From positions 121,079 through 185,078 of the forward strand of contig CBDFJL010000003.1 in NCBI GenBank assembly GCA_965248495.1: a DNA stretch of 64,000 bases, given 5' to 3'. Position numbers and translations under genes: made by a program. A model generated the notes under the pieces. It worked only from the letters and a program-made list of their open reading frames with translations, was not told the origin of the DNA and did not search any database. The DNA comes from Dehalococcoidia bacterium (GTDB lineage: Bacteria; Chloroflexota; Dehalococcoidia; Lucifugimonadales; Australimonadaceae). Numbering within the stretch: position 1 is the stretch's first letter; every line of letters starts with the position of its first letter. Positions 1 to 64,000 of this stretch are shown here, piece by piece.

Positions 1-510
1 CCCACGCTGTCCGCGGACGGCGGGTGGGAGCCATCGGTCGGCGTCGGAACCGCCAATGGTCAGCGCTTCGGCTGCCTCGGCGGCTTGCGCCACGTCGATG
101 TTCAGCGTCAATGGGTCGATATCGACGAAGACGGGGTGGGCACGCTCGTAAAGGATGACGTTGGCTGAGGCGACGAAGGAGAAAGGGCTTGTGATGACAA
201 GGTCGTTGTCGGCGACGCCCGCCGCGATGACCCCCATGTGCAACCCCGCGGTCCCGCTGGACACGGCGACGGCATGCCGTGTCCCGACGTACGCCGCGAA
301 CGCCTCCTCGAACGCCTGCACCCTTGGGCCGAGGCTGAGGGTCCCCGAACGAAGGACGCTCGCAACGGCATCGGCATCGGCCTCCTCCAAGTCAGGCCCG
401 CTCATTGGGACAGTCCACCCGGGGGGGATGGTCCGCCCGGGTGGCATGGTCCGCCCGGGCTTTGCCCCTTCCGCGTTGCCCAAAGAGCTCCGACGCTCGT
501 CATTCGTCAT
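1..510 (-). CDS. DegT/DnrJ/EryC1/StrS family PLP-dependent aminotransferase (5' part; runs off window start)
   Basis: Manual minus-strand translation: MTNDERRSS...VPMSGPDLEEADADAVASVLRSGTLSLGPRVQAFEEAFAAYVGTRHAVAVSSGTAGLHMGVIAAG...VITSPFSFVASANVILYERAHPVFVDID, the typical DegT N-terminus. Alternative in-frame ATGs at 447 and 405. Not in the ORF track because it is truncated. Confidence 0.88.
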   Translation of the reverse strand, partial: MTNDERRSSLGNAEGAKPGRTMPPGRTIPPGWTVPMSGPDLEEADADAVASVLRSGTLSLGPRVQAFEEAFAAYVGTRHAVAVSSGTAGLHMGVIAAGVADNDLVITSPFSFVASANVILYERAHPVFVDIDPLTLNIDVAQAAEAAEALTIGGSDADRWLPPAVRGQRG

Positions 511-645
511 CTCAAGGCCCCCCAGAGTCGCCCTCCAAGAGCCGCATTGTCTCACGGCGGTCGCTGAGTGTCGTTCGGCTTGGCGCCCCGACTTCGGGTG
601 CTCTCGCGTGGGCGCACCTGCGCGCGGGCGCCCTGCATGCGGTCG

Positions 646-675
646 TTGACACCGTGCCACGTTCGGGCTTACTGT
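646..675 (+). promoter_or_regulatory. Putative sigma70 promoter of Rieske gene R1
   Basis: TTGACA-N18-TACTGT about 60 nt upstream of the proposed start. Confidence 0.45.
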
Positions 676-737
676 TGGCACCAACTATCGGGGCGAATCG
701 ACCACGTTTACGCCCAATTGCCTACGAGGAGGGCCTC

Positions 738-2135
738 TTGTCTACGTTTACCGCTGGATCCCGTGGCCAACTGGACCATGATGCACCGCTGGGCGAGGTA
801 CCTGACCTCTCCGGCGACATTCGGCACCTGATTCCCAAGTACGGGCTGCGGAACTACTGGTACCCAGCCATCTCCGAGCACAAGGTGCCCAAGCGCCGGC
901 CGGTGCAGGTCTCCATGCTGGGCGAGGAGTTGGTCTTCTTCCGCGGCAAGGACGGCTCACCCAGGGCACTGCAGGACGTCTGCCCGCACCGGGGCGCACG
1001 CCTGTCCGAGGGACACTCCCACTGGAAGGGCCTCCTCACCTGCCCGTACCACGGGTGGACGTTCGACGAAGAAGGCAAGAACGTCATGATCCTGTCGGAG
1101 GGGCCGGAGTCGAAGGTGTGCGGTAAGTCCGGGACGGAGGCGTACGTCTACCCGACGCAGGTGCTGAAGGGTGTGGTGTTCGCCTGGATCGGCGACACGA
1201 AGCCGGCACCCATCGAGGAGGACGTACCGCCGGAGTTCTTCGACCCCAAGGCCTACGTCATGTGGAACGACCACGTTCACTGGCCGACGAACTGGCTGGT
1301 GGCGTTGGAGAACTCCATGGACTCCCACGTGGCCTACCTGCACCGCGACACCATCGGCGCGCTGCTGGGTTCCGACAACTTCGGCGCTCGTGGAGCCCAG
1401 GGCTACCGCCCGGTCTTCACCGGCAACGGCTTCAGGGCCGGCGGGCCGGCGCCTGGCGGTGGGACGATCGGCGCCAACGGCCAGCGGCTCGCACCCAAGG
1501 ACGACATCTACCCTGACGGTTACAAGTGGCCGAAGCACCACTACCGTAAGGTTTGGAACTGGCTATTCCTGATCCCGCTCTTCATCACGCGGGTACCCTC
1601 CCCGACGACGTACGACAACGAGTGGTGGGGCAACGGCCACCGTCTCCCCGGCTACTTCCGGGCCGGCGGGTTCCAATCTCCCGCGCGTGGGCTCAAGAAG
1701 ATGTTCGCCAAGACCGGCGCTGGGCTCGTGGGTATGTACACCCGCTGGCCGGTGGCGTTGGCCCCATGGAACACGCGCCTGTGGTACTTCCACTACTCGC
1801 GGCCGTCGAACCGGCTTCAGCGCTTGTACTTCAAGTTCATGTACAACACGTTTGGCCGCTGGGCGGCGGAGTACAACTTCTCCATCCAGGACGGTAGCAT
1901 GATGTTCAACCAGCGCTACGACTGGCCGGAGATGCTCTCCGGCCACGACTCCGAGGTCGTTCAGTGGCGACGGCTGATCGTTACCAAGGCCACCGGCGGT
2001 CGCTATGCCGCCTTTGGGCGGGACGTCGAAAAGGAGAGCATCGAGCTCGACGAGTCGTCGGTGCCGACGATGCCTGCGCCTGGCCTGAGCTTCGGCCGCC
2101 ACGCCGTTAGTGGCGAGTCCTCCGCTGCTGGCTAG
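738..2135 (+). CDS. Rieske non-heme iron oxygenase R1
   Basis: CPH-X17-CPYH Rieske motif, GLRNYWYP, ENSMDSHVAYLH Fe site, FSIQD. TTG start at 738 follows GAGGAGGG, so the 405 start is an over-extension. Confidence 0.92.
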   Translation: MSTFTAGSRGQLDHDAPLGEVPDLSGDIRHLIPKYGLRNYWYPAISEHKVPKRRPVQVSMLGEELVFFRGKDGSPRALQDVCPHRGARLSEGHSHWKGLLTCPYHGWTFDEEGKNVMILSEGPESKVCGKSGTEAYVYPTQVLKGVVFAWIGDTKPAPIEEDVPPEFFDPKAYVMWNDHVHWPTNWLVALENSMDSHVAYLHRDTIGALLGSDNFGARGAQGYRPVFTGNGFRAGGPAPGGGTIGANGQRLAPKDDIYPDGYKWPKHHYRKVWNWLFLIPLFITRVPSPTTYDNEWWGNGHRLPGYFRAGGFQSPARGLKKMFAKTGAGLVGMYTRWPVALAPWNTRLWYFHYSRPSNRLQRLYFKFMYNTFGRWAAEYNFSIQDGSMMFNQRYDWPEMLSGHDSEVVQWRRLIVTKATGGRYAAFGRDVEKESIELDESSVPTMPAPGLSFGRHAVSGESSAAG

Positions 2136-2161
2136 GCAAGCGCTTCTCCAATCGCGTAAGC

Positions 2162-2191
2162 AGAGGGCCCTGGCAAATGCCAGGGCCCTCT
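2162..2191 (+). terminator. Perfect hairpin after R1 (terminator or stabilising stem)
   Basis: agagggccctggca-aa-tgccagggccctct; only a weak U tract follows. Confidence 0.6.
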
Positions 2192-2281
2192 TATCGTCGG
2201 CACGCGGACGGCGTGCCGGACGGTGAGCTGCGCTTCGTAGGCCTCCACCGAACCCAGGCTCAAAAAGAAGGGGACGCGGCC

Positions 2282-2740
2282 ATGAGCAGACTCGATCGAA
2301 CGGTGCTCGATTACTTCGATCAAGAGTATCCGGGGCAGTACGACCACGAGGAGAACACTGTCACGCAGGAGATCGGCGAAGGCGAGATACAGGCGACGCT
2401 GGCCTGGTTCGACGAGGGCGAGCCGGCGTTGATCATCGTCTACGCTCATCTGGCGGACGTGCCCGCCCTCAGCGACTCACAGCAGCCTTTGGCGATTCGG
2501 CTGGCCAACGTGCTGAACGCCGACATATTGGTGGGCGCCTGCCGCGTCGGGGAGGACGGCGAGGTCATGGTGCGCCACAGTTACTACGTGGCGGACGGCA
2601 CACTCGGCTTCGATCAGATCGCGGCCAACTATTCAGGGCCCGTGAACGACGCAATCCGGTTCTACCCGGCATTCCTCGCGATCGCGGGCGGCGCGGATTT
2701 CGAAGCCGCGTTGGGCGCGGTCCTCCCCGACGAGGACTAG
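2282..2740 (+). CDS. YbjN-like (T3SS-chaperone fold) protein
   Basis: About 150 aa, acidic; LANVLNADILVGACRVGEDGEVMVRHS resembles the YbjN 'N.lN....g.f..d.dg.v' pattern. ATG at 2282 follows AAGGGGA. Confidence 0.6.
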   Translation: MSRLDRTVLDYFDQEYPGQYDHEENTVTQEIGEGEIQATLAWFDEGEPALIIVYAHLADVPALSDSQQPLAIRLANVLNADILVGACRVGEDGEVMVRHSYYVADGTLGFDQIAANYSGPVNDAIRFYPAFLAIAGGADFEAALGAVLPDED

Positions 2741-2758
2741 GCTGCTCGAACTCTGGGG

Positions 2759-3316
2759 CTAGGCCCTCAGCGCGGCCAGGTGCTCCTTGCGGAGCTTGGC
2801 CACCTTGGGTGCGATGATGACCTGGCAGTAGCCCTGGCCCGGATTCTTCCGGAAGTACTGCTGGTGGTACTCCTCGGCCGGGTAGAAGAGTGTCAGCGGC
2901 GCCAGCTCGGTAACCACCGGGTCTGGCCAAGTCCCGGCCCGCGCCAGATCGGCCACGGCCTGCTCCGCGATCCCGCGCTGCTCTTCGGTGTGCCAGAAGA
3001 TAGCCGAGCGGTATTGAGGGCCAGCGTCGGGTCCCTGCCGGTCGAGCGTCGTCGGGTCGTGCATCACAAAGAAGAGATCGAGGATGTCTCGGTAGGACAC
3101 GACGGCGGGGTCAAAGGTCAGTTGGACAGCCTCGGCATGGCCCGTCGTGCCGGTGCACACCTGTTGATAGGTCGGGTTGGCCTGCTGGCCGCCCGTGTAG
3201 CCGGACACGATGCGCTCCACCCCTTTGACCTGCTCGAACACCGCCTCCAGACACCAGAAGCACCCTCCGGCCAACGTGGCGACTTCCCGGTCTGACAGTT
3301 GCTGATCTGCTTGCAT
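2759..3316 (-). CDS. msrA: Peptide methionine sulfoxide reductase MsrA
   Basis: GGCFWC, GTTGHAEAVQ, HDPTTLDRQGPD, QYRSAIF, FYPAEEYHQQY. Confidence 0.97.
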   Translation of the reverse strand: MQADQQLSDREVATLAGGCFWCLEAVFEQVKGVERIVSGYTGGQQANPTYQQVCTGTTGHAEAVQLTFDPAVVSYRDILDLFFVMHDPTTLDRQGPDAGPQYRSAIFWHTEEQRGIAEQAVADLARAGTWPDPVVTELAPLTLFYPAEEYHQQYFRKNPGQGYCQVIIAPKVAKLRKEHLAALRA

Positions 3317-3436
3317 AGAGGCCTCCTAACGTGACGTTAGCACCCTCGTGCCCACCCCCAACAGGGGGCATGGGCTCGGAGCCCAGGGCAAGCCACGCTA
3401 TACTCCGTTTGAAACATCTACGACTGGGAGCTCCCG

Positions 3437-3574
3437 ATGGCCCGTTTCAAGAAGCCGAAGAAAGAGAAGAAGCCCGAAACCACCGAAGAGTTCGTTGCGC
3501 GCGTCAGCAAGCAAGACGTTAAGCGGAGCGGGCTGAGAATTCGCCTCGGCTTCGCCAACCACGGCCGCCGCTAG
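3437..3574 (+). CDS. Small basic 45-aa protein (below ORF-track cutoff)
   Basis: MARFKKPKKEKKPETTEEFVARVSKQDVKRSGLRIRLGFANHGRR*; GGGAG RBS and TATACT -10 (3399-3404) upstream. Confidence 0.6.
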   Translation: MARFKKPKKEKKPETTEEFVARVSKQDVKRSGLRIRLGFANHGRR

Positions 3575-3655
3575 GCTGCCTCGTCAGGCCGGCGCGGCCG
3601 GGCATTAGCCAACTCCCGCCTGCGCGCTCGCGCCAGCACCCCGTCTCGGCGCGGC

Positions 3656-6409
3656 CTATGCAGCCCATCGCCGGCGAGGACCGCTTCGCGCCTTCAGGTT
3701 CGCCGCGTCGTCCCGCTGCGCAGCATCGACCACGCCCCCTACCACGTTGAGGAGATGCCCCGGCTCGAAGGGCTTCGAGATGACCTTGCGTGCCGTGCGC
3801 TTCAAGAACGCGCGCGTGTCGCCGCTTACCGAGTCGCCGGTGAGGAACACGACGTTGGAGGCCAAGGTCTCGTCGAGGCTTTTCAGCGCTTCGTAGAACT
3901 CGCGGCCGGACATGTCGGGCATCTTGATGTCGAGCAGGATGACGTCGTGCTTCGCCGTCTTGGCGAGCCTCAACCCCTCAGCGGGGGTCTCGCTCAACAC
4001 GACGTGGTAGCCAACGCCGCTCAGCAGCTCATGGAGCAGCTCCCGAACGTAGCGCTCATCGTCCACGACGAGCACCGTGCCACGGGAAACGGGAGAAGCA
4101 GGCAACGACAGGCCCGCTTCCGCTCCGGTCTCCAGAGCCGCTGCTGGGAACTCAAGCTTGAAGGTTGTCCCCCTGCCCAGCTTGGTGTCGAAGACGATGG
4201 TCCCGCCGTACGACCGGACGATGCCGTGGCAAATCGAGAGGCCAAGGCCCGTGCCCTTACCGATCTCCTTCGTGGTCACGAACGGGTCGAAGGCCCGCCG
4301 CGACACGCTTTGCGGCATCCCTGGACCGTCGTCGCTCACCGTGATCCGGACTCCGCGGCGGACCTGCTTCGTGGCCACGGTGACCGTGCTGCCTTGACCG
4401 GACCCCACCATCGCATCGACGGCATTGTTCATGAGGTTCAGCAGCACCGACTGGAGCTCCCCGTGGTCGGCCTCGATCGAGGGGTTGGACGCATCCAGGT
4501 CGACCTTCAGGGCGTAACCACTGTGCTTCAGGGTGTAGGAGCGCAGCTCCACCGTTTCGGCAACCGCGTCATTGACCGCCACACGTGTGCGGACGCCCTC
4601 GTCCTTACGCGCGAACCGCAGCAGGTTGTGGACGATCTGCGCGGCGCGCTGCGCCTCCTGAGCCACGAGCTCAGCGTGCCGCCGCCGCTTGCTCGGCACG
4701 GTGTCCTCCAACAGCAGCGTCGAGAACCCGACGACCGACGTGAGCGGATTGTTGAGCTCGTGAGCGACCCCCGCGACCAGCTCGCCCAGCGCCGAGAGCT
4801 TCTCGGTCTGGACCAGTACCTCCTGGGCCATGCGAAGGTCTCCCAGCGCCTTGACGGCGCGCCGCTCGCTGCGTTTCAGCGCCTTCTCAGCGGCCTTCCG
4901 CTTGTCGATGTCAACGGACAGCTGCCGGTTGAGCTCGGCAAGCTCCCGCGTGCGGACGTGCTCCGCGGCGGCCAACCGTCCGTTCTCGATGACGGCCCCG
5001 ACGCTGCCGACCACCGCCGTCAGCATGCGGACCCGGTCCGGTGGAAACGTGTCTTCGTTAACCGATGCGAGGTTGACGACCCCGAGCACGTGGTCGCCCG
5101 AGATGATGGGGACCGCCACGAGCGAGCGCACGCCCGCCTGGACCAGCTGGTCGGTGCGCGCTGGGTGGTTCGGGTAATCGTTGGCCACGATGACGTGTCC
5201 TTCGTGAAAGGCCGTGAATGAGACGCCGGAGCCCGGGGGGAGCCTACCTCCCGGCGGGCCCTCCGTGACCACGTCGCCCACCAAGGCGACAAGGTTGAGC
5301 GTTTTGCCATCCTCCTCCGGCACGTAGACGGCGGCGCGGTCCGCATGGCCGACCCGGACCAGCTCCTCGAGCATCTGCGTGGCCTTGGTCCGGAAGTCCA
5401 CCGGCTGCACGAGGATGTTGGCGATGTTGAAGGTCGCCTCCAATTCGCTGGAGCGCGAGCGCTCCAGCTCCTGAAGGCGAGCGTTGTCCATGAGCGAACC
5501 GACGGCGTCGACCATCCCTTCCAGCAACTGCACCCGCTGCGGCGTGAAGTGGCCCGACTCAACTGACGGTGTCGTGACGACGCCCACGGTGCGGTCGTTG
5601 ACGATGATCGGCAGGCTCACGGTCGACCCAAAATGCCCGCCCTTGACTATCACGGGTATGGCCCGCGGCTCGGATGCGTAGTCGTCGGAGAGCACCGTCT
5701 CGCCATCCCGGTATGCAGCGCCGGTGATGCCCTGGTCAAAGTCGATGCGGCTTACCGCTGAGAGAGACCGCTTGCCATCGTTGACGGTTGCGAGGGGCAC
5801 GAGCCGCTGGGCCTGCGGCTCTGGGATCCAAAGGCTTGCGTACTCCGAACCGACCATGTTGCAAACCTCGAAGAGGAGCTTGTGCGCCTTCTCGTCGAAG
5901 CTGCCGTCCTCGACCAGAGTGCGCGCGGTGGTGAAGAAGGCCTCCAGCTCATGCGAGCGGGCGCGCTCGACCTCCTCCAGCCGGTGCCGTTCGGTCACGT
6001 CGCGGACGACCGCCAGGGATGCAGGTTTGCCCTGGAAAGTGGTTGGTCTCGCTCGGACATGCACATGCCCAACGGTGCCGTCCAACCGACGCACACGGAA
6101 CTCATACTCCGGAGGCACCGGCTCCCCACGTTGGCGGGCCAGGGCACGCGCCTGGACCATTGGCCGGTCCTCTGGCAGCACGCTCGCGAACGGGCCGTTA
6201 TCGGCAACCCGCGAGGGGTCGTACCCGGTGATCTCGCGAAACGCGTCGTTGGCGAGGGCAACAGTCGAGCCTGACAATACGACCATGCCTTCGGGCATGT
6301 CCGCTATCAGCGAGCGCAGGTCGGATTCCGACTGGGAGTCGCCCAGCGACGCCGGGGCCGTACGTGCCCCCGGCTCCGCACCCTGCTTCCTCTTCGTCGA
6401 CTTCGGCAT
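3656..6409 (-). CDS. Hybrid sensor histidine kinase (PAS-GAF-GAF-HisKA-HATPase-REC)
   Basis: EKLSALGELVAGVAHELNNPL H-box, NLMNNA, DDGPG, PFVTTKEIGKGTGLGL, C-terminal VLVVDDE...LLDIKMPDMSG...KPF. Soluble, no TM segment. Confidence 0.95.
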   Translation of the reverse strand: MPKSTKRKQGAEPGARTAPASLGDSQSESDLRSLIADMPEGMVVLSGSTVALANDAFREITGYDPSRVADNGPFASVLPEDRPMVQARALARQRGEPVPPEYEFRVRRLDGTVGHVHVRARPTTFQGKPASLAVVRDVTERHRLEEVERARSHELEAFFTTARTLVEDGSFDEKAHKLLFEVCNMVGSEYASLWIPEPQAQRLVPLATVNDGKRSLSAVSRIDFDQGITGAAYRDGETVLSDDYASEPRAIPVIVKGGHFGSTVSLPIIVNDRTVGVVTTPSVESGHFTPQRVQLLEGMVDAVGSLMDNARLQELERSRSSELEATFNIANILVQPVDFRTKATQMLEELVRVGHADRAAVYVPEEDGKTLNLVALVGDVVTEGPPGGRLPPGSGVSFTAFHEGHVIVANDYPNHPARTDQLVQAGVRSLVAVPIISGDHVLGVVNLASVNEDTFPPDRVRMLTAVVGSVGAVIENGRLAAAEHVRTRELAELNRQLSVDIDKRKAAEKALKRSERRAVKALGDLRMAQEVLVQTEKLSALGELVAGVAHELNNPLTSVVGFSTLLLEDTVPSKRRRHAELVAQEAQRAAQIVHNLLRFARKDEGVRTRVAVNDAVAETVELRSYTLKHSGYALKVDLDASNPSIEADHGELQSVLLNLMNNAVDAMVGSGQGSTVTVATKQVRRGVRITVSDDGPGMPQSVSRRAFDPFVTTKEIGKGTGLGLSICHGIVRSYGGTIVFDTKLGRGTTFKLEFPAAALETGAEAGLSLPASPVSRGTVLVVDDERYVRELLHELLSGVGYHVVLSETPAEGLRLAKTAKHDVILLDIKMPDMSGREFYEALKSLDETLASNVVFLTGDSVSGDTRAFLKRTARKVISKPFEPGHLLNVVGGVVDAAQRDDAANLKARSGPRRRWAA

Positions 6410-6894
6410 ACCTGCCCCTCGGACCCGCGGCTCGTCTCGCCGCCATCCCCGTTCGCTGGTCCCCCTGGGCACCGTCCTAGCGACCGATGGCGTCGTGGGT
6501 CTCGACCCGCTTTCCTAAGGATATGAAAGGCGTGAAGGACTGACACCGGACGAAGGTAGCCAACGCAGTCGAAGACCCGGCATGCGAGTCGCTCGAGCGT
6601 GGACGCGGATTGGGAGCATGCCTGATGGTGCCGCAGGCCGAGTCAGCGTAGTGCTGAAAGGTCCTCAGTGGGGTTGCCGCCGACCACCAGGGTGTCAGCG
6701 GGGCGCCCGGACACCAATCTGCCGTCGCGTCCCCAACGGCTATCGACTCCACGGCCTGGCTGGTGCCCGTCAGCAAAGCCTCGGCGTTGGACAGGCCCGC
6801 GCGGCCGAAAGCACGGGCCTCCTACACGAACTCGTCCGGAGGGCAGCCGAGACGGCCCCGCATGCGCAAGGGATTGGCGACGCGGAGGAGAGCG

Positions 6895-7257
6895 CTAGCC
6901 CAGGATGCTCTCAGCCGCGGCAATGAGCGTGGCGAGCTCGAAGGGCTTCATCAGGTAGCCGTCGACCATGACGGGAGGTCCGCTGCCGAGGGACTCAGGC
7001 GTGAGCGCCGTGGTCAGAATGATGGGGATCCCTCTGGTCTCCGCGTCCTTCTTGAGCTGGCGGCAGACCTCGAAGCCGCTCATACCGGGCAGCACCACGT
7101 CCAAGAACATCAGGTCGGGGCGCTCGGCGCGGGCCAGCTCCAGTCCCCGCGGCCCGTCGTGCGCGACCAAGAACCGCAGCGACTCGCGTGGGCCGAGCGT
7201 CAACTGTATGAGCTCAGCAATCGCCGGCTCGTCATCCACCACCAGGATTGTCTGCAC
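6895..7257 (-). CDS. Single-domain response regulator (REC)
   Basis: ILVVDDE, DVVLPGMSGFEVC, IILTTA, YLMKPF. Confidence 0.92.
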   Translation of the reverse strand: MQTILVVDDEPAIAELIQLTLGPRESLRFLVAHDGPRGLELARAERPDLMFLDVVLPGMSGFEVCRQLKKDAETRGIPIILTTALTPESLGSGPPVMVDGYLMKPFELATLIAAAESILG

Positions 7258-7372
7258 AGCGCACCTCTTTTTTCAGGGTAGGCGCCCCGAGGAGGTATGC
7301 CATCGGTGCTCGCATGCAGGGGGCAGGGGGGAGGGGGAGGGGAGTTGGTGGCGGGCCCAGGCCCCAGTACCG

Positions 7373-7603
7373 TCAGTCGGCGGCGCTCAGGGACGCGGCC
7401 AACAGGCCGAGATAGTAGCCGTCATGCGGCGGTGCCGGACGATGGCGCACGGGATACGGCCAACAGGCCGAGATAGTAGCGTCATGCGGCGGTGCCGGAC
7501 GACGGCGCACGGGATACGGCCAACAGGCCGAGATAGTAGCGTCATGCGGCGGTGCCGGACGACGGCGCACGGGATACGGCCAACAGGCCGAGATAGTAGC
7601 CGT
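7373..7603. repeat. About 60-bp tandem repeat (3 full units plus 1 variant) of the aroQ-like 3' end
   Basis: Core cggccaacaggccgagatagtagc at 7396, 7457, 7517 and 7577; the intervening 36-37 bp are near-identical. Confidence 0.95.
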
Positions 7604-7982
7604 GGACGCCAAAGCCCGCGATGACGCCCTTGCAGGCGCTCGCGACCTCGGAGGTGCCGCCGCGGCTGGCGGGGTTGGACATGTGCAGCTCATACACCGG
7701 GAGGTCGATGGTCCTGATGGCCTCGACCAACAACGGGTGTCCCGCCATGTAGCCCCCTGGGTTGATGAGTACCCCATCGGTGCCGGCGTCGGAGGCCTCC
7801 TGAAGTTTGCCAATCACCTCGCTCTCGACGTTGGAGTGGAACGTTTCGACGTCGACTCCAAGCTCTGCCGCGTACCGGCGGATGGCCTCGTCGTACTGGT
7901 CGAGCGTCATGGGCCCGAACAGCTCGACGTTCGTCTTGCCCCGCATCTCCATGCCAGCCCCGTGGATGACGAGAACTTTCAT
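7542..7982 (-). CDS. Divergent type II 3-dehydroquinate dehydratase-like protein
   Basis: MKVLVIHGAGMEMRG...FGPMTL, FHSNVESEVI, LINPGG, ELHMSNPASR, GVIAGFGVHGYYLGL follow the AroQ layout, but catalytic motifs are altered. Confidence 0.8.
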   Translation of the reverse strand: MKVLVIHGAGMEMRGKTNVELFGPMTLDQYDEAIRRYAAELGVDVETFHSNVESEVIGKLQEASDAGTDGVLINPGGYMAGHPLLVEAIRTIDLPVYELHMSNPASRGGTSEVASACKGVIAGFGVHGYYLGLLAVSRAPSSGTAA

Positions 7983-8101
7983 TGAGGAACCCTCCCTTGG
8001 GCACCCTCCATGGGGCACCCCTTCGTGGGGCCGCTCCGCCGCGCTCTGCCACTCGGGGGATTCTATAGGCGCGGCGCACCCGTGCGCGGTCATGCGCGGA
8101 T

Positions 8102-8130
8102 TTGACGCACCGCTCCGCTGCCCATACAGT
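8102..8130 (+). promoter_or_regulatory. Putative sigma70 promoter
   Basis: TTGACG-N17-TACAGT upstream of GGGAGG RBS and ATG 8159. Confidence 0.5.
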
Positions 8131-8158
8131 CGCGGTTGAGCTTGGTGGGAGGATAGCC

Positions 8159-9292
8159 ATGGCAACCGAGACCAACGTCGGGCGCATCCTGCGGACGGCG
8201 GAGGACTTTGCGGTCCAGGTCCGCGCCGGCGTGCGCAACCTCGTCGAGAACTGCACCGAGGCTGAGGCCGGCGAGACCATCGTCTTGATCAACGACGGCG
8301 CCCGCATCGACGCCGCGATGAGCGCCCTCATCGAGGACGCCATCCAACGGAAGGGCGCTCGGAGCGCAGTCTTGTGGGTCGAGCCCCAGGAAGGCGACTC
8401 ACGCTACCTGAACGCCCGGCGGCACCCCTTCACGCTGTCCAGCGAGCAGGTGACGACGCTGCTGAGCGCCGACCGGATCATCGTCCACGCGGACGCCGAA
8501 CACCTCATCCCCTACCTGGCGAACGCCGCGACACGGCCGCTGATGGTCCAGAACCGCTCGGCCACGGCGGAGAGTTTGGCCACCAGCGAGGCCCGCTATC
8601 CGTGGGGCATTGCGGACGCGCTACACCAGGTGCTGAACAAGGACATCTTCCCCGAAGGCGCACGTTGGCGCATCACCGCCTCCAACGGCACCGACATCCA
8701 CGGCTTGGTGCCGGAGCCGACACTTCGGGCCAGCTATTTCGAGGACGAAGTCGGCGCCACCGGCGTCGACCGTTCGTTCAACTCCTCGGCCTACCTCCCG
8801 GTCGGCTCAGCCGACGCCGAGGGCGTCATCGTCGTCGAGTGGATGGACGGCACCAAGCTCAACGCCGCCCACGACCCGGCCTACCTGGAGATAGGGGCCA
8901 ACCGCATGCGCGGCATCGCCGGCGGGCTTCAGGACACCAAGTGGATCGATGACTTCTGGGCCGCGACGCAGGGCCTCGTCGAGCGCTTCGGCGACCAGGC
9001 GATGGTGGTCGACTCCTGGCATAGCGGGACCCACCCGCAGACCACCAGCTGGGCCGGCGGGACCCGGCACCTGCACTTCCACATAGGCCGTACCACAGGG
9101 AAGGCGGGTGACTTTGTATGGGCGGGCATTAAGTACTTCACCCTCACCGTCAACGACCAACCGGTGTCCATCGACGGGAGACTGGCAATTCTCGACCATC
9201 CCACCGTGCGAGCAGCAGCCGAGCGGTACGACTTCGAGGACTGGCGCGAGGCGTGGCCCCGCTCCAACCACTGGCAGGTCGACTCCGCCTAG
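8159..9292 (+). CDS. Thermophilic metalloprotease M29 / NicX-like fold protein
   Basis: Pattern ..C.....GETIVLIND, ITASNGTDIHG, AEGVIVVE, LEIGANRMRGIAGG, HSGTHP, HLHFHIG, LTVNDQPVSIDGRL matches the M29-like layout. Confidence 0.6.
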   Translation: MATETNVGRILRTAEDFAVQVRAGVRNLVENCTEAEAGETIVLINDGARIDAAMSALIEDAIQRKGARSAVLWVEPQEGDSRYLNARRHPFTLSSEQVTTLLSADRIIVHADAEHLIPYLANAATRPLMVQNRSATAESLATSEARYPWGIADALHQVLNKDIFPEGARWRITASNGTDIHGLVPEPTLRASYFEDEVGATGVDRSFNSSAYLPVGSADAEGVIVVEWMDGTKLNAAHDPAYLEIGANRMRGIAGGLQDTKWIDDFWAATQGLVERFGDQAMVVDSWHSGTHPQTTSWAGGTRHLHFHIGRTTGKAGDFVWAGIKYFTLTVNDQPVSIDGRLAILDHPTVRAAAERYDFEDWREAWPRSNHWQVDSA

Positions 9293-9427
9293 TCGCTTCT
9301 CACCGGCCGGGCCCGGTGGTACGGTCGTTGCATGTCCGCGCGCCGGCCATCGGCCGCGGGCCCCAGCCGTCGAGAGCCCATCCATCGAGAGTAGAAACAG
9401 CGGCGTAGGAAAGGAGAGGAAGAAAAC

Positions 9428-10225
9428 GTGACCCAAGCATCGAAAGCATTCGACATCGCGACGCGCGGCGAGCCGCTCGAGCACGTCTGCCGCATCGAGC
9501 CGACGAGCAAGCGCATCCGCGCCTTCCTGAACGGCGTGGCCATCGCCGACAGCACGGACGCGGTCATCATGCACGAGACGCGGCACATCCCGGTCTACTA
9601 CATCCCGATGGCCGACGTCCGCATGGACCTCATGGAGCCAACGGACAACAAGACCCACTGACCGATCCGCGGCGACGCTCGGTACTGGAGCGTCAAGGTC
9701 GGCGAGCGGTTCGTGGAGAACGTGATCTGGAACTATCCCGTGCCGCTGGAGGGCGCGGTGGACGTCATCGACTACGTCGCCTTCTATTGGGACCGTGTCG
9801 ACGCCTGGTTCGAGGAGGACGAGGAGGTCTTCGTCCACGCCCGCGATCCTTACAAGCGGGTGGACTGCCTCTCGAGCTCGCGCAAGGTCAGTATCGTCGT
9901 GAACGGCGAGACCATCGCAGAGACCAACAACTCGGTCCTGCTATTCGAGACGGGCATGCCACGCCGCTTCTACATCCCAAAGGCCGACGTGCGGCCAGGC
10001 GCCCTGCAGTCCAGCGAGAAGATCACGCGCTGCCCTTACAAGGGCGAGGCCCACTACTACTCCATCAAGGCAGGCGGCGAGACTGTCGAGGACCTGGCTT
10101 GGTCATACCGGTATCCGACCGCTGAGGCCGGCAAGGTCGCCGGCCACCTCTGCTTCCCGCAAGGGAAGGTTGACCTCTTCGTCGACGGCGAGCTGGAGCC
10201 GAAGCCCCAGACCCGCTGGGACTAG
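9428..10225 (+). CDS. Tandem DUF427 domain protein with in-frame UGA (candidate selenoprotein, 265 aa)
   Basis: ORFs 9428..9661 and 9713..10225 share one frame separated only by TGA 9659-9661. Read-through gives TH-U-PIRGDARYW, which aligns with the second domain's TR-C-PYKGEAHYY. Confidence 0.85.
9674..9694 (+). promoter_or_regulatory. Candidate bacterial SECIS element
   Basis: gacgctc-[ggtactg]-gagcgtc: perfect 7-bp stem starting 12 nt after the UGA, with the loop beginning GGU. Confidence 0.7.
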
Positions 10226-10247
10226 CGCGACAACTACCTGACGCAGA

Positions 10248-10275
10248 AAGGCCCGGGCGGAGTCGCCCGGGCCTT
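10248..10275. terminator. Hairpin between convergent genes
   Basis: aaggcccgggcg-gagt-cgcccgggcctt. Confidence 0.65.
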
Positions 10276-10299
10276 CGCATGCTCGGCTGTCGCATGCGG

Positions 10300-11499
10300 C
10301 TACCCCGCTGCCTCCACGCTGGCGAGGGCGGCCTCGCGCACGTCGTCCGGCACCTCGCCACGGGCCGTCGTGTTGCACATCTCGATGAAGTCGTAGGGGT
10401 CGACGTCGGGTCGGAACAGCAGCGTCGGCTTGTTGGCGCCGTGCCGGTGCGCGAACACAGTCTGGGCCAGGACGATGCCCTTGTCCTGGTCATTGAACTT
10501 CCCCTTCTGCATGGGGCGCGCCCAGAGGTGGTACCACAGCGTGGTGAACAGCCAGCTAACGGGGTTGTGCGGCCAGTGGGCGCTGACCTGGAAGTATCGA
10601 TAGTAGTTTCCGTCCATGGCGACGTACCACTCGTAGTAGAGCCCACCGTGCATGGGAAAGTTGGGAATGCGCAGCAGTCCGGGGAGGCGCGTCCCGGACT
10701 GGCGGACCTTGCCGCGCACCTTCTTGTGGAAGCCGCGGCCGAGGAACCGCCAGGGGAGCTGAGGCGGCCAGTACCCAAGCCCCGGGTAGCTGAACACGCC
10801 AGGGGCTGCCCCGGACTGCTGATTCGACATGAGGTAGACGCCGTCGTCGGGGTCCTCGCGCAGCTCGTTGTGCACCTCGCGGACGCCGCTGACGCTGAAC
10901 TGCTTGTGGAACAGCCTGCCGACCGCGTCCCGGTGCAGCATCATCGCGTGGTTGCCCAGGCCGCCCTCGGCATGGAAACGCCAATTGCCCTTGACCACCT
11001 TCCAGCGGTAGTGGACGAGCGTGTCGTCGCCCAATAGCAGCCGGGGCACGTCGTCCTCGAGGGGGACCGGCGAGGTCCTGCCCATCCATATCCACACGAT
11101 GCCCTTGCGCTCTTCGGTGGGGAAGAGGCGGAGCCGAATCTTGCCGACGACCGGCGAATCGGGGCCGTCCGTCAGCGCCGCGACGCATGCCCCGTTCCCC
11201 TCCAGGTCGAACGTCCAGCCGTGGAAGCGGCAAGAGATGGCCGCGGTACCGGGGAACTCGAACTTGCCGAGCGACAATCGAGCACCGCGGTGCGGGCACT
11301 CGTCGATCATCGCGTGGACCTTGCCGTTGAGGCGCACGACGGCAATCGGCTCGCCGCAGATCACGAGCCTGCTCGGCCGCCTGCCCACCTCCCGCGACCC
11401 GCACAGCGGGTACCAGTAGTTCTTGAAGCCGCTCGCCGCCCGCTCGTAGGGCGTCGAGGCTTGCTCATGCCAGGGGGCTAGGTCGCGTTCCGTTTGCAT
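10300..11499 (-). CDS. Rieske non-heme iron oxygenase R2 (atypical Fe-site motif)
   Basis: GFKNYWYP, CPH...CRFH, TDGPDS, NWRFHAEGGLGNHAMMLH, YYEWYV, FNDQD. Confidence 0.9.
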   Translation of the reverse strand: MQTERDLAPWHEQASTPYERAASGFKNYWYPLCGSREVGRRPSRLVICGEPIAVVRLNGKVHAMIDECPHRGARLSLGKFEFPGTAAISCRFHGWTFDLEGNGACVAALTDGPDSPVVGKIRLRLFPTEERKGIVWIWMGRTSPVPLEDDVPRLLLGDDTLVHYRWKVVKGNWRFHAEGGLGNHAMMLHRDAVGRLFHKQFSVSGVREVHNELREDPDDGVYLMSNQQSGAAPGVFSYPGLGYWPPQLPWRFLGRGFHKKVRGKVRQSGTRLPGLLRIPNFPMHGGLYYEWYVAMDGNYYRYFQVSAHWPHNPVSWLFTTLWYHLWARPMQKGKFNDQDKGIVLAQTVFAHRHGANKPTLLFRPDVDPYDFIEMCNTTARGEVPDDVREAALASVEAAG

Positions 11500-11548
11500 C
11501 GCATGCTCCGTTGGTCAGCTTCGCCTATGGCCCTCGTCGGTGACGGGA

Positions 11549-11965
11549 CTATGCTTTGCGGGTCAGCGCCACGACGGGAATCTTACGGGTCGTCTTCTGC
11601 TCGTATTCGATGAACACGGGATAGAGGGCCGCCTGCTGCGCGTAGAGACGGTCGCGCTCTTCGCCGGCCAGCACGGTGGCCTCGGCCTCGTAGGTCTCGT
11701 CGCCGACCTCGACGCGGACGCCCGGGTTCGCGACCAGGTTGTGGTACCAGTCCGGGCTGGTGGGGGCGCCGACCCTCGATGCGAACACCAGCAGCCGGTC
11801 TCCGTCGGCGAGGTACATCATGGGGTTGACGCGCCGCTGCCCGCTCTTGGCCCCTGTCGTCGACAGCAGGAGGACCGGGGAGCCCTCGAAGATGCCACCT
11901 ATGCGGCCACCGTTACGTCGAAACTCATCGATGATCGGTGCGTTCCGGTCGTTCGAACTGGTCAA
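11549..11965 (-). CDS. Deazaflavin (F420)-dependent nitroreductase family protein (DDN)
   Basis: NAPIIDEFRRNGGRIGG, LLLSTTGAKSGQRRVNPM, PDWYHNLVANP, YEQKTTRKIPVVAL. TTG start follows GGAG. Confidence 0.93.
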   Translation of the reverse strand: MTSSNDRNAPIIDEFRRNGGRIGGIFEGSPVLLLSTTGAKSGQRRVNPMMYLADGDRLLVFASRVGAPTSPDWYHNLVANPGVRVEVGDETYEAEATVLAGEERDRLYAQQAALYPVFIEYEQKTTRKIPVVALTRKA

Positions 11966-12272
11966 GGCTTGCTCCACCGGATAAGAGTTATGACGCGCAT
12001 GATATCGCCTCCGACACGCGCTGAGGCGTCGGTGGCACGGCCCGAATGCCGGCCCGGTGGTACTACGGCACTCTGTACCTTCGTACGGGGTAGAAACACG
12101 GAGGGCATGGCAAGCTTTGGCCGTCCCACGGGCGAGCGGGGTTCCCCGCTCCCCCACCAACGGTCCGTCGGCTTTCCCCCACCAGCCGGCGGGCCGTTCT
12201 GCGTCCGCCGTCGAGCGCCCGCACATCTGGCACAGCCAGGGCAGACGAGCTCACGCGCGTCCCTCGGCGGGC

Positions 12273-13580
12273 TCAGACCACGCTCGCCGAGTCCTTGGCC
12301 GGTCCGACGGTGCCGAGGCTCCCCGACTGCCCGGCCAGCACCAGGTTCCGAACACCACCGCTGAACAGCCCCACGAGGGCCACGTTGACCAAGACCACCG
12401 ATCCGCCCAGCGCCAGCGCGCCGGGCGCGCCGATGGCCCCGGCGATGAAGTTGAGCCCCGCGGAGCCCAGCGCCGGGAACGTCCAGGACAGCCCGTACAG
12501 GCTCATCACCCGCCCCCGGAGGTTATCTGGGACCGAGGTCTGCACGGTGACCTCGACCGCCATCATGTAGGCCAGCGAGCCGAACCCGACCACCACTTGG
12601 AGGATCACCCCGGTGACGATGCTTCGCGTGAAGGACAAGGCGAGCAGCGACGCCCCGAAGATCAATCCCTGGGTCAGCATTACCCTCCCGATCGGGAACC
12701 GCCGCAGGATGACTGGCGTGGTCAGCACGGCCAAGAAGGAGCCCACGCCTCCACCCGCCCAGAGAGCCGAGAGGCCGCGCGCGTCCACGTCGAGCACCTC
12801 CCCTGCGAACACCGGCAGCAGGAAGATGAAGCCAAGCCCTGCGAGGGAGTTCACGTAGGTCATCCCGATAACGACGCGAAACAGCGCGTGTTCCCGCACG
12901 TAGCGCAGGCCCTCCCCGAGGTTCCTGACGATGTTGCCTGTCGGGGGTGTTTCGTGGGCATTGGGCCGCAGGCGCATGATCAGCAGCGCCATCGCCAGGA
13001 AGCCGGCGCCCGACGTGGCGAACGCGAGTCCGGCCCCCTGCGTCAGCCCTGAGCCGGCGTAGGCGATGATGAAGCCGCCGAGGACCGGCGCCACCGGCCG
13101 CGAGAGCTGCCAGGTCATCGCGTTGAGCGACACCGCCTGCGCAAGCAGCGCCCGGTCAGGCAGGAGCCGAGGGTAGAGCGTCTGACGACTCGGCTGGTCG
13201 AACGAGAACACGCTGCCCAACACGAACGCCGCCACCATGAGGTGCCAGACCTCGATGCGTTGCGCGATGGTGAGAGCGGCGATCACTCCCATGACCACCG
13301 TGGCGGTCGCCTGCGCGGTCGCGATCACCTTGCGCTGGTCCAAGCGGTCCGCCAGCACACCGCCAAAGAGTCCAATCGTGATCGGCGGTATGCCGAGGAA
13401 CAGCGTGACCGTACCAACGGTCAGCGGTGAGCGGGTCAGCTCGAACGCCAGCCACCCCAGGGTGAACTGCATCATCTGCTGGCCGGTGACCTGCGATTGC
13501 AGCCCAATCCAGTACACGCGGAAATCCCGGTAGCGGAGCACCGAGAAGAGGCTGAACTGGCGGGCGACGGCGTCGATCAC
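12273..13580 (-). CDS. MFS transporter (MFS_3/EntS-like)
   Basis: LRYRDFRVYW, GGVLADRLDQRK, FDQPSRQ, VPDNLRGRVMS; about 12 TM. Confidence 0.92.
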   Translation of the reverse strand: MIDAVARQFSLFSVLRYRDFRVYWIGLQSQVTGQQMMQFTLGWLAFELTRSPLTVGTVTLFLGIPPITIGLFGGVLADRLDQRKVIATAQATATVVMGVIAALTIAQRIEVWHLMVAAFVLGSVFSFDQPSRQTLYPRLLPDRALLAQAVSLNAMTWQLSRPVAPVLGGFIIAYAGSGLTQGAGLAFATSGAGFLAMALLIMRLRPNAHETPPTGNIVRNLGEGLRYVREHALFRVVIGMTYVNSLAGLGFIFLLPVFAGEVLDVDARGLSALWAGGGVGSFLAVLTTPVILRRFPIGRVMLTQGLIFGASLLALSFTRSIVTGVILQVVVGFGSLAYMMAVEVTVQTSVPDNLRGRVMSLYGLSWTFPALGSAGLNFIAGAIGAPGALALGGSVVLVNVALVGLFSGGVRNLVLAGQSGSLGTVGPAKDSASVV

Positions 13581-13711
13581 GGGCCGAGCTTAGCACGGGC
13601 CCGCGAGGCTTCCCCCCGCCGTCACCGTGCCCCCCGGTCACGCTGGTTGTGAGGCCCCAGCGTCGGTGATAGGTTGCCGTCCAGGCCCCGGTACCCGCGC
13701 AGGAGCTCCTT

Positions 13712-14698
13712 TTGACCAACCGGCCACGATTCGGCTTGATCCTCCCCAACCGCGACGTCGCACTCGGCCTAGCCACGGCCGATGCCCTCATCGAGATGGC
13801 GGAGCACGCGGAGGAGTCGGGCGCGTTCGACCATGTGTGGGTGGGCGACTCGATCATGGCGAAGCCCCGGCTGGAGTCGCTCACGCTCTTGGCGGCCCTC
13901 GCGGCGCGGACGTCGCACGTGAAGCTCGGCGTTGCCTGCATGGCCAGCCTGCCTTCGCGCGACCCTCTCGTTTTCGCCTACCAGTGGGCCAGCCTCGACC
14001 ATCTGTCCGGCGGCCGCATGATCCTCCAGGCGTGCATCGGCGATAGCCCGGTGGACCCAGGGCCGCAGGCCGAGTACGTCAACATGGGAATCGACCCCGC
14101 GGACCGAGGGGCGCGCCTCGACGAGAACATCGAGGTCATGCGGCGCCTCTGGGCCGAGCCCACCGTCGACTTCGACGGCCGGTTCCACAGCTTCCGGGGC
14201 GCGTTGGTGGAGCCCAAGCCCATCCAGAGCCCGCCGCCGATATGGATAGCCAGCAGACCCCGGTCCAAGTCTCCGCAGTCGAAGGCGGCCGAGCAATCGC
14301 TGCGCCGCGTCGCGCAGCTGGGCGACGGTTGGGTGACCACCGCGCAGAGCGTCGATGACTACGTGTGGTTTCGTGGCCAGCTGGACGGCTACGCGGCGGA
14401 GTACGGCCGCGACTTCGGCGCGCTGCCCCGGTGTCACTATTACGGCATCGCCATTGGGAGCGACCGCGAGAACGCGTTCGCCGAGACGAAGGCGTACATG
14501 GACAGGTACTACAACCGCGACCACTCCCGCGCCTACATCGAGGGGTCAACGGCGCTTGGCGATCCGGAGCAATGCTACCAAGCCATCGCCGGCTACGTGG
14601 ACGCAGGGGCGACGGACGTCCTGCTCCGCTTCCCACCCATCGACACACGCGCGCAGATACAGCGATTTATCGACGAGGTGCTCCCACTCTTTGGCTAG
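13712..14698 (+). CDS. LLM-class flavin-dependent oxidoreductase
   Basis: HVWVGDS, LAALAARTSHVKLG, WASLDHLSGGR, PKPIQSPPPIWIA, RRVAQLGDGW. Confidence 0.93.
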   Translation: MTNRPRFGLILPNRDVALGLATADALIEMAEHAEESGAFDHVWVGDSIMAKPRLESLTLLAALAARTSHVKLGVACMASLPSRDPLVFAYQWASLDHLSGGRMILQACIGDSPVDPGPQAEYVNMGIDPADRGARLDENIEVMRRLWAEPTVDFDGRFHSFRGALVEPKPIQSPPPIWIASRPRSKSPQSKAAEQSLRRVAQLGDGWVTTAQSVDDYVWFRGQLDGYAAEYGRDFGALPRCHYYGIAIGSDRENAFAETKAYMDRYYNRDHSRAYIEGSTALGDPEQCYQAIAGYVDAGATDVLLRFPPIDTRAQIQRFIDEVLPLFG

Positions 14699-15632
14699 CC
14701 TGCTCGAGCGGGTGGAGATCACCGACCCGACCGATCTCACGGTGGACCGGGCGGCCGACTTCCCACGGCTCGCCGAGGCAGCCGGCCTCGACGGGGTCGG
14801 CATGCGCGACCACCAGCACAGTGGAAGGGATGTCTACGCGCGCATCACCGTGGCCGCGATGGCGACCTCCCGCGTCTCGCTGTTTCCCTGTGTGACCAAC
14901 CCGCTGACACGCCATCCCACGGTGCTCGCCTCGATCGCGAACTCGATGGAGGAGATGGCACCGGGGCGCTTTCGGCTCGTCGTCGGCGCCGGTGACCAGT
15001 CTGCGCAGCACATCGGCAGGCCGGCCGCCACCGTCGCCGAGCTGCGCGGGGCGGTCGAAATGCTGCGCTCGCTGCTCGCGGGCCACGCGACGGCCATCGG
15101 CGCCAGCCAGACGGAGCAGATGGCGAACGTCAGCCCGCGGCCTGTCCCGGTCCACGTCAATGCAAGCAGCCCCAAGATGGTCCGCATGGCCGGCGAAGTC
15201 GCGGACGGTGTGCTGCTCATGGTCGGGCGGCATCCCAATACGATGGCCGCTGCCGGCGAGGCGCTGCGCGAGGGCGCCGCGCTGGCGGGCCGCGCGGTCG
15301 GCGACCTCGGCGTGACCTATGCCCTGCCAACGTTCATCGACTCGACCACCGAGCGGGCCCGCCAGCGCGCGCGTGTCATCCTCGGCTTCTGGCTTGCCCG
15401 CCCCGCGCGCATCTTCACGCGTCACGCGAAGGCGACCGGCGCAAGCGAGGCGGCGTTGCTGGACGGCATGGGCCTCGTGGGCACGGCCGAAGAGTGCGCC
15501 GAGCAGCTTCGCGAGTTCGCCGAGCAACCCGGTGCCCCCAAACATGTCGTCTGTCAGCTCTACGGCGGCAACGACGACCAGCGCGGGCTGCTTGATGCGT
15601 TCGAGCGCACCATCCTGCCGCGCGTGAAGTAA
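14691..15632 (+). CDS. LLM-class (Mer-like, possibly F420-dependent) oxidoreductase
   Basis: RDVYARITVAAMATSRVSLFPCVTNPLTRHP, APGRFRLVVGAGD, PKMVRMAGEVADG. TTG start overlaps the upstream stop, with GAGGTG RBS. Confidence 0.88.
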   Translation: MASLLERVEITDPTDLTVDRAADFPRLAEAAGLDGVGMRDHQHSGRDVYARITVAAMATSRVSLFPCVTNPLTRHPTVLASIANSMEEMAPGRFRLVVGAGDQSAQHIGRPAATVAELRGAVEMLRSLLAGHATAIGASQTEQMANVSPRPVPVHVNASSPKMVRMAGEVADGVLLMVGRHPNTMAAAGEALREGAALAGRAVGDLGVTYALPTFIDSTTERARQRARVILGFWLARPARIFTRHAKATGASEAALLDGMGLVGTAEECAEQLREFAEQPGAPKHVVCQLYGGNDDQRGLLDAFERTILPRVK

Positions 15633-15667
15633 CGGATACGCCAGGCGCGAAAGCAGACAAGGGGAGA

Positions 15668-16708
15668 GTGAGCATGAGCATGCAACCGAACGGCGGGCTG
15701 ATGAAACTTGCCTCGCAGCGGTTCGACCGATCGTCGCCGCTGTTCGCGAGGACCGTGGCGATGCCGGGGATTCAGACGATCCACGTACCGCCCGGCTCGC
15801 CGGGGGTGGAGGGCGTGCAACAGCCCGGCTTCTTCGACGCCGCGGAGATGCCCCTGGCGCGCTACGTGTTCCTCAAAGACCAAGGCGTGGCCTTGAGCGC
15901 CGTGCCCGTCTTCCCGGACCGTCTCATGGTGCACCAGTACGTCTACACGCGGACCGACACCGGCATCGAGAGCATGGCCGACCTCCGAGGGAAGCGCGTC
16001 CTGCTCACCGGCTATTGGGTCACGGCCTCTTTCTGGCACCGCGCCATCCTGGAGGAGGAGTACGGCGTGCCCATGGGCGAGGTCAAATGGCATGTCACCG
16101 GGCCGGAGCTCGACCTCCGCCAGACGTACCCGCCCGGCTTGGACGTCACCGTGACGCCCGGGCCGTTCCAGGGCATGGAGGTGCTGCTAGACGGGCGCGT
16201 GGACGCGCTCATGAGCGAATCGACGCCGCCGATCCCTCCCGACCAACGGCACCTGGTCAAGCGCGTCATCCCCGATGCCTTCTCCGTCCAGCGCGAGTGG
16301 TATCGCCGGACCGGCTTCAACCCCATCGTGCACCTGGTCGTCGTCAGGCAGGACGCCCTGGAGCGATGGCCCGAATTCGGCTACGAGCTCTGCCGCGCCT
16401 ACGACGAAGCCATGCGTCAGGCTTACCTGGCGCTCCAGAATGAGCGCTTCACCAGCCTGCCCTTCATGCGCGAGTACTTGGACGACGCCATGGAGCTCGG
16501 CGGCGACGATCCGTGGCCCTACGGCGTGGAGCGGAACAAGGCCGAGATAGAGCGCTTCCTGACCATGGCACACGAGCAGGGCATGACAAAGCGCCGAGTG
16601 GACTTCGACGAGCTCTTCGACGCACGTGCCCTGGACTACGTGTTCACCGCGCGGCTCGAGCCCGGCTCGACGACCGACGGCGGCAGCGTCCCCAACGCGT
16701 ACCGCTAG
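15668..16708 (+). CDS. 4,5-dihydroxyphthalate decarboxylase-like protein (SBP fold), paralog 1
   Basis: FDAAEMPL, AVPVFPDR, DLRGKRV, WHRAILEEEYGV, TGFNPIVHLVVVR, DPWPYGVERN...AHEQG. Confidence 0.85.
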   Translation: MSMSMQPNGGLMKLASQRFDRSSPLFARTVAMPGIQTIHVPPGSPGVEGVQQPGFFDAAEMPLARYVFLKDQGVALSAVPVFPDRLMVHQYVYTRTDTGIESMADLRGKRVLLTGYWVTASFWHRAILEEEYGVPMGEVKWHVTGPELDLRQTYPPGLDVTVTPGPFQGMEVLLDGRVDALMSESTPPIPPDQRHLVKRVIPDAFSVQREWYRRTGFNPIVHLVVVRQDALERWPEFGYELCRAYDEAMRQAYLALQNERFTSLPFMREYLDDAMELGGDDPWPYGVERNKAEIERFLTMAHEQGMTKRRVDFDELFDARALDYVFTARLEPGSTTDGGSVPNAYR

Positions 16709-16798
16709 ACATGCGGCGTTTGGCGTAGACTCACTCAAAGCGGCACGCCACCTTCGCAAGCCGCAGACAGCGACAGCAACGTTCGTCCGGGAGCACCC

Positions 16799-17827
16799 AT
16801 GGCAGACACCCCTTCACGCCCCATGAGCCTTGCGGCACAGCGGTTCGACCGCACCGTGCCCATGTTCAACCGCAACATCCGTGTCGAGAACATCCAGGCC
16901 GTGCACGCCTCGGCCGGCGGTGCGAGCGTCGAGGGGCTCATGCGCGGCATCTGGGACGCGGCGGAGATACCCGTCGCCCGCTACTCGTTCGTCCGCGACC
17001 AGGGCGACGACTTCACGGCAATCCCCGTCTTCCCCGACCGGATCTTCGTGCAACCGTATGCCTACACACGGACGGACACGGGGATCAACGGTCCCGCCGA
17101 CCTGCGGGGCCGCAAGGTCGTGATGCCCGGCTTCTACTACACGGCCTCCTTCTGGCACCGCGCCATCCTCAAAGAGGAGTACGGCATCGACGCGAGCGAG
17201 ATCGAGTGGCAGGTGCCGGGTTCCGAGCTGGACGAGCGCATGCGCTATCCGGATGGAGTGAACGTGACCACCATCCCCCGCGTCTCCTCCATCGCCCAGC
17301 CCCTCCTGGATGGCAGCGCGGACGTGCTGATGACCGAGATGGCGCCCGTGTTCTCCCCGAGCGACGAGCAGCGCATCAAGCGCATCCACCCGGGCCCGGA
17401 CGCAGGCGTCCGCGGCTACTACACGCGCACGGGCTTTTTCCCGCCCGTCCACGTGATCGCGGTACGTAGGTCGTCCCTCGAGGAGTGGCCGGGCTTCGGC
17501 GAAGCGCTCTGCCGCATGTACGACGAGTCCAAGGCCGAGACCTACCGGATGCTCCAGAATGAACGCATGACCAGCCTGCCACTGATGCGCGCACACCTGG
17601 ACGAGTCGTTCGAGATGTTCGGCGACGACCCGTGGGCCTACGGGCTGGAAGCGAACCGCGCCGTGCTGGAGAAGTACCTGGACCTGGCCCACGCCGAAGG
17701 CTTCATCAAGCGCCGCCCGGCCGTCGAGGACCTGTTCGACGAGCGCTCGCTGGGCTACCGCTTCACCGCGAAGATGGAGCACGGGTCATCGCCCGGCGGG
17801 GGCGCCTTCGTCGCGACGAACATCTAG
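16799..17827 (+). CDS. 4,5-dihydroxyphthalate decarboxylase-like protein, paralog 2
   Basis: WDAAEIP, AIPVFPDR, DLRGRKV, TGFFPPVHVIAVR, DPWAYGLEANR. Confidence 0.85.
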   Translation: MADTPSRPMSLAAQRFDRTVPMFNRNIRVENIQAVHASAGGASVEGLMRGIWDAAEIPVARYSFVRDQGDDFTAIPVFPDRIFVQPYAYTRTDTGINGPADLRGRKVVMPGFYYTASFWHRAILKEEYGIDASEIEWQVPGSELDERMRYPDGVNVTTIPRVSSIAQPLLDGSADVLMTEMAPVFSPSDEQRIKRIHPGPDAGVRGYYTRTGFFPPVHVIAVRRSSLEEWPGFGEALCRMYDESKAETYRMLQNERMTSLPLMRAHLDESFEMFGDDPWAYGLEANRAVLEKYLDLAHAEGFIKRRPAVEDLFDERSLGYRFTAKMEHGSSPGGGAFVATNI

Positions 17828-17894
17828 CCCCAGCGGTGCGTCGAGCGCGTCGGCCATGGGTTGGCCGAGTTCGGCCCTGCCGGAGCGTCGCGCC

Positions 17895-19664
17895 CTAGAA
17901 GTTGCGGAAGCGCTTCAGGACCACGCCTCGCATCAGGGCGGCCATGGCGAACAGCGCGACCACAATGACCACGGAGAGGGCCGCCGCCTCGCCAAACTCG
18001 CTGGCGTTGAGCCGGTTCCACATCAGCACGCTGAGGACGATGTTGTCCCTGCCGCTGAGCAAGAGGGCGAGCGTGAAGTCGCGGAAGCCCAAGAAGAAGA
18101 TGAGGAGAAAGACGACCATGAGGTTCGGCGCCATCAACGGCACGATGATCCGTCGGAACGTGCTGAGGAACGAGGCGCCGCTGGCCGCGGATGCCTCCTC
18201 CAGCTCGCCGCCGATCTGGGTCAGGCCGGCCACGTGGACGCGGTAGGCCAGGGATAGCCGGTAGGAGTAGGCGAGCACCAGCACCCAAATCGTGCCCCAG
18301 ATGGGAATCCAGCGCGAGACGGTCAGGTAGAAGATGACGAAGGACAGCCCGGCGATGACGCCGGGGATGGCGACGGACGACGACGCGACGAAGTCGAGCA
18401 GGCGCTTGCCCCTCACGTTACGGCGCACGACTATCCAGGCGACGATGATGGAGACGAACGAGACCATCAGGGCACTACCAAACGCGACCACGAACGTATT
18501 GCGCACCGCGAGGCCGAAGCGGCTGTCGTCGAAGATGCGCCGGTAGGAATCGAACGAGAGGTCACCGAACGCAGAGATTGACGGCGCGGCGAACCGGTCC
18601 AGCAGGCTCGTCCACACCAGGATGGACAGCGGGAAGACGATCTGGAAGAGCCCGAAGACGACGATGCCGGCCAACGCGAGGTACTTCCAGCGCCCGAGTT
18701 GTAGGCGCCTCGGTCTAAAGCCCTTGCCCGTCACCGTCGCGAACCGGCTGGCCTGTCTCGTGAGGCGCGCGTAGTAATAGAAGAGGGCGTAGGTGATGAA
18801 CAGGAAGCTGAGCGAGAAGGCGGCGACCTCGCCGTACCGCGCCAGCCCCGCCGCGGGGTTGAGGGCGAAGAAGACGTTCCCCGCGAAGACCTGCCGCCGG
18901 GCACCGAGCCCGATCACCAGTGGCACCTCGAAGGACTCGATGGCGAAGATGAAGGCGAGGATCAGCACGCTGAGGACGGTGGGGAGGAGCAGCGGGAGTG
19001 TCACCCGGCGGAACGTCGCCCACTGCGATGCCCCGGAGGCCGCGCTCGCCTCCTCCAGCGACGAGTCCATGCTGCGCAGGGCCGCCCCCACCAGCAGGAA
19101 GATCAGCGTGGACAGCCCGAGGCCCTGGACGATGATCATCCCGTAGAGAGTAAAGATGTTGAACGGGCCGCTGCCCTCCATTCCAAAGACGTTGCGGATC
19201 GCGACGTTGATGAAGCCGTTGGTCTTGCCCAGCATGAAGATCCATGCCAGGGCCGAGTTGATGGGCGGCATCATGATCGGGATGATGGCCATCACGAAGA
19301 CGGCGTTGCGGAACGGGATATCGGTGCGCTCCACGAGCCACGCCAGCGTCCCACCGACCACGAAGCCCAGAGCCACGGCGCCGAGCGCGAAGAGGCCCGT
19401 GTCCCAGAACGTCGTCCACGTCCTGCTGGTCGCGTAGGCCGCCGGGAGGTTGTCGAACGTGAACTTGGCGCTGGGCTCGAACGGCAGCACGGCGCCGAAT
19501 TCAGGGTTGATGGGGCCGCGGAACGCCGTGAGGACGTTCATCAGCAGCGGCACGCCGATGAGGTACAGCAGAATGAGGACAGCAGCGACCATCACCGCCG
19601 TGTCGAGCGTGAAGCGCAGTCGCAATGCCGAGCGCCGCGGGGGGGCGGCTACTAGGTCTGCCAT
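17895..19664 (-). CDS. ABC transporter permease (AfuB/FbpB-like, two TM repeats)
   Basis: LAWLVERTDIP, two EAA loops (SLEEASAASGAS, ELEEASAASGAS), FATVTGKGFRPR. Confidence 0.93.
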   Translation of the reverse strand: MADLVAAPPRRSALRLRFTLDTAVMVAAVLILLYLIGVPLLMNVLTAFRGPINPEFGAVLPFEPSAKFTFDNLPAAYATSRTWTTFWDTGLFALGAVALGFVVGGTLAWLVERTDIPFRNAVFVMAIIPIMMPPINSALAWIFMLGKTNGFINVAIRNVFGMEGSGPFNIFTLYGMIIVQGLGLSTLIFLLVGAALRSMDSSLEEASAASGASQWATFRRVTLPLLLPTVLSVLILAFIFAIESFEVPLVIGLGARRQVFAGNVFFALNPAAGLARYGEVAAFSLSFLFITYALFYYYARLTRQASRFATVTGKGFRPRRLQLGRWKYLALAGIVVFGLFQIVFPLSILVWTSLLDRFAAPSISAFGDLSFDSYRRIFDDSRFGLAVRNTFVVAFGSALMVSFVSIIVAWIVVRRNVRGKRLLDFVASSSVAIPGVIAGLSFVIFYLTVSRWIPIWGTIWVLVLAYSYRLSLAYRVHVAGLTQIGGELEEASAASGASFLSTFRRIIVPLMAPNLMVVFLLIFFLGFRDFTLALLLSGRDNIVLSVLMWNRLNASEFGEAAALSVVIVVALFAMAALMRGVVLKRFRNF

Positions 19665-19685
19665 GGTTGTCCGATGGACCTTGAG

Positions 19686-19721
19686 GCATCCGGCGGTCCC
19701 GCGAGCGGGACCGCCGGATGC
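19686..19721 (-). promoter_or_regulatory. Intercistronic hairpin between SBP and permease genes
   Basis: gcatccggcggtcccgc-ga-gcgggaccgccggatgc perfect inverted repeat. Confidence 0.75.
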
Positions 19722-19733
19722 GCGCATTAGAGG

Positions 19734-20837
19734 CTACTGTCCGATTACGAACTCGCGAACCGCGCCTGTCAGGCGTGCACGCTCACGCCAGTTCGCGTCG
19801 CTCTCGAGGATCAGCGTAACGTTGCGCTCCGCGACGATGTCGGTGATCGGGTTGTCGACGCCCGTACCTGCCGCCCGTCCGCGGTTGACCTCGTCGAAGT
19901 TGGCCTGCTGGCCCTCTGGGGTGTTCAGCCACCAGAAGAAGAGCTTGGCCGCGTTCGGGTGAGGGCCATCCTTCACCAGGCCGACGGCCAGCCTGGCCGT
20001 GCCCATGTCCTCGGTGAAGAAGAAGCCAACCGGGGCCCCCGAAGCCTGCCCGTTGAGCGTGTTGGGAACGGAGCTGTACATGGCGATGGGGAACTCGCCG
20101 CTCTCCACCAGCTGCAGGTAGGAGTTCGTCAGAGTGATGCCCTGGGTGTCGAAGATTTCCTTCGCCAGGGTCAGGGTCGCGGCCTCTCCCTGCGCCAGCG
20201 CCACGAAGGCGAAGCCCGCGGGGTACAGGAACGGGCTGGCCGTTATCTTCCCATTCCACTTGGGGTCGAGGAAGTCGGTCAGCTTCGTCGGCAGGTCGGC
20301 TTCGTCAAGGAGGTCCGTGTTGTACTCGTGGGCGTAGACGAAGTCCCAGACGATGCCCATGTGGCCCTCGGCCAAGATCAGGTCGTCCGGGTAGCCGAGC
20401 TCGTTCCAGTCGATCTCACCCGGGCCCACGATCAGGCCGCGGGAGATGACCGGCTCGGCGTCCCGTGCGGAACCGGCGAACATGTCGATGTCGATGCGGC
20501 CCGCCTGGCTCTGGGCGATCAGCTTGGCTGAGCGCTCCGTCGGCGAGGCGCCTTCCGTTGAGAATTCGATGCCGGGGAACCGGTCGGTGAAGCCCCGGGC
20601 GGCGATCCGCGCGTACGTGTCGTCACCGTCGAGGACGATGATCTCTCCACCTTCGGCGAGGGCGGCCGCGTAGAGAACGTCCTCAATGGCCTGGGTCGCT
20701 GTCGTCGGCGTCGCGGCGGGCGGCGCCTGCGTGGCGGTGGGCGTCGGGTCGTCGCCACCACAGGCGGCCAACACCAACGCCAGCACGACAGCAAGTACCG
20801 CCAGGGCACCAACTCGATACTGCATACGATTAATCAC
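19734..20837 (-). CDS. ABC transporter substrate-binding lipoprotein (AfuA/FbpA-like)
   Basis: Lipobox LAAC, PTPTAT linker, YNTDLL, DFLDPKWNGK, PHPNAAKLF. GTG start follows GGAGG (alternatives to 20855). Confidence 0.9.
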   Translation of the reverse strand: MINRMQYRVGALAVLAVVLALVLAACGGDDPTPTATQAPPAATPTTATQAIEDVLYAAALAEGGEIIVLDGDDTYARIAARGFTDRFPGIEFSTEGASPTERSAKLIAQSQAGRIDIDMFAGSARDAEPVISRGLIVGPGEIDWNELGYPDDLILAEGHMGIVWDFVYAHEYNTDLLDEADLPTKLTDFLDPKWNGKITASPFLYPAGFAFVALAQGEAATLTLAKEIFDTQGITLTNSYLQLVESGEFPIAMYSSVPNTLNGQASGAPVGFFFTEDMGTARLAVGLVKDGPHPNAAKLFFWWLNTPEGQQANFDEVNRGRAAGTGVDNPITDIVAERNVTLILESDANWRERARLTGAVREFVIGQ

Positions 20838-20882
20838 GATCATTCCTCCGTTCATATTGATCTGGGCCCATTGGCGGTGACG

Positions 20883-22148
20883 TTAGGCTCGCCGCTCCAA
20901 TTCCTCGACGGCCTCGGATGATTCCATGCCGAGGGTCTGTTCCATACCGTGGGCGAAGGTCTCGCCCCCTTGCGATTCGCCGTTGCTCCCGTTGGCGGGC
21001 TGGAGCCCGCGGGCCTGCGTCAGAATCTTGCGCCACACGATGAGCTCCGCGTCGTTTGGGCTGAGCATCTCGGGCGTGTCCCAGCGCTGGTTCCTCATGG
21101 GGTGCATGTCCTGGTTCGAGAAATGAACCAGCATGTGCCACTTGAACCAGAGGTAGTAGTGAGCCCAGATGTAGGCGCGGTGCAGAACGTTGGACGGCCG
21201 CGTCGAGTAGAAGTAGATGACGCGGCTGTTCTCAGCGTCCATGGACACGCAGACACGAGTGTAGGCGTGGGTGGAAGACGTAGTGCGGAACATGGCGGGC
21301 AGGTGGTGGGCCATCCCCCACTCAGGTGTCTTGTGGAACGGCCCCTGGTTGCGACTGCGCCGCACCGCGAACCGGAATATCCACGTCCACGAACGCCTCC
21401 AGCGCGATTGGGGCCACCTGCCCAGCCCGGGGTAGTACTCCCGCTCCGGCCGGGGCAGGTTCTCCGTGGGGGTTGCGCCGACGCCGTTCTTGACCAATAC
21501 GGGGCGCCGGCCGCGCGGGCCGTAGTGGGTCATTCCACCCACGGCGGCGTTCCATGAGTTGCGGTGGACGTAGGGCACGTGGGAGTCCAGCGAGTTCTCC
21601 AGCGCGACGGCCCAGGTGATCGGCCAGTACTGGGTGAACATAAAGACCATGGACTCCGAGTCGGGCTCGAAGAACTCCTCCGGCACGTCCTCTTCGATGG
21701 GCACCGGCTCACCTTCGCCCATCCAGACGAACACGATGCCCTTGAGGGTGCGCGTGGGGTAGTGGCGTGCGCGCGCTTTCCCGGGGATGAGCGAGTCCGG
21801 GCCTTCGGTCAGCACCGCCACACACTCGCCAGTCCCGTCGTAGGTCCACGCGTGGTAGGGACACGTCACCGTGCCATCGAAGTGGACCTCGCCGTCGCCA
21901 AGGTTCCCGCCCCGATGGGGACAGACGCTCCACAGCGCTGCGACCTCGCCGTCCCGTCCGCGGAAGAAGACGAGCTCCTGATCGAGCATCTTGACCTGGG
22001 CCATCTTGCGGCGGCCCACGCGCTTCGCCTGGATACCCGGGTACCAGTACTCCCTGAGTCCGGTCTTCGGGATCAGCCGGCGGCGGTCGCTGACCGTGCC
22101 GTTGGCGTGCGCCGAGTCTCGTTCTATCGATCTGGCTGGGCTTTCCAT
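20883..22148 (-). CDS. Rieske non-heme iron oxygenase R3
   Basis: GLREYWYP, CPH-X17-CPYH, TEGPDS, ENSLDSHVPYVH, FSNQD. Confidence 0.92.
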   Translation of the reverse strand: MESPARSIERDSAHANGTVSDRRRLIPKTGLREYWYPGIQAKRVGRRKMAQVKMLDQELVFFRGRDGEVAALWSVCPHRGGNLGDGEVHFDGTVTCPYHAWTYDGTGECVAVLTEGPDSLIPGKARARHYPTRTLKGIVFVWMGEGEPVPIEEDVPEEFFEPDSESMVFMFTQYWPITWAVALENSLDSHVPYVHRNSWNAAVGGMTHYGPRGRRPVLVKNGVGATPTENLPRPEREYYPGLGRWPQSRWRRSWTWIFRFAVRRSRNQGPFHKTPEWGMAHHLPAMFRTTSSTHAYTRVCVSMDAENSRVIYFYSTRPSNVLHRAYIWAHYYLWFKWHMLVHFSNQDMHPMRNQRWDTPEMLSPNDAELIVWRKILTQARGLQPANGSNGESQGGETFAHGMEQTLGMESSEAVEELERRA

Positions 22149-22314
22149 GGCTCTCTCCCTAAAGAAAGAAATCGCGCGCACGAGATGGACACGCCCAAGA
22201 TGGCCACCATGTTCTAACTGATTGCGGGCCCGAATTCAATCAACCCTCGGCTCACGATGCCGTGCATGCCATCGACAGATGCGGTCGTGGCCATGGCCCG
22301 GCCGACGGCTCAGA

Positions 22315-23562
22315 CTAACCCGCGGGCGCAGGTTGTGGGCTGCGCTCGACGCGACGAACCCCCAACCGCCCTGCGGTCACCATGGCGACCGTAGCGCTGA
22401 CGACGCAGAGCCCGCTTGCTATCCACAGCGCAACGCGGTAGTCGCCCTGCCAGTCGTGGAGGAAGCCGAACAGGGCAGGCGCCGCAAGCCCCAAGACTAA
22501 AAAGCCCTCGACGCTGCCTCGAATCGCACCGAAGCCGCGCCGGCCGAAGGCTTCGCCCGTCGCCGCCCAGAGCAGCGGGTACACACCCTGCGTCCCGGCC
22601 ATCAGGAGCGCCGCGGCACCGACGGCGGCGATACTTTCGCCGAGGTTCAGGACCACGATGCCGACGCCGACAGCAACGATCATTCCCGCCGAGACCTTGA
22701 GACGGTTGAACCGGTCCCCCAACCAGCCCGTGAACACGATGACGGGAACGCTGAGCAGCGCGAACGTGCCGAGCAACCCCGTGGCGGCGGCCTCGGAGAT
22801 GCCCTTGTCGTCGAGGATGGGCACGAAGTGGAAGCCGACAGCGCCCGCCGCACTGGAAAAGGTCATCATGGTCAGCGCGATGAGCCAGTAGGCCGGCGTG
22901 CGCATCGCCTCGCGGAGCGATGTGCCGGCCGAGGGCCCCTGCGGAGCGCCGGAGTGGGCCGCCGCGCGATCGCCGTCCGGCAACTCCCCCAACTCCTCAG
23001 GCGTGTCGCGGGTAACGATCAACGCGGGCAGGCCGACCAGCAGCAGGGCCACGCCCGCCAGTACGCTGGCGACACGCCAGTCCCACCAGATGATCGCGAG
23101 CCCCAGGAGCGGAACGATGATCGCGCCGCCCACGCCGGCGCCGACCTGCAAGAGCGACATGGCCAGCGCTTTGCGGCGGTCGAACCAGTTGTTGATGATG
23201 ACCGACGGCGCCTGGAACAGCAGCACGTGGAAGCCGAGGCTGACAAGGCCCACGTAGACCGCGAAGAGGACAACGACGTTGGTCGCCCCAGCAAGCGCTA
23301 TGTAGCCGGTGCCCGACAGCAGCAGCGTGAACAGCAGCATCCGCCGGGCGCCGAGCCGATCGATGAGGCGGCCGCTGAGGGGCGAGCCCAGGTGCCGGAC
23401 CAGGAGCCCAACGGCAAACAGCGTGGAGATGACCCCGCGGCTGATGCCCAGGTCGGCCTGGATCGGGATCACGAAGAGCGAGCTGCCGTAGAGGTTGATG
23501 CCGCCACCGACCCCACGGACGGTCATCATCGCCCCGAGCACCCGCCAGCCGTGGAACGTCAT
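22315..23562 (-). CDS. MFS transporter (OFA/MCT-like)
   Basis: FHGWRVL, GRLIDRLGARR, NNWFDRRKA, RDTPEELGELPDG. Confidence 0.92.
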   Translation of the reverse strand: MTFHGWRVLGAMMTVRGVGGGINLYGSSLFVIPIQADLGISRGVISTLFAVGLLVRHLGSPLSGRLIDRLGARRMLLFTLLLSGTGYIALAGATNVVVLFAVYVGLVSLGFHVLLFQAPSVIINNWFDRRKALAMSLLQVGAGVGGAIIVPLLGLAIIWWDWRVASVLAGVALLLVGLPALIVTRDTPEELGELPDGDRAAAHSGAPQGPSAGTSLREAMRTPAYWLIALTMMTFSSAAGAVGFHFVPILDDKGISEAAATGLLGTFALLSVPVIVFTGWLGDRFNRLKVSAGMIVAVGVGIVVLNLGESIAAVGAAALLMAGTQGVYPLLWAATGEAFGRRGFGAIRGSVEGFLVLGLAAPALFGFLHDWQGDYRVALWIASGLCVVSATVAMVTAGRLGVRRVERSPQPAPAG

Positions 23563-23718
23563 CGCGGCCTCGCGTTCGGGCGCCGTCCAGCACCGGGCGG
23601 CACCGCCCATGCGGCGCCTCGCCCCGACACTGCCGGCGACGTCGAATTGCGCACGCCGTCGAGAATAGGGCGTGCGGCTTGACGGCGTCAAAGCGGCGAG
23701 TCGGCTAGGATTCGGACG

Positions 23719-24354
23719 ATGGAGCCAACGCAAGCCTCATTCCCGCCGGAGCTCTTTCGTCGCCAGGACGAGTCACCGGACGCCGCGTTCTACGAGACCC
23801 CTCGCCTGGTGGTACACATCGACGAGCCGGCCGTGGAGGCGGTGACGGCCTACCTCGGCGAGGCGCTCCCGGCCGGTGCCCTCGTGCTGGACCTCATGAG
23901 CAGCTGGCGGTCCCACCTGCCCGCCTCGGTCGCCCCCGGCCGGATCGTCGGGCTGGGCATGAACGACGTCGAGCTCGCCGAGAACCCACAGCTCGGCACA
24001 CGCATCGTCCACGACCTGAACGCAGACCCCGTACTGCCGCTGGACTCGGGAGCGTTCGACGCGGCGGTCGTCACCGTCTCCATCCAATACGTCGTGCGGC
24101 CCATCGAGGTATTCAGCGAGGTGCGCCGAGTGCTCAGAGAGCACGGCACTTTTCACGTGATCTTCTCCAATCGCCTGTTCCCGACCAAGGCGGTGGCGGT
24201 CTGGCAGTCGCTCCCGGACCCCCGGCGGCGCGCCGAGCTGATCGCGGGCTACTTCGCGGCAGCGGGTGGGTGGGCGGAGCCGCAGTTCCTCGACCGGAGC
24301 CCCGGTCGCCAATCGGACCCCATCTACGTCGTGCGGGCCACGAGGGCCTGCTAG
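23719..24354 (+). CDS. Class I SAM-dependent methyltransferase
   Basis: RQDESPDAAFYETPRLVVHID, LDLMSSWRSHLP, GLGMN..EL..NP, FSNRLFPTKAV. Confidence 0.9.
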   Translation: MEPTQASFPPELFRRQDESPDAAFYETPRLVVHIDEPAVEAVTAYLGEALPAGALVLDLMSSWRSHLPASVAPGRIVGLGMNDVELAENPQLGTRIVHDLNADPVLPLDSGAFDAAVVTVSIQYVVRPIEVFSEVRRVLREHGTFHVIFSNRLFPTKAVAVWQSLPDPRRRAELIAGYFAAAGGWAEPQFLDRSPGRQSDPIYVVRATRAC

Positions 24355-24370
24355 AGGGCGACGCCGCTTC

Positions 24371-24745
24371 TCAGCCGTCGCCCTTGGACAGCTCGATGTG
24401 GTTTCCGCTCGGATCGTCGAGGTAGACGGAGTAGCCGGAGCCCGACCCGTGCATCCGGACCCCGGTCACCGTCTGCCCCAGGGCCTCGAGCTCGCGCTTG
24501 AGGTCATCGGGGTCGGCCGGGCCTTCGATCTCGAACGTGTGGTGCGGGACTCCATCTTGGGGGCCTAAAGACGCGTCGAACAATCCGAGCGACGTGCCGC
24601 CAAGCCTCAGCCGTGCAACGTCGACGCCCCTAATCTGGTGCGTCATCTGTACCTCGGCCCCGAGCACGTCCCTATAGAAGCCTATTGAGTCATCGAGGTC
24701 CCCCGCGTTGAGGTTCCAAGAGCGCAATCCGGTCGCTTTCACCAT
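24371..24745 (-). CDS. VOC/glyoxalase family protein
   Basis: DLDDSIGFYRDVLG, HHTFEI, SVYLDDPSGNHIEL. Confidence 0.88.
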   Translation of the reverse strand: MVKATGLRSWNLNAGDLDDSIGFYRDVLGAEVQMTHQIRGVDVARLRLGGTSLGLFDASLGPQDGVPHHTFEIEGPADPDDLKRELEALGQTVTGVRMHGSGSGYSVYLDDPSGNHIELSKGDG

Positions 24746-24956
24746 GGCACCCCCCTGATCGAGCGGCGTTTGTAACGCAGGCAATGGTAGCCGCGTTCGG
24801 TCGCCAGCGGGTGGTGCTGGGTGGGAGGGCGGGTCGCACGTCTGATCCCCGGATGGGATAAGCAGGAGGCGCGCACCGCGTAGTACGCTCACCCCCTGTC
24901 CTCGCCATCGAGCTGCTGAGACCGGCGGCATGCGGGGTACGAACGAGGAGGCGGAC

Positions 24957-25391
24957 GTGAACAGGAGAGCGGATTTCCCCGCGCCGGAGTCGGGGCTGGT
25001 GATGGTGCACGAGCTCGCCGTGCGGGACTACGCACGGGCGCGCGCGTTCTATCAAAACGTGTTGGGTGGCGATGTGGTCTTCGAGCGCCCGCCATTCGGT
25101 GTCGTCAAGCTGGCGAACGGCTGGGTCGCCCTCAACGGAAATACCGGGCCGGCCGAGGACAGGCCGGGCGTGATGGTGACGCCACCGTCCGACCCAAGCG
25201 CGGCAAGCGGCTTCATGAACCTCCGTGTGGCCGACATCGCGGCCAGCTACGAGGAGTGGGGCGCGAAGGGCGCCGAGTTCCTGACCCCGCCCATGGACCG
25301 GGGCGGGGAGACCCGTTGCTACATGCGCGACCCCGACGGGTACCTGATCGAGGTCGGCCAGTCCACCGGCCTTCTGGCGCTGCTGCACTAG
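24957..25391 (+). CDS. VOC/glyoxalase family protein
   Basis: RARAFYQNVLG, NLRVADI, CYMRDPDGYLIEVGQ. GTG follows GAGGAG. Confidence 0.9.
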   Translation: MNRRADFPAPESGLVMVHELAVRDYARARAFYQNVLGGDVVFERPPFGVVKLANGWVALNGNTGPAEDRPGVMVTPPSDPSAASGFMNLRVADIAASYEEWGAKGAEFLTPPMDRGGETRCYMRDPDGYLIEVGQSTGLLALLH

Positions 25392-25408
25392 GCTGCCAGA
25401 CCGCGGCG

Positions 25409-26722
25409 CTATCGGACCGGCTCGGCGCTCGGCACCCCGCCGCGCCTGGGTGGCACGGCAAAGGCAACCATGATGGCCGCCGCGAACCACGCCAGCCCGA
25501 CGATCGAGAAGGCGAGCGTGTAGGTGCCCTGCGCGTCGTACAGCACCCCGATCATGAGAGGGCTCGCCGCTCCGAATAACGCCGTCACCGGCCGGATGAG
25601 ACCGAAGATCGCTCCGATGTGGGCCCTGCCGAAGTAGCGGGCCAGCAGGATCGGTTGGAGGATAAAGAACGAACCGAGGGCCACTCCGTGCACGGCCGCG
25701 AACAGCAGCAGCTCGGGCAGCGTGTCCACGGTCAGCATGAACGCGATCGTCGCGCTCGTAACCAGCATCCCGATCGTCCAGAGGTTCCGTGGATGGAACC
25801 TGTCCGAGAGCGTGCCCCACCCGAAGCGCGCGAACATGGAGAAGATCGCGTAGAACGAGACAGAGAACGCCACGACGCTCGGCGCGAACCCCACGCTGGG
25901 GTGGGTGAAGAACCCGTGCCAGTTGGACTGGAAGCCCAGCAGTCCAAGTGACACCAGCGCCACCGCACCGGCAATGAACCAGAACGCCGGAGTCCTCAGC
26001 GCCTCCGCCCGAGTGAACGAGTGCTCACGGGTACTGGAACGGACGGCCTCGTCACCCGCCCCCTCGACGTCGGGAGCCGCATCGTCCGGCAGGAGTCCGA
26101 TGTCCTCAGGCTGGGTCCGGACCAAGAACGCGAGCGGGAACAAGATGGCCAGCGCCGCCAGCCCCAACACGGTCCAGGCCCATCGGAATCCAAGCTCCCC
26201 AACGATGGCCTGAATTACGGGCGGGAAGATCAGGCCCCCGGATGCCGTTCCGAACGCGGCGATGCCGAGCACGCGCCCGCGCCTTTTAATGAACCACTTG
26301 GGCAAGATAGTCTGACCGAAGGCCATGCCCGCGCCTGCCTGCGTCAGACCACCGACGACGCCGAACAGGAAATAGAACTGCAATCGCGCATCGATGATCC
26401 CCAGCCCCCAGAGGTCGTCATTGATGTAACGCAGGGCCAGCAGCGATAGCCCCATCGCGAGGGTGGATACCATCATGAGACGGCGAGGCCCATTCCGCGT
26501 GTCGAACAGTGGGCCGACCCACGGGGCGATGACGGCACTCGTGAGCGAGCGGATGGTGAGCGCTAGGAGAAACTCGGCGCGGCTCCAACCGAACGCCTCA
26601 GTCATCGGCGGCAGCAGGACGCCGGCGCCCCAGAAGCCGATCCCCGGCGCGAAAGCGCCGGCGATGCTCGCGACTCCCACCATGACCCAGCCGTAGAAGA
26701 AGCGCGGCCTGCGCGTTTTCAC
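25409..26722 (-). CDS. MFS transporter (OFA/MCT-like)
   Basis: RFFYGW, PKWFIKRRGR, RTQPEDIGLLPD, YFGRAHIG. Confidence 0.92.
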   Translation of the reverse strand: MKTRRPRFFYGWVMVGVASIAGAFAPGIGFWGAGVLLPPMTEAFGWSRAEFLLALTIRSLTSAVIAPWVGPLFDTRNGPRRLMMVSTLAMGLSLLALRYINDDLWGLGIIDARLQFYFLFGVVGGLTQAGAGMAFGQTILPKWFIKRRGRVLGIAAFGTASGGLIFPPVIQAIVGELGFRWAWTVLGLAALAILFPLAFLVRTQPEDIGLLPDDAAPDVEGAGDEAVRSSTREHSFTRAEALRTPAFWFIAGAVALVSLGLLGFQSNWHGFFTHPSVGFAPSVVAFSVSFYAIFSMFARFGWGTLSDRFHPRNLWTIGMLVTSATIAFMLTVDTLPELLLFAAVHGVALGSFFILQPILLARYFGRAHIGAIFGLIRPVTALFGAASPLMIGVLYDAQGTYTLAFSIVGLAWFAAAIMVAFAVPPRRGGVPSAEPVR

Positions 26723-26874
26723 GGCAGGATTGTATTCGAGAACACGCTTCGCTCTCGGTGACGGTGGGGGCGCGTCTGTCCCACGACACGGCGCCGCGCC
26801 CCGGAGCCGTTCGCGTATAGTCCCCTGGCCAGGTGCGCCGTCTCCCGACAGCCGGTCTTGGCCACGCGGCCCGA

Positions 26875-28224
26875 ATGGCTATACCCCACACGACGGCACC
26901 TCGAGGTGATGGCACGTCCGACTCCGCTCCCGCTGACCGGCCCCGCCGCAGGCCCCGCTTCTTCTACGGCTGGGTCGTCGTCGGTGTCATCACAGTGTCC
27001 CGAATCGCCTCCACGACCCAGCAGAACCAGGTGCTCAGCGTCCTGGTCAAGCCGGTCACCACGGAGTTCGGTTGGTCTCGCTCCGCCTTCATCGCCGCAT
27101 CGAGCATCGGCACGATCCTCGGCGGCCTGACCGCGCTGGTCGTCGGCCCGACCATCGATCGAGTGGGCGCGCGGTGGGTCATGTTCTCGGGGTTCCTGGT
27201 CATGGGCGGGCTGATGATGGCCATGAGCTCGATCCACGCACTGTGGCAGTTCTACCTCGTCCTCATCAGCACGCGGCTCATCCTCCAGGGCGTGTTGAAC
27301 CTTGCCAACAACGTCGTCGTCTCCAAATGGTTCTACCGCAAGCGCGGCCGGGCGTCCGCCATACCGGCGATCGGCCAGCGGGTCGGTGCCGGGGTGATGC
27401 CGTTCTACGCGCAGGCCATGGTGACCAGCTTCGGCTGGCGAAGCGCCATCCTCTCCCTGGGCGTCCTCGTGTGGACGCTGACCCTCGCGCCGGTCGCTGG
27501 TTGGCTGCGCCGCCGTCCCGAGGACATGGGGTTGCTGCCGGACGGCGACCTGCGCGTGGTCGCTCCGGAAGTCGAGGAGGGAACACCGAAGCCGGAGCCC
27601 GTTCGCGTCGAGAGCGAGGTGTCGTTCACGCTCGGCCAGGCGCTCCACACGCGGACGTTCTACATCCTGCTCGTGGTCGTGAGCCTCTCCACGTTCACCA
27701 ACGCGGGGCTCAACTTCAACATGTTCCCCTTACTCACCGACCGTGGGTTGTCCGACTTGCAAGGTGTGACCCTGGTGAGCATCTGGTCCTACGTCGGTAT
27801 CCCGACCACGCTGCTGTGGGGGTTCCTGGCCGACCGGGTTCCGACGCGCTACCTGATGGCGGCGGTGCTCCTCGGCATGGGGCTGGGCGTCGCGACGCTT
27901 TCGCAGGTGCAGTCCTTTGGCGCCGGCGTGGTCTTTGCGCTCGTCCATGGATTCTTCTTCGCCGGCGCGCTGCTGCTCCAGAACCTGATCTTCGCCAACT
28001 ACTTCGGGCGCGCCTCGTTCGGGATGATTCGCGGGTTCATCACTCCATTCCAGATGCTCAGCAATGCGTTCGGGCCGCTTGCCGCGACGCTGGTGTTCGA
28101 CACGCAGGGCGACTACGACCTCATCCTGCTCGTGTGGGCGGTCCTGCTCCCAGTGCTGGCCGTCGCGGTCCTTTTCGCCACGCCGGTGACGCGGCGCGAG
28201 CGCGCACAAATGCCCAGCGCATAG
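26875..28224 (+). CDS. MFS transporter (OFA/MCT-like)
   Basis: RFFYGW, KWFYRKRGRA, RRRPEDMGLLPDG, YFGRASFG. Confidence 0.92.
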   Translation: MAIPHTTAPRGDGTSDSAPADRPRRRPRFFYGWVVVGVITVSRIASTTQQNQVLSVLVKPVTTEFGWSRSAFIAASSIGTILGGLTALVVGPTIDRVGARWVMFSGFLVMGGLMMAMSSIHALWQFYLVLISTRLILQGVLNLANNVVVSKWFYRKRGRASAIPAIGQRVGAGVMPFYAQAMVTSFGWRSAILSLGVLVWTLTLAPVAGWLRRRPEDMGLLPDGDLRVVAPEVEEGTPKPEPVRVESEVSFTLGQALHTRTFYILLVVVSLSTFTNAGLNFNMFPLLTDRGLSDLQGVTLVSIWSYVGIPTTLLWGFLADRVPTRYLMAAVLLGMGLGVATLSQVQSFGAGVVFALVHGFFFAGALLLQNLIFANYFGRASFGMIRGFITPFQMLSNAFGPLAATLVFDTQGDYDLILLVWAVLLPVLAVAVLFATPVTRRERAQMPSA

Positions 28225-28256
28225 CCGGGCCGACTCGCACGCCCAGGCGCGCGAGT

Positions 28257-28285
28257 TTGACATGCGCGGCCAGAGGGACTAAGAC
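28257..28285 (+). promoter_or_regulatory. Putative sigma70 promoter
   Basis: TTGACA-N17-TAAGAC upstream of GGAGG and ATG 28314. Confidence 0.45.
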
Positions 28286-28313
28286 ACGCTCATACAGCAG
28301 TGGAGGAAATCAG

Positions 28314-29081
28314 ATGGCAAACGGCGATTTGACTGCGGAGACCGTACAGATAGAGGGACACGGCGGGCTCCCCATCCGCGCCTACGTGGCGCGGCCGACG
28401 GGCGCCGGTCCATTTCCCGCCGTGTTGGTCGCTCACCACATGCCCGGCTGGGACGAGTGGAGCTTCGAAGTGACGCGCCGCCTTGCCCACCAGGGTTACG
28501 TGGCCATCTGCCCCAACGTCCAGGAGCGCATCCCGGACCTGCCCCGCGAGGAACGCCTGCAGCACGTGCGCGGGCAGGGCGGCCTCAGCGACGAGGAGAT
28601 GCTGGACGACCTTCAGGCCGGCCTGGACTACATCCGCTCCCGCGAGCGCGACTTCGAGGTCGGCCGTGTCGGCGTCATCGGCTTCTGCTCCGGTGGGAGG
28701 GTCGCCTACATGGTCGGATGCCGGTTGGACGTGGACGCGGCGGTCGACTGCTGGGGCGGAAACGTCATCGTGTCTGGCGAGCTCACGTCCAACCAACCCA
28801 CGGCGGTCAGCGACATGACTCCGGATTTGAGGTGTCCGCTGCTCGGTATCTTCGGCAACGACGACACCAACCCGGACGTCGAGCAGGTCAACAAGACCGA
28901 GGCCGAGCTCAAGCGGCTGGGCAAGGAGTACGAGTTCCACCGGTACGACGGCGCGGGCCACGCCTTCTTCAGTTGGGAGCGGCCGTCGCATCGCCCCGAG
29001 CAGGCGGCCGATGGCTGGCAAAAGGTCTACGCCTTCTACCAGCGTCACCTCATTGAAGCGGCGGCTGCCGTCCGCGGCTAG
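28314..29081 (+). CDS. Dienelactone hydrolase family protein
   Basis: GFCSGG nucleophile, PLLGIFGNDD, YDGAGHAF. GGAGG RBS; the 27072 start is spurious. Confidence 0.93.
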   Translation: MANGDLTAETVQIEGHGGLPIRAYVARPTGAGPFPAVLVAHHMPGWDEWSFEVTRRLAHQGYVAICPNVQERIPDLPREERLQHVRGQGGLSDEEMLDDLQAGLDYIRSRERDFEVGRVGVIGFCSGGRVAYMVGCRLDVDAAVDCWGGNVIVSGELTSNQPTAVSDMTPDLRCPLLGIFGNDDTNPDVEQVNKTEAELKRLGKEYEFHRYDGAGHAFFSWERPSHRPEQAADGWQKVYAFYQRHLIEAAAAVRG

Positions 29082-29102
29082 CGCCGGACGCTCGAGCTCG
29101 CG

Positions 29103-30047
29103 TCAGGCCACCCGAGGCAGGTAGCGCTTCGGGAACTTGGCGACGATTGAGTAGAGGATGTCGACGACGTTCGCCAGCCGCACCCTCGCGACCTGCGAGG
29201 CCAGCTGGTACGCCGCGAGCCGATCGATGCCGTAGTCGGCCTCGATCCATGTCACGAGGTCGTAGAACGCGATGCGCGTGGCGTCCTCCAACGGCCGTGC
29301 GCTGCCGACCGACATGATGAACTCGTCGCTCTCGACGCGCGGGGTCGGCGTGACCCTGCCCTTGACGACGTCGACCGTCAACGTGCCGACGGTCGGCACC
29401 TCGGCCGCGACGCCGCAGATCTCGCCGTCGCCCTGCGCGGCGTGGCCGTCGCCGACGAAGAGCAGCGCACCGGGCACCTGGACCGGCAGGTAGACGGTGT
29501 TGCCGGGGCAGAGGTCCGCGGCGTCGAGGTTGCCGCCGTGGAAGCCCGCCGACAGCGTGGAGATCGCCTCGACTGCCGGCGAGGTCCCCATCGTGCCGTA
29601 GAACGCCTCGATCGGGATGGGCGGGATAGCCAGACTGGGGTCGTGGATGATTCCCTCGCTCGTGATCTGGTGCAGCATGACTCGCTGCTCCAGCGGCGCG
29701 TTCAGCACCCGCGTCAGCGCCGTGCCGCAGACCCCGCCAAACTCCGGGATGATGGCGCTGACGGCGTAGTCCCGGGATATCTGGATGTCGTCGATCCTGA
29801 CCACCAGGGTGTCTCCAGGCTCCGCCCCAGCAACGTAGATCGGCCCGGTACACGGATTCACGTACGGCACCTGAATGACCTTTGCGAGGTCGACGTTCGG
29901 CGAGTCGATCCGGTCCGCGAAGGCATCGAGCGTGCTTATCCGAAACGTCTCACCCGGTTTGACCGTGGCGATGGGCTCCTGGTAGGGACCGATGACGTAC
30001 GGGAGGTGACGCTCGTCGGGTCTGATGTGCTGCGCAACGTCTTGCAT
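29103..30047 (-). CDS. Acetamidase/formamidase family protein
   Basis: NPCTGPIYVAGAEPGD, HGGNLD, GDGHAAQGDGEICG. Confidence 0.93.
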   Translation of the reverse strand: MQDVAQHIRPDERHLPYVIGPYQEPIATVKPGETFRISTLDAFADRIDSPNVDLAKVIQVPYVNPCTGPIYVAGAEPGDTLVVRIDDIQISRDYAVSAIIPEFGGVCGTALTRVLNAPLEQRVMLHQITSEGIIHDPSLAIPPIPIEAFYGTMGTSPAVEAISTLSAGFHGGNLDAADLCPGNTVYLPVQVPGALLFVGDGHAAQGDGEICGVAAEVPTVGTLTVDVVKGRVTPTPRVESDEFIMSVGSARPLEDATRIAFYDLVTWIEADYGIDRLAAYQLASQVARVRLANVVDILYSIVAKFPKRYLPRVA

Positions 30048-30227
30048 GCTGCCGCCTTTCGCGCCGTGGTTTGCCGAGACGCTGACCTGCTACGCTGGCG
30101 GCGCGCACCGCCGGCGCCTCCGGCCAGCGCAGGCGCAGTGTAGCCTCCATGAGCGGCTTGGGCGCACCCCGCCATCGCAGGCGAGGGCGACCACCGAATA
30201 ATTGCGCGGAACCCTTGGGAGCGGGCC

Positions 30228-31604
30228 ATGGCCACTCGAAACCCGGCAAGGACGACTGAGCGCCACTACCTGGACGCGCTGGCGGAGTTCGTCTCGGATA
30301 CGACCTACGAGGACCTGCCCAAGAACGTCCGCGAGCACGCTCGATACGTGGTGCTCGATACCGTCGGCGCCGTCCTGGGCGGCAGCGCGGAGCCCGAGAA
30401 CGTGGCGCTGACCCACGCTTTGGCCTCGGACCACGGCTCCGCGACCATCTTGGCCCGCGGCTTCCCGAAGGCCATGCCCGGCGATGCCGCCCTGGCCAAC
30501 GGGACGTCCGGCACGGCGATGGAGCAGGACGAGGGCCACCCGCCCGTCGGGCATCCGGCCATCTACACGCTACCCGCCATCCTGGCGCTGGCCGAGGAGA
30601 AGGACGCCAGCGGTCGCCGGCTCGTCGAAGCGCTGGTCCTGGCGTACGACGCGTACGTTCGGCTCGGCCGCGCCATCCGTTTCGTCGACGGGCTGCACAC
30701 CCACGGCTCCATCGCGACGGTCGCCGCAGCCATCGGCGCGGCGCGATTGTGCGGCTTCGACGCACGCCAGACGCGGGAGGCGATCAACGTGGCCGCGTGT
30801 CTGAACACGGCGACGCCCTTCTTCACCGCCATCGAGGGGGCGACGGTGCGAAACGTCTACGCGGGTCTCGCGGGCCGCACGGGCGTGCTGGTCGCCGAGC
30901 TGGTCGCCAGCGGGTTCACCGGCCCACGCGATGGGCTCGGCGAGGTCTTCGGCTGGCTGCTGGGGCGCGGCGTCGACACGGCGTCCGTGGCGCTCGGGCT
31001 CGGGGACGATTACGAGATAACGACCAACTACTTCAAGCTGCACGCGGCCTGCCGCTACACGCACGCGCCGTTGGATGCCTTCGCACGGGCCCTGGACGGG
31101 AGGCGGGTCGACGCCGACGCCATCCGGTCGGTGGCGGTAACCGGCAACGCCAACGCCGCCATGTGCGGCAGGCAGGACCCGCAGAACTCTCTTGCGGCCA
31201 AGTTCTCGGTGCCCTTCGCCATCGCCACCCACGTCGTGCAGGGCCACACCGGGCCGGACGCGTTTCGCCAGAGGGCGATCGACGACCCGGTAGCCAGGGC
31301 CCTGGCCGAGCGCATCACGGTGAGGGAGGACCCTGCCTACACCAAGCGCTTTCCCGCGGAGCAGGTAGCAGTGGTCGAGGTCAACTTGACGTCGGGCGAG
31401 GTTCTCAGGGGCGAGGTCACCGGCCCGCGCGGGGCCGACCACGACCCCGTGTCGTACGCGGAGGTGGAGGCGAAGTTCGAGACGCTGGCCGGCGGCACGT
31501 TCGCCGGCGAACGCCTGGCGGCGGCGCAAGCGTTGCTGAAGGCCGTCGACAGCCTTTCGAGCGTGCGCGAGCTGACCGCTGGGCTGCGCTCGCTTTCAAC
31601 GTAG
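30228..31604 (+). CDS. MmgE/PrpD family protein
   Basis: LDTVGAVLGG, AALANGT, HP, YFKLHAACRYTH, AKFSVPF. Confidence 0.93.
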   Translation: MATRNPARTTERHYLDALAEFVSDTTYEDLPKNVREHARYVVLDTVGAVLGGSAEPENVALTHALASDHGSATILARGFPKAMPGDAALANGTSGTAMEQDEGHPPVGHPAIYTLPAILALAEEKDASGRRLVEALVLAYDAYVRLGRAIRFVDGLHTHGSIATVAAAIGAARLCGFDARQTREAINVAACLNTATPFFTAIEGATVRNVYAGLAGRTGVLVAELVASGFTGPRDGLGEVFGWLLGRGVDTASVALGLGDDYEITTNYFKLHAACRYTHAPLDAFARALDGRRVDADAIRSVAVTGNANAAMCGRQDPQNSLAAKFSVPFAIATHVVQGHTGPDAFRQRAIDDPVARALAERITVREDPAYTKRFPAEQVAVVEVNLTSGEVLRGEVTGPRGADHDPVSYAEVEAKFETLAGGTFAGERLAAAQALLKAVDSLSSVRELTAGLRSLST

Positions 31605-31650
31605 CGCCGTGTAGCGCGGGCGAGTCCAACAACCGGCGAGGGGGAATTCG

Positions 31651-32184
31651 ATGGATGGCACGACGTTGATAGCGGATGCTCTGTCCAGGGTGCAAACCCA
31701 GTTCCACAGCCTCATCGAGGGGCTGTCCGCCGACGAGCTGCACGCGCAACCTCGACCCACGATTGAGTGGCTGGCCTGGCATCTGACGCGTGTGCAGGAC
31801 TCGCAGGTTGCTCCGCTGGTCGGGCGCGAGCAGGCCTGGACCGACCTCGGGTGGCACGAACGCTTCGGCATGGAGCCGGACCCGCGGGACTACGGCCCGG
31901 GCCACTCGCAGACACCAGAGCAGGTGGAGGCGTTTCGGGCACCCAGCGCGCGCCTGTTGCTCGACTACCACGATGCCGTGGCCGAAGCCACTCAGGAATA
32001 CCTAACCGGCCTGTCGCCGAACGACCTCGACCGCGTGCTGGACGAGCCGCGATTCGACCCGCTGCCCACGCTCGGCGTCCGCCTGACCAGCGTCGTCGAT
32101 GACAACGTGCGGCACATCGGCCAGATTGAGTACCTCAAGGGGCTCGTCCGGGATGGCGGCTGGTTCCCCCGGCGCGTCGGCTAG
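31651..32184 (+). CDS. DinB/mycothiol-transferase-like protein
   Basis: WLAWHLTRVQD, DLDRVLDE, TLGVRLTSVVDDNVRHIGQ. Confidence 0.88.
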   Translation: MDGTTLIADALSRVQTQFHSLIEGLSADELHAQPRPTIEWLAWHLTRVQDSQVAPLVGREQAWTDLGWHERFGMEPDPRDYGPGHSQTPEQVEAFRAPSARLLLDYHDAVAEATQEYLTGLSPNDLDRVLDEPRFDPLPTLGVRLTSVVDDNVRHIGQIEYLKGLVRDGGWFPRRVG

Positions 32185-33059
32185 GACTGGGCAGCTGGCT
32201 GCGCCACCGGCGATAGGCCGGACGGCAACGTCCAGTCGAACGTGATGGCGCGCGCCTCGTCGCCCCCCGGCGAGAAGCGCCAGGTAACGCGGTCATCGCC
32301 GTGCTGTGCCGTCTCGGCGAACGCCTGGCTCAGCAGACGCCAGGGCTTGTCACCGAGCCACTCGGCGCCGAACTCCACGAGCAGCGACGCGGGGTTGACG
32401 GCGAGCGTGCCCCACTCGGCATGCCGGGCCTTCTGTGGCGACTGTTTCAGGCGCAACGCCGGTATCTCGCCCTCATCGATGGCCCGGAGGTAGGCGTCCT
32501 CATAGGCGCCGCCGCGCCAGGGGGCGTAGCTCAGCTGCGCTCGCAAGTCGTCGTAGTACAGCGGCGTGTCGGTGTGCTGAGCGCTCAGCTGCCGCGCGAG
32601 GAACCGCTCGGCCATGTAGACGACATCTATCCAGGTTGGAGCAAAGTCCTCGGTGAGGAGCATCATCTGCCACCAGCGCAACCGCCGGATGGTCACCCCG
32701 ACGAATAGCTGCGCGGGAAAGGCAACGCGGAGCTCACGCTCCACCTCGCGCAGCCTTCCGTAGAGGTGCATCTCGATGCCCTCTTCCTTGAGGACGCCGG
32801 GGCTGAGCCAGTGGACGGTGGCCTCCGCACGCCCGGCCGTGGTAACACGGGCGGCCCATCGGTCGCGCCATGCGCCCAACCCATCGGCGTCGAGGTTGGA
32901 GCCGAAGCGCGCGGCGAGGTCTCGTGCAAGCGCATCGAGGTCCGCCGTCGTCCGCCATTGGCCGTCCTCCAGCGCGGCGGCCCGGTCGAACGCCTCTATG
33001 AGGTAGACGACCTCCTCGTCTTCGAGGCCCTCCAGGGCGCGTTCCGCTCGGCTGGTCAA
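32181..33059 (-). CDS. Hypothetical protein (292 aa)
   Basis: Protein-like composition, GGAGAG RBS before TTG, fills the gap between known genes; no family recognised. Confidence 0.7.
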   Translation of the reverse strand: MTSRAERALEGLEDEEVVYLIEAFDRAAALEDGQWRTTADLDALARDLAARFGSNLDADGLGAWRDRWAARVTTAGRAEATVHWLSPGVLKEEGIEMHLYGRLREVERELRVAFPAQLFVGVTIRRLRWWQMMLLTEDFAPTWIDVVYMAERFLARQLSAQHTDTPLYYDDLRAQLSYAPWRGGAYEDAYLRAIDEGEIPALRLKQSPQKARHAEWGTLAVNPASLLVEFGAEWLGDKPWRLLSQAFAETAQHGDDRVTWRFSPGGDEARAITFDWTLPSGLSPVAQPAAQS

Positions 33060-33305
33060 GGACTGCTCTCCATGGTGGCGCTCGAGCGCATACGGGTCGC
33101 CCGGACTCGAATTGCCGGGCGCACCTTAGCACCTCGGCGACGGCCCAAGCCGGGGGCATCCGCTCCGATCGCGTCTGTTGTGGAGGGGGTTCGCGCGGTG
33201 GCAGTCAGGCGCCGGCTCCCCTACGTCGGGATTGCCGGTGCTCTCCGTGTGGACCTGGGACGATGCGAAGGACCCGCTCGCGCCGAGGGCGCCGAGACCG
33301 GCCTG

Positions 33306-33692
33306 CTACCGGGCGACGATCGACGTGGTCGACTCGCCCAGCATGTTCCGGACACAATCGAGAATGCGCTTGCCTGGGTCGGTCTTGAGCACGTAGTCGA
33401 CAGCGCCGGCCTCCAGGGCCAGCAGCGTGGCAGCCATCGACCCGTAGACGCTGAGCATCGCCACCTGCGCATCCGGGTCGTCTTCGAGAATCGCCGCCAG
33501 CGCACCCATGCCGTCCAGCCGCGGCATCTTCACGTCCATCAGGACGGCGTCCGGGTGCTCGGTTTCGTACATGCTGACCGCTGCCAGACCGTCCCGCGCC
33601 TCCAGGCAATCGTAGCCGGCGGACGAGAGCAGCTCATGGACCCTCGCGCGGTGCATCGCGATGTCGTCGACGATCAGAATCTTCTTCCCCAT
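33306..33692 (-). CDS. CheY-like single-domain response regulator
   Basis: KILIVDD, MDVKMPRLDG, MLS, ALEAGAVDYVLK. Confidence 0.92.
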   Translation of the reverse strand: MGKKILIVDDIAMHRARVHELLSSAGYDCLEARDGLAAVSMYETEHPDAVLMDVKMPRLDGMGALAAILEDDPDAQVAMLSVYGSMAATLLALEAGAVDYVLKTDPGKRILDCVRNMLGESTTSIVAR

Positions 33693-33864
33693 AACATCCC
33701 CTCGTTACACCCAATTATGCCTCCGGAGCCGTGTCCGAAATACGTACGGTGGTACTAGCTTTATGCGTCCGGCAGGCCGTCAGACCCACCGATCTCCTGG
33801 CCTGGTGGCCCGCTGGCCCGCTCGCCCAGTGGCCAGGCGGTCCGCTGGTAGGATGCGCACGCTC

Positions 33865-35175
33865 ATGACCACCTCGTCGACGGCACGCCCACGCTTCTTC
33901 TACGGCTGGGTCATCGTCTTCGTCGCCATCGTCGCGGGCGTCTTCGGCCCGGGCGTGAGCGTCTGGAGCGCCGGCGTCTTCCTGACTCCCATGACCGAGG
34001 AGTTCGGTTGGTCGCGAGCCGACTTCGGCCTCGGCCTCGCCCTGCGCTCGCTGACGAGCGCGTTCGTGGCTCCTTGGATCGGGCCAATGTTCGACAAGCC
34101 CAACGGCCCTCGGCGCCTGATGATGGTCTCGGTGGCCGCGCTCGGGCTATCCATGATCGCCTTGCGGTTCATCGGCGACGGCCTTGGGTTCGGCGTGGTC
34201 AGCCCTCGCGTCCAGTACTACCTGCTCTTCGGCGTCGTCGGGGGCGCAGCGCAGATGGGCGCGGGGATGGGGATTGGCCAGACCGTCCTGCCCAAGTGGT
34301 TCATCAAGCGCCGCGGCCGGGTCATGGGTATCGCGTCGACCGGCACGGCCATGGCACCGCTCCTGTTCCCGCCCATCGTCCAGTCGCTCACCGACGCCCT
34401 CGGTTTTCGAGCCGCGTGGGGCGTTGTCGGCATTTCGATGCTTGCCATCGTGTTCCCGCTGTCGTTCCTGGTGCGCACGCAGCCCGAGGACATGGGCCTG
34501 CTCCCCGACAACGAGCCGCCGGACGATGAGCCCACCGCCGCCCGGGCAGCTGCCATTGACGATGAGGCGACGTACACGCGACGGGCTGCGATACGGACCC
34601 AAAGTTTCTGGTTCCTCACGGCGGCCTTCGCCCTCATCAGCCTAGGGATGGCGGGGTATCAGGCCAACTGGCAGCCCTACTTCGTCGACGTTGGCTTCAC
34701 CCCCAAGGTGGCCGCGTTCGCCATCTCCTTCTACGCGATCTTCTCGATCTCATCCCGGCTCATCTGGGGGACCCTGGGCGATCGCTACCATCCCCGGAAG
34801 CTGATGATCATCGGCCTGCTTATGGTCTTCGCGTCAGTCGTCTTCCTCCAGACGGTGAACACGCTTCCCGAGCTGCTGTTCTTCGGCGTGATTCAGGGGC
34901 TCAGCATCGGCTCCTGGGTGATCCTCCAGCCGATACTCGTGTCCCACTACTTCGGGCGCAGACACCTCGGCGCGATCTTCGGTCTGATGCGGCCGGCCAT
35001 GACCCTGTTCGGGTCCGCGAGCCCGCTGATGATCGGGGCGCTCTATGACATCCGCGGCACCTACGTACTCGCATTCGCCGCCGTCGCAGTGTCGTGGCTG
35101 TTGGCTGCGGTCATGGTTGTGTTCGTGAGAGCGCCTCGGCGCGCGGCGGCGCTGAGGCCGGACCCGGCAGGCTGA
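33865..35175 (+). CDS. MFS transporter (OFA/MCT-like), close paralog of 25409..26722
   Basis: RFFYGW, NGPRRLMMVS, PKWFIKRRGRV, RTQPEDMGLLPD. Alternative ATG at 33853. Confidence 0.92.
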   Translation: MTTSSTARPRFFYGWVIVFVAIVAGVFGPGVSVWSAGVFLTPMTEEFGWSRADFGLGLALRSLTSAFVAPWIGPMFDKPNGPRRLMMVSVAALGLSMIALRFIGDGLGFGVVSPRVQYYLLFGVVGGAAQMGAGMGIGQTVLPKWFIKRRGRVMGIASTGTAMAPLLFPPIVQSLTDALGFRAAWGVVGISMLAIVFPLSFLVRTQPEDMGLLPDNEPPDDEPTAARAAAIDDEATYTRRAAIRTQSFWFLTAAFALISLGMAGYQANWQPYFVDVGFTPKVAAFAISFYAIFSISSRLIWGTLGDRYHPRKLMIIGLLMVFASVVFLQTVNTLPELLFFGVIQGLSIGSWVILQPILVSHYFGRRHLGAIFGLMRPAMTLFGSASPLMIGALYDIRGTYVLAFAAVAVSWLLAAVMVVFVRAPRRAAALRPDPAG

Positions 35176-35235
35176 TGCGGGGGAGCCGCTTTGAGGGCTA
35201 ACATCCCACGAAACGCCCGCGATAGAGGTGGTCTC

Positions 35236-35529
35236 GTGTCCCTACGACTCGTTGTCTTCTTGGAAGCGCTGCCGGGCAAACGCGATGAGATGCTCGCAGC
35301 CTACACACTGCGTTGCGCCAACGTCCGCCAGGAGCCCGGGTGCCTGGAGTTCGAGATGTACCAGAACATCGAGGACCCCGACCGGTTCACGCTGCTCGAG
35401 CGGTGGGTGGACGCGGATGCCCTTGCTGTTCATGGGGCTCGGCCCCCGGAGCCTGGGGCGGTGGACGTTCAGACCGTGCGCAAAGCGATGGGCGGAGAGC
35501 GCTACGAATTCGAGGCGACCGCCCGCTAG
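35236..35529 (+). CDS. Antibiotic biosynthesis monooxygenase (ABM) family protein
   Basis: PGKRDE, VRQEPGCLEF, DPDRFTLLERW...ALAVH. GTG follows GAGGTG. Confidence 0.88.
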   Translation: MSLRLVVFLEALPGKRDEMLAAYTLRCANVRQEPGCLEFEMYQNIEDPDRFTLLERWVDADALAVHGARPPEPGAVDVQTVRKAMGGERYEFEATAR

Positions 35530-35530
35530 G

Positions 35531-36064
35531 TCAGAACGCCTGCCAGCCGAACCCCGTCAGCATGCCGCGCAGATAGCCAATCTGGCCTGCGTGGTTAATC
35601 CCATCGTTCAGCATGGGGCGGAGCGTCCGCCAGCCGGGCTGCACACCGCGCCCGGCGTCGAGAAGGTACTCCTCGTCCAGCAGGTCGCCGGTGAGGCGCC
35701 CGACCCTATCCACGGCCGCCTGCTGGCAGGCTCCCGCGTAGCCCACGACAGCGGCGAAGGGTGGGCGGAACGCGTATACCTGCGCGGGGGTGTCGCCGAA
35801 CCCGGTCGCCACCTCGTCCGGCCCGACGAGCTGGTGCCAGCCGCCCGTCACCCACACGTGCGGCTCACCATGGCATACCGCCGAGTAGTAGTCGCGTCGG
35901 CGCATCATGTGCCAAACGAGCCAGCCGATGGAATTGGACTGCGGCATGGGCTGCCAGTACGCCTGCTCGTCGGACAGGCCGTCGACCGCCTGGCGCATCG
36001 ACCGGTACGACCCGTCGAGCAGGCCGAGCATGAGGTCCGTCAGAGCGCTGATGTCTTGAGCCAC
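35531..36064 (-). CDS. DinB family protein
   Basis: NSIGWLVWHM, NHAGQIGYLRG. AAAGGAG RBS. Confidence 0.88.
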   Translation of the reverse strand: MAQDISALTDLMLGLLDGSYRSMRQAVDGLSDEQAYWQPMPQSNSIGWLVWHMMRRRDYYSAVCHGEPHVWVTGGWHQLVGPDEVATGFGDTPAQVYAFRPPFAAVVGYAGACQQAAVDRVGRLTGDLLDEEYLLDAGRGVQPGWRTLRPMLNDGINHAGQIGYLRGMLTGFGWQAF

Positions 36065-36210
36065 GAGGTCTCCTTTGTATGGCGGACGTGTTAGCCTAAC
36101 CCGAGTCGCCAAAGCCCGTCCGCACAGCGGGTCACCCCGGTACCTATCGTGTACAGTGCCCCGCGCCTGAGGAGCGGCCTTGCCTCAAAACCCTCGTTTG
36201 GACGGTCTGC

Positions 36211-36330
36211 TAGGGGAGTGCAGAGGGGCACCCCCTCTGCTGGGGGCGCGGGGGTATCCCCCGCGCTAGCTCTTTGTTACCCCCTTCTGGCAAGGCCTGC
36301 CCTGAGTCCGCCGAAGGGAAAAGCCCCGGG
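36211..36330. repeat. REP-like composite palindromic element in an intergenic region
   Basis: Hairpins gcagagggg-cac-cccctctgc (36220-36240) and gcgcggggg-tat-cccccgcgc (36246-36266), then gcctgccctgagtccgccgaaggg. Only one copy in this window. Confidence 0.55.
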
Positions 36331-36489
36331 CGCCGCCGGGGACGACCTACACGCTGATGGACGGCGGCCCTCAAATGCAGTGGGAGCGGCCCCAGGAAGT
36401 CGTCGCCCACCTGGTGGACTTCCTTTCGCGCTAGCCGGCAGTCCGCCCATCGCGGTCTATCAGCCCTCGCACAGCCCGGTCCTTCGCTC

Positions 36490-37743
36490 TCAGAAGGACC
36501 GCAGCTTCTGTGACACTAGCAGCAGCACGGACAGCACCACCGCCGACCACGCGGCGTGCAGCCCCACTGCGTAGCGCACACCGACGATCTCGATCATCGT
36601 GCCGACCCACAGGATGCCCAGGGGCAGCACCCCAAGCCCAAGCATCATCACGCCCATCGCCCTTCCCCGCATCGCCGGCGGCACCGCCGATACCACGATG
36701 ATGTTCTGCATCGTCGCGAATCCCGCGATGCCGAGCCCCGCGAGGGCCAACAACGGCAGCGCTAGGAAGAAGGTCGGTGAGAACGCGAACGCAGTGATGC
36801 CCACGCTCAGGACGATGGCGCCCACGATGTGGACAAGGCCGCGCCGGGCGACGGGCAACGACGCGAGCACCAACGATCCGATCAGCGCGCCGAAACCATC
36901 CATCCCGCTCATCAGGCCCAGCCAACCCTGCCCGACGCCGAAGATCTCGCGAGCGAAGACGGGCGCGAACGAAAAGTAGGGGAAGACGATGAGGTTCACC
37001 GTGAACGTCACGATGAAGACCGAACGGAGCACGGGGTCCGACCAGACGGCCCGGCCACCCTCGACCAAGCTCCCCAGCAGGGATTGCCGGCCCTCGACGA
37101 CCACGACCGGCGTGCCGCGGACGCGTAGCAACAGCACGAAACCGACGGTGTAGAACGCGGCGAGGAATGCGTAGCCGAGCAGCGGCCCCTGCAAGGCCAG
37201 CAATCCCCCCGCGGTCCACCGCCCGAGCATGATCATCCCGGTGAGCGAAGCCCCATCCAGGGCCATCGCGTTGACGATGTGGCGATCGGCGACCAGGTCG
37301 CGGATGAGCGCCCGGCGTACCGGGAAGTCGATGGCCCATGCACACCCGGTCACCAGCGCCGCCGCATAGACGTAGGGCATGGCGAGCGCGCCGGTTATCG
37401 CGGCTGCGAGCATGGCATAGGTGGAGACGACGTTCATCGCCTGTGCGACGAGTAGCAGCCGTCGTTTGGGGAAGCGGTCCGCCTGGGCACCCGCGATGAG
37501 ACCGACGACCGGCTCTGGGAGGAAGCGGAGGGTGCCGACCAAGCCAACGAGGAACGGCGAGTCGGTGAGCTCGAGCGTGAGCCACGTGAGAATGATCAGC
37601 TCGAGCCAGAACGAGATGTTCCACAGGTGGCCGGCCAGCCACAGCCGGCGCCAGTCCTCGTTCTCGAGAGACCCGAGGATATGCGACCGGCCGCCGCCGG
37701 CAGGTGCTGATGGAGGGTTCAACGCGACGTACGCCTTAAACAC
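36490..37743 (-). CDS. MFS transporter (MFS_3-like)
   Basis: DWRRLWLA, LELTDSPFLVG, ADRFPKRR, DFPVRRA, VPPAMRGRAMG. Confidence 0.9.
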   Translation of the reverse strand: MFKAYVALNPPSAPAGGGRSHILGSLENEDWRRLWLAGHLWNISFWLELIILTWLTLELTDSPFLVGLVGTLRFLPEPVVGLIAGAQADRFPKRRLLLVAQAMNVVSTYAMLAAAITGALAMPYVYAAALVTGCAWAIDFPVRRALIRDLVADRHIVNAMALDGASLTGMIMLGRWTAGGLLALQGPLLGYAFLAAFYTVGFVLLLRVRGTPVVVVEGRQSLLGSLVEGGRAVWSDPVLRSVFIVTFTVNLIVFPYFSFAPVFAREIFGVGQGWLGLMSGMDGFGALIGSLVLASLPVARRGLVHIVGAIVLSVGITAFAFSPTFFLALPLLALAGLGIAGFATMQNIIVVSAVPPAMRGRAMGVMMLGLGVLPLGILWVGTMIEIVGVRYAVGLHAAWSAVVLSVLLLVSQKLRSF

Positions 37744-37840
37744 ACGGCGGCCCGGCGCCCGCCGTCATGGAGGGACTCGTAAGACTGGTGCCATCGGACG
37801 GTCCCTGGGAACGCTCTCGGGCGGCCCAGAGTCCTGTCCC

Positions 37841-38002
37841 ATCGGCCTCACCATTGTCGAGCAAACGTGCGGCGGATAGCCAGCGGGCTGAGTGAACGCT
37901 GGAGAAGGCGTCGCCGACGTCTACAACGTCGACGTCGGTCGGTTCGACGTCAAGGTCGACGCGAGCAACGAGAACGTGTTGGCCTCAGACATGGACGACT
38001 AA
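37841..38002 (+). pseudogene. Possible degenerate PepSY-domain remnant
   Basis: One frame reads IGLTIVEQTCGG*PAG*VNAGEGVADVYNVDVGRFDVKVDASNENVLASDMDD*, resembling PepSY VY.V.v....VKVDA..G.VL. Confidence 0.35.
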
Positions 38003-38053
38003 GCGGCAGCCTCCCGGCCGCGAGGTCCCTGCCGCTACGGAATCTCGCGCGGC

Positions 38054-38641
38054 TCACGCCCGCAGGCCGAAGCTGGCCTCGTTGAGCCGACGCCGCTTCA
38101 GCAGCTCCCGTGCCTTCGACCAGGCAAACCAGGTCATGCGCCCGGTGATCTGCTCTTCCGCGTGCAGGTGCAGCTCGCTGAAGAACTTGAGCAGGAAGAG
38201 ACCGGCTTCGCGCTCAGCCACAGGGCCCCGCTGTGCGAGCGCCAAAGGGGCCATCTCGTTCGAAGCCGCCAGTATCTCCTCAGTCAAACCCGGCTCGTAG
38301 CTCGCCCAAGAGCACACCGCGACCAGCTTTGGTCCCGCGACGTTGGCCGTGAGCCACCGCCAGTAGTGTCTCGCGTCGTCGGCGGCAGGTCCTCGGTGGT
38401 CACCGCTACCGTGGGCGATCAATACGAGGCAGGTGCTGGATTCCAGTGCGCGGGCGTGAGTCCGCAGGTCGTCCGGCTGACCGACCCGCATGGGGGCGTC
38501 AGCGACCATCCGCACCCCTCTACCCGCCATCGCCCTCAAGAGACGGTCGCAAAAGGCACTCTCCCAACCGGCCAGGTTGGCTGAGGCGTCGATGAGCAGC
38601 ACGCGAGGAGGACCATCGATGGTGGTGGAGCTCCAGAGCAT
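38054..38641 (-). CDS. Hypothetical protein, possible CHAT/caspase-like fold
   Basis: LVLIAHG, PKLVAVCSW, AGLFLLKFFSEL, AWSKARELL. Confidence 0.7.
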   Translation of the reverse strand: MLWSSTTIDGPPRVLLIDASANLAGWESAFCDRLLRAMAGRGVRMVADAPMRVGQPDDLRTHARALESSTCLVLIAHGSGDHRGPAADDARHYWRWLTANVAGPKLVAVCSWASYEPGLTEEILAASNEMAPLALAQRGPVAEREAGLFLLKFFSELHLHAEEQITGRMTWFAWSKARELLKRRRLNEASFGLRA

Positions 38642-38652
38642 CCGCTGCGGTC

Positions 38653-38835
38653 CTACGTGACCAGCGCCGCTGCGAAGGCTTCAGCCTCACCCCGGTCGAG
38701 GACGAAGTCGAGTTTCGTGACCTGGCCCAGTTTGCTGAGGGTCAGGATGAGCCGTACCCGATCCTCGGTGGCCTGCTCAAGCTCCAGGAGCTTCGGCTCG
38801 TGCGCCAACACGAACACCTTCTGTGCTTCCGTCAT
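38653..38835 (-). CDS. Small hypothetical protein (60 aa)
   Basis: MTEAQKVFVLAHEPKLLELEQ...; GGGGGA RBS; 11 nt upstream of the next gene. Confidence 0.75.
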   Translation of the reverse strand: MTEAQKVFVLAHEPKLLELEQATEDRVRLILTLSKLGQVTKLDFVLDRGEAEAFAAALVT

Positions 38836-39058
38836 GATTCCCCCTAGTCGTCGCTGGCCGAGCCCGCTTTGCGCGGTATCAGGTGCCGCGATGGCCGGGA
38901 GTCTACTCTGGGCCGGGCACCGCTGGCGTCCGGCATCCCCCGCGTCGGCCCGGCCCGGTGTGGTCGAGGTGCGGTCAATTGCCACACCAGGCCAGGTCGC
39001 ATAGGCTTCGCCGTGGCAACCGCGCGCGTTCACGAGGTCCCGGCAAGGAGGTAGGCGC

Positions 39059-39433
39059 ATGAGCAACGATGATGGTCGGCCGCCCGTTTGGGTAGGACAC
39101 GTCACCATGGATACCGATCGGCTCGAGGAGTCGGAAGCCTTCATGAAGCAGATCGGCATGAGGCCGATGTTCCGCGGCGACGATGTCGCGGTGATGGAGC
39201 TCCGTGGGGGCACGCACCTAGTGCTCCGTCGAAGTCACGACATCAGGCCCGGGGACGCGTCGTTCGACCTGATGGTCGAAGACGTCAACGCCGTCTACGA
39301 GGACTTCACGTCCAGGGGGCTCGAGCCGTCGCCGATCGAGCGAGGGCGAATACACGCGTCGTTTACCGTGACCGAGCCGGCGGGACATCGCATCACTTTC
39401 AATTCGACGCACGTCTCCGACCAACCGGTCTAA
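39059..39433 (+). CDS. VOC/glyoxalase family protein
   Basis: VWVGHV, VMELRGGTHLVL, FDLMVEDV, TEPAGHRITFNSTH. AGGAGGT RBS. Confidence 0.88.
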   Translation: MSNDDGRPPVWVGHVTMDTDRLEESEAFMKQIGMRPMFRGDDVAVMELRGGTHLVLRRSHDIRPGDASFDLMVEDVNAVYEDFTSRGLEPSPIERGRIHASFTVTEPAGHRITFNSTHVSDQPV

Positions 39434-39463
39434 TCGCCGCGGAGTCGAACACGAAGGGCCGGC

Positions 39464-39808
39464 TCACTGCGAATCGGCGCGTGCCGTGGCCCCTGCGTAA
39501 CGCATTGCCACGTTGGGCATCGAGCCCTCGTGTTGCGCGGTGCCGCTTCGGACCTGCTCAGACGGTAGGAGGTCGGACAGGTAACGACCCGAGCCTGCTG
39601 TCACCACCGTCACGGAGTCCTCCAGCCCTGCGCTAAGCCGTGCGCCGCGGGACATCGTCAGGCTCCCGCCACCCGCCAGAGTGAAACGGGCCCGCATGAC
39701 GCCTGGCCGCTCGTCCAGCCCGGTGAGCCTCCATAGCCCTACCTGCCCTGGAATCTGAACGCGGTCGCCGACTCGGAGTTCGAGCACGTGGGGCAGAGGT
39801 AGTTCCAT
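39464..39808 (-). CDS. Hypothetical protein
   Basis: Beta-rich N-terminus LELRVGDRVQIPG...WRLTGL; no family recognised. Confidence 0.45.
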   Translation of the reverse strand: MELPLPHVLELRVGDRVQIPGQVGLWRLTGLDERPGVMRARFTLAGGGSLTMSRGARLSAGLEDSVTVVTAGSGRYLSDLLPSEQVRSGTAQHEGSMPNVAMRYAGATARADSQ

Positions 39809-40001
39809 GCGGCGCATCCTACGCGACCCTCGGCACTTCGCCTAGGCCACAGTCAAGACTCCGAGACGGTGCCCTCCCGCGTGCTGTACACTGCTGGGGT
39901 CCAGAGTTATCGAGAGCTACCCTACCCCCTCGGGCCGACACGCTGAGCGCCAGCGGTGCCTCCGACAGTGCAATGGGCATACTTAGGTGAGGAGCACCGC
40001 A

Positions 40002-40292
40002 ATGAAGATCTATGTTGGCAATCTCAGTTACGACACGCGGGACGAGGACCTCCGTTCCGCTTTCGCAGCCTTCGGCGAAGTCGCCGAGGCGACGGTCATC
40101 TCAGACCGTGACACCAATCGCTCTCGAGGATTCGGCTTCGTCGAGATGCCGGACCAGGCCGCGGCGCAGGCTGCGATGCAGGGCCTGAACGGCAAAGAAG
40201 TCGATGGCAGGGCGCTCACGGTGAACGAGGCCAAGCCCCGCGCAGACCGTCCTCAGTCGGGCGGCGGCGGCGGCGCGCGCCGCTCCTGGTAG
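40002..40292 (+). CDS. RRM (RNP-1) RNA-binding protein
   Basis: IYVGNLSY (RNP2), RGFGFVEM (RNP1), LTVNEAKPR, Gly-rich tail. Confidence 0.96.
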   Translation: MKIYVGNLSYDTRDEDLRSAFAAFGEVAEATVISDRDTNRSRGFGFVEMPDQAAAQAAMQGLNGKEVDGRALTVNEAKPRADRPQSGGGGGARRSW

Positions 40293-40316
40293 CCAGGCCG
40301 AACAGATAGCATGATG

Positions 40317-40356
40317 AAGCGGGCCTCCCGTGTCGGGGAAGGCCCGCTTTCTTTTT
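40317..40356 (+). terminator. Rho-independent terminator
   Basis: aagcgggcct...aggcccgctt stem followed by tcttttt. Confidence 0.85.
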
Positions 40357-40376
40357 CCCAGATCAGTGGCCCGCGG

Positions 40377-41120
40377 TTACAGCGAGGCGACCGCCGCCTC
40401 GATGGCAGAAGTAGCGACCCGGTGCGTGGTTCCTGGCTCGAACGCCAAGGGCGCTCCAAACGTGACCTCCACGCGGCCGCGTCGCAGCAACGGGAAGTAC
40501 CACGGCAGGCCGAAATCGTGGACGCGAACCCGCAGCGGCACTACTTGGACCCCCGCGCGAACCGCGCAGAACCCCACTCCACCCTTGAAGGGTTGCAGTG
40601 GCCCTCCCCTGGTCAGCCGGCCCTCCGGGTAGAGCAGCACCGACCACCCGTTCGTGAGGACTCGCTGTACGTTGTGTAACGTCGAGCGAATCGGTCCTGT
40701 GCGACGTATGGGAAACCCATTCCCTACTATCGGATAGAGGACCCGCCTGCCGTAGCTAGGCCACTGTTCGGTGGCCGCCGCGATGGCTACCCGCTTACGA
40801 ATCGAATTGGGCAACGCTTTCAGGATGAGGAGATGGTCCGCCGGATGGGTATGGTTCGCGGCAAACAACACCGGGCCTTGCAGTTCCTCAAGGTGGTGTC
40901 GGCCAAGAATGGTCAGGCGAAACGTCGACGAGAGTATGGGGAAGACGAGCGCTCGCTGGATGGTCCCCCTCAGCAGGCGGCACCAGAGAGCCGTTCCCCA
41001 ACCAGCCCATGATGTAGCCGCCACGTCCTGAGCGATCGCGGGCGCCGGCGGTGCCGAGGGGCGGGGCGTGAGTTGGACACGGGCAGGTACGCCGGGCGCG
41101 TTCGCGAGGGTGACGGTCAC
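40377..41120 (-). CDS. Lysophospholipid acyltransferase (PlsC-like)
   Basis: ANHTHPAD (NHxxxxD), FPIRR, YPEGRLT, PFKGG, VTFGAP. GTG start directly after the upstream stop. Confidence 0.88.
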   Translation of the reverse strand: MTVTLANAPGVPARVQLTPRPSAPPAPAIAQDVAATSWAGWGTALWCRLLRGTIQRALVFPILSSTFRLTILGRHHLEELQGPVLFAANHTHPADHLLILKALPNSIRKRVAIAAATEQWPSYGRRVLYPIVGNGFPIRRTGPIRSTLHNVQRVLTNGWSVLLYPEGRLTRGGPLQPFKGGVGFCAVRAGVQVVPLRVRVHDFGLPWYFPLLRRGRVEVTFGAPLAFEPGTTHRVATSAIEAAVASL

Positions 41121-41121
41121 C

Positions 41122-41382
41122 TCACTCACTACTGCGCAGCAGTTTCGCTGGTAGCTTGTCGACGCTAGCAGGACTGGCCGCGCTTCGCTCCTGATGTTGG
41201 GGGTCCACCCGCGGCTTGTCCTTGTGGCCGCCCGCGGGCGCGGGCCTCGACCAGGCTGCTTTCGTAACGCTGTTGTAGTAGTCGCGCTCTTCCCCGCATT
41301 TGCGACAGACGGCGTGACTCGTCGGACCGCTGGGTGAGTCAATCAGCCAATGGTGCGGGCATGGTTGGGCTTCTGAATGCAT
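41122..41382 (-). CDS. Small Zn-ribbon-like protein
   Basis: CPHHWLIDSPSGPTSHAVCRKCGEERDYYNS (CxH...CxxC). Confidence 0.75.
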   Translation of the reverse strand: MHSEAQPCPHHWLIDSPSGPTSHAVCRKCGEERDYYNSVTKAAWSRPAPAGGHKDKPRVDPQHQERSAASPASVDKLPAKLLRSSE

Positions 41383-41465
41383 GAGGACAGTATCTACCTA
41401 ATCGCTCTGGCGTACGAGCAAGTGGCTAATGCTGATGCGAGGCGTGCACGATCCAAAGGCACGCG

Positions 41466-41555
41466 TCAGGCCACGGCGATGATCAACACGGCGAAGGCGC
41501 TGAGGACGACGCCAAGGGACAGGGTCGATCGAACCACGACCAAGGCGATGTGCAT
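41466..41555 (-). CDS. Putative 29-aa single-TM small protein
   Basis: MHIALVVVRSTLSLGVVLSAFAVLIIAVA*; TATAGT 6 nt upstream of the ATG. Confidence 0.4.
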   Translation of the reverse strand: MHIALVVVRSTLSLGVVLSAFAVLIIAVA

Positions 41556-41749
41556 CCTCTGACTATACGCTGCCCGCGCCCTTTGGGCATCCGCCGTTGG
41601 TGCATGCCCCTACGGTCCCTGCGGGTAGATGGAAACAGACCTGGGCGTTAGCACGAACGGCTATCCCCTCCTCATGGCGTACGTTAGAAGCACAACCTCC
41701 GTCGTTGGCCCGCCTGTGAGCGGGCGGCGGCTTTCGAGCTTTGAGCAAC

Positions 41750-42367
41750 ATGCGCGGGGACCAACGCGGTATCACCGGCCTAGAAACGGCGATCATCATG
41801 CTCGCCTTCGTCACGGTCGCCTCGGTGTTCGCCTACACCGTCCTGTCCGCCGGCATCTTCTCCTCGGAGAAGGGCAAAGAGGCGATCCATTCGGCTTTGC
41901 AGCAGACGAGGGGCACCATGAAGCTGGCCAGCGCCGTCATCGCCAAGGACACCGGCGGGCCCACCAACAGCACCGCGTCCGACGACCTGCTCGACGAGAT
42001 CGTCTTCACCGTGGCCAGCGCCCTCGGGGGCGAGCTCATCGATCTGACGGCGACCGTGGATTCAGACAACGATGGCGACCTGTCGGACGAGACCGGCGCC
42101 GCCCACACGATGGTGGTCTCCTACATCGACGCGAACCAGCGGGTCGACGACGTTGCGTGGACGAAGGCCGCGGCCGGCAAAAACGATGGCGATGACCTGG
42201 TTGAGCCCGGCGAGCAGATGCGGATCACCGTGAACGTCTCTCAGCTAGCAACCAAACTCACCGCCGGCATTGAGTTCACCCTCGAGCTCAAGCCGGGTCG
42301 AGGGGCGGCACTCCCGATCGAGCGGGTCATTCCCGTCAGCGTTGATGGTGTCATGAACCTCAACTAG
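41750..42367 (+). CDS. Archaellin (archaeal flagellin, ArlB/FlaB-like)
   Basis: Class III signal peptide MRGDQRG|ITGLETAIIMLAFVTVASVFAYTVLSAG; C-terminal DDLVEPGEQMRITV...FTLELKPGRGAALPIERVIP typical of archaellins. Confidence 0.92.
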   Translation: MRGDQRGITGLETAIIMLAFVTVASVFAYTVLSAGIFSSEKGKEAIHSALQQTRGTMKLASAVIAKDTGGPTNSTASDDLLDEIVFTVASALGGELIDLTATVDSDNDGDLSDETGAAHTMVVSYIDANQRVDDVAWTKAAAGKNDGDDLVEPGEQMRITVNVSQLATKLTAGIEFTLELKPGRGAALPIERVIPVSVDGVMNLN

Positions 42368-42623
42368 CGCGCGCCCGAGGATCTCCGAGGAGAGGAATCC
42401 AGGCGCGGCGCGACAAGGTCGGCACCGGCCCTTCGGTGGCGAGCGGCTAGCCTCACTCATTCCAGGCGCCCAATTCAAGCTCCTTCCAGGGACGGGATTC
42501 CGGGCGCACTGGGAGAAGCCAGCGGAGTTCAATGAGGCGGTCCGCCAATTCATCATGGGTGAAAAGGTCACCTAGCGCAGACCGGCAGGGCCCTCGCGGG
42601 CACCTCGACGTAGTCCATAGTGA

Positions 42624-43706
42624 ATGGCCGCTCTGCTCCTAGTCACGGTGCTCTTCATCGCCGCTTGCGGCACCGGCGTCTCCACGCCAACGCTGCCCAC
42701 GCAAGTGGCTCCCACCGCAACGCCTACCGCGACGCTGGCGCAGACACCGCTATCGGTCCCTACCACGACGCCAACGCCTACGGCACCGCCCGCTCCGGCG
42801 CTCCCCCGGCTGGAGGCGGAGCCAACCCCCGTCAAGGAGCAGCGCGCGGTGTCGCGAGGCCCCGATGTCGTGTTTACCATTGCCTACGGTCCGGGGTCCA
42901 AGCACGTGGGCGACCTCAGGCTGCCCATCACCGCTATCGTCGAGGCGCAGCCCGGCATGGCGGAGGTCATGGAGGGCCCGGAGCAGCGGGTGCCGGTCGT
43001 CGTTTTGCTCCACGGCGGCTTCTGGCGTCAGTCGTTCGAGCGAGACCTGATGGACGCCCTCGCGCGGGACCTGACGGAACGGGGTTTCGCGACGTGGAAC
43101 GTGGAGTACCGAGGCATCGTTGGGGACGCGCCCGCGGGCAGCTGGCCCGATACCGGCCGCGATGTTGACGCCGCGATCAACCACCTGGCGCTGCTCAGTG
43201 ACGACCTGGGACTGGACCTCGAGCGCCTCGGAGTCATCGGGCACTCTGCCGGCGGTCAACTTGCACTGTGGGCCGCTGCCAGGCACCAGTTGCGGGAGGG
43301 GTGGCACGACGACGCCGACGACCGCTACCCCAGCGATGGGCTCTTGGTGCCGATAGCGGCGGCCGTATCGCTCGCGGGCGTCGTCGACCTGGCCGATGCG
43401 GCGATCCGGAACCTGGGCCTGGGGGCGGTCCAGACCTTTCTGGGCCCCGACTACCAAGCCCTGTTCGCCCACGCGTCGCCAATCGAGCTGTTGCCGTCCG
43501 GGGTCCCGACGTTGCTGGTCCACGGCGGCACCGACCTGATCGTCCCCCTCGCCCAAAGCGAGCGCTATGAGCGCGCGGCACGGAGGGCGGGCGACGACGT
43601 GGAACTGGCGGTGGTGCCGGGTGTGGGCCACTTTGAGGTCATCGATCCAGCGTCCGACGCGTGGCAGCAGGCCGCTAACTGGCTGGTCGCGCAGCTCACG
43701 CCGTAG
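42624..43706 (+). CDS. Alpha/beta hydrolase lipoprotein
   Basis: Lipobox IAAC, Pro/Thr linker, HGGFW, GHSAGG, HGGTD, GHF. Confidence 0.9.
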   Translation: MAALLLVTVLFIAACGTGVSTPTLPTQVAPTATPTATLAQTPLSVPTTTPTPTAPPAPALPRLEAEPTPVKEQRAVSRGPDVVFTIAYGPGSKHVGDLRLPITAIVEAQPGMAEVMEGPEQRVPVVVLLHGGFWRQSFERDLMDALARDLTERGFATWNVEYRGIVGDAPAGSWPDTGRDVDAAINHLALLSDDLGLDLERLGVIGHSAGGQLALWAAARHQLREGWHDDADDRYPSDGLLVPIAAAVSLAGVVDLADAAIRNLGLGAVQTFLGPDYQALFAHASPIELLPSGVPTLLVHGGTDLIVPLAQSERYERAARRAGDDVELAVVPGVGHFEVIDPASDAWQQAANWLVAQLTP

Positions 43707-43747
43707 TGATCCATTTGCCGGCCAGCCGGCGACTAGCTCTACGCGGC

Positions 43748-44248
43748 CTAGTCGAACGGCGTGCCCGACGACGTCCCGGATGCGTATTCGTAGTCGAAGA
43801 ACCGCCGGGGCCACCACACCGTTATCGCCGTCCACACTCCGACGCCCAGCCAGATGGTGGACTCCCACGTGTTGGCGATGTGCGTGAAGCCCAGGTTCTC
43901 TGGCGCATCGGCCCCGAAGAGCACACCAACCACGCCCAGCGCTATGAAGCCCAGGACGCACACTCCGGCGATGGTCCTCTTCCACTGCGACGACCAGGCC
44001 TCACCGATCCACAAGAGGACGACTCCCAGGCCGAGCAAGACGCCAGACTTGGCACCGTTCATGTAGACAACGGCGTCGGCTCTCTCCCAGTCGAAGACGA
44101 AGCCAAGCGCGCCCATGACGACCATGCCGAGGCCGGCGGCCATCAGCGCGCGGCGGGGCATCCACCAGTAGGAGTGGCGCAGCGGAAAGACCATCTGCGC
44201 CTCTTCTTGATTTCGCGGCGGTCCCACCAGAGGGAGAAGATCGGACAT
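43748..44248 (-). CDS. Small 4-TM membrane protein
   Basis: Four hydrophobic segments; GAGG upstream; alternative start 44194. Confidence 0.7.
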   Translation of the reverse strand: MSDLLPLVGPPRNQEEAQMVFPLRHSYWWMPRRALMAAGLGMVVMGALGFVFDWERADAVVYMNGAKSGVLLGLGVVLLWIGEAWSSQWKRTIAGVCVLGFIALGVVGVLFGADAPENLGFTHIANTWESTIWLGVGVWTAITVWWPRRFFDYEYASGTSSGTPFD

Positions 44249-44347
44249 TTTGGCACCTCGGGGTTAAGAACCAGCGGTCGTACCAGCGGAAGCCGTCGGA
44301 GGCTCATCACTGTGTCGTATGCCGCGCGTTGTTTTCGGCGACTTGGG

Positions 44348-44375
44348 TTGACATTCTACCGGATAACGGCACACT
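44348..44375 (+). promoter_or_regulatory. Putative sigma70 promoter of R4
   Basis: TTGACA-N16-CACACT, then AGGAG RBS. Confidence 0.45.
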
Positions 44376-44408
44376 GTCGGGTGCGCACTACGCACAGGAG
44401 AGTACTCG

Positions 44409-45737
44409 ATGGCAACGACGAATGGGCGGCGCCGGACGGTCACAACCCGCGAGGGGAAGAACGTTCCGTACGGCGCATCACAGATCGGTGTCTTCGACCT
44501 GGTTCCCCGACTCGGCTACCGGGAGTACTGGTACCCAGGAATCCACGACAAGAACGTTGGCCGCAAGCCGGTTTCGCTCAAGATGCTCGGCGAGGACCTC
44601 GTCTTCTTTCGGGACGCCGAGGGGCAGGTGGCTGCGCTCAGCGACTACTGTCCTCACCGTGGCGCGCGCCTTTCGGGCGGCTGGCGCCGCACTCCCGGAG
44701 GGGGTCCGGTGTCCGGCAAGATGAACAATGAGTTCAACGGCTTCATCACCTGCCCCTACCATGGCTTCACTTTCGACGGTACAGGTAATTGCGTCGCTGC
44801 GCTGACGGAGGGGCCTGACTCCCGGCTCCAAGAGGTGCTGAAGGCACCGCACTACCCCACGCGGACCCATCAAGGCGTCGTCTTCGTCTGGATGGGTGAG
44901 ACGGAGCCGGTGCCGCTGGAGGAGGACATCCCTTCGTACTTCTTCGATGAGGACGTGATCGTCCAGACGTACGTCCGGAAGTGGGACCTCAACTGGTCAC
45001 TGACCATCGAGAACTCGCACGACTCGCACGCGGTCAAGATCCATCGCGGGTCCATCCGCCGCTTTTTCAACCTCGGCCTCTTCCGCGCCTCCCCCGGCTA
45101 CCACGGGGCAATGAAGATCGCGAAAGAGACAGACAAGTCAATCCACATTACGTCTGCTGAGGCGGGACGAGCCCCGATGAACGCCTTCTACAGCGCGTTG
45201 GGGTCCCGATGGCCCAAGCACGTCTGGTGGCGGATCAAGCGAGGGAACGTCTTCAATGGAACCCCGCAGGCCTTCGACACCGACCGCCCTGGTTACACCG
45301 GCCTCTACGAGTTGCCGATGTGGGTCTCCCCCAGTGGCTCGGGCCCGCGTTGTCATCTGCGCGCCTGCGTGCCAGTTACGGGGGACGTCACGCGGATGTG
45401 GACGTTCACCCTCACACGCAAGTCGTTCTGGGGCGGTTGGAAGCGCCTGCTCTGGCAGTGGATCTACCACACGACGCACCTGTACCAGCTGCCGCAGGGG
45501 ACCAACGAGCTTGAGGACATGCCGGTGCAGGCGATGGGTTCGCTCGACCCCGACAGGCCTCAGAAGATCGGCGTGTCCGACGTCGGCATCATTGCCTGGC
45601 GCCGAAAGATGCCTCTCAAGTCGCGGGACGCCCAGCGCGTCTGGGGCGACCGCCAGCAAGAGGTGATCGCGGCCGTGGCCGATGCTGAGCTAGAGGAAGC
45701 CGCCGACCCGATGTGGCAGAAGACCGAGGCGGGCTAG
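44409..45737 (+). CDS. Rieske non-heme iron oxygenase R4
   Basis: GYREYWYP, CPH-X31-CPYH, TEGPDS, ENSHDSHAVKIH. Confidence 0.92.
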   Translation: MATTNGRRRTVTTREGKNVPYGASQIGVFDLVPRLGYREYWYPGIHDKNVGRKPVSLKMLGEDLVFFRDAEGQVAALSDYCPHRGARLSGGWRRTPGGGPVSGKMNNEFNGFITCPYHGFTFDGTGNCVAALTEGPDSRLQEVLKAPHYPTRTHQGVVFVWMGETEPVPLEEDIPSYFFDEDVIVQTYVRKWDLNWSLTIENSHDSHAVKIHRGSIRRFFNLGLFRASPGYHGAMKIAKETDKSIHITSAEAGRAPMNAFYSALGSRWPKHVWWRIKRGNVFNGTPQAFDTDRPGYTGLYELPMWVSPSGSGPRCHLRACVPVTGDVTRMWTFTLTRKSFWGGWKRLLWQWIYHTTHLYQLPQGTNELEDMPVQAMGSLDPDRPQKIGVSDVGIIAWRRKMPLKSRDAQRVWGDRQQEVIAAVADAELEEAADPMWQKTEAG

Positions 45738-45779
45738 GCCGCATCCGGGCGTCGGCCGGCTACGCGTCGACGATGCCGA

Positions 45780-47063
45780 CTATCGGCTCGCTGCTTCCTC
45801 AGCGCGCGTCGCTTGGATAGGCGGGACTGCCAGCAGATAGACGAGGCTGGCCAAAACCCAGGTGCTGGCGATGCCCATGAACGCGATCCGGTAGGAGCCG
45901 GTGGCGTCGAATATCGCTGCGACCAATACCGGCCCCGCGGCACCGGACAGCGTGAGAAATGGGCGCATCATGCCCCTGACGGCACCGAGATGCTCGCGGC
46001 CGAAGTAGTTGGCAACCATGAGTGGCTGCAGGATGAACTGGCCACCCATCGTGAGCCCCTGAATCACCGCATAGGTGAAAAGCATCAGCGGGCTGCGAAC
46101 CGTCAGCAGAAAGACAATCACGACGGCTGTGAGTGCCGTCTGTACCACCATGAGGTTGCGTGACGGGTATCGCTCGGCCAGGGTGCCCCAGATGAGCCGC
46201 GCCGACGCAGCAAAGAGACCGTAGACGGCGATGGCGGCAGCGCCGGTGCTCGCCGTGAACCCAATGTCTTGGAAATAGGGCAGCCAGTTCGGCTGGAAGC
46301 CCTGCACACCCATTCCGACGATCCCGATCGCCAGAAGGATCAGCCAGAAGCGCCGCGACCGCAGCGCCTCACGGCGTGTGACGCTTTGCTGCACGGCAAT
46401 GTTCGCCCGCCGCGGTGATTGCGGCGCCCGCGCCTGCTCTTCCGTGTCTCCGTCCGGGAACAGGCCAACGTCCTCGGGGCGTGTCCTGATCACCAACGCC
46501 GCCGGTATCAACACGACGAACGCGATGATGCCGAGGGTAAACCAAGCGTCGCGCCATCCTATGGTAGCAACGACCCACTGCAACGGGATCGTGAAGATGA
46601 TGCCCGACAGAGGCGTGCCCATCGTGGCGAAGGCCAAAGCCCGCCCCCGCCGGCGAACGAACCACTTGGGGACCAGCACCTGCGCCATGTTCTGGCCCGA
46701 GGTGAGCATGGCGAGCGCACCCAGCAGACCATAGAGGAGGTAGAACTGCCAGACGCTGTCGATGTACTTGAGGCCTATGAGCGACAGTCCCAGCAACAAC
46801 GCACCCGATAGCGCCAACCAGCGCGGGCCGCGCGTGGAATCCATCAACGGCCCCACGAAGGGTGCAGCCACGCCGCCGACCAACGCACGGATGCTGAGCG
46901 CGGCGAAGATGGTCGTTCGAGACCAGCCGAGCTCATCCTCCATAGGAATCACGAACACGCCGATGCCCCAGAACCCGATGCCGCCCGCGAAGACGCCCGC
47001 AGTGAAAACGGCGGCCACGATGATCCAGCCATAGAAAGGGGCGTGCAATTGAGTGCGTGGCAT
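45780..47063 (-). CDS. MFS transporter (OFA/MCT-like)
   Basis: FYGW, PKWFVRRRGRA, RTRPEDVGLFPDG, YFGREHLG. Confidence 0.92.
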   Translation of the reverse strand: MPRTQLHAPFYGWIIVAAVFTAGVFAGGIGFWGIGVFVIPMEDELGWSRTTIFAALSIRALVGGVAAPFVGPLMDSTRGPRWLALSGALLLGLSLIGLKYIDSVWQFYLLYGLLGALAMLTSGQNMAQVLVPKWFVRRRGRALAFATMGTPLSGIIFTIPLQWVVATIGWRDAWFTLGIIAFVVLIPAALVIRTRPEDVGLFPDGDTEEQARAPQSPRRANIAVQQSVTRREALRSRRFWLILLAIGIVGMGVQGFQPNWLPYFQDIGFTASTGAAAIAVYGLFAASARLIWGTLAERYPSRNLMVVQTALTAVVIVFLLTVRSPLMLFTYAVIQGLTMGGQFILQPLMVANYFGREHLGAVRGMMRPFLTLSGAAGPVLVAAIFDATGSYRIAFMGIASTWVLASLVYLLAVPPIQATRAEEAASR

Positions 47064-47287
47064 CGCTTAGGCCACGCAGTATGCCAGTGTCGCAGCGACC
47101 ATTGTGAATCCGCAGCCGCGCGACGCACCGCGTCATGCAACCGATACCCGGTTGGTTCCTATTTATAAGAGTCGCTTTTATGAGGGTCGCGCGGGCGAAC
47201 GAGCTCGGGGATAAGGCTCCTCAGCCGGACGCAAAGGACGCCGCCGCGTGCCGGTCGTCGCGCGAGCCGACGGGGCTCCGCCTCCGC

Positions 47288-47316
47288 TTGACCTACGGGC
47301 GAGAGGGGTGCAGAAT
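47288..47316 (+). promoter_or_regulatory. Putative sigma70 promoter of the R5-R6-ABC operon
   Basis: TTGACC-N17-CAGAAT. Confidence 0.5.
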
Positions 47317-47320
47317 CCGC

Positions 47321-47453
47321 GACACTTCGTAGTCCGCCTCGTGTCGCTGCATCGATTCGGCAACAAACCGAGGCGGCGAGGCGATGATCGCAACCCAGCT
47401 AGGCGGCCGGACGCCTTCTGATTGAAGCGAAGTGTCATCGGGCCCCTTCGGGC
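47321..47453 (+). ncRNA. Candidate structured 5' leader RNA
   Basis: gacacttcg (47321-29) pairs with cgaagtgtc (47428-36), enclosing ccgcctcg/cgaggcgg and aggcg/cgcct stems. Confidence 0.45.
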
Positions 47454-47491
47454 TAACGAACGGTTCGCGCGGTTCGAGATTAGGAGGTGTC

Positions 47492-48919
47492 ATGGGGCTC
47501 ATAACGGGAACCAAGAAGATCATCGGTGGCTACCCGGGCGGCTGGAAGCAGTACGCACGGGGTTACGGGGGAGATTCGACACCGCCATTTGAACAGCCAA
47601 CGAACCCGGACGACCGCCGAAGCCTGGTCCCCGCGCTCGGCTTGCGCGAGTACTGGTACCCGGCGCTGCCCTCGAAGGACGTCAGCTCGAAGAAGCCAGT
47701 TGGCCTGAAGCTGCTGGGCGAGGACCTCGTCCTCTTCAAGGACAAGAACGGCGAAGTGCAGGCGCTGTGGGACTACTGTCCGCATCGCGGCGTGTACCTG
47801 TCCTTCGGCGCTTGCCACTTCGAAGGCACCATCAGCTGCGCGTACCACGGTGCGACCTTCAACGGTGACGGTGAATGCGTTGAGTTCATCACCGAGGGTC
47901 CCGACTCCAAGATGGTCGGCCGCCTGAAGGCCAAGAAGTTTCCGACCGTGACCAAGAAGGGCATCGTGTTCGTCTGGATGGGCGAAGCCGAGCCCGTCCC
48001 TCCCGAAGAGGACATACCGCCGGAGTTCTTCGAGGGCAAGGAGACCCAGGTCTGGACGACGTTCCGCTACTGGAACTGCAACTGGATGATCGCCCTCGAA
48101 AACACGTCGGACGCCCACAACGCCTTCTGGGTCCACCGCAACGCGATTCGCGTGATGTTCTCGTCGCGCGGCGACATGGGCGGCCGTGCACGCACCCCGC
48201 TCGGCTACCGCAGTGAGGTGGTCAACGGAAAGATGGCGGTGGTCGTCAACAACGCGGAGACGGCCAACTACTACGCCGACCCGGTCACGGGGAAAATCCC
48301 GTACAAGATGTACTACCCGCGGGTAGGCGCTCACTGGCCAAAGAGCAGTTGGCGCCTCTCGTGGGTGTGGGCGTTCAAGCTCGTGGATCGCCTTACCGGC
48401 TCCGGCCGCGGAACGGTGCGCCAGCGCGTCAAGGACCCGCTTATCCCCGACGACTGGCAGGGCGGCAGCATGCGCCTGCCCGGCATGCAGCGGCTCATTC
48501 CGCTCTACACACGCTGGTGCGTGGCGGTCGAGAAGGACCTGACCCGCACGGTGTACACGCGGTTCCGCCGCCACAACACGGTCGTCGGCCGCTTCTTCGC
48601 CTCCCTCAAGTACAACCTGTTCGTCAACTTCCTGAACACCTTCAACTTCTCGGACCAAGACTACGACGCCATGCGCACCACGCGGTGGCAGCACCCCGAG
48701 TATCTGTCGGCTACCGACTCGCACCTCGTCGCCGAACGCCGGCTGATTACCGAGCACGGGCGCGGGAACAAGCGGGTCGTGGATGTGGCCGAGGTCACGA
48801 CCGCGGAAGCGCAGGTCGTGGAAGGACACCAGCAGCTCGGTGTCGAATGGAAGGACGACTACGGCCAAGTGCGCACCAGCGCGAAGCCCGAGACGGCGAC
48901 GACACAACCGGGCGGCTAG
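47492..48919 (+). CDS. Rieske non-heme iron oxygenase R5
   Basis: TAGGAGG RBS; GLREYWYP, CPH-X17-CAYH, TEGPDS, ENTSDAHNAFWVH, FSDQD. Confidence 0.93.
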   Translation: MGLITGTKKIIGGYPGGWKQYARGYGGDSTPPFEQPTNPDDRRSLVPALGLREYWYPALPSKDVSSKKPVGLKLLGEDLVLFKDKNGEVQALWDYCPHRGVYLSFGACHFEGTISCAYHGATFNGDGECVEFITEGPDSKMVGRLKAKKFPTVTKKGIVFVWMGEAEPVPPEEDIPPEFFEGKETQVWTTFRYWNCNWMIALENTSDAHNAFWVHRNAIRVMFSSRGDMGGRARTPLGYRSEVVNGKMAVVVNNAETANYYADPVTGKIPYKMYYPRVGAHWPKSSWRLSWVWAFKLVDRLTGSGRGTVRQRVKDPLIPDDWQGGSMRLPGMQRLIPLYTRWCVAVEKDLTRTVYTRFRRHNTVVGRFFASLKYNLFVNFLNTFNFSDQDYDAMRTTRWQHPEYLSATDSHLVAERRLITEHGRGNKRVVDVAEVTTAEAQVVEGHQQLGVEWKDDYGQVRTSAKPETATTQPGG

Positions 48920-48940
48920 TTCGGACGTAGGAGTAACCGC

Positions 48941-50332
48941 ATGGGCCTCATTTCTGGAACAAAGAAGATCATCGGCGGCTACCCGGGGGGCTGGAAGCAG
49001 CACGCCAGGGGCTACCGGGGTGAGGCGACGCCACCGTTCGAGCAGCCAGTAAACCCGGACGACCGCCGGACACAGATTCCCGCGCTCGGATACCAGGAGT
49101 ACTGGTACCCGGTGGTCCCCGCCAAGGACATCGGGAAGAAAAAGCCCGTTGGCCTAAAGATGCTGGGCGAGGACCTGGTCTTCTTCAAGGACAAGAACGG
49201 CGAAGTGCAGGCGCTGTGGGACTACTGTCCGCATCGCGGCGTGTACCTGTCCTTTGGCGAGTGCCACTTCGAGGGCTTTATCAGCTGCGCGTACCACGGC
49301 GCGACCTTCGACGGCGATGGGGAGTGCGTGGAGTTCATCACTGAGGGCCCTGACTCCAAGATGGTCGGCCGGCTGAAGGCCAAGAAGTTCCCGACCGCCA
49401 CCCTGAAGGGCATGGTGTTCGTCTGGATGGGCGAAGGCGCGCCGGTCCCCATCGAGGAGGACGTCCCACCCGAGCTCTTCGAGGACAACGAGATGGTGTT
49501 CCTGAGCACCATTCGCTACTGGCACTGCAATTGGATGATCGCGCTGGAGAACCAGAGCGACGCCCACAACTGCTTCTGGGTCCACCGCGACTCCATCATC
49601 CAGCTGCGCAGCCGCACCGGCGGGCGCCCGCGGACGCCGATGGGCTACCACAGCACCAACGTCAAGAACGTGGCCGTCGTCGCGTCGCGAGGCGTGGAGC
49701 AGTACTACAAGGGCGAGGACGGCAAGGTCCCGTACCAGATGTACTACCCCCGTATCAACGCGAAGTGGCCGAAGCACCAATTCCGCCTGATGTGGACGTG
49801 GTTCTTCGAGATATTCGACCGATTCAATTCGAAGCGACGCCCGTTCGACACGCCCGAGGAGTGGCAGGGGATGCACCTGCCCGGCATGCACAGGCTCCGC
49901 TTCGGTGGGCCCAGCGTCATGTACACGCGCTGGTGCGTGCCGGTCGAAAAGGACCTGAGCCGGGTGGTCTACTTCCGGTCCTACCGCATTAAGACCAAGC
50001 TCGGCCGACTGTGGGAGAGGGTCACGTTCAAGCTGTACCGGAACTACCTGTTCCACTACAACTTCTCGGACCAGGACTACGACGCGATGCGGACCACGCG
50101 CTACCAGCACCCCGAGTACCTCTCGGCAACCGACTCACACGTCGTCGGCCAGCGCAAACTCATGGTCGAGCACGCGCGGGGCGGCGAGAAGTACCGCGCG
50201 GCCGGGATCAACGGCACGACGACCGCCGAGCAGATGGTCGAAGACCTCAACAAGGATCTCGCCGGGGACAACCCGAGGATCGCGACCGTCACGACCGATC
50301 AAATGGCCGGCAGCTCACCAAGCGCCGGCTGA
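48941..50332 (+). CDS. Rieske non-heme iron oxygenase R6 (tandem paralog of R5)
   Basis: GYQEYWYP, CPH-X17-CAYH, ENQSDAHNCFWVH, FSDQD. Confidence 0.93.
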   Translation: MGLISGTKKIIGGYPGGWKQHARGYRGEATPPFEQPVNPDDRRTQIPALGYQEYWYPVVPAKDIGKKKPVGLKMLGEDLVFFKDKNGEVQALWDYCPHRGVYLSFGECHFEGFISCAYHGATFDGDGECVEFITEGPDSKMVGRLKAKKFPTATLKGMVFVWMGEGAPVPIEEDVPPELFEDNEMVFLSTIRYWHCNWMIALENQSDAHNCFWVHRDSIIQLRSRTGGRPRTPMGYHSTNVKNVAVVASRGVEQYYKGEDGKVPYQMYYPRINAKWPKHQFRLMWTWFFEIFDRFNSKRRPFDTPEEWQGMHLPGMHRLRFGGPSVMYTRWCVPVEKDLSRVVYFRSYRIKTKLGRLWERVTFKLYRNYLFHYNFSDQDYDAMRTTRYQHPEYLSATDSHVVGQRKLMVEHARGGEKYRAAGINGTTTAEQMVEDLNKDLAGDNPRIATVTTDQMAGSSPSAG

Positions 50333-50383
50333 CGCCAATCATCTAGGCAGCTAGGCACACTCGTTCTGAGGGGAGAAGCGAAG

Positions 50384-51604
50384 ATGAGATTTCGAACGTT
50401 ATTGGTACTTGCCCTAATTGGGCTCGTCGGTGCGCTGGTAGCAGCGTGTGGCGGCGAGGACCCGACACCAACGTCGCCCCCAGCGGCGGCGGCGACAGCA
50501 ACGCCGACCACGGCGGCACCGTCCGGCGGGAGCGTCGTGACCGGGGCGCCGCAGCCGACCGCGGCGCCGAGCGCGATCAATGTCCTGATCGACGAGGCGC
50601 GGGCCACTGACGACAAGCAGGTCGTCGGTTGGTACGACGGCACAGACCCCGACACGATCCGCCTCTGGGAGAGCGCCTTCGAGGCGGAGTATGGGATCAA
50701 GATCACGGTCGCCAGCATCCCAGGCCACGGCGCGCGTGACGCCCCTATTCAGGCGCTACAGGCATTCAAGGCCGGCAAGGGTATCGCCGACGACCAGGGC
50801 GGCAACGCGGACATCCTGCTCGACATGCTCGACGAGGGGGCCCTGCGCCAGCCGAACTGGGATGCGCTCTATGGGGTCAACCCGTTGATCCGCGACTACC
50901 GAGAGGCGCTCATCCTGGAGACCGCAGCGGGTGAGCCCATGTCGGACTGGTGCATGGTCAGCAGCTTCTATGTGTGGCCGTTCGCCTATAACTCGAACAA
51001 CGTCACCGCGGCGGAGCTGGACGGCATCACCTTCGACGACCTGGCATTCGACCCCATCTGGAAGGACCGCGTGATCACGGACGCCCGCTTCCTGGGCGTG
51101 TACGCATTCCCCATGGCGCCAGGATGGGACGACGACCGCCAGCTCGCCTGGGTGAGGGGGCTGAAGGCGAACGGCGCGAAGGCCGTCTCCGGTGGCAGCA
51201 CCGGTGTCATCCAAGCGCTGCTCTCCGGCGAGGGTGACATCGCCATCGCTTCTTCGGGCACCGCCTTGCGCGAGAAGAAAAAGGGAGCACCGGTGGACTG
51301 GTGGGCGCCTGCCGACGGCTGGGTGCCGGGCGGCATCGGTTTGACGTGCTTCCCGACCCTGACCACGACCAGCCACGCGTTGGCCGACCTCTGGAGCGCC
51401 TGGCAGGCGACAACGGGGGCCCTATTGCAGGCTGAGTCCACGGGCAGCTTCATCACCGCGCCGGGTGTGGTCAACGAGTTCACCACCAAACTCTCGGAGC
51501 TTGGGATGGACCTTCCCGCCAACCTGGTCTACGCGTGGAAGCCTGAAGATGTGGCCAATCTCGGACGGTGGCGGCAGCAGGCGATCGACGCGTTCACTGA
51601 GTAA
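50384..51604 (+). CDS. ABC transporter substrate-binding lipoprotein
   Basis: Lipobox VAAC, PTPT linker, AYNSNNV, DPIWKDRV, SGEGDI. Confidence 0.88.
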   Translation: MRFRTLLVLALIGLVGALVAACGGEDPTPTSPPAAAATATPTTAAPSGGSVVTGAPQPTAAPSAINVLIDEARATDDKQVVGWYDGTDPDTIRLWESAFEAEYGIKITVASIPGHGARDAPIQALQAFKAGKGIADDQGGNADILLDMLDEGALRQPNWDALYGVNPLIRDYREALILETAAGEPMSDWCMVSSFYVWPFAYNSNNVTAAELDGITFDDLAFDPIWKDRVITDARFLGVYAFPMAPGWDDDRQLAWVRGLKANGAKAVSGGSTGVIQALLSGEGDIAIASSGTALREKKKGAPVDWWAPADGWVPGGIGLTCFPTLTTTSHALADLWSAWQATTGALLQAESTGSFITAPGVVNEFTTKLSELGMDLPANLVYAWKPEDVANLGRWRQQAIDAFTE

Positions 51605-51625
51605 CGCTCGGACCTAGCAACTCAA

Positions 51626-51660
51626 GGGGTGGGCCAGCCGGCCGTCGGCTGGCCCACCCC
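51626..51660 (+). promoter_or_regulatory. Intercistronic hairpin between SBP and permease genes
   Basis: ggggtgggccagccg-gccgt-cggctggcccacccc (15-bp perfect stem). Confidence 0.75.
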
Positions 51661-51679
51661 GATTCAGAAAGGGCCGACC

Positions 51680-53437
51680 ATGGCAGTAGGAACGCCGGCA
51701 CTGACGCGCTGGGCCCGGACAATCCGGCCAAGGCAGATCGATCAGCGAACGATCATCGCATGGGTAGCGATGCTCATCGTGGCCTTCCTGGTGCTCGTGC
51801 CGTTGATCGTCATGATCGCGGCGACCTTCCGTCCCACGGGCGTTTTCCCGTTGGAGGGCGGTGAGTTCACGCTCAGCAACTACACCGAGTTTCTGTCAGG
51901 GCAGCGAGGTGTCTGGAAGATCTTCCAGAACACCTTCATCTACGCCGGTGGGACCATGGCACTCGCCGTGCCGATGGCCTTCGGCATGGCCTTCCTGACC
52001 GAACGGACGGACGTGCCGTTCCGCTCCATTCTGTACACGCTGATGTTCGTCCCCTTCGTGACGCCGGTGTTCGCAACGGCCCTCGGCTGGGTGCTCCTGG
52101 CCGGTCCGCGGGCCGGTGCCGTGAACGAGTACATTCGCCTCATCCTTGGCCTGGACTCACGAAACGGACCGTTCAACATCTACACGATGCAGGGCATGAT
52201 CTTCGTGACCGCCCTCGGCATCGTGCCGTCCATGTGGCTGCTCCTCGTCAGCGTCCTGCGCAACATGGACCCAACCCTGGAGGAGGCAGCGTCGACCTCC
52301 GGAGTGAACCGCTGGGGTGTCATGCGCAAGGTGACCATGCCCCTGATGCTTCCGGGCATCCTGGCCGTGGTCATCTACTTCTCCATCGCGGTGATCGAGT
52401 CGTTCGAGATCCCGTTGGCCCTCGGTATAACCGCGGGCGTGCAGGTGCTGAGCACCAAGATCTTCCTGATCATCACCTCGGTGGACGAGGGCCGCTTCGC
52501 CTACGGGTCCGCCGCCGTCTTCGGCCTGGTCGGCGTGATCATCGGCGTGATCGGCATATCGATGTACCTGTGGCTGGTACGGCGGAGCAGCCGCTACACG
52601 GTCATTACCGGCAAGGGATATCGGCCGAGAAAGATCAAGCTGGGGCGCTGGAAGTATGTCGCGTTGGGCCTGGTTGGCCTCTACATGTTCATCAAGGTCA
52701 TCATGCCCTTCTCGATGATCATCTACGCGAGCTTCCTGAAGTTCTACGTGCCCCCGCTGCCGGAGAATTTCGGAGTGATACCGTGGACGCTGGAGAACTA
52801 CCGCAACCTGTGGGACTACCGGTTCTTCGGGCGGATGGTGGTCAATACAGCCATCGTCGTGTTCGCCGCGGCGAGCATCACGATGCTGCTGGTCACCGTG
52901 GTGGCCTGGGCGGCGGTGAGGCTCAAGACGCCGGTTGCCCACACGGCCAACGTGCTGACGTTCATGCCCCTTGCCATTCCGGGCGTGATCATGACGCTGG
53001 CATTCTTCCTGCTGTTCATCGGCACGCCGCTGTTTGGCACGCTGGCCCTCATCGTGCTGGCGTTCACGGCGCGCTACCTCGCCTACTCGACGCGGCTGAT
53101 GTACTCGGCGCAGGTCCAGGTCCACAAGGAGCTCGAAGAGGCCAGCCTCGTCAGCGGTGTTGGTCATGCGGCAACCCTGGTGTTCATCAACCTGCGGCTA
53201 CTTCTGCCGGCGTTCATAAACGGCTGGCTGTGGATCGTCACGCACGCGGCGAAGGACTTCACGACGCCGCTGCTCCTGGCCACGTCCGGCACCATCCTGG
53301 TCGCCAACGTTATCTTCAGCCGATTCGAGGGGGGCAGGTTCACCGAGTCGGCCGCCGTCATGGTGGTCCTGGTCATCATGCTGCTGTCGGTGGTATTCGC
53401 AGGCCGCCGCTGGATCGGCGGCGAGGTGAAGCAATAG
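51680..53437 (+). CDS. ABC transporter permease (AfuB/FbpB-like)
   Basis: FLTERTDVP, NMDPTLEEAA, YTVITGKGYRPR, ELEEASLVSG. Confidence 0.93.
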   Translation: MAVGTPALTRWARTIRPRQIDQRTIIAWVAMLIVAFLVLVPLIVMIAATFRPTGVFPLEGGEFTLSNYTEFLSGQRGVWKIFQNTFIYAGGTMALAVPMAFGMAFLTERTDVPFRSILYTLMFVPFVTPVFATALGWVLLAGPRAGAVNEYIRLILGLDSRNGPFNIYTMQGMIFVTALGIVPSMWLLLVSVLRNMDPTLEEAASTSGVNRWGVMRKVTMPLMLPGILAVVIYFSIAVIESFEIPLALGITAGVQVLSTKIFLIITSVDEGRFAYGSAAVFGLVGVIIGVIGISMYLWLVRRSSRYTVITGKGYRPRKIKLGRWKYVALGLVGLYMFIKVIMPFSMIIYASFLKFYVPPLPENFGVIPWTLENYRNLWDYRFFGRMVVNTAIVVFAAASITMLLVTVVAWAAVRLKTPVAHTANVLTFMPLAIPGVIMTLAFFLLFIGTPLFGTLALIVLAFTARYLAYSTRLMYSAQVQVHKELEEASLVSGVGHAATLVFINLRLLLPAFINGWLWIVTHAAKDFTTPLLLATSGTILVANVIFSRFEGGRFTESAAVMVVLVIMLLSVVFAGRRWIGGEVKQ

Positions 53438-53450
53438 GAGTGGAGTCGCC

Positions 53451-54587
53451 ATGCTGACGGTCGAAAACCTGGAGATGGAGTACGCGAGCGACCAGGGGCC
53501 GGTTCGGGCCGTCCGGGGCGTCAGCTTTACGGTCGACCGAGGCAATTTCTACACGCTGCTGGGCCCATCCGGGTGCGGCAAGACGTCGACGCTGCGCTGC
53601 ATCGCCGGCCTCGAGACGCCAACCAGCGGCGTCATTACCATCGGCGACGATGTCGTCTACGACTCCCAACGGCGAATCCTCGTCCCAACGCACCGACGCG
53701 CCGTCGGCATGGTGTTCCAGTCCTACGCCATCTGGCCCCACATGACGGTGTACGACAACATTGCCTTCCCCCTGACCCGGGGCCGCAACAAGGTGGGCCG
53801 GAGCGAGGTCCGAGCCATGGTGGACAAGGCGCTCGACGTGGTGCAGCTGAGCCATCTCGCCAGGCGGCCCGCGCCGGCGCTGAGCGGCGGGCAGCAGCAG
53901 CGCGTGGCGCTCGCGCGCGCCATCGTCTACGAGCCTGACCTGTTGCTCTTGGACGAGCCCCTGAGCAACCTCGATGCCAAGCTGCGCGAGGAGATGCGGC
54001 AGGAGCTCAAGGAGATGGTGGCGCGGCTCGACATAACGACGCTATACGTCACGCACGACCAGATCGAAGCACTGGCGATGTCGGACGAGCTCGCGGTCAT
54101 GTACGAAGGCGAGATCGTCCAGGAGGGCTCACCGGAGGATGTCTACCTGCACCCGACGTCGGCGTTCACCGCCAACTTCGTGGGCAAGACAAACCTGCTC
54201 GACGGCACGGTGGGGCACAGCAATGGAACCGTCACAACCGCGCACGGGCCTATCAAGGCGAGCCTGCCGGACTGGGCTTCCCCGGATACGGACGTCGTTT
54301 TGGCGTTCCGCCCGGAGGCGGTCACCGTGACCGCCTTCGACGGTTCAGCAGGAGAAAACGTCATCCACGGCAAGGTGATCAGCACGAGTTTCGTGGGGGA
54401 GGTGCTGGAGTACGTCATCGGGGCGAAGGACAGCAACTTCAAGGTCAAGGGCGACCCCTTCGCGGCTTTCCACGTTGACGACGAAGTCGCCCTGTTCCTA
54501 CCCGAGGACCGCGTGCTCATCATGCCGAGCGACGAAGCCACTCGTGCGGAGCTGGAGGCCGCGCGACTGGCCACCATGGCTACGTAG
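53451..54587 (+). CDS. ABC transporter ATP-binding protein (PotA/FbpC-like, TOBE)
   Basis: GPSGCGKT, LSGGQQQR, LLLDEPLSNLD, VTHDQ. Confidence 0.96.
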   Translation: MLTVENLEMEYASDQGPVRAVRGVSFTVDRGNFYTLLGPSGCGKTSTLRCIAGLETPTSGVITIGDDVVYDSQRRILVPTHRRAVGMVFQSYAIWPHMTVYDNIAFPLTRGRNKVGRSEVRAMVDKALDVVQLSHLARRPAPALSGGQQQRVALARAIVYEPDLLLLDEPLSNLDAKLREEMRQELKEMVARLDITTLYVTHDQIEALAMSDELAVMYEGEIVQEGSPEDVYLHPTSAFTANFVGKTNLLDGTVGHSNGTVTTAHGPIKASLPDWASPDTDVVLAFRPEAVTVTAFDGSAGENVIHGKVISTSFVGEVLEYVIGAKDSNFKVKGDPFAAFHVDDEVALFLPEDRVLIMPSDEATRAELEAARLATMAT

Positions 54588-54750
54588 GCCTCGTATTTAC
54601 TAACACCCAACCCAACCCCGCGACCCGCTAGCGGTTGCGGAGTATCCCACGATCGTCGCGGCGGCCCCCTTGCTCCCCTCGGGGGTCGTCGCTCATTGGA
54701 AGGGTACAGAAGGGTCCGAAGAGCGAGAGCAGTCGAACGAGGAGGATGAA

Positions 54751-55611
54751 ATGGCTACGACGACGCAACTCACCGAGGCGAGTACCAGCCAGTACGCCCA
54801 GACCGGTGCCATCGCGAACAACATTCGCGTGCACTACAACGAGGCCGGCACCGGCGAGCCGGTGATCTTCCTCCACGGTAGCGGCCCTGGCGCCAGCTCG
54901 TGGAGCAACTTCGCACGGAACGTGGGACCGTTTTCGGACAGGTACCGAGCGCTACTCATGGACCAGCCCGGCTACAACAAGACGGACACCGTCGTCATCG
55001 GGCCGAACGAGACACGCTCGCAGGTCAATGGCAACGCGGTGGTCGGCCTGATGGACGCGCTCGGTCTGGAGAAGGCGACCTTCGTCGGCAACTCCATGGG
55101 CGGGGCGACAGCACTGAACGTCGCGGTCGACTTCCCCGACCGAGTCAGCAAGCTCGTCCTCATGGGGTCGGGCTCGGGAGGCGGGGCCAACATCTTCTCG
55201 CAGCAGCCGACCGAAGGGATCAAGGTACTCAACGAGGTCTTCGACGACCCGTCGGTGGCCGGGTTCCGAAAGCTGATCAATATCATGCTGTACGACGGCT
55301 CGCAGGTGCCCGATGAGGTCCTCGAGCAGCGCTACCAGGCCACCGTCGGCAACATGGCCCACGTGGAGGCCCGCGCCAAGTCCAGCACCGCGCAGCGAGA
55401 CCTGAGCGCGGTGCTGCCCGAAATTACAGCGCCCACGCTGATCATCCACGGGTTCAACGACCGCGTCGTTCCGTTTGAGAACAGCCTGAAGCTCCTCGCG
55501 TCCATCCCAACGTCACGGCTGTTGGTGTTTCAGCACTGCGGGCACTGGGCACAGTTCGAGCACGCGGCGGAGTTCAACCGGCTGGTCCTCGATTTCCTGG
55601 ACAACAACTAG
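54751..55611 (+). CDS. Meta-cleavage product hydrolase (BphD/MhpC/HsaD/CarC family)
   Basis: LHGSGPGASSWSNF..N, GNSMGG, HGFNDRVVP, CGHWAQFEH. GAGGAGG RBS. Confidence 0.93.
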   Translation: MATTTQLTEASTSQYAQTGAIANNIRVHYNEAGTGEPVIFLHGSGPGASSWSNFARNVGPFSDRYRALLMDQPGYNKTDTVVIGPNETRSQVNGNAVVGLMDALGLEKATFVGNSMGGATALNVAVDFPDRVSKLVLMGSGSGGGANIFSQQPTEGIKVLNEVFDDPSVAGFRKLINIMLYDGSQVPDEVLEQRYQATVGNMAHVEARAKSSTAQRDLSAVLPEITAPTLIIHGFNDRVVPFENSLKLLASIPTSRLLVFQHCGHWAQFEHAAEFNRLVLDFLDNN

Positions 55612-55912
55612 GTACACGCCAGGAGTGCTGGACTTCAGCGAGACCTACATCTTCAATTCGTCCAAATGCTCGCTGGTGGCCAAGGCTCCGGAGGCCGTCT
55701 CGGCGGGGTAGGCGCGCAGGGGGCCTTCATGGAGGCTCGCAGTCTGCCAGGCGGTGCGCCGCAGGGCTGCTGAGGAATTCGTCGCGTTTACGGGCGAGGG
55801 CCCGGCGAGGGTGAGGACGGGCGAGCTCCCGCTATCGTCGACGAAGAGCGGGGTGGCACGAATCCGTGCCACCCCGCTGCTCATGAGACCGACAGTTCGC
55901 GAACGTGCTGAC

Positions 55913-57661
55913 ATGTCAACGATCGACACAACCACCGACGGCTCATTAGTCACCACGCGGCCCACCCGACCTCAGCGGTACCCCGCCAACGCTCGCTGGT
56001 GGAGCGGCGACCGACTGCTGGCGTGGCTCGCAGGCCTCCTGCTGGTCGCGCTGGTGGCGGTGCCGATCGGGATGCTGGCCTTCGCATCGGTCCGCGGCCC
56101 GATTGGGGCGTTGCCCATCCAGTCTCGGGCGTACTTCACGCTGGATCACTACGGCGACGCCCTCCTGCGCGTCTCCAGCTGGCGAATGGCGATGGACACC
56201 GGTATCTACACCGTTGGCGCCGTAGTCCTCGCGCTCCTCTTCGCGCTGTCGCTGGCGTGGCTCACCGAGCGCGTCCGCATCCCGTGGCCGAACCTCGCCG
56301 CGGCCCTCGTCGTTCTGCCCTTCCTGTTCCCTCCCTCCAGCATCACGAGCAGCTGGCTAAGCCTATTTTGGCCCCGCTCCGGCTCGGTGAACGTCTTTCT
56401 GCGAGAGAACGTATTCGACGGCCTGTCGCGCGGGCCCTTCGATCCGGCGACCCTCCCCGCGATGATCCTGGGGCAGGCGCTGTTCATCACCCCCATCGCC
56501 TATCTCATTGTGGCTGCCGCTCTGCGCAACATGAACGGGTCGTTGGAGGAGATGAGCGCCGCGTGTGGTGCGAGCCCCCTGACGACGGTCCGGCGCATCA
56601 CCCTTCCGATGCTGATACCCGCACTCCTGACCGCAGGCGTCCTCGGTGTCTGGTTCACGATGGACTGGACGGACGTGCCGTTCGACCTCGGCGCCATCGG
56701 CGCCGTGCGTCTGTTCAGCGTCCGGCTCTACTTCCAGACCATCGGCAGTGTCGGGGGCTTCCCCAACTTCGGAGGTGCAGCGGCACACGCGATGCTGACC
56801 CTGCTGCTGCTGGCCGCGGTGTTTGCTCTCTACGCACGACTCACACGCCACAGTGCGCGCTATGCGACCGTCGGCATCACCGGCGCCCGGCTCTCCCGTT
56901 GGGGGGTGGGGCGTTGGACCACGCCCCTTTTGGCGGTGGCCGTCTTTTACGCCTTGGCGATGTGGGGCGCTCCGCTGTACAACCTGGCCAGCGGGGCCAT
57001 CGATGGAGGCGGAGGCGCCCTCACGGGCGTCCTGACGAGTGGTAGATTCTGGTCAGCCACCGCCAACTCAATGATCGTCGCCTTCGGCAGCGCGACGCTG
57101 GGCACAGCGCTGGTACTGTTGGTGGCGTGGGTGGTCGTGCGCACCGACAACCGAGTCCTGCGCGGGCCGCTGGACCTCCTGGCCACTGCGCCGTTGGTGG
57201 TCCCGGGGCTGCTCGCGGCTTCGGCTTTCCTACTCGTCTACCTGGTGTTGGACTGGTTGCCGCTATGGGGCACGCACCTAGGAGTGCTGCTGGCCCTATC
57301 CTACCGGCTGGCGATTCCGTACCGGCTCACCAACGTCGGCATGCGACAGGTCTCGCGCGACATGGATGACGCGTCGGCCACCAGCGGAGCCACGCCCCTC
57401 GTCACCCTGTCGCGAATCATCGTCCCCCTGCTGGCACCGAGCATCGCGGCGTCGTGGATCATCTTCTTCGTCTTCGCCATCCGCGAGCGAACGATCATTC
57501 AATACGTCGCTTTCCAGGTACGGACGTTCACGACCATGGGACGGGTCTCCAGCGAGCCGGGGGCTGGGGCGGTGGCGGACCTGCTCATGATCCTGATGGT
57601 GGTTGCGGTCGTCGGCGGCGTTGGGTACCTGCTCCGTCGGTGGCAGCGAGGGGTCCGGTGA
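55913..57661 (+). CDS. Divergent ABC transporter permease (AfuB/FbpB-like)
   Basis: LAWLTERVRIP, NMNGSLEEMSAACGA, DMDDASATSGA. Start uncertain (55883 or 55913). Confidence 0.88.
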   Translation: MSTIDTTTDGSLVTTRPTRPQRYPANARWWSGDRLLAWLAGLLLVALVAVPIGMLAFASVRGPIGALPIQSRAYFTLDHYGDALLRVSSWRMAMDTGIYTVGAVVLALLFALSLAWLTERVRIPWPNLAAALVVLPFLFPPSSITSSWLSLFWPRSGSVNVFLRENVFDGLSRGPFDPATLPAMILGQALFITPIAYLIVAAALRNMNGSLEEMSAACGASPLTTVRRITLPMLIPALLTAGVLGVWFTMDWTDVPFDLGAIGAVRLFSVRLYFQTIGSVGGFPNFGGAAAHAMLTLLLLAAVFALYARLTRHSARYATVGITGARLSRWGVGRWTTPLLAVAVFYALAMWGAPLYNLASGAIDGGGGALTGVLTSGRFWSATANSMIVAFGSATLGTALVLLVAWVVVRTDNRVLRGPLDLLATAPLVVPGLLAASAFLLVYLVLDWLPLWGTHLGVLLALSYRLAIPYRLTNVGMRQVSRDMDDASATSGATPLVTLSRIIVPLLAPSIAASWIIFFVFAIRERTIIQYVAFQVRTFTTMGRVSSEPGAGAVADLLMILMVVAVVGGVGYLLRRWQRGVR

Positions 57662-57705
57662 GCGATCGGAGCGGGCCCGAGGAGCTACGGCGGGCGGAGC
57701 TTTCC

Positions 57706-59058
57706 CTAGCTCACTAGGCTCCCATCGCTCCCGTGCTCGCGCATCAGGTTCACCGGGACCGGCGCGTGCTGTGGGTCCCACTCGCCGATCGGGGCCCAGT
57801 TCCCTCTTGTCTGGATACCGCGCAGGTTTTTGTGTACGAGCATCCGCCATCGGACGATGATGTAGTCCGCTTTGGTCAGGCGCTCCCGGTTCCAAAAATC
57901 CTCTTTCGCGTACACGTGCTCGAGGTGCGCCCTGCCAAATTGATCGAAGTTATTGAAACCCCATGTGGGGCCGTCCCCGGGGTAGGCCGTTTGGTCGGCA
58001 GGCTCCTTCCACACCAGCGGCCCCAGCGAGGTTGCACAGTCCTCGTGGAACTGACGCTCCTCCTCTTCGGTCGAGCAGTACCGGGACTGCGTAATCATGT
58101 ACATGTGGTGCTCTTCATCCACGGGCACATACCACTCGAAGTGGATCATCCCCGGCTGCGGAAACCAATCCACCTCGAGGCCACATGGCATGAACAGCCC
58201 GACATCGAGATCCACACCGGACGGGGGGTTGTCGGGGTCGACGTTCAGCGCAGTGATCTTGTTGCCCTCGATCTCCGCCTGCCAGACGTTGACGTCAGCG
58301 TTTATTCCGGGGCGCTCGCCCATGAGCTTGACCACGCCCTTCGGCGCATCTCCCGCCGCCTCGTAGACGACGACCGAGTCTTTGTCGGGGGCGTAGGTGC
58401 CCAGGGGCATGGGGACACCCACCTCGGTGACGATCGCGGAGTTCCGGTGCGCGTATATGTGCGCGGCGTCGTAGCCGTTCTCGCATGACAACCGCCAGTT
58501 CGCCCTGATCTGGTGGCGATGCAGGGGGTGGAACTTGAGCCCCGGGTTCCAGAACTTGGGCTGCACGTCGCTTCGGAGAGGCGGAGGAGGCGTCGTGTCC
58601 CCGATGAAGGCGAACACCACTCCATTGTGCTCCTCTACAGGGTAGGTCTTGATCTGTATCTTGTTGATCGCCCTGCTGCCGGGTTCGGTGATGACCTCGA
58701 CCAGGTTGCCGTCGCGTACGTCGTAGGTGAAGCCGTGGAGCCAGCACGTGATCGTGTTCTCGCTGTAGCACTCCGGCTTGCTCGAGAAGCTGGCGCCGCG
58801 GTGCGCGCACCGGTCTTCGACTCCGTACACCTTCCCGGCAGCGCGCTTGAAGTAGATGCGTTCTCCCAAAAGCATTTGGGGCATCATCTCGCCCTCGGCC
58901 AGCTCCCGGCTGAAGAACGCCGGGTACCAGTGGTTGCGCAGGCCGAGCTCCGCCTTCAGGTAATTGAAGTATGGCTTGACGCGCTCGGTCCGCTCAACGG
59001 CGTCCCCAGCGTCGTGAATCGCCAACAGCGCTTCGTCGGTCTCCCGTTCTTTGACCAT
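57706..59058 (-). CDS. Rieske oxygenase R7, carbazole 1,9a-dioxygenase (CarAa) / 2-oxoquinoline 8-monooxygenase-like
   Basis: LGLRNHWYPAFFSREL, CAH...ECYSENTITCWLH, KTYPVEE, NWRLSCENGYDAAHIYAH, PLG, FEWYVPVDE, GFNNFD, IVRWR...N.RGIQT closely follow CarAa. Confidence 0.9.
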   Translation of the reverse strand: MVKERETDEALLAIHDAGDAVERTERVKPYFNYLKAELGLRNHWYPAFFSRELAEGEMMPQMLLGERIYFKRAAGKVYGVEDRCAHRGASFSSKPECYSENTITCWLHGFTYDVRDGNLVEVITEPGSRAINKIQIKTYPVEEHNGVVFAFIGDTTPPPPLRSDVQPKFWNPGLKFHPLHRHQIRANWRLSCENGYDAAHIYAHRNSAIVTEVGVPMPLGTYAPDKDSVVVYEAAGDAPKGVVKLMGERPGINADVNVWQAEIEGNKITALNVDPDNPPSGVDLDVGLFMPCGLEVDWFPQPGMIHFEWYVPVDEEHHMYMITQSRYCSTEEEERQFHEDCATSLGPLVWKEPADQTAYPGDGPTWGFNNFDQFGRAHLEHVYAKEDFWNRERLTKADYIIVRWRMLVHKNLRGIQTRGNWAPIGEWDPQHAPVPVNLMREHGSDGSLVS

Positions 59059-59238
59059 TTCATTAACCTCCGCCGCCGGATAACACGTCGAGGCGAGGTT
59101 ATACCCAGACTGCGCACTTCTCAAACGCGTTCGGTCGGGGCTCTGACACGACGGTTGACCGAACGAGTGCTCCCAGCCTAGCCTAGGCGCACCCCCTCGC
59201 GGGCGCGACATGATCCCCCGCGACCCTACCTCGATATC

Positions 59239-60372
59239 TTGAGGACCACCACCAAGCGCCAGCGATTAGCCGCGAGGGCCGAGCAGCTCTTGGCGTTCGC
59301 CGACATCGAGGTCAACGGGCCTGACCCTTGGGACATGCAGGTCCACGATGAGCGCGCCTTCGCTCGCATCTTCGCGCAGGGCTCGCTGGGGCTGGGCGAG
59401 GCGTACGTGGACGGGTGGTGGGACTGCGAGCAGCTCGACGAGTTCGTCGCACGGTGCCTTCGCCACCAGGTATACCAGCGCCTCCCCCACGGCGTGGCCA
59501 CCTGGGGGTTGTATCTGCACGCTCGCTTTGCGAACCGACAGACCAAGCGCCGGGCGTTCACGGTCGGGGGCACGCACTACGACCTCGGCAATGACCTATT
59601 CGCCGCGACGTTCGATTCCCGCATCACCGGCAGCTGCGGCTATTGGAATGGAGTAGATGACCTGGACGCCGCCCAGGAGGCCAAGCTCGACCTCATCTGT
59701 CGCAAGATCGGCCTCGAACGTGGGCAGACGGTGATGGACATTGGCTGTGGCTGGGGATCGTTCATGGGTTACGCCGCGGAGAAGTACGGCGCGACGTGCG
59801 CCGGCGTTACCGTGTCGCACGAGCAGGTGGCGTATATCAAGGAGCGCTACGGGGAATTGCCCGTGGAGGCTGAGTACCGGGACTATCGCGACATCTCAGG
59901 CGTCTACGACCACGTCGTATCCATGGGTATGTTTGAACACGTGGGGCACAAGAACTACCGGGCCTACTTCGAGACAGCCCACAAGGCGCTCAGAGGCGAT
60001 GGGTTTTTCCTGTTGCATACGATCGCCGGCAACCAGGCGGCGAACCAAATCGATCCCTGGATGGAGAAATACATCTTCCCGAACGGCGTGGTCCCATCTC
60101 TCCCTCAAATCGGGGAAGCAGTCGAAGGGCTCTTCGTAGTAGAGGACGCGCACAACTTCGGCGCCGACTACGACAAGACGCTGTTGGCGTGGTTCGAGAA
60201 GTTTGACCGCAGTTGGCCAGAACTCAAGGATCGCTACGGCGAGCGCTTCTACCGCATCTGGAAGTACTACCTGCTGGTCTGCGCGGGGGCCTTCCGCGCT
60301 CGCCACTTGCAACTATGGCAATTGGTCCTGTCTAAGAACGGCGTGCCCGGCGGCTACACCGCGGTCCGCTAG
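59239..60372 (+). CDS. cfa: Cyclopropane-fatty-acyl-phospholipid synthase
   Basis: GSLGLGEAYVDGWWDC, HYDLGNDLF, AQEAKLDLICRK, DIGCGWG, SMGMFEHVG, KYIFPNG, CAGAFRAR. Confidence 0.94.
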   Translation: MRTTTKRQRLAARAEQLLAFADIEVNGPDPWDMQVHDERAFARIFAQGSLGLGEAYVDGWWDCEQLDEFVARCLRHQVYQRLPHGVATWGLYLHARFANRQTKRRAFTVGGTHYDLGNDLFAATFDSRITGSCGYWNGVDDLDAAQEAKLDLICRKIGLERGQTVMDIGCGWGSFMGYAAEKYGATCAGVTVSHEQVAYIKERYGELPVEAEYRDYRDISGVYDHVVSMGMFEHVGHKNYRAYFETAHKALRGDGFFLLHTIAGNQAANQIDPWMEKYIFPNGVVPSLPQIGEAVEGLFVVEDAHNFGADYDKTLLAWFEKFDRSWPELKDRYGERFYRIWKYYLLVCAGAFRARHLQLWQLVLSKNGVPGGYTAVR

Positions 60373-60473
60373 GGCTGGGCCGATTCCTTTGGGCGGTGGC
60401 GTCCGTCAACTGCAACGAAAGGGGCCCGGACTGTACGTCCAGGCCCCCATTCTTCGCCTTCATGTCGACGCGT

Positions 60474-61475
60474 CTAACCGGCGGGCGCTGCTGCCGCCTG
60501 ACCGACCAACTCAGGATTCTCCTGACGTCGGGCGGACACGCCCGCCCAATCGGCGGTCTTGCGGCTGACCTGGCCGTCGCGGAAGAACTCCAGGAATACG
60601 TCGTTGAACATCTCGGGCTGGTCGGTCTGGCCCTGGTGCCCACACTCGGCCGGGTAGAAGAACTGGACGGTGCGGTTCCCGGCCGCCTCCATCGCGTCCT
60701 CCTGCAGGTACCCGTTCTCCACGGGGCTCAGCACGTCGTCCATCCCGTGTAAGTAGACGCCCGGGATGGTGAGCTTCTCGAAGCGGCCTTTGGTACTGGC
60801 CAACTGGGCTAGGTTCGGATCGTTCGGCACGTTCAGGTTGCCCTCGCGGAAGGCCTTCGACGAATCGGCCTGCAAGTTGGCCGACCGGGTCCTCATCTCC
60901 AGCAGCTCGTCGTCAATGGCGACCTTGCGGTAGATGATGGGCTCCATCATCGCCTTCATGGACGCCGGCGTGCCATCGAAGGAGTTCAGCAAGTTCATAT
61001 CCATCGTGCCGCGCACCCGTTGGGCCGGGTCAACGACGTTGCCTAACCCGCCAGCGATGAGTCCCATGCTGATGACGCGGTCTGGGTGGTTGGTGGTGTA
61101 GAGCACAGCGGAGGTGCAGCCCATGGAGTTGCCACCGATGTGAAAGCGATCGAGGCACAGCGCGTTCACGAACTGCTCGACGAAGTCCACCATGCTCCAA
61201 AGGCCATGGACGGGCCAGTACTCCTTGCCGGTGTCCGATAGGCCGTAGCTCGGCCGATCAGGCGCGTAGACCCGGAAGCCATTGGCGGCCAAGTAGGGCG
61301 CCATGAAGCGCCAGCCCGCCGTGCCCGACGATCCGACGATGCCACCGTGTAGCAGCACGATCGAAGGCCCCGTGTCGCCCGCGGTCACATAGTGCGCGCG
61401 AGCGCCGTTCGCCAGGCGGACCCAGCGGCTCGCGATGCCCGGTACGTGGATGATCCCCTCTTCTGTGAGTGCCAT
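60474..61475 (-). CDS. Alpha/beta hydrolase, meta-cleavage-hydrolase-like
   Basis: LHGGIVGSSG, GNSMGC, HGMDDV, CGHQGQTD. AGGAGG RBS. Confidence 0.88.
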   Translation of the reverse strand: MALTEEGIIHVPGIASRWVRLANGARAHYVTAGDTGPSIVLLHGGIVGSSGTAGWRFMAPYLAANGFRVYAPDRPSYGLSDTGKEYWPVHGLWSMVDFVEQFVNALCLDRFHIGGNSMGCTSAVLYTTNHPDRVISMGLIAGGLGNVVDPAQRVRGTMDMNLLNSFDGTPASMKAMMEPIIYRKVAIDDELLEMRTRSANLQADSSKAFREGNLNVPNDPNLAQLASTKGRFEKLTIPGVYLHGMDDVLSPVENGYLQEDAMEAAGNRTVQFFYPAECGHQGQTDQPEMFNDVFLEFFRDGQVSRKTADWAGVSARRQENPELVGQAAAAPAG

Positions 61476-61636
61476 GTACGACCTCCTCTAACGGATGGGA
61501 AGCAACTTTATGAAGGGAAACTAGCATGCCCTCGGCCGAGCGGCAACGATTCGCGACCGTTGGGGTATCTTGTGGTGCGGGTCGTCGTCTCCGAGGGCAC
61601 GCGACCTCCGACGATCGACCGACAGGAGGCATGTGA

Positions 61637-61828
61637 ATGACGACGCAACGGACGCCGCCCACCAAGGTCCAGTGCCTGCGCTCCGGGCGCATCTTCCTCC
61701 GCGATCAGCTTGGCCTTATCGGGGATGATGTCCGCGAGGTTGACAGTTGCCCCGCGTGCGGACAGGCCGTGCGAGGAACCTACGCTCCCTGCACGCTATT
61801 CCAGGACGTGGATGTCGACGTGACCTAG
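61637..61828 (+). CDS. Small Cys-containing protein (Zn-ribbon-like)
   Basis: AGGAGG RBS; VQCLRSG...CPACG...C. Confidence 0.65.
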   Translation: MTTQRTPPTKVQCLRSGRIFLRDQLGLIGDDVREVDSCPACGQAVRGTYAPCTLFQDVDVDVT

Positions 61829-61955
61829 GTCTGGTTTTCGACTCACCGTGGCCGGGGACCCACCAAGTCGAGTATCGTCCCTCTAACCCGGGCTCTGAGC
61901 CGACTGGCGACGGGCAGGCGTAGGCCACGCTAGCCCGTGCTTCGGAGGTGATCTC

Positions 61956-62849
61956 ATGCGTGTCGGTGTCGTATTTCCACAGACCGAGATCGGGTCAGAC
62001 CCTGGGGCGGTCCGTGCGTACGCTGAGGCCGTCGAGGGTCTCGGTTACGACTACTTGCTGGCGTACGACCACGTACTTGGGGCCGACACCACGAACCGGC
62101 CCAACTGGACCCGCTACTCGATCAAGGACTCCTTTCACGAGCCGTTCGTGCTCTTCGGCTTCATCGCCGGTTTCACGCAGCGCATCGAACTAACCACGGG
62201 CATCATCATTCTGCCCCAACGTCAGACCGTGCTCGTCGCCAAGCAGGCGGCGGAGGTGGACGTTCTCAGTGGAGGGCGCTTGCGCCTGGGGGTCGCGGTT
62301 GGTTGGAACGACGTCGAGTACGAAGCGCTCGGTGAGAACTTCCACAACAGAGGTCAGCGGCTCGAAGAGCAGATCGCCGTTCTGCGGGCCTTGTGGACCC
62401 AGGACTCGGTCACCTTCAGTGGCCGGTGGCACACCATCCCGGGCGCTGGCATCAACCCGCTCCCGGTTCAACGACCGATACCACTGTGGTTCGGCGGCGG
62501 CATGGGTGATGACGAACGAGTGCTGCGTCGCATAGCCCGCCTGGGAGACGGTTGGATTCTCAATCAGCGACCGGACGACGTTGGTCGTCACGCGATCACC
62601 CGCCTTCAGCAGTACGTCAAAGAGGCCGGGCGTGATCCGGCGGACGTCGGGCTCGACGGTCGCGTTGGGCTCGCGGACGGCGTCGAGGAGGCCGCACGCT
62701 CGGCCGGCATCTGGAAGGAGATGGGCGCATCTCACGTCGGCCTCAATACCATGAATGCCGGTCTTCGCTCGGTGAACGAGCACATCGACGCGATCCGGGC
62801 GTTCAAGGAAGCCTTGGCTGCGGTCGAAGCCGGCACGCCAGGCGGCTAA
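61956..62849 (+). CDS. LLM-class F420-dependent oxidoreductase
   Basis: GVVFPQTEIGSD, YDHVLG, FHEPFV, ILPQRQTVLVAKQAAEVDVLSGGR, GINPLPVQRPIP. Confidence 0.94.
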   Translation: MRVGVVFPQTEIGSDPGAVRAYAEAVEGLGYDYLLAYDHVLGADTTNRPNWTRYSIKDSFHEPFVLFGFIAGFTQRIELTTGIIILPQRQTVLVAKQAAEVDVLSGGRLRLGVAVGWNDVEYEALGENFHNRGQRLEEQIAVLRALWTQDSVTFSGRWHTIPGAGINPLPVQRPIPLWFGGGMGDDERVLRRIARLGDGWILNQRPDDVGRHAITRLQQYVKEAGRDPADVGLDGRVGLADGVEEAARSAGIWKEMGASHVGLNTMNAGLRSVNEHIDAIRAFKEALAAVEAGTPGG

Positions 62850-63186
62850 CGCCACATCGGATCAGATCTGCCTCCTCCCCTCGCCCGTGCCGCCGTTGCT
62901 ACGCGGTAGCCACAGCGGGTGTTGCTACGTGGACACCTGCGCCGAGTCGTACGAAAGTCGTGCATCGCGCCACGATCGGGGAACGCGGGCTCCGACCCAG
63001 GTTATCGGGCCTAACGTCGCGAGAACATCAGCTTGTGCCACTCAAGCGACGGACCGAGAGACCTCGGCGAAGCCAGACGCCGGCACGCTCTCTGCGGCCA
63101 GAGCCGCGAGCCAAGATTGGCAAGCGGATAGAGGCCGTGCGAGCTGGAGCGGGGGCCGCGCTGGCCAACCGCGTCGAATGCACCAG

Positions 63187-63561
63187 CTACTGCGGGGACG
63201 CCAGGGCGCGGATCACCGATAACAGCTCGTCTCGTCCGCCGTCTTTCAGGAGGGCTGCGTCGGCGCCTGCGTCACGGCCGCCTTGCAAGTACATGGGGTG
63301 CACAGAAAGGAATAGGACCTTCGTTGCAGGGGCCGACGCCTTGATCGCCCGCGTCGCTTCGATCCCATCCACCCCGGGCATCTGCGCGTCCATCAGGACT
63401 ACTTGGGGTGAGCGTCGGACAACCGCCTCGATTGCCTCGGCGCCGTTGGTGGCCTCACCAACGACATCAAAGTCCTCGTTGGCTGTCAGGATGCTGCTCA
63501 GCCCATCGCGAGCTGCCGCGCTATCGTCAACAATCAACACGCGTATCAAGTCGGCTACCAC
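63187..63561 (-). CDS. Single-domain response regulator (NarL-type REC, no HTH)
   Basis: IRVLIVDD, VVGEATNG, MDAQMPGVDG, LLK. Start uncertain. Confidence 0.88.
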   Translation of the reverse strand: MVADLIRVLIVDDSAAARDGLSSILTANEDFDVVGEATNGAEAIEAVVRRSPQVVLMDAQMPGVDGIEATRAIKASAPATKVLFLSVHPMYLQGGRDAGADAALLKDGGRDELLSVIRALASPQ

Positions 63562-63608
63562 TCCCTTAGACACTGTCCTCACATCCCTTTCACCCTAGAT
63601 CGCGGCCC

Positions 63609-63672
63609 CCGCATCCCCCATCCCCCATCTGGCCGATGCGGGCATCGGCCAGATGGGGGATGGGGGATGCGG
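63609..63672. repeat. 31-bp perfect inverted repeat
   Basis: ccgcatcccccatcccccatctggccgatgc-gg-gcatcggccagatgggggatgggggatgcgg. Confidence 0.95.
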
Positions 63673-63825
63673 CTACGCCGCTGTGCCGGCGACCAATCGG
63701 GGGTTCGTCGCGTAGGCGACATGCCCGCACTGAAGGTACGTTGCGTACAGGCCAACCTCATCGTCGTTGCCGAGCGTCATGTCGCCAGAGCACCGCGTAC
63801 ACGCCTTTAGCACCACGGTTTTCAT
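63673..63825 (-). CDS. Small Zn-ribbon-like protein (50 aa)
   Basis: AAGGAGG RBS; MKTVVLKACTRCSGDM...YLQCGH. Confidence 0.75.
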   Translation of the reverse strand: MKTVVLKACTRCSGDMTLGNDDEVGLYATYLQCGHVAYATNPRLVAGTAA

Positions 63826-64000
63826 TGCTGCCTCCTTACGAGCGGATCGCCGCTGTTTCTCGCCGCCTCGGTGTTCGCAGCCGGGGGTGTCAAGGCCGTC
63901 GCTGCCACCCATTCAGGGACCATTCTTTCAGTCGATCGGTCCGAGTTCCCTATGGCTGTTTGCATCGCCTGAACCTCCGTGTCGCTTGCACCAACACGAT

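Follow-up and report, generated by a model that had tools for sequence, protein, structure and literature searches.

Introduction

DUF427 occurs in bacteria and fungi, and an account of the beta-tent superfold groups it with MsrB, Gfa, MSS4, TCTP, and CULT; in the passages of that account that deal with the family, the zinc site is described as "systematically" absent from it (PMC4287342). The family, as COG2343/DUF427, is also recorded as being co-encoded with EgtB/SenA-type sulfoxide/selenoxide synthases at a frequency of 5.7% (PMC13674229, Table 1; 2026 JACS). Bacterial selenoproteins, for their part, depend on a hairpin, the bSECIS element. As modelled in the legend to Fig. 2 of a May 2026 review (PMC13188914), this element has a loop of 3-9 nt, an upper stem of at least 4 bp, and a G within the first two loop positions; further requirements given in that legend are a spacing of 16-37 nt and a minimum free energy (MFE) of at most -7.5 kcal/mol.

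The same review tabulates 119 prokaryotic selenoprotein families or subfamilies (its Table 1), and PF04248/DUF427 is not among them. It is likewise not found in the main-text Tables 2 (nearly to its last rows) and 4 of GOS (PMC2398784), in Table 3 of deep-Sep, or in passages of the BSepDB paper. In the open full-text literature searched, no link of DUF427, COG2343, PF04248, NTP_transf_9, or IPR007361 to selenocysteine (Sec) was found, although an earlier mention in supplements or subscription journals is possible, and none to DUF427 was found in that on selenoproteins of Dehalococcoidia or SAR202. Two co-mentions of DUF427 with the word selenoprotein proved to be a title in a reference list and the unrelated string DUF4277. 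By the main-text tables searched, DUF427 is so far a family unlisted among selenoprotein families.

Here, we describe a gene within a 64,000-nucleotide stretch of Dehalococcoidia DNA (hereafter, the window) that very probably encodes a genuine selenoprotein consisting of two DUF427 domains of the beta-tent fold, a prediction made from sequence comparison.

Gene structure and coordinates

The features of the gene are collected in Table 1. Between the GTG start and the TAG stop lie 265 sense positions, and the TGA at codon 78 is the sole internal stop. The initial annotation had described one 265-codon frame broken by this single TGA, a close parallel between the motifs of domain 1 (KTH-TGA-PIRGDARYWSV) and domain 2 (ITR-C-PYKGEAHYYSI) in which the TGA faces a Cys, and a perfect 7-bp stem exactly 12 nt past the TGA with a loop beginning GGU; direct reading of the sequence bore out all three as written, the loop being GGUACUG. 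The choice of the GTG as start is backed by the N-terminus M-T-Q-x-F, which is conserved among orthologs.

Table 1. Features of the predicted Sec-DUF427 gene and its surroundings (positions in the window)
Feature	Position	Strand	Evidence or remark
Predicted selenoprotein gene, tandem DUF427, 265 residues, Sec at position 78	9428..10225	+	Start GTG 9428; stop TAG 10223-10225
Shine-Dalgarno-like AAAGGAGAGG	9410..9419	+	8 nt ahead of the GTG start; read from sequence
DUF427 domain 1, with the TGA inside	9515..9793	+	PF04248 match, 102 bits (G000:C3:130593-130871)
Sec-UGA, codon 78	9659..9661	+	Cys position of the T-x-C-P-x-K-G motif, domain 1
bSECIS element (predicted)	9662..9702	+	Hairpin folding, comparative alignment, published criteria
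DUF427 domain 2	9887..10159	+	PF04248 match, 111.8 bits (G000:C3:130965-131237)
Cys202 codon TGC, domain 2	10031-10033	+	Read from sequence and locus alignment
Cys242 codon, CFPQGK motif	10151..10153	+	Cys invariant in 35/35 Sec loci
Perfect 10-bp GC-rich inverted repeat, GGCCCGGGCG-GAGT-CGCCCGGGCC	10250..10273	.	Between the convergent DUF427 and Rieske genes

PF04248 (DUF427; identifier NTP_transf_9) matches the read-through protein in two stretches, with a total of 215.3 bits (cut-off 22.1); NCBIfam gave no match (0 families). A consensus scan for sigma-70 promoters and terminators gave nothing useful; the inverted repeat downstream of the gene is possibly a bidirectional terminator, and the scan missed it because it lacks a T-run. 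In public protein collections, the window gene and its genus relative are recorded only as 170-aa fragments that start past the TGA, and among the records examined, current annotation cuts the Sec-DUF427 gene down to this piece. Tandem-type DUF427 homologs number more than 7,000 at E <= 1e-20, and none of the 120 homologs among the matches listed is named a selenoprotein.

Structural position and likely role of residue 78

An AlphaFold2 model built from a 20-sequence alignment (pLDDT 86.9, pTM 0.71) has Sec78 as the end of strand 69-78, directly ahead of the turn to strand 82-91; the residue would thus sit at the tip of a beta-hairpin. Foldseek matched the model to the DUF427 structure 3DJM (TM 0.86-0.91, E = 2.4e-9, rmsd 1.5 A), and the next-best matches were the yippee domains of Mis18a (probability 0.99, TM 0.67-0.72) and YPEL5; MsrB was not among the matches listed. 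To our knowledge, Sec is in the active site in nearly all selenoproteins, so a natural Sec/Cys pair strongly points to a functional residue. We infer that the motif Cys/Sec is the functional residue of DUF427, most likely a nucleophile or redox centre.

A different role can be imagined even when Sec decoding is accepted: the Sec/Cys could be a metal ligand, in a zinc-knuckle remnant or a soft-metal site, rather than a catalyst acting by redox or nucleophilic chemistry. Most beta-tent families do bind zinc via a Cys at the hairpin tip (PMC4287342), and several bacterial selenoproteins are metal-binding (PMC13188914, Table 1). However, the "systematic" absence of the zinc site from DUF427, as worded in the superfold account cited above, speaks against a ligand role, as does the lack of any CxxC motif in the window protein, an MsrB-type zinc site having two. 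Furthermore, there is only one conserved Cys per domain, and the residue preceding Sec varies (H, F, T, Y, or R) over the Sec loci compared below. We therefore regard a metal-ligand role as unlikely, and a nucleophile or redox centre as the preferred reading of residue 78.

Conservation of the UGA codon and integrity of the gene

The comparison set comprised 61 genomes, namely the window genome and 60 relatives, and 42 of them have a homolog. Of the 61, 24 (window genome included) have a full-length ortholog in which there is a single TGA, at identities of 51-100%; 10 genera of the GTDB family of the window are represented among these 24 genomes, one of which comes from a second family of that order. 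In two further genomes the copy is partial, again with one TGA. The TGA falls in the same alignment column in 24/24 orthologs, and Cys occupies that column in all six of the stop-free homologs fetched. A scan of species-representative genomes added 80 loci, giving 110 in all, of which 35 are Sec loci; these represent 30 distinct proteins, five of the genomes having been sampled twice, by different routes. Over the 110 loci, the Sec column contains TGA in 35/35 Sec loci, and the other 75 have Cys (59) or Ser, Asp, or Pro (16). The initial annotation had reasoned that a TGA without counterparts in relatives would be a recent nonsense mutation; relatives sharing it in the same column were found, in 24 of the 61 genomes and at the 35 loci.

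Residues 78, 202, and 242 were tallied over the 110-locus alignment. Sec loci are U/S/C (n = 25) or U/C/C (n = 10), and Cys loci are C/C/C (n = 39), C/C/A (n = 13), or C/C/S (n = 7); the remaining 16 keep Cys at 202, position 78 being Ser, Asp, or Pro. Thus, at least one motif Cys/Sec is kept in every protein. The earlier suggestion of a Sec domain and a Cys domain in one chain holds for the window gene, but not generally, as domain 2 has Ser in 25 of the 35 Sec loci.

All named records with the Sec form are Dehalococcoidia MAGs. When 251 genomes were sampled evenly across the class, only 8 proved to have tandem DUF427 at E <= 1e-40, and the Sec form was detected in the family of the window only; as sampled, the Sec form of DUF427 appears confined to one Dehalococcoidia lineage. 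A full-length Cys paralog is co-present in 14 of the 24 Sec-form genomes (in the window genome at C3:1739747-1740508, 55% identity), and the Sec gene is therefore an additional paralog rather than a replacement. One short DUF427 match that was flagged as having a TGA (genome G033) was rejected, as it is an ordinary Cys form whose TGA is the terminal stop.

The locus might instead yield two products, a 77-residue peptide ending at the TGA and a separate 170-aa protein initiated at GTG 9713. The databases do record P0002 and P0004 as such, and termination competes with Sec insertion in known bacterial systems. However, the break between two such products would fall midway through the fold of DUF427 domain 1. 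Moreover, codons 79-95, which lie between the TGA and GTG 9713, are conserved, with G82, D83, A84, Y86, and G92 invariant, and none of the 35 Sec loci has a break in the frame. Separate products are in our judgment very improbable, and a single read-through protein is the reading we retain.

Still less credible is a pseudogene or assembly error, in which a nonsense mutation or sequencing error made the TGA and the gene is dead. Gene callers treating TGA as a stop, and databases that have just the 170-aa C-terminal piece (P0002), would fit with this idea. Against it are the recurrence of the TGA in 24 of the 61 genomes, even at an identity of 51%, and the absence of any further stop within the aligned gene at all 35 Sec loci. 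The Nei-Gojobori dN/dS ratio over codons 79-265 also runs counter to it, being 0.04-0.27 in 9/9 computable close pairs (11 pairs were taken, and two with saturated dS were left out); upstream of the TGA the ratio is similar, at 0.01-0.24. The codons past the TGA are thus under purifying selection. Finally, 9300-9834 is covered without a single difference by contigs from the sample that is the likely source, and in an independent study, a close strain yielded a 264-nt contig that spans 9472-9735 with four substitutions and keeps the TGA. A TGC or TGT in the reads, which the initial annotation had named as grounds for refutation, is therefore not what these contigs contain, and an intact gene is the better description.

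The hairpin downstream of the UGA

In the window, a lower stem of 6 bp (9662-9667 with 9697-9702) encloses the upper stem gacgctc/gagcgtc (9674-9680 with 9688-9694), which is perfect over its 7 bp and has the apical loop GGUACUG at 9681-9687. In an alternative, consensus fold, A9689 is bulged and the loop is the tetraloop GUAC (9682-9685). Taken alone (62 nt, -25 kcal/mol, z = -0.98), the window hairpin is no more than what is expected by chance in GC-rich sequence, as 38 of 200 shuffles fold equally well or better. The evidence for a SECIS therefore has to come from other genomes.

A covarying hairpin in relatives had been proposed as a check on the window element, and the comparison supports it on three counts: conservation, compensatory changes, and suppression of synonymous variation. 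A 48-nt alignment starting from the TGA of the 24 orthologs gives a consensus with a 6-bp lower stem, a 5+3-bp upper stem, a bulged A, and a GUAY tetraloop, and all upper-stem pairs are kept in 24/24 sequences. Columns 18 and 34 pair as C-G in 20 sequences and as U-A in four, which couples the GAC/GAT wobble of an Asp codon to a change from Val (GTC) to Ile (ATC); probably, this compensatory change has arisen independently only about twice. Using the 7-bp version of the stem, 93.8% of cells pair, versus 27-48% for partners displaced by 1-3 columns, and the observed hairpin covariation score was reached by 0 of 500 shuffles.

Third-codon-position entropy is 0.73 in hairpin codons 79-92 versus 1.15 elsewhere (Mann-Whitney p = 0.005), and the four lowest-entropy windows of 187 sliding windows are all at codons 76-93. 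Certain codons in the hairpin are fixed or nearly so (Arg85 CGG in 12/12, Val89 GTC in 20/20, Gly82 GGA in 21/24), and the Ser88 codon is AGC in 23/24 and never TCN. The hairpin also encodes the conserved residues G-D-A-R/Q-Y-W-S-V, so nucleotide conservation is partly driven by the protein. The divergent Sec form at locus L066 has T-T-U-P-W-K-G-E-A-R-Y-W-S-I in different codons (Ser being UCU); its hairpin is of 7+2 bp, and the GUA loop starts at +21, the same nucleotide as in the consensus tetraloop.

The window element falls within the published bSECIS model, having a spacing of 19, the loop GGUACUG, 7 bp, and -11.3 kcal/mol. So do the elements of 33 of the 35 Sec loci, with the loop always at +19 or +20, versus 8 of 75 non-Sec homologs at the equivalent place, where the spacings are scattered. 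The two remaining Sec loci hold the same hairpin and fail because the 60-nt MFE calculation picks a competing fold. The SECIS of the window genome's own selD has an 8-bp stem and the loop GUC, which is likewise G-U-first. Taken together, these comparisons make the hairpin 3' of UGA-78 a predicted SECIS.

Selenocysteine machinery and the meaning of UGA

The initial annotation had held that a genome lacking Sec machinery would argue against a selenoprotein, and this objection fails, as selA, selB, selC, and selD are all present in the window genome (2.73 Mb in three contigs, 95% complete). The tRNA-Sec scores 71.3 bits against a cut-off of 47, and ARAGORN also calls SeC with anticodon tca; SelA scores 423.5 bits, SelB 332.7 bits, and SelD 383 bits, and the frame of the last itself holds one in-frame TGA. 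Among the 24 Sec-form genomes, 23 have a clear SelA, the exception being G031 (92% complete, 140 contigs), in which no clear SelA was detected. Four relatives are without a SelA match and none of them has the Sec form, but with SelA in 57 of the 61 genomes, such a co-occurrence test is of low power.

A general reassignment of UGA (e.g., to Trp or Gly), or its non-specific read-through without selenocysteine, can be practically dismissed because RF2, which reads UGA, is present (462 bits), because in-frame TGA is absent from SelA, SelB, RF2, and the Cys paralog, because the TGA aligns with Cys and not with Trp or Gly, and because the hairpin is position-specific and the Sec pathway complete. 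A frame that stays open with TGA taken as sense would not, by itself, count for it. From the lack of internal TGA in SelA, SelB, and RF2 it follows that UGA is an ordinary stop here outside Sec sites.

Selenocysteine decoding is thus our favoured interpretation, and its steps would be as follows. UGA-78 would be read as selenocysteine during translation by SelB with Sec-tRNA(Sec), SelB being recruited by the SECIS hairpin that starts directly past the UGA and has its G-first apical loop 19-20 nt downstream. In domain 1, the Sec would stand in for the Cys that is conserved in the T-x-C-P-x-K-G motif, at the beta-hairpin tip of the model, and may give this Dehalococcoidia paralog a more reactive version of the functional residue of DUF427.

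Evolution of the Sec form

In a quick maximum-likelihood tree of 103 distinct proteins, for which support is by SH-aLRT only, 29 of the 30 Sec forms are in one clade (SH-aLRT 99). The remaining one, L066, was placed outside the main Sec clade with weak support, and a second Sec origin is therefore possible. The U/S/C forms, in which the domain-2 Cys was lost (20 rows, support 94), are nested inside the U/C/C forms; loss of the domain-2 Cys thus came after the gain of Sec.

The main Sec clade has U-P-I-K/R and A-R/Q-Y-W-S-V/I, whereas most Cys forms have C-P-Y/F/R-K and A-S/T-Y-W/Y-S/T. These differences coincide with hairpin nucleotides, which suggests that the needs of the SECIS reshaped the protein locally, giving P-I-K and A-R/Q-Y-W-S-V versus P-Y-K and A-S-Y-W-T in most Cys forms. 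At the C-terminus of the main Sec clade, CFPQGK replaces [CAS]-F-[FY]-N-E-[RK]; FPQGK is found in 34 of the 35 Sec loci (with single substitutions in two) and is specific to this clade. Its neighbouring Cys242 was considered as a Sec-specific resolving Cys, but the idea was rejected: the position is Cys in 35/35 Sec loci and also in 46 of 75 non-Sec loci (39 of 59 Cys/Cys forms), and so it is not Sec-specific.

Gene context and possible function

A gene for a Zn-dependent MDR alcohol dehydrogenase (Zn-ADH) lies 31-202 nt upstream, on the same strand, in 15 of the 35 Sec loci (duplicates included). All 15 belong to one synteny block of the U/S/C subclade, and at locus L028 there is a GGAGG within the gap. 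The nearest models to the Zn-ADH are NDMA-dependent, mycothiol-formaldehyde, and class III dehydrogenases, all of them scoring below the NCBIfam cut-offs (212 vs 440, 180 vs 513, and 165 vs 544). An aldo/keto reductase (AKR) adjoins five U/C/C loci in two different arrangements. Among the 75 non-Sec loci, ADH and AKR neighbours number three and one, respectively. Sec-DUF427 possibly works with an adjacent NAD(P)-dependent alcohol/carbonyl oxidoreductase.

The Zn-ADH/Sec-DUF427 pairing is absent from the window. There, the upstream neighbour is a 396-aa gene with no Pfam or NCBIfam match, and downstream are a convergent Rieske oxygenase gene and then MFS and luciferase-like genes; a conserved operon around the window gene was considered and rejected, as the neighbours are common only to the same-genus genome. 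Neighbours of the Cys form are diverse across phyla, the most frequent being the Mo subunit of aldehyde oxidase/xanthine dehydrogenase, in 8 of 75 loci as a raw count. An ergothioneine/selenoneine linkage in the window genome was also rejected: the genes for EgtD (350 bits) and for an EgtB-like protein (304 bits, under the cut-off of 360) are at ~1.87 Mb, far from the DUF427 genes at 0.13 and 1.74 Mb.

As to the chemistry, our tentative guess is that the protein acts on a small electrophile (for example, a carbonyl, sulfoxide, or sulfenate), by redox chemistry or by binding it covalently. A bolder idea, which we put forward as speculation with the chances well against it, is that DUF427 proteins are Cys/Sec-dependent beta-tent enzymes with a role analogous to that of MsrB, their substrates being small-molecule sulfoxides, selenoxides, sulfenates, or carbonyls that they would reduce or covalently trap, and that the Sec form pinpoints their catalytic residue. 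If true, it would explain both the co-occurrence with EgtB/SenA (given in Table 1 of PMC13674229) and the Zn-ADH/AKR adjacency. The function of DUF427 is now testable as a hypothesis, that of a selenol/thiol nucleophile at a defined hairpin tip, and with the predicted gene the bacterial selenoproteome would gain a family without the thioredoxin fold.

Comparison with known systems

The closest structure, 3DJM from Rhodobacter sphaeroides, is a single 116-aa domain, whereas the window protein is a two-domain tandem with predicted Sec in place of Cys in domain 1. Domain 2 of the window protein aligns with 3DJM at E = 5.6e-15, the T-x-C-P-x-K-G motif included, but the main Sec clade differs from 3DJM/DUF427 in having its own C-terminal CFPQGK.

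With respect to selenoproteins, the window gene is like those bacterial ones that have Cys homologs (SelD, peroxiredoxin, DUF523, DUF166, DUF1858, and DUF3179; PMC13188914, Table 1) in that the UGA is opposite a Cys conserved in many homologs. It is also like them in having a bSECIS inside the ORF, as there is a consensus hairpin directly 3' of the UGA and a full set of selA, selB, selC, and selD. It is unlike the selenoproteins tabulated in that review (PMC13188914) in belonging to PF04248, in lacking both a thioredoxin fold and a UxxC/CxxU motif, and in its local motif, T-x-U-P-I-K/R-G.

Two other beta-tent proteins invite comparison. Gfa, the glutathione-dependent formaldehyde-activating enzyme, placed in the superfold by PMC4287342, is paired with a class III Zn-ADH, and Sec-DUF427 adjoins a Zn-ADH in the 15 loci described above, which is an analogy only. 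MsrB (methionine-R-sulfoxide reductase) differs from the window protein in that there is no detectable sequence similarity between them and that the latter is without a zinc site. The mammalian MsrB form MsrB1 uses Sec. MsrB and DUF427 have their superfold in common (PMC4287342), and in both, a single Cys position of the catalytic type can, on the present prediction for DUF427, be occupied by Sec.

Loss of the second-domain cysteine and a divergent selenocysteine homolog

Of the 35 Sec loci, i.e., those DUF427 genes with TGA in the domain-1 motif Cys column, 25 have Ser in place of the domain-2 motif Cys (L023, L027, L028, L030, L032-L039, L043, L045, L046, and L049-L058). These 25 form a derived subclade, as if the domain-2 Cys had become dispensable after domain 1 gained Sec. 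The DUF427 homologs that have no domain-1 Cys, conversely, all retain the domain-2 Cys (16/16).

A second, divergent Sec-DUF427 was found at L066, in a Dehalococcoidia MAG record. Its Sec motif reads T-T-U-P-W-K-G-E-A-R-Y-W-S-I, and CFYDER is retained; its hairpin is built differently, yet the loop likewise begins at +21. Because the quick maximum-likelihood tree places L066 apart from the main Sec clade, it may represent an independent Cys-to-Sec conversion.

Gene neighborhoods

In 15 of the 35 Sec loci, the gene immediately upstream, in the same orientation, encodes a Zn-dependent MDR alcohol dehydrogenase, and an aldo/keto reductase adjoins Sec-DUF427 in five others, in two distinct arrangements. 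Both neighbors are rare among the non-Sec homologs (3/75 and 1/75, respectively).

The ORF directly upstream of the window gene had no match in Pfam or NCBIfam, and is conserved only in a same-genus genome (83% identity). Downstream, the inverted repeat separating the convergent DUF427 and Rieske oxygenase genes has no T-run, and for this reason the terminator scan made no call there. The Rieske oxygenase and the genes at 12273-15632 make up a neighborhood rich in oxygenases.

Selenium- and ergothioneine-related genes in the same genome

SelD (L010) is a selenoprotein too: its gene has an in-frame TGA in the context C-A-G-U-A-G-K-F, and 27 nt 3' of it lies a hairpin with an 8-bp stem and the loop GUC. 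An EgtD gene and an EgtB-like gene lie ~10 kb apart on the same contig, and the organism may make ergothioneine or a related thio/seleno-imidazole.

Features in the window, elsewhere in its genome (G000, contig C3), and at other loci
Feature	Coordinates	Strand	Remarks
Hybrid sensor kinase	window 3656-6472	-	large, 938 aa; PAS, two GAF stretches, HisKA, HATPase_c, receiver
Upstream ORF	window 8102-9292	+	396 aa
Inverted repeat	window 10250-10273		perfect, 10 bp, GC-rich; GAGT loop
Rieske oxygenase	window 10300-11499	-
MFS transporter	window 12273-13580	-
Luciferase-like monooxygenase ORFs	window 13712-14698, 14355-15632	+	adjacent
SelD (selenophosphate synthetase)	G000:C3:686579-687502	-	outside window
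EgtD	G000:C3:1867149-1868057		outside window; 350 bits, above cut-off
EgtB-like	G000:C3:1877008-1878234		outside window; 304 bits, below cut-off of 360
Divergent Sec-DUF427	L066:3004-3732
Example neighbor, Sec clade	L028:205-1467	+
Example neighbor, Sec clade	L024:290-1465	-
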